A stretch of DNA of 11,497 nucleotides from a bacterium (GCA_025782345.1 JALGZG010000260.1:1-11497); one strand, 5' to 3'. Shown: positions 1 to 11,497, counted from the stretch's first letter. A program made the numbers and translations. The notes: generated by a model from the sequence alone, not told the origin.

Positions 1-393
1 GTCGTCTGGGCCCTCACCGGGATGTGGAGGCAGCAGCACCAGCCGACCATACTGCCCAACGGCAGGATGCTTCTCTTCGACAACAAGGCAGGGACGGAGG
101 TTTCCAGGGTCATGGAGCTCGACCCCTTCTCACAGGCCGTGGCGTGGAGCTACCGTGGCACGCCGGAGCGTCCCTTCTACAGCGAAACGTGCGGGTCCAA
201 CCAGAGGCTTCCGAACGGCAACACGCTCATCACCGAATCGGACAACGGCAGGGCGTTCGAGGTGACTCCCGAGGGAACCGTCGTCTGGGAGTACATCAAC
301 CCCAACCATGCGGGCCCCGACGGCGAGTACGTAGCGACGCTCTTCGAGGTCGTCAGACTGCCTTCCGCAAAGCGGCCGGACTGGATGGAGTAG
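1..393 (+). CDS. 3' portion of a secreted beta-propeller-like protein, paralog P0 of the three genes at 3807..7829. It is 5'-truncated by the window edge. Possibly arylsulfotransferase (ASST)-like family.
   Basis: The frame is open from nt 1 (VVWALTGMWRQQHQPTILPNGRMLLFDNKAG...). The C-terminal 130 aa align block-by-block with the C-termini of the three downstream paralogs (QHxP..L.NGN..(V/L)FDN, RLPNGNTLITESD.GRAFEVTPEGTVVWEY.NP, ATLFEV.RLP, DW(M/L)E). Stop TAG at 391-393. Confidence 0.75.
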   Translation, partial: VVWALTGMWRQQHQPTILPNGRMLLFDNKAGTEVSRVMELDPFSQAVAWSYRGTPERPFYSETCGSNQRLPNGNTLITESDNGRAFEVTPEGTVVWEYINPNHAGPDGEYVATLFEVVRLPSAKRPDWME

Positions 394-394
394 G

Positions 395-1222
395 CTACTG
401 CTCCACGCCGCTCGTCAACCCCTCCACGATCCTTTTCTGGAAGAGCGCGACCAGCGCGAGAACCGGTAGTACGCTCACGACCGTGGCGGCCGCGATCGTC
501 GCCCACGGCAGCTCGTGCAGTCCTGCGAAGAGCGCCAGCGCGACCGGGACCGTTCGCGACTCCGGAGTGGACGTGAGTATCAGCGCGAAGAGGAACTCGT
601 TCCACGCGAATATGAAGATCAACACCGCCGCCGTGAACACGCCGGGCGCGGCGAGCGGCAGTATGATCTGGAAGAACGCCCTCGCCGGCGTGCACCCGTC
701 CACCATGGCGGCGTCCTCCAGGCTCGTGGGGAGCGTCGAGAAGAAGTGCGTGAGGATCCACACGGCCAGCGGCAGCGACAGCAGGGTGTAGGGGAGGACG
801 AGCGCCGGGTAGCGGTTGATGAGCCCGAGCCTCGCCATGCCGAGGTAGAGCGGTCCTATCATGCCGATGGCCGGGAAGATGGCTATTCCCAGGAAGAGCG
901 CCATTATCAGGTTCTTGCGTTTGACCTTCAGCCGGGCCAGCGCGTAGGCCGCCGGAGCGCCGAGCGCGAGCGTGAGGAGTGTTGTCAGGGACGCCACGAC
1001 GAAACTGTTCGCTATGTTCCGCGGGAACTGGTTGACCTCGAAGACCGCCCGGAAGTTCTCGGACACGGCCGGGTTGGGGAAGTAGTCGAGCGGCCTCTTG
1101 TACAGCGCGTTGGGCGACGACAGCGCTACGTTCAGGATCCAGTAGAGGGGGAACAGGCACGCGACCACGAGCAGCCCCCTCGCGACCCACAGCCACAGTG
1201 TCTTTCCCCGGAATCGTCTCAC
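395..1222 (-). CDS. Carbohydrate ABC transporter permease (MalG/UgpE-like, CUT1 family). Probable GTG start at 1222 overlapping the upstream permease stop (GTGA).
   Basis: The translation shows six TM segments and an EAA loop (EDAAMVDGCTPARAFFQIILPLAAPG). The six-frame ORF 395..1762 has no internal ATG before the TM core and overlaps the upstream permease by 540 nt, so it is over-extended. A GTG at 1222..1220 sits directly on the TGA of the upstream gene, with AGGGGA 8 nt upstream. The resulting 275 aa length is typical for this family. Confidence 0.8.
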   Translation of the reverse strand: MRRFRGKTLWLWVARGLLVVACLFPLYWILNVALSSPNALYKRPLDYFPNPAVSENFRAVFEVNQFPRNIANSFVVASLTTLLTLALGAPAAYALARLKVKRKNLIMALFLGIAIFPAIGMIGPLYLGMARLGLINRYPALVLPYTLLSLPLAVWILTHFFSTLPTSLEDAAMVDGCTPARAFFQIILPLAAPGVFTAAVLIFIFAWNEFLFALILTSTPESRTVPVALALFAGLHELPWATIAAATVVSVLPVLALVALFQKRIVEGLTSGVEQ

Positions 1223-2094
1223 CGCGTTTCCCCTGATATCCGCATGAACCGGATGAGCCCGAGGCTCAGTACGAACACGATGACGAAGAGCGCTACCGTC
1301 ATCGTCGAGCCGTAGCCGAGGTCCCCGTACCTGAAGAGGACTCTGTAGATGTAGATGGAGAGCGTCTCGGTGCGCGACGCTCCGCCCGTCAGCACCCAGA
1401 TCAGGTCGAAGACGCGGAAGGCGTCCATCGTTCTGAAGAGCACCGCGATGGCGATGAAGGGCTTGAGAAGTGGGAGCGTGATGGAGCGGAACACCGCCCA
1501 GCGCCCGGCCCCGTCCAGCGCGGCTGCCTCGTAGTACTGGTTGGGGATCGATTTCAGGCCCGCCAGCAGAATGATGGCGACGAAGGGGGTCGTCTTCCAC
1601 ACGTCGGCGAGAATGACCGACGTCATCGCAAGCCTGGGCCCGAGCCAGACGATGGGTTCTCCCATCAGACCCAGTCGCTCGAGGACGGAGTTGACGAGTC
1701 CGATCCGGTCGTTGAGAAGCAGCGACCACATGGTCGCCGCAACGACCGTGGGGAGTGCCCACGGTACCATGAGCGACGAGTTCATCGCCGTCCGACCCCT
1801 GAGCACCCTGTTGAGGACCAGCGCCGCCGCGAGACCAAGGACGAGCTCAAGTCCGACCGAGACCACCGTGAAGTACGCGGTGTGTCCCAGGTCCTGCCAG
1901 AAGACCCCGTCGGAGACGAGCTGCGCGAAGTTCGAGAGCCCCGCGAACCCGCGCTCGTCCGCGAACTTCAGGTTGAACTTCGTGAAGCTCAGCGCGAACT
2001 GGCTGAGCACGGGGAAAGCGCCCAGGACCACCACGAACGTGAGCGCGGGTGCGAGAAGCCAGAATGCGAGGCGTGCTCTCTGCCTGGCGTTCAT
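1219..2094 (-). CDS. Carbohydrate ABC transporter permease (MalF/UgpA-like, CUT1 family), 291 aa.
   Basis: N-terminal MNARQRARLAFWLLAPALTFVV TM segment, multiple TM segments, and an EAA motif EAAALDGAGRWAVFRSITLPLLKP. It is 26 nt downstream of the SBP gene on the same strand. Confidence 0.85.
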   Translation of the reverse strand: MNARQRARLAFWLLAPALTFVVVLGAFPVLSQFALSFTKFNLKFADERGFAGLSNFAQLVSDGVFWQDLGHTAYFTVVSVGLELVLGLAAALVLNRVLRGRTAMNSSLMVPWALPTVVAATMWSLLLNDRIGLVNSVLERLGLMGEPIVWLGPRLAMTSVILADVWKTTPFVAIILLAGLKSIPNQYYEAAALDGAGRWAVFRSITLPLLKPFIAIAVLFRTMDAFRVFDLIWVLTGGASRTETLSIYIYRVLFRYGDLGYGSTMTVALFVIVFVLSLGLIRFMRISGETR

Positions 2095-2120
2095 CGGGTG
2101 TCGTCTCTCCCGGCCGTTGC

Positions 2121-3368
2121 CTACTCCGCCATGATCTCCGCGAGCTCCCTCACCATGTCAGCGGCGGCCGTAGCGGGCTCGATCTCGTACGTGAGGGTCC
2201 GATGAACGTTTTCTTGAATGATGTCCGACATGCGCGGGTAGTGAGGAGACCTGGGTCTGTTGCGCGTGTTCTGGAAGACCTCGGAGAAGCTCGCGAAGTG
2301 AGGATTCGCAGCCAGGACGTCCGCGTCCTCGTAGGTGCGTCTCAGCGTCGGCAGGTAACCGCCCTCGATCGCACGTTCCTTCATCGACCTCTCGCCCGTG
2401 ATAAAGCGCAGGAAGTCCAGCGCCTCGTCGGGATGCTCGCTGTAGGTCGACAGTGCGATGTTCCAGCCGCCTATCGTCGAGTAGCTCGTCTGCCCCTCCA
2501 CGTGAGGCAGGGGCGCGATACCGGCCAGGCCTTTGATCTTCGATCCCTCGCCCTCCGCCACGCTCCACACGTAAGGCCAGTTCCGGAGAAAGAGCGCCCG
2601 CCCCTCCGTGAAGAGCCGGCGCGAGTCCTCCTCCTTGTAGGTCAGCACTCCGGCGGGGGAGATCCCACTGTCGAGGAAGCTGAGCATCAGCCCGAGGGCC
2701 TCGGTCACGCCTCGCTCCGCGTCCGCGGGCCTCTCGACCACCGTCGCTTCGTCGAGCGTGCCGCCCACGCTCCACAGGAACTCGAGGAAGTCACACACCA
2801 GCCCCTCGTACCGGGCGCCCTGCCAGACGAAGCCGTCCATCCCCCTGGGTTCGGCTATCTCTCTACAGGCGCGGCGGAAGTCCGTCCACGTCTCGGGTAC
2901 GGGGACCCCCGCTTCCTCGAGGAGGTCCTTGCGATAGTACAGCACGCCGGCATCCGTGAACCACGGCACCGCGTAGAGCGTCCCCTTGTAGGTCACGCTC
3001 GCAAGCGGGCCGTCGAGGAACTCGTCGGTCCGGATGTAGCCCTCGGGTAGCGCCACAATCCACCCGGCGCGTGCGAACTCCGCGGTCCAGATCACGTCGA
3101 GGCTGTAGAGGTCGATGCTCGACTCGCGCGCGGACAGGTAGGTCACGTAGGCGTCGTGTTGCGTGTCGGTGTTCGCGGGCATCGCCTGGAACTCGACCCG
3201 CACACCCGGATGGGCGGCGTTGTACTCGTCGACCAGCGCCTCCGTGGCGCCGGACGGGTCGTTGCCGGCGGCGAAAACTATCTGGATGTCGCCGCTTTCC
3301 TGGGACGAACATCCGACGAGCGACATGGCGGCCAGGCAGCACAGCGCGACTGCGGTCATCGTTCTCAT
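2121..3368 (-). CDS. Extracellular solute-binding protein family 1 (sugar/oligosaccharide ABC transporter SBP), lipoprotein.
   Basis: SBP family-1 like sequence (WPYVWSV, GGWNIALS, AVPWFTDAGVLYYRKDLLEEAG). An internal ATG at 3368 gives MRTMTAVALCCLAAMSLVGC-SSQ, a lipoprotein signal with an LVGC lipobox. It is preceded by GGGAGGAG about 8 nt upstream. The ORF-track start at 3428 would add 20 non-signal residues (MARKPPRDGPDP...). Confidence 0.85.
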   Translation of the reverse strand: MRTMTAVALCCLAAMSLVGCSSQESGDIQIVFAAGNDPSGATEALVDEYNAAHPGVRVEFQAMPANTDTQHDAYVTYLSARESSIDLYSLDVIWTAEFARAGWIVALPEGYIRTDEFLDGPLASVTYKGTLYAVPWFTDAGVLYYRKDLLEEAGVPVPETWTDFRRACREIAEPRGMDGFVWQGARYEGLVCDFLEFLWSVGGTLDEATVVERPADAERGVTEALGLMLSFLDSGISPAGVLTYKEEDSRRLFTEGRALFLRNWPYVWSVAEGEGSKIKGLAGIAPLPHVEGQTSYSTIGGWNIALSTYSEHPDEALDFLRFITGERSMKERAIEGGYLPTLRRTYEDADVLAANPHFASFSEVFQNTRNRPRSPHYPRMSDIIQENVHRTLTYEIEPATAAADMVRELAEIMAE

Positions 3369-3435
3369 GGAAGGACTCCTCCCGATGCGCGTGGGATCAG
3401 GACCGTCGCGCGGCGGTTTCCTGGCCACCGCGTGG

Positions 3436-3446
3436 TGTGAGGTTCA
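3436..3446. promoter_or_regulatory. Short inverted repeat GTGA-ggt-TCAC immediately downstream of the predicted -10 of the SBP promoter, a candidate operator.
   Basis: Seen directly in the sequence (gtgaggttcac). Its position overlaps the predicted TSS of the minus-strand promoter. It is only 4+4 bp, so the support is weak. Confidence 0.2.
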
Positions 3447-3449
3447 CTC

Positions 3450-3478
3450 ATGCTAAGAGGAAGCGACGCCGGTGTCAA
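3450..3478 (-). promoter_or_regulatory. Sigma70-like promoter for the SBP-permease-permease operon. On the minus strand: -35 TTGACA (3478..3473), 17-nt spacer, -10 TAGCAT (3455..3450).
   Basis: The reverse complement of 3450..3478 reads TTGACAccggcgtcgcttcctctTAGCAT. It has a perfect -35 hexamer, canonical 17-nt spacing and a 4/6 -10 match. It lies about 80 nt upstream of the SBP ATG at 3368. Confidence 0.4.
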
Positions 3479-3613
3479 TCGGAGCGTGCATGGTTGAGAG
3501 CGCGCACGGTTGAGGTGAGCGGCGCTCGCTGCTGCCGGCCCGTTTCCCAGGCACGTTCTGCCTCACGGTGAGCGGGCTGCCGGCAGGTGTGCGGCATCGG
3601 ACCCCGGGACAGC

Positions 3614-3642
3614 TTGGGCAGGCGTGCGCGTCGTGCTATATT
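3614..3642 (+). promoter_or_regulatory. Sigma70-like promoter for the paralog operon: -35 TTGGGC (3614..3619), 17-nt spacer, -10 TATATT (3637..3642).
   Basis: cTTGGGCaggcgtgcgcgtcgtgcTATATTcg. The AT-rich hexamer is conspicuous in 68% GC DNA. Spacing is 17 nt. It lies about 165 nt upstream of the ATG at 3807 and sits inside the spurious N-terminal extension of ORF 3624..5168. Confidence 0.4.
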
Positions 3643-3806
3643 CGTTCGGTAGGCAGCACGCTGACGGAACCGCCGCACCGAGCGGGCCGCAGCACCGAAT
3701 CGACAGAGTCACGCCGGCGGCAGGGTCTCAGAGACGTCCGCCGGCCTCACAACGCAGCCCGGACGGAGGGCCCTCGGGCCCGCCGGACCGGCGCTGGAGG
3801 TCAGTG

Positions 3807-5168
3807 ATGATCCTGAACACGGGGGGACATTCCCGCCGGGGTATCAGACAGGCCCACCTGAGCGCGCTGCTGACGCTCGCTCTCTTCCTTGCAGCGTCGG
3901 TCCTCGCGCCGACGGCGTGGGCCCAGGACGATGACGACGATCCGACACGGGCCAACGAGATGACCCCTCGATCCGGCGTCAACACACCACCCGGGCGGTG
4001 GCTGCCCGCCAGGAACCAGGAGAGTCCGTCACAGCTCACCGAGGAGCAGCGGCGCGAGATCGACAGGATCAACACCATCGGCTACCTGGGAGGCCACTAC
4101 GAGCCTCCGGTGACCACGGGGCTGACCGTCCACGACCCTGAGCGCGCGTGGAGCGGCTACAACCTCTACACGTCCGGGCATTTCCCGGGCGCCATACTGA
4201 TGGACATGGAGGGGAACATCCTCCACACATGGAGATGTGCGTTCCTGGACGCATTCCCGAGCAGGGCGGACATCCTGGAGCCCGACCGCTCCAACCGCTG
4301 GCGCTACGTCCACCTGTTCGACAACGGCGACGTGCTTGGGATCTACGAGGGTCTCGGGCTCGTCAAGCTCGACGTGGACTCGAATATCATCTGGTCGCAT
4401 CAGGGCAACGAGCATCACGATCTCAAGGTCGCCGATGACGGCAGCATCTTCGTCCTGAGCAGAGAAGCGCACATGGTGCGCCGGCTGAACCAGCGGGACC
4501 CCATCCTCGAGGACTTCCTCACGATACTCAATGCTGATGGGAGTGTGATCAAGCGGTTCTCGCTTCTCTCCGCGCTCGAGAAGTCACGCTTCACGAACAT
4601 CATCAAGTCATCGGGCATGGACAGAAAGGGAGACATCTTCCACACGAACGCCGTGGAGATACTTGACGGGAGCCTGGAGTCGGAAATACCGGCGTTCAAG
4701 AAGGGTAACATCCTCACGTCGTTCCGGCGGCTGGACACGATCGCGGTCGTCGACGTGGAACTGGAGGAGGTCGTGTGGACGCAGTTCGGCCTGTGGCTCG
4801 CTCAGCACGACCCGACGCCGCTGCCGAACGGCAATCTCATGGTCTTCGACAACAGGGGGCATTACGGGGACTCGAAGGTCGTGGAGTACGATCCGACGAA
4901 CATGGACATCGCATGGATGTACGTCGGCAGTAATGAGCACCCGTTCTTCACCAGCGCCGGTGGGGCCAACCAGCGTCTTCCCAACGGCAACACGCTCATC
5001 ACGGAGTCCGACTACGGTCGCGCATTCGAGGTGACGCCCGCAGCTGAGATTGTCTGGGAGTACTTCAACCCGGCCCGCGCGGGCCAGACCGACGGGTTGA
5101 TCGCGACGATATTCGAGATGACCCGGTTGCCCGCGGATTTCCCGCTGGATTGGCTGGAGGGGAGGTAG
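3807..5168 (+). CDS. Secreted beta-propeller-like protein, paralog P1 (453 aa), possibly ASST (arylsulfotransferase)-like family. N-terminal signal peptide.
   Basis: The ATG at 3807 is preceded by GGAGG (3795..3799). N-terminus is MILNTGGHSRRGIRQAHLSALLTLALFLAASVLAPTAWA-QDDDDD (signal peptide with AxA site). Conserved blocks are shared with P0, P2 and P3. The residues upstream of 3807 in ORF 3624.. are Arg/Pro-rich, non-protein-like, and overlap the predicted promoter. Confidence 0.85.
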   Translation: MILNTGGHSRRGIRQAHLSALLTLALFLAASVLAPTAWAQDDDDDPTRANEMTPRSGVNTPPGRWLPARNQESPSQLTEEQRREIDRINTIGYLGGHYEPPVTTGLTVHDPERAWSGYNLYTSGHFPGAILMDMEGNILHTWRCAFLDAFPSRADILEPDRSNRWRYVHLFDNGDVLGIYEGLGLVKLDVDSNIIWSHQGNEHHDLKVADDGSIFVLSREAHMVRRLNQRDPILEDFLTILNADGSVIKRFSLLSALEKSRFTNIIKSSGMDRKGDIFHTNAVEILDGSLESEIPAFKKGNILTSFRRLDTIAVVDVELEEVVWTQFGLWLAQHDPTPLPNGNLMVFDNRGHYGDSKVVEYDPTNMDIAWMYVGSNEHPFFTSAGGANQRLPNGNTLITESDYGRAFEVTPAAEIVWEYFNPARAGQTDGLIATIFEMTRLPADFPLDWLEGR

Positions 5169-5171
5169 CAG

Positions 5172-6452
5172 TTGACCGCAGCTTCTCGCTTCGCCGCGGT
5201 TCTTGTCGCAGTCGCGCTCGCGGCCGCTCCCGCGGTCCGCGATGCCGCCGCGCTCGAAGGCAGCGAGGTTCCGGAAGGGCGCTGGCGCGCGGCGGAGCCG
5301 CGCGCGAAGTCACTGCACAGAGAGCTGACGGAGGAGCAGCTGCGCGACGTGGAGAGGCTCCGGTCGATCGGCTATCTTACCGGCTCACAGCCGGCGCCGC
5401 TCGTGACGGGGCTCACCGTCCACGACGCTTCGCGTGCGTACCGAGGGCTGAACCTCTACACGTCCGGTCACTTCCCCGGGGCCGTTCTGATGGACATGGA
5501 TGGCAACGTCCTGCACATGTGGGAGCGGAGCTTCCTCGATATCTGGCCCGACCGCTACGCCGACTTCGATTCCGAGAATGCCCAGTACTGGAGATTCGTC
5601 CACCTGTTCGACAACGGTGACGTGCTCGCGGTATTCGAGGGCCTCGGGCTTGTCAAACTGGACAGGGACTCGCGGGTCATCTGGACACATACGGGCGGCG
5701 ACCACCACGATCTCAAGGTGACGGAGGACGGCCTCATCTACGTTCTTACCCGCGAGGTTGTGATCGACCCCCGCATCAACGCGGACGAGCCCATACTGGA
5801 GGATCATGTTACGATCCTCGATTCGGACGGACGGGAGCTCAGAAGCGTATCGGTGCTCAGCGCCATGGGCAATTCCAGCTACCTGCATCTGATGGCGGGG
5901 ATGAGCGCCAAAGGCGACATCTTCCACACGAACGCCATTGAGATACTCGACGGAAGGCTGGCGGACGAGCTGCCCGCCTTCAAGGCGGGGAGCGTCCTTC
6001 TGTCGCTTCGGACGCTCAGTCTCCTTGTGGTTCTGGACCTCGACGCCGGGCTGGCCACGTGGGTGTGCAAGGGGGCGTGGCGCAAGCAGCACGATCCGTC
6101 CGTGCTCGACAACGGCAACATTCTCATCTTCGACAACAACGGAAACAACGACAGGTCGCGCGTCATCGAGTTCAACCCGGTCACTGACAGGATCGAGTGG
6201 GTATACCAGACCGTGCCGGCGGATGGCTTCTACTCGCAGATGTGCGGCGCGGCAACGCGGTTGCCCAACGGCAACACGCTCGCGACGGAATCGGACCGTG
6301 GCAGAGCGATCGAGGTGACGCCGGACGGTGACACCGTCTGGGAATACCTGAACCCGAAGCGAGCGGGAGATAGAGGGGAACTCGTTGCGACGCTCTTCGA
6401 GATGATCCGTCTGCCCGCGGATTTCCCGCTGGATTGGCTCTACGATCGTTAG
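5172..6452 (+). CDS. Secreted beta-propeller-like protein, paralog P2 (426 aa). TTG start, 3 nt after the P1 stop.
   Basis: GGAGGGGAGG-TAG-cag-TTG is a strong SD spanning the P1 stop, with TTG at 5172. The signal peptide is MTAASRFAAVLVAVALAAAPAVRDAAA. The protein is about 50% identical to P1 and P3 across the full length. Confidence 0.85.
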   Translation: MTAASRFAAVLVAVALAAAPAVRDAAALEGSEVPEGRWRAAEPRAKSLHRELTEEQLRDVERLRSIGYLTGSQPAPLVTGLTVHDASRAYRGLNLYTSGHFPGAVLMDMDGNVLHMWERSFLDIWPDRYADFDSENAQYWRFVHLFDNGDVLAVFEGLGLVKLDRDSRVIWTHTGGDHHDLKVTEDGLIYVLTREVVIDPRINADEPILEDHVTILDSDGRELRSVSVLSAMGNSSYLHLMAGMSAKGDIFHTNAIEILDGRLADELPAFKAGSVLLSLRTLSLLVVLDLDAGLATWVCKGAWRKQHDPSVLDNGNILIFDNNGNNDRSRVIEFNPVTDRIEWVYQTVPADGFYSQMCGAATRLPNGNTLATESDRGRAIEVTPDGDTVWEYLNPKRAGDRGELVATLFEMIRLPADFPLDWLYDR

Positions 6453-6476
6453 GCACCTCACGGGAGGCCGGTCGAC

Positions 6477-7829
6477 ATGTATCTGAGGCACAGAGCAGCG
6501 CGCAGACGCCCCGCGATGACGTGGATCCTCACGGGGAAGGTGCTTTTGATTGCGGTCTTGACCGCGTCGGCGATCGCGCTGTGTTCGAGGGCCGTCACGG
6601 GCAACGACGGCAAGCAGTGGAGCAACGAGCCGGCTGCCGGCTCGGAGGACCCCGGACCGCCCGGCAGGTGGCGGACCGCGCGGGGAGAGGCGAAGGAGAA
6701 GCTCTCGGCCGAGCAGGCCCGCGAGATCGCGAAGCTACGCTCCCTCGGGTACCTCTCCGGCTCGACCCCCGCTCCGGACGACTCCGGCGTGGTTCTGTTC
6801 GACGCGGCGCGGGCCTGGTCGGGGCTGAACTTCTTCACGTCCGGGCACTTCGCCGGCGCCATACTCATGGATATGAACGGGCACGTGCTCCACGAATGGA
6901 GCTACGATTTCCTCGAGGCGTGGCCCGACGAGACCGAATCGGCCGAGAACGACGGCGCGGAATATTGGCGATGGGCCCACCTCTACGAGAACGGCGATCT
7001 GCTGGCGATCTTCGAGGGGCTGGGGCTCATCAAGCTGGACAAGGACTCCCACCTTATCTGGAAGCACTACGGCGCCGAGCACCACGACCTCGAAGTGGTG
7101 GACGACGGCAGCATTTACGTCCTGACGAGGAAGGCCCGCATGGTTCCTCGTGTCAATGAACGGATGCCGATTCTCGAGGACTTCGTGACCGTGCTTGACG
7201 CATACGGCCGCGTGATCCGGGAGGTGTCCGTGCTCGAGGCGTTCGAAAATTCCGCCTTCGCCAGTTCTCCCGCCGCACGCGACATGCCGAAGCGGGGGGA
7301 CATCTATCACACCAACGCCATCGAGGTGCTCGACGGTCGACTCGCAGATCGTCTCCCGGCCTTCCGGCGGGGCAACGTGCTCCTCTCGATGAGGCAGCTC
7401 AGCACAATCGCGGTGCTGGATGTGGACCTCCAGGAGATTGTCTGGGTATCGTCCGACATGTGGCTCGAGCAGCACGACCCCAAGGTGCTCGAGAACGGCA
7501 ACATCCTCGTCTTTGACAACAAGGGCAACGACGGGCAGTCGAAGATCGTGGAATTCGATCCTGTCACGCGGGAGACCGAGTGGAGCTACAGCGGGGACGC
7601 CTCATCGATGTTCTTCACCAGGATGTGCGGTGCTGCCCACCGCCTGCCGAATGGAAACACGATAATCACCGAATCGGACTACGGCAGGGCGTTCGAGGTC
7701 ACGCCGGCGGGGGAGATGGTCTGGGAGTTCCTCAATGCGCACCGTGCGGGGAAGCACGGCAATCTCATTGCCACGCTCTTCGACGTCATCAGACTCGACC
7801 CCGACTTCCCCGTGGACTGGCTGGAGTAG
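6477..7829 (+). CDS. Secreted or membrane-anchored beta-propeller-like protein, paralog P3 (450 aa).
   Basis: The ATG at 6477 has GGGAGG 9 nt upstream. An alternative ATG lies at 6516 (MTWILTGKVLLIAVLTASAIALC...). There is a hydrophobic N-terminal segment. The protein is collinear with P1/P2 and has all the conserved blocks. Confidence 0.85.
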   Translation: MYLRHRAARRRPAMTWILTGKVLLIAVLTASAIALCSRAVTGNDGKQWSNEPAAGSEDPGPPGRWRTARGEAKEKLSAEQAREIAKLRSLGYLSGSTPAPDDSGVVLFDAARAWSGLNFFTSGHFAGAILMDMNGHVLHEWSYDFLEAWPDETESAENDGAEYWRWAHLYENGDLLAIFEGLGLIKLDKDSHLIWKHYGAEHHDLEVVDDGSIYVLTRKARMVPRVNERMPILEDFVTVLDAYGRVIREVSVLEAFENSAFASSPAARDMPKRGDIYHTNAIEVLDGRLADRLPAFRRGNVLLSMRQLSTIAVLDVDLQEIVWVSSDMWLEQHDPKVLENGNILVFDNKGNDGQSKIVEFDPVTRETEWSYSGDASSMFFTRMCGAAHRLPNGNTIITESDYGRAFEVTPAGEMVWEFLNAHRAGKHGNLIATLFDVIRLDPDFPVDWLE

Positions 7830-7892
7830 CAGGTTAGTTGGCGGAACGAAGAACAGTCGGAACACGATCGCGCACACGAGAGCAGTACGGAC

Positions 7893-7920
7893 GAAGGCCC
7901 GCCGAAATGGCGGGCCTTCC
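7893..7920 (+). terminator. Hairpin terminator after the paralog operon: GAAGGCCCGCC-gaaat-GGCGGGCCTTC (perfect 11-bp stem, 5-nt loop), with no U-tract.
   Basis: A perfect inverted repeat seen in the sequence, 64 nt after the P3 stop. The stem is GC-rich. The absence of a T-run is common for terminators in high-GC taxa but lowers confidence. Confidence 0.5.
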
Positions 7921-8146
7921 TGCAGCTGCACGTCCTGCCCCGAGGGCCAGTCGGGCGATACATCCCGCGACTCCCAGGTTGCATTCGCCGACAGTATGGA
8001 GGGCCCCATGTGTGCGGTCAAGCCGGCGCCCTTCTGCTCGGGAAGAATGCCGCCGGCCGGAGCGTCTGTTGGTCAGAGCAGGCGACCGCGCATTCCCAAG
8101 CGCCCGGGGGCGCGGCCGGGTCACGGGCGCAGCGGGGAGGCTGAAC

Positions 8147-9433
8147 ATGACACGGCTCAAGCGCGCGACGATCGTGCTTCCCTTGGTTGTCCTTCTGCTT
8201 GGTGTGGTCGTGCCCGTTCTTCTGGAGCGGGACGACTCCGTCCGGGCATCCCGCGTGGAGGTTCGCGAGGCGCGGACCTCCGGCAGGACGGCGGGGGAGT
8301 GGGCGAAGCTCGCCTACGTGGCACAGAAGCGGGGTAAACTGAGGGAGGCCCTCTCGTACATCAAGACGGCGGAGAGCGTCAACCCTGGCGCTCAGTACGC
8401 CACCGAACTCAGGGAGATCAGGAAGGCCAGGCACAGGGCATCCGAGGCCGAGCGCAGCCGCCGCAGGTTGACCGAAGGCCCCGTCGATCACGTCGTTTTC
8501 GGCGAAGACGGAGCAGTCGCGTCGGCTCACAGGCGGGTCACCGTTCTGCCCGGCGAGAGTCTCTGGACGCTGGCGCGTGATCTCGTGGCCGCCGGGCGCC
8601 GCGTTTCCACCGATGAGGTCGCCGGCGGCGACAGGGACGTCTACCGGACGTGGGACGCGCTCACGGCACTGAACGGCGTCCGCGAGCTGGAGGTGGGAGA
8701 GCGCGTTCGGGTGCCGCTCTTCCTTGCCGAGCAGACGGCGCTGGCGGACGCGAACCGGCGGGACCACGAGCGGATAGCGGCCGCATCCTCGGCCCTGGCC
8801 GAGGGAGACATCGACGGTGCGGCCAGGCTGCGGGGAGAGTTCGAGGAGGGCTTCGCCGAGACGACCGCCGAGTGCCGGCAGCTCGACGACGCGCTCGCCG
8901 CGGCTATAGAGGAGCGAACCGTGAGGCTCGAACTCGACCGTGAGCGCGCGCTCGTGAACGATGTCCGCGACGCCCTGGCGCGAGTCCCCGGGATGCCTCG
9001 GGCCACGCGGCACTCCGAGCGCCTGGACATACTGAACGGGGCGCTGGTCGCGCTGTCGGAGGCGGAGGCACTCCGCGGAGGGGCCCAGTACTCAGACGCC
9101 GCCGAACTCGTGGCGCGACTCCTCTCCGAGGAGATGAGGTTCACGATCGGACCCGACGGAACGGTGCTGGCGGCCAAGTCCACCGGTGTGAGCTACACGC
9201 AGGCGGCACGCCGCGTTGTCGAGTGGGTTCTCGAACGGGAGCTGCGCGCGAGCGGTCGGAGCTTCCCGCATTCGAACGAGAAGTCGGCGGACGAGAAGGC
9301 GTGGGCGCGATACCTGGCGGACGCGGCCCGCGAGGCGGGCAAGAGAGGGGTGGACTTCACCGCGCTGCTTGAGGCCGTCGATGAGAACGTCGAGCTTCTG
9401 CTGCCGGACCCGGTGGCCTACTTCGCGGACTGA
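8147..9433 (+). CDS. Hypothetical membrane-anchored protein (428 aa). It has an N-terminal TM helix, a LysM-like segment and a long alpha-helical Ala/Arg/Glu-rich C-terminal domain.
   Basis: The ATG at 8147 has GGGGAGG 8 nt upstream. MTRLKRATIVLPLVVLLLGVVVPVLL is a TM anchor. Residues ~129-191 (RVTVLPGESLWTLARDLV...ALTALNGVRELEVGERVRVPL) follow a LysM-like pattern (V.PGESLW.LA...LN......VGE...VP). The 103 codons upstream in ORF 7838.. are Arg-rich junk and contain the terminator hairpin. Confidence 0.7.
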   Translation: MTRLKRATIVLPLVVLLLGVVVPVLLERDDSVRASRVEVREARTSGRTAGEWAKLAYVAQKRGKLREALSYIKTAESVNPGAQYATELREIRKARHRASEAERSRRRLTEGPVDHVVFGEDGAVASAHRRVTVLPGESLWTLARDLVAAGRRVSTDEVAGGDRDVYRTWDALTALNGVRELEVGERVRVPLFLAEQTALADANRRDHERIAAASSALAEGDIDGAARLRGEFEEGFAETTAECRQLDDALAAAIEERTVRLELDRERALVNDVRDALARVPGMPRATRHSERLDILNGALVALSEAEALRGGAQYSDAAELVARLLSEEMRFTIGPDGTVLAAKSTGVSYTQAARRVVEWVLERELRASGRSFPHSNEKSADEKAWARYLADAAREAGKRGVDFTALLEAVDENVELLLPDPVAYFAD

Positions 9434-9513
9434 GCGGGGGCGCCGGCGTCACACGATCCTCGTTGAGCGAACCCGATATCGCCGCCATCCTGTCCGGGGG
9501 GAGGCTTCGAGGC

Positions 9514-10305
9514 ATGCCGCACTCGGGCCGCTCCCGGACGGGAGGCGCCATGGCCCACTGGACGGACGACTTCTTCACGGGCTACTGGTCGATGATGCAA
9601 AAGGCCGCGCCGATGACGGGCGTGGCCGCCGAAGAGACGTGTGTTCTGCGGAAGATCCTCAGGCTCCGGAAGGGGAGCAGGGTTGCCGACGTGCCGTGTG
9701 GAGACGGACGCATCTCGCTCGAGTTGGCCAGGGCCGGGTGCAGGGTCGTGGGCGTGGATGCCTGTGAACGAAGCGTGCGGCGGGCCCGGAGGCAGTTTGG
9801 GAAGGCGGGGCTTCAAGGCACGTTTCATCTCGGCGACATGCGGGACCTCCGGTTACCGCGTGAGTTCAACGCCGTCATCAACTGGTGGGGGAGCTTCGGC
9901 TACTTCGATGAGGCGACGAACAAGCGTGTCCTCAAGGGGTTCGCGGACGTCCTCAAGCCGGGTGGGCGGGTTCTCATCGATCAGGTCAACCGCGAGCGCG
10001 TCCTCAGGCAGTTCCGTGGGAAGGACGTGTTCAGATGGGGCGGGGTCACGGTGACGACCCGGAACACCTGGGACGCGAAGCGCCAGCGCATCAACGGCTC
10101 GTGGCTCTTCGAGCGCGGGGGCAGACAAGAGCGCCGGCGGAGCTCCATCAGGCTCTACACACCCTCCGAGATGAGGGCTCTGATGGAGTCCGCCGGGCTC
10201 ACTGTCGAACGCATCTGCGACGGCAAGACCGGGCTTCCGTTCACGCGCGGAAGCCTGCGGATGTCGACCGTCGGACGGAAGCCGCGGGCCGCTCCGCGGT
10301 CCTAG
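9514..10305 (+). CDS. Class I SAM-dependent methyltransferase (Methyltransf_11/25-like). The start is uncertain: TTG 9463, ATG 9514 or ATG 9550.
   Basis: Motif I VADVPCGDGRISLELARAG, an acidic residue after beta2 (VGVDACE), motif post-I LGDMRDL, motif II FNAVINWWGSFGYF and motif III LKPGGRVLI. GGAGG lies 10 nt before ATG 9514, and GGGAGG lies 4 nt before ATG 9550. Confidence 0.8.
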   Translation: MPHSGRSRTGGAMAHWTDDFFTGYWSMMQKAAPMTGVAAEETCVLRKILRLRKGSRVADVPCGDGRISLELARAGCRVVGVDACERSVRRARRQFGKAGLQGTFHLGDMRDLRLPREFNAVINWWGSFGYFDEATNKRVLKGFADVLKPGGRVLIDQVNRERVLRQFRGKDVFRWGGVTVTTRNTWDAKRQRINGSWLFERGGRQERRRSSIRLYTPSEMRALMESAGLTVERICDGKTGLPFTRGSLRMSTVGRKPRAAPRS

Positions 10306-11237
10306 TTCCCCGTCATCTGCTTCAGGAGTTTGAAGTAGTCGCCGTCGGTCGTCAGTATCAGCGTGCTCTCACTGTCCAGCGTCGTCTTGTAGCTCTCGAG
10401 GGTCCTCAGGAACGAGTAAAACCCCGGGTCGCGACCGAAGGCGTCGGCGTAGATCTTGGCCGCGTCGGCGTCGGCGTTCCCCTTCAGCTCCTCCGCGATG
10501 CGGTACGCCCCGGACGTTATCCGCTGGAGTTCCTTCTCCTTCTGGCCGCGTATCTCCGCGCTCTGGCCCTGTCCCTCGGACCTGTAGCGCTCGGCGATTC
10601 TCTGGCGCTCGGAGATCATCCGCTCGTAGACCTTCTGCCGGACCTCCTCGACGTAGTTGACGCGCTTGATCTTCACGTCGACGAGCTCGATGCCGTACCT
10701 TGGCATCTGCTCCGCCGCGCGCTCGAGAACCAGCGCCGCGATCTCCGACCGGCCTATCCCGATCTCCTCCTGCGCCTCGCGAGGGACGTCCATCTCGAAG
10801 ATCTCCATCTCGCGATTCGTATTCCGGACGACCTCGAGGAGGTTGTGGCTGGTCAGGAGGTCGCGCGTGATGGCGTCGATGATGTCGTCCAGCCGTGCGT
10901 GTGCACCGATCTCGTCCGTCACGGACTGCATGAACTTGAGCGGGTCGGCGATGCGCCAGCGGGCGAACGTGTCGACCCAGATGTACCTCTTGTCCCTGGT
11001 AGGGATCTGTCGCGGACTGCCGTCCCACTCGAGGATGCGCTTGTCGAACGTGTTCACCTTCTGGATGAACGGCACCTTGATCTTGAGTCCGGGCTCGCTG
11101 ACGGCGTCACCGATGGGTTTCCCAAACTGGGTGATGATGATCTGTTCGGTCATGTCGACCACGTAGAGCGAGTTCGTCAGGACGATGAGCCCCAGGAACG
11201 CTGCCACCACCACTATTGCGAGTCTGGTCGTCTTCAT
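10302..11237 (-). CDS. hflC: Protease modulator HflC (SPFH/band-7 domain membrane protein), 311 aa.
   Basis: N-terminal TM (MKTTRLAIVVVAAFLGLIVL). It is collinear with E. coli HflC (EPGLKIKVPFIQKV, RIADPLKF, YGIELVDVKIKRVNY, ADAAKIYADAFGRDPGFYSFLRTLESY). AAGGAGG lies 6 nt upstream. The ATGA overlaps the stop of the upstream hflK. Confidence 0.9.
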   Translation of the reverse strand: MKTTRLAIVVVAAFLGLIVLTNSLYVVDMTEQIIITQFGKPIGDAVSEPGLKIKVPFIQKVNTFDKRILEWDGSPRQIPTRDKRYIWVDTFARWRIADPLKFMQSVTDEIGAHARLDDIIDAITRDLLTSHNLLEVVRNTNREMEIFEMDVPREAQEEIGIGRSEIAALVLERAAEQMPRYGIELVDVKIKRVNYVEEVRQKVYERMISERQRIAERYRSEGQGQSAEIRGQKEKELQRITSGAYRIAEELKGNADADAAKIYADAFGRDPGFYSFLRTLESYKTTLDSESTLILTTDGDYFKLLKQMTGN

Positions 11238-11497
11238 TTCCCGCCTCCTTTCGCGTCAAGCTGGAGGAGGGGGATGAGGTTCTTGAGCTCCGGGTCGATG
11301 ATGATCTTGTTGGGGATCCGCGGGAGGATCTCGCTCATGGTCTCCAGATAGAGCCGTCTCTTCGTGACGTCACGTGCGCGCGAGTACTCCCGCCAGACCG
11401 CGACGAAGCGCTCGGCGTCACCCTCGGCGCGGTTGACACGAGCCACGGCGTAGCCCTCGGCGGCGCGGATGACGCGCTCTGCCTCACCCTCTGCGGC
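11234..11497 (-). CDS. hflK: HflK, C-terminal portion. The 5' end lies beyond the window edge.
   Basis: The frame is open from 11497 downward (AAEGEAERVIRAAEGYAVARVNRAEGDAERFVAVWREYSRARDVTKRRLYLETMSEILPRIPNKIIID...). This matches the HflK C-terminal region (AEGEA..RF..L..EY...P..T..RLY.ETME.VL). Stop TGA at 11236..11234, immediately overlapping the hflC ATG. Confidence 0.85.
   Translation of the reverse strand, partial: AAEGEAERVIRAAEGYAVARVNRAEGDAERFVAVWREYSRARDVTKRRLYLETMSEILPRIPNKIIIDPELKNLIPLLQLDAKGGGK

Follow-up and report, generated by a model that had tools for sequence, protein, structure and literature searches.

Four ancient paralogs of the ASST superfamily beside a trehalose/maltose-type ABC importer in Candidatus Eisenbacteria

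The window analysed here, a stretch of 11,497 nucleotides (GCA_025782345.1 JALGZG010000260.1:1-11497), encodes four propeller proteins, P0 to P3, that almost certainly belong to the superfamily of PAPS-independent aryl-sulfate sulfotransferases (ASST), within its Pfam Arylsulfotran_2 branch. What they represent is not a new kind of system; the enzyme family is a known one, and this branch of it is uncharacterised. The four copies are old and separately conserved, and each is under purifying selection. The features discussed below are as follows.

1..393, plus strand: P0, ASST-like propeller, C-terminal part (130 codons) of a gene encoding 443 aa; predicted nucleophile His codon 37-39
395..1222, minus strand: ABC permease 2 (MalG/UgpE-like), PF00528, sub-threshold NCBIfam matches GlcU/MalG/UgpE; a called gene, convergent with P0
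1219..2094, minus strand: ABC permease 1 (MalF/UgpA-like), PF00528, sub-threshold NCBIfam matches UgpA/GlcT/MalF
2121..3368, minus strand: solute-binding lipoprotein of the trehalose/maltose-binding-protein type, PF01547/PF13416, lipobox LVGC
3369..3806, no strand: divergent intergenic region between the solute-binding protein gene and P1; promoter-like sites at 3478-3450 (minus) and 3615-3642 (plus)
3807..5168, plus strand: P1, 453-aa ASST-like propeller; H279 (4641-4643), N281, R307, H334 (4806-4808)
5172..6452, plus strand: P2, 426-aa ASST-like propeller, TTG start; H252 (5925-5927), N254, R280 (6009-6011), H307 (6090-6092), C358
6477..7829, plus strand: P3, 450-aa ASST-like propeller; H278 (7308-7310), N280, R306, H333 (7473-7475), C384
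8147..9433, plus strand: 428-aa membrane-anchored protein without a Pfam or NCBIfam match, noted for its synteny

The original prediction described four collinear paralogs that share a series of sequence blocks at only about 45-55% pairwise identity, and this description holds. The open reading frames of P0-P3 lie on the plus strand at the coordinates given and match called genes on a contig (NCBI GCA_025782355.1 JALGZE010000218.1), and alignments of the proteins recover the collinearity, the listed blocks and a pairwise identity of 47-55%. As the window holds just the last 130 codons of P0, its C-terminal blocks alone (QH.P, NG, FDN, RLPNGNT.ITESD.GRA.EVTP, VWE and DW) are visible there; the N-terminal blocks are present in the alignment of the complete 443-aa gene at locus L001 (3891-5222). 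Each copy scores 595-703 bits against the family profile, a likeness far beyond chance.

Assignment to the ASST family, which had been offered as a guess, is borne out by curated models. All four proteins pass the PF14269 (Arylsulfotran_2) gathering cut-off of 27 bits, the P0 fragment with 53.2 bits and the other copies with 88.3, 89.0 and 92.5 bits, and P1-P3 also score above the 24.2-bit cut-off of PF05935 (29-48 bits). None of the NCBIfam models matches P0-P3, and a single-sequence phmmer search of the PDB with P1 gave no match. A profile built from 55 homologs found a sole match among PDB sequences (HMMER), namely Cpz4 from caprazamycin biosynthesis in Streptomyces sp. MK730-62F2 (PDB 9KF4/9KF6), at an E-value of 8.5e-5. 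In the alignment of this profile with 9kf6 the corresponding blocks are hHD/LHD, DifHtN/DYVHIN, GNvl.S.R/GNLLLSGR, QHD/QHD, FDN/FDN and LPNGN/LPNGN. The suspicion of a multi-bladed propeller can likewise be made more precise, as the catalytic domain is modelled as a six-bladed beta-propeller whose fold superposes on that of the solved Cpz4. The branch comprises 2,079 clusters (50% identity, E <= 1e-30), mostly from environmental metagenome-assembled genomes, and is common among uncultured phyla of sediments and soils. The literature found on PF14269 consists of plant, algal and fungal surveys only; no relevant paper was found under the PDB codes 9KF4/9KF6, and nothing was found that joins Eisenbacteria and sulfotransferase.

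Identity to the two structurally solved relatives is only 17-20%. Cpz4, the closest of them (18-20%), has His-containing blocks in common with the window proteins (HD, H-x-N...R and QHD), but its gene is part of a cluster for an antibiotic, the window contains no such cluster, and the window proteins differ from it in having N-terminal export/anchor segments and a conserved GRW...LTEEQ...LRSIGYL module, and in existing as four old paralogs. The E. coli CFT073 enzyme (EcAST/AssT, PDB 3ELQ, PF05935), at 17% identity, is longer (598 aa versus 426-453 aa for P1-P3) and possesses an N-terminal seven-stranded beta-sandwich domain that P0-P3 lack. Moreover, in E. coli CFT073 dsbL/dsbI adjoin assT, whereas no thioredoxin-like or DsbB-like gene occurs in the window or in L001.

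The age of the array is evident from comparison with other Candidatus Eisenbacteria genomes. The positional orthologs of each copy are 65-73% identical to it, against 45-55% between paralogs, which indicates that the paralogs are ancient. A recent tandem duplication was considered and is ruled out by this positional orthology together with the saturated dS between paralogs (about 1.0-1.6). Purifying selection on the conserved blocks had been named as a point to check, and for every copy dN/dS relative to its orthologs is 0.18-0.31. The four-gene layout and its flanking genes are conserved across Candidatus Eisenbacteria, including a beta-helix protein gene upstream of P0 and the gene for the 428-aa membrane-anchored protein, which in Eisenbacteria is invariably found 3' of the array. 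The locus is therefore a conserved and not an accessory one, and the view that it is a substrate-range-expanding accessory locus has to be abandoned.

Alignment with the E. coli enzyme, whose active-site residues are listed in a recent review (PMC13426309), allows the conserved positions of the family to be interpreted, although the hhalign match is weak by itself (probability 29%, E 6e-4). In P2, H252 aligns with His356, N254 with Asn358, R280 with Arg374, H307 with His436 and C358 with Thr501. H307, H252 and N254 are each conserved in 269 of 270 homologs, and the predicted counterparts of His436, His356 and Asn358 are kept in all four paralogs. The Arg374 position is less constant, being Arg in P1-P3 (R307, R280 and R306) and in 199 of the 270 homologs but Leu in P0 and absent from about a quarter of the family, and Thr501 is replaced by Cys in P0, P2 and P3 and by Gly in the P1 clade. 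In the P0 clade, furthermore, QHQ replaces QHD (Asp308 to Gln, P2 numbering). It had been proposed that the histidines of the HHD and HTN blocks are compatible with ASST-type catalysis; this fits the HTN block, which supplies the equivalents of His356 and Asn358, but the HHD pair could not be paired with a listed E. coli active-site residue. The QHD block had been listed without being singled out, yet its His (P2 H307, equivalent to His436) is the predicted nucleophile. In an extended hhalign alignment of low confidence, E. coli His252 falls near the invariant R141 and not at a His; the candidates for its counterpart are R141 and the HHD pair.

Every full-length copy begins with a single hydrophobic segment preceded by basic residues, with an AWA|Q site in P1 and a lipobox-like VVGC in P0, while the segment of P3 may be a signal anchor. 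The models show only about 90 residues ahead of the propeller, made up of this segment, a linker of low confidence and a single helix. The proteins are thus predicted to be extracytoplasmic. Taken with the family assignment, this makes it probable that P0-P3 are extracytoplasmic, six-bladed, PAPS-independent enzymes of the ASST type that work by ping-pong group transfer. A sulfate-ester donor would sulfurylate the invariant histidine in the QHD motif (H307 in P2); the sulfuryl group would be held by the H-T-N pair (H252/N254), assisted in P1-P3 by Arg280, and would then be handed to a hydroxyl acceptor. As the paralogs differ at active-site-aligned positions (in P0, Leu for Arg and Gln for Asp308; in P1, Gly for Cys358), it is most likely that donors or acceptors differ between the four copies. 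Pfam and NCBIfam searches of the window revealed neither a pathway for a sulfate-ester donor nor a sulfatase or Dsb partner.

The genes between P0 and P1 offer a possible indication of substrate. The solute-binding protein falls in the trehalose/maltose/sulfoquinovosyl-glycerol binding-protein group, and its closest solved relatives belong to CUT1 importers: MalE3 of T. maritima (6DTQ, E 4e-90), the trehalose/maltose-binding protein TMBP of T. litoralis (1EU8, E 1e-72) and SmoF (7NBZ, E 3.5e-61). Like these systems, the operon combines a solute-binding protein with two MalF/MalG-like permeases; unlike them, it contains no ATPase gene, and none was found elsewhere in the window or in L001. Many CUT1-type importers borrow a shared ATPase encoded elsewhere. 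The ABC genes did not reach any NCBIfam equivalog cut-off. An importer does split the array, as had been noted, but it lies on the opposite strand, transcribed towards P0 and away from P1, and lacks its ATPase gene. For the same reason, the suggestion of a co-transcribed set survives in part: a single operon is possible only for P1-P2-P3 (gaps of 3 and 24 nt), whereas P0 and the ABC genes form separate transcription units. The promoter-like sites between the solute-binding protein gene and P1 come from a consensus scan and are not evidence of function; no Rfam RNA family was found in the window, and terminator matches were no more frequent than in shuffled sequence. Array and ABC operon are syntenic across the Eisenbacteria and linked almost only there, and this linkage could therefore be inherited gene order without shared function. 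Sugars or glycosides, with a link to the adjacent importer, may be the substrates, but this we infer only weakly. Cpz4 sulfates a sugar hydroxyl (PMC13426309).

The same neighbourhood can be read differently, with P0-P3 acting mainly as His-dependent sulfate-ester hydrolases that use water as acceptor and desulfate disaccharides or glycosides extracellularly, the product being taken up by the importer. Such an activity would employ the same catalytic residues as transfer, and would suit both a conserved neighbouring importer whose group includes the sulfoquinovosyl-glycerol binder SmoF and the conserved beta-helix protein upstream of P0, a fold frequent among polysaccharide-degrading enzymes. 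We nevertheless regard it as unlikely, since the importer has no transcriptional link to the array, its genes being on the other strand, and its linkage is confined to one phylum; no ASST-type enzyme, moreover, is known to have hydrolysis as its physiological role. The review of bacterial PAPS-independent sulfotransferases covers transfer only (PMC13426309).

Relatives in other phyla bear on the chemistry in another way. About 13 of 150 cluster representatives are fusions of a polytopic membrane domain with a propeller whose His residues are intact, the membrane domain giving sub-threshold matches to PMT_2, ArnT, AftB-like, Agl23 and LA_3751, and unfused homologs of this domain directly adjoin the propeller gene in loci of Acidobacteriota, Planctomycetota, Spirochaetales and Myxococcales. 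These associations with GT-C-like membrane proteins hint at glycan-directed chemistry outside the cytoplasm. Together with one representative fused to Phosphodiest (PF01663), and with Phosphodiest genes that flank the propeller gene at two loci (L024 and L034), they could mean that the ASST scaffold serves some other group transfer, for example of phosphoryl via phospho-His, on envelope glycoconjugates, in concert with GT-C glycosyltransferases or enzymes of the alkaline-phosphatase superfamily. A glycosyltransferase fusion equally fits glycan sulfation, however, the conserved residues are the sulfuryl-binding ones of E. coli ASST, and Pfam finds neither GT-C nor Phosphodiest genes in the window, which leaves this explanation improbable. 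Still less probable is descent from ASST enzymes with loss of catalysis, so that P0-P3 would serve only for binding, as receptor or scaffold propellers. Such derivatives do arise in the family, as the nucleophile His and further conserved His residues are gone from two P1-clade orthologs in other genomes (L007 2737-3894 and L009 1665-2918), but H307, H252, N254 and the HHD pair are all kept in P0-P3, and a pure binder would not be expected to show their near-invariance over 270 homologs.

Extracytoplasmic sulfuryl transfer is thus the reading we prefer. According to a 2026 review, it is poorly understood what bacterial PAPS-independent sulfotransferases do physiologically and which natural substrates they use, and among these enzymes only E. 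coli ASST has a resolved crystal structure (PMC13426309); the PDB also contains the Cpz4 entries, released in 2025. The branch provides three handles on function: active-site-aligned positions vary between four paralogs that occur together, a sugar importer is conserved next door, and in other phyla fusion with, or adjacency to, membrane glycosyltransferase-like proteins recurs. Enzymes of the P0-P3 type are candidate biocatalysts for cofactor-free sulfation. These prospects leave the classification as a member of the ASST superfamily unchanged. One may speculate, at rather long odds, that the enzymes of the branch modify sugars or envelope glycans outside the cytoplasm without PAPS, are coupled by fusion or adjacency to GT-C glycosyltransferases in several phyla, and in Eisenbacteria have expanded into specialised paralogs tied to the importer, for example in making or recycling sulfated disaccharides; ASST-type enzymes of free-living bacteria would then have a physiological context for the first time.

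The four plus-strand genes of the propeller family were recovered by an ORF scan at the positions of the original prediction, and the P0-P3 ORFs match genes called on the NCBI MAG contig JALGZE010000218.1 (GCA_025782355.1). The window has a G+C content of 59-72%, and the nearest homologs carry the label Candidatus Eisenbacteria. The array and the importer genes that split it are arranged as follows:

1-393, plus strand: P0, the final 130 codons of a 443-aa gene, whole at 3891-5222 of L001, the source-contig locus
395-1222, minus strand: MalF/MalG-type permease, between P0 and P1
1219-2094, minus strand: MalF/MalG-type permease, between P0 and P1
2121-3368, minus strand: family-1 solute-binding lipoprotein (SBP), lipobox LVGC
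3807-5168, plus strand: P1, ORF
5172-6452, plus strand: P2, ORF with a TTG start
6477-7829, plus strand: P3, ORF

The ABC importer operon (395-3368, minus strand) includes no ATPase gene and is convergent with P0 and divergent from P1. The gaps between P1 and P2 and between P2 and P3 are 3 and 24 nt, so that only these three genes plausibly share a transcript; the co-transcribed set first envisaged is thus plausible for P1-P3 and does not extend to P0 or to the minus-strand ABC genes. Sigma-70-like sites in the 438-bp divergent intergenic region (3369-3806) are consensus matches only, and comprise the best in the window (TTGACA-17-TAGCAT, 3478-3450, minus strand) and a weaker plus-strand match (3615-3642).

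In alignment the full-length proteins are collinear end to end, share the conserved blocks initially described, and show pairwise identities of 47-55%, close to the 45-55% anticipated. All four exceed the Pfam curated cut-off for PF14269 (Arylsulfotran_2), as do P1-P3 for PF05935 (Arylsulfotrans); no NCBIfam model matches P0-P3. When a profile of 55 homologs was compared with solved proteins, the sole sequence match was the Streptomyces ASST-type sulfotransferase Cpz4 (9kf4/9kf6; E 8.5e-5), in which the HD, H-x-N, GN..S.R, QHD, FDN and LPNGN blocks are in register with the profile. AlphaFold2 models P2 with confidence (pLDDT 86.7, pTM 0.82) as an N-terminal helix followed by six four-stranded blades. 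The Pfam, Cpz4 and fold results thus did not place these proteins confidently in another propeller family such as BamB or PQQ, and the Pfam and Cpz4 matches bear out the guess that these proteins resemble PAPS-independent aryl-sulfate sulfotransferases (ASSTs); P0-P3 are very probably members of the ASST superfamily. Related MAG proteins already carry the annotations ‘arylsulfotransferase family protein’ or ‘aryl-sulfate sulfotransferase’. An invariant GRW (P2 G36-R37-W38; window 5277-5285) lies in a low-confidence linker ahead of the propeller and is followed by a helix of pattern LTEEQ...L(R/K)(S/A)(I/L)GY(L/I) (P2 residues 53-69; window 5328-5378), a module also present in P1, P3 and full-length P0. 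A similar ...LGY(L/I) motif ends neighbouring Phosphodiest-family ORFs, such as 7746-9731 of the Eisenbacteria locus L024 (...EKLRAMGYLE).

In the E. coli ASST, His436 is the transiently sulfurylated nucleophile, and the active site also includes His252, His356, Asn358, Arg374 and Thr501 (PMC13426309). With the E. coli CFT073 gene as reference (L082 28858-30654; mature number equal to precursor number minus 27, checked for each residue), profile-to-sequence alignment pairs His356, Asn358, Arg374, His436 and Thr501 with P2 H252, N254, R280, H307 and C358, respectively; for His252, ungapped register would point tentatively to the invariant R141. This alignment is weak alone (probability 29%) and agrees with both the independent Cpz4 alignment and the fold superpositions. 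In a set of 270 homologs, made up of 120 close ones and 150 representatives of 50%-identity clusters, H307, H252, N254 and H178 are each conserved in 269, H179 in 268, and R280 in only 199. According to the strand list of the P2 model, R141, H178/H179, H252, H307 and C358 begin the innermost strands of blades 2 to 6, so that together they probably encircle one mouth of the central channel. We lean towards a mechanism in which P0-P3 would be secreted or membrane-anchored ASST-superfamily enzymes, transfer would proceed by a ping-pong route in which the histidine of the QHD block becomes a sulfo-histidine, and each of the four old paralogs would be specialised for different substrates.

The idea of an accessory locus did not hold, as the same gene order recurs in many Eisenbacteria MAGs: OmpA-like, fn3/FlgD_ig, beta-helix, P0, two permeases, SBP, P1-P3, an unknown membrane protein, a methyltransferase, HflC and HflK. 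The locus belongs to a conserved stretch of the chromosome rather than to an accessory island. Between the SBP and membrane-protein genes there are one to three propeller copies, and in some genomes the family numbers seven or more (L011, L016 and L026, from one MAG; L041 and L044, sharing a contig). The genes flanking the array are:

L001 320-2362, minus strand: large fn3/FlgD_ig protein bearing a T9SS-type tail; lies upstream of P0, beyond the window
L001 2690-3733, minus strand: right-handed beta-helix protein (PF13229), upstream of P0, outside the window
8147-9433, plus strand: 428-aa protein, membrane segment at the N terminus, directly downstream of the array and conserved in Eisenbacteria; matches no family in Pfam or NCBIfam and shows only faint hints of LysM and TPR
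9463-10305, plus strand: class I SAM methyltransferase; best NCBIfam match, sub-threshold, a daptide-type RiPP methyltransferase
10302-11237, minus strand: HflC, with HflK just past the window end

Nothing evident links the methyltransferase and HflC to the propellers. The beta-helix and fn3/FlgD_ig genes adjoin P0 in several Eisenbacteria and may mark a neighbourhood for the processing of polysaccharides.

The nearest relatives of the SBP are T. maritima MalE3, the trehalose/maltose-binding protein of T. litoralis, a homolog from T. thermophilus and SmoF, and by these relatives the importer is assigned to the alpha-glycoside or disaccharide type. SmoF, a sulfoquinovosyl-glycerol binder, is among the solved SBP relatives alongside trehalose/maltose binders. 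Linkage of ABC and propeller genes is essentially absent beyond Eisenbacteria. It is unlikely that the propellers act mainly in hydrolytic desulfation supplying this importer.

An exhaustive search returned 8,667 cluster representatives of the family at E <= 1e-3 and 2,079 at E <= 1e-30, from Eisenbacteria, Hydrogenedentota, Planctomycetota, Acidobacteriota, Nitrospirota, Myxococcota and others. About 13 of the 150 best representatives are fusions in which a polytopic membrane domain (5-11 hydrophobic segments) precedes a propeller whose catalytic-position histidines are intact. Similarity of the fused or adjacent domain to GT-C glycosyltransferases is weak: that of P0135 exceeds the Pfam PMT_2 cut-off, and others have sub-threshold matches to AftB-like, ArnT, Agl23 and LA_3751 enzymes. 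Unfused homologs of the domain adjoin propeller genes in Acidobacteriota, Planctomycetota, Spirochaetales and Myxococcales loci. In the representative P0145 the propeller is fused to a Phosphodiest domain (PF01663, alkaline-phosphatase superfamily), and in the Eisenbacteria loci L024 and L034 several ORFs like its N-terminal domain surround a lone ASST-like gene. One of these ORFs, L024 7746-9731, was scanned with Pfam and was confirmed as Phosphodiest.

Membrane-domain association, representatives: P0125, P0135, P0144, P0146, P0163, P0165, P0173, P0180, P0192, P0206, P0221
Membrane-domain association, loci: L029 7918-9900, L078 7646-9766, L055 7326-9086, L033 12566-14371, L028 8068-9819
ORFs like the P0145 N-terminal domain: L024 7746-9731, 1285-3564, 3455-5782, 11254-12633; L034 4145-6424, 6315-8549, 12636-14186

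These fusions and neighbours place the propeller outside the cytoplasm and suggest glycan or ester chemistry. Transfer of a different group, acting on envelope glycans, is a doubtful alternative to the sulfo-histidine mechanism.

When 54 members of the family, taken from syntenic loci, were placed in a neighbour-joining tree without bootstrap, P0, P1, P2 and P3 fell in four separate clades, each with same-position genes of other Eisenbacteria genomes. Compared with the more distant genome L083, positional orthologs are 65-73% identical and non-positional pairs 45-55%; every copy has a dN/dS of 0.18-0.31 against its orthologs, and dS between paralogs is near saturation (~1.0-1.6). The choice between recent and ancient paralogy thus falls to the latter: the four-gene layout is old, and purifying selection keeps each copy. 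Two P1-clade orthologs on long branches (L007 2737-3894 and L009 1665-2918), from Eisenbacteria MAGs without a P2 copy, have Leu for the nucleophile histidine, have lost other conserved histidines too, and look like catalytically dead copies. These two nucleophile-free orthologs would suit a reading of P0-P3 as non-catalytic binders, which is improbable beside the near-invariant histidines.

Under the favoured sulfotransferase mechanism, the clades would differ in substrate. In the P0 clade, Leu occupies the position aligned with E. coli Arg374 and Gln follows the nucleophile; in the P1 clade the Thr501-aligned position is Gly, and in the single-copy clade Met follows the nucleophile. These clade-specific substitutions may reflect divergence in substrate specificity. 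The finding is the correct recognition of an uncharacterised branch within a known enzyme family.
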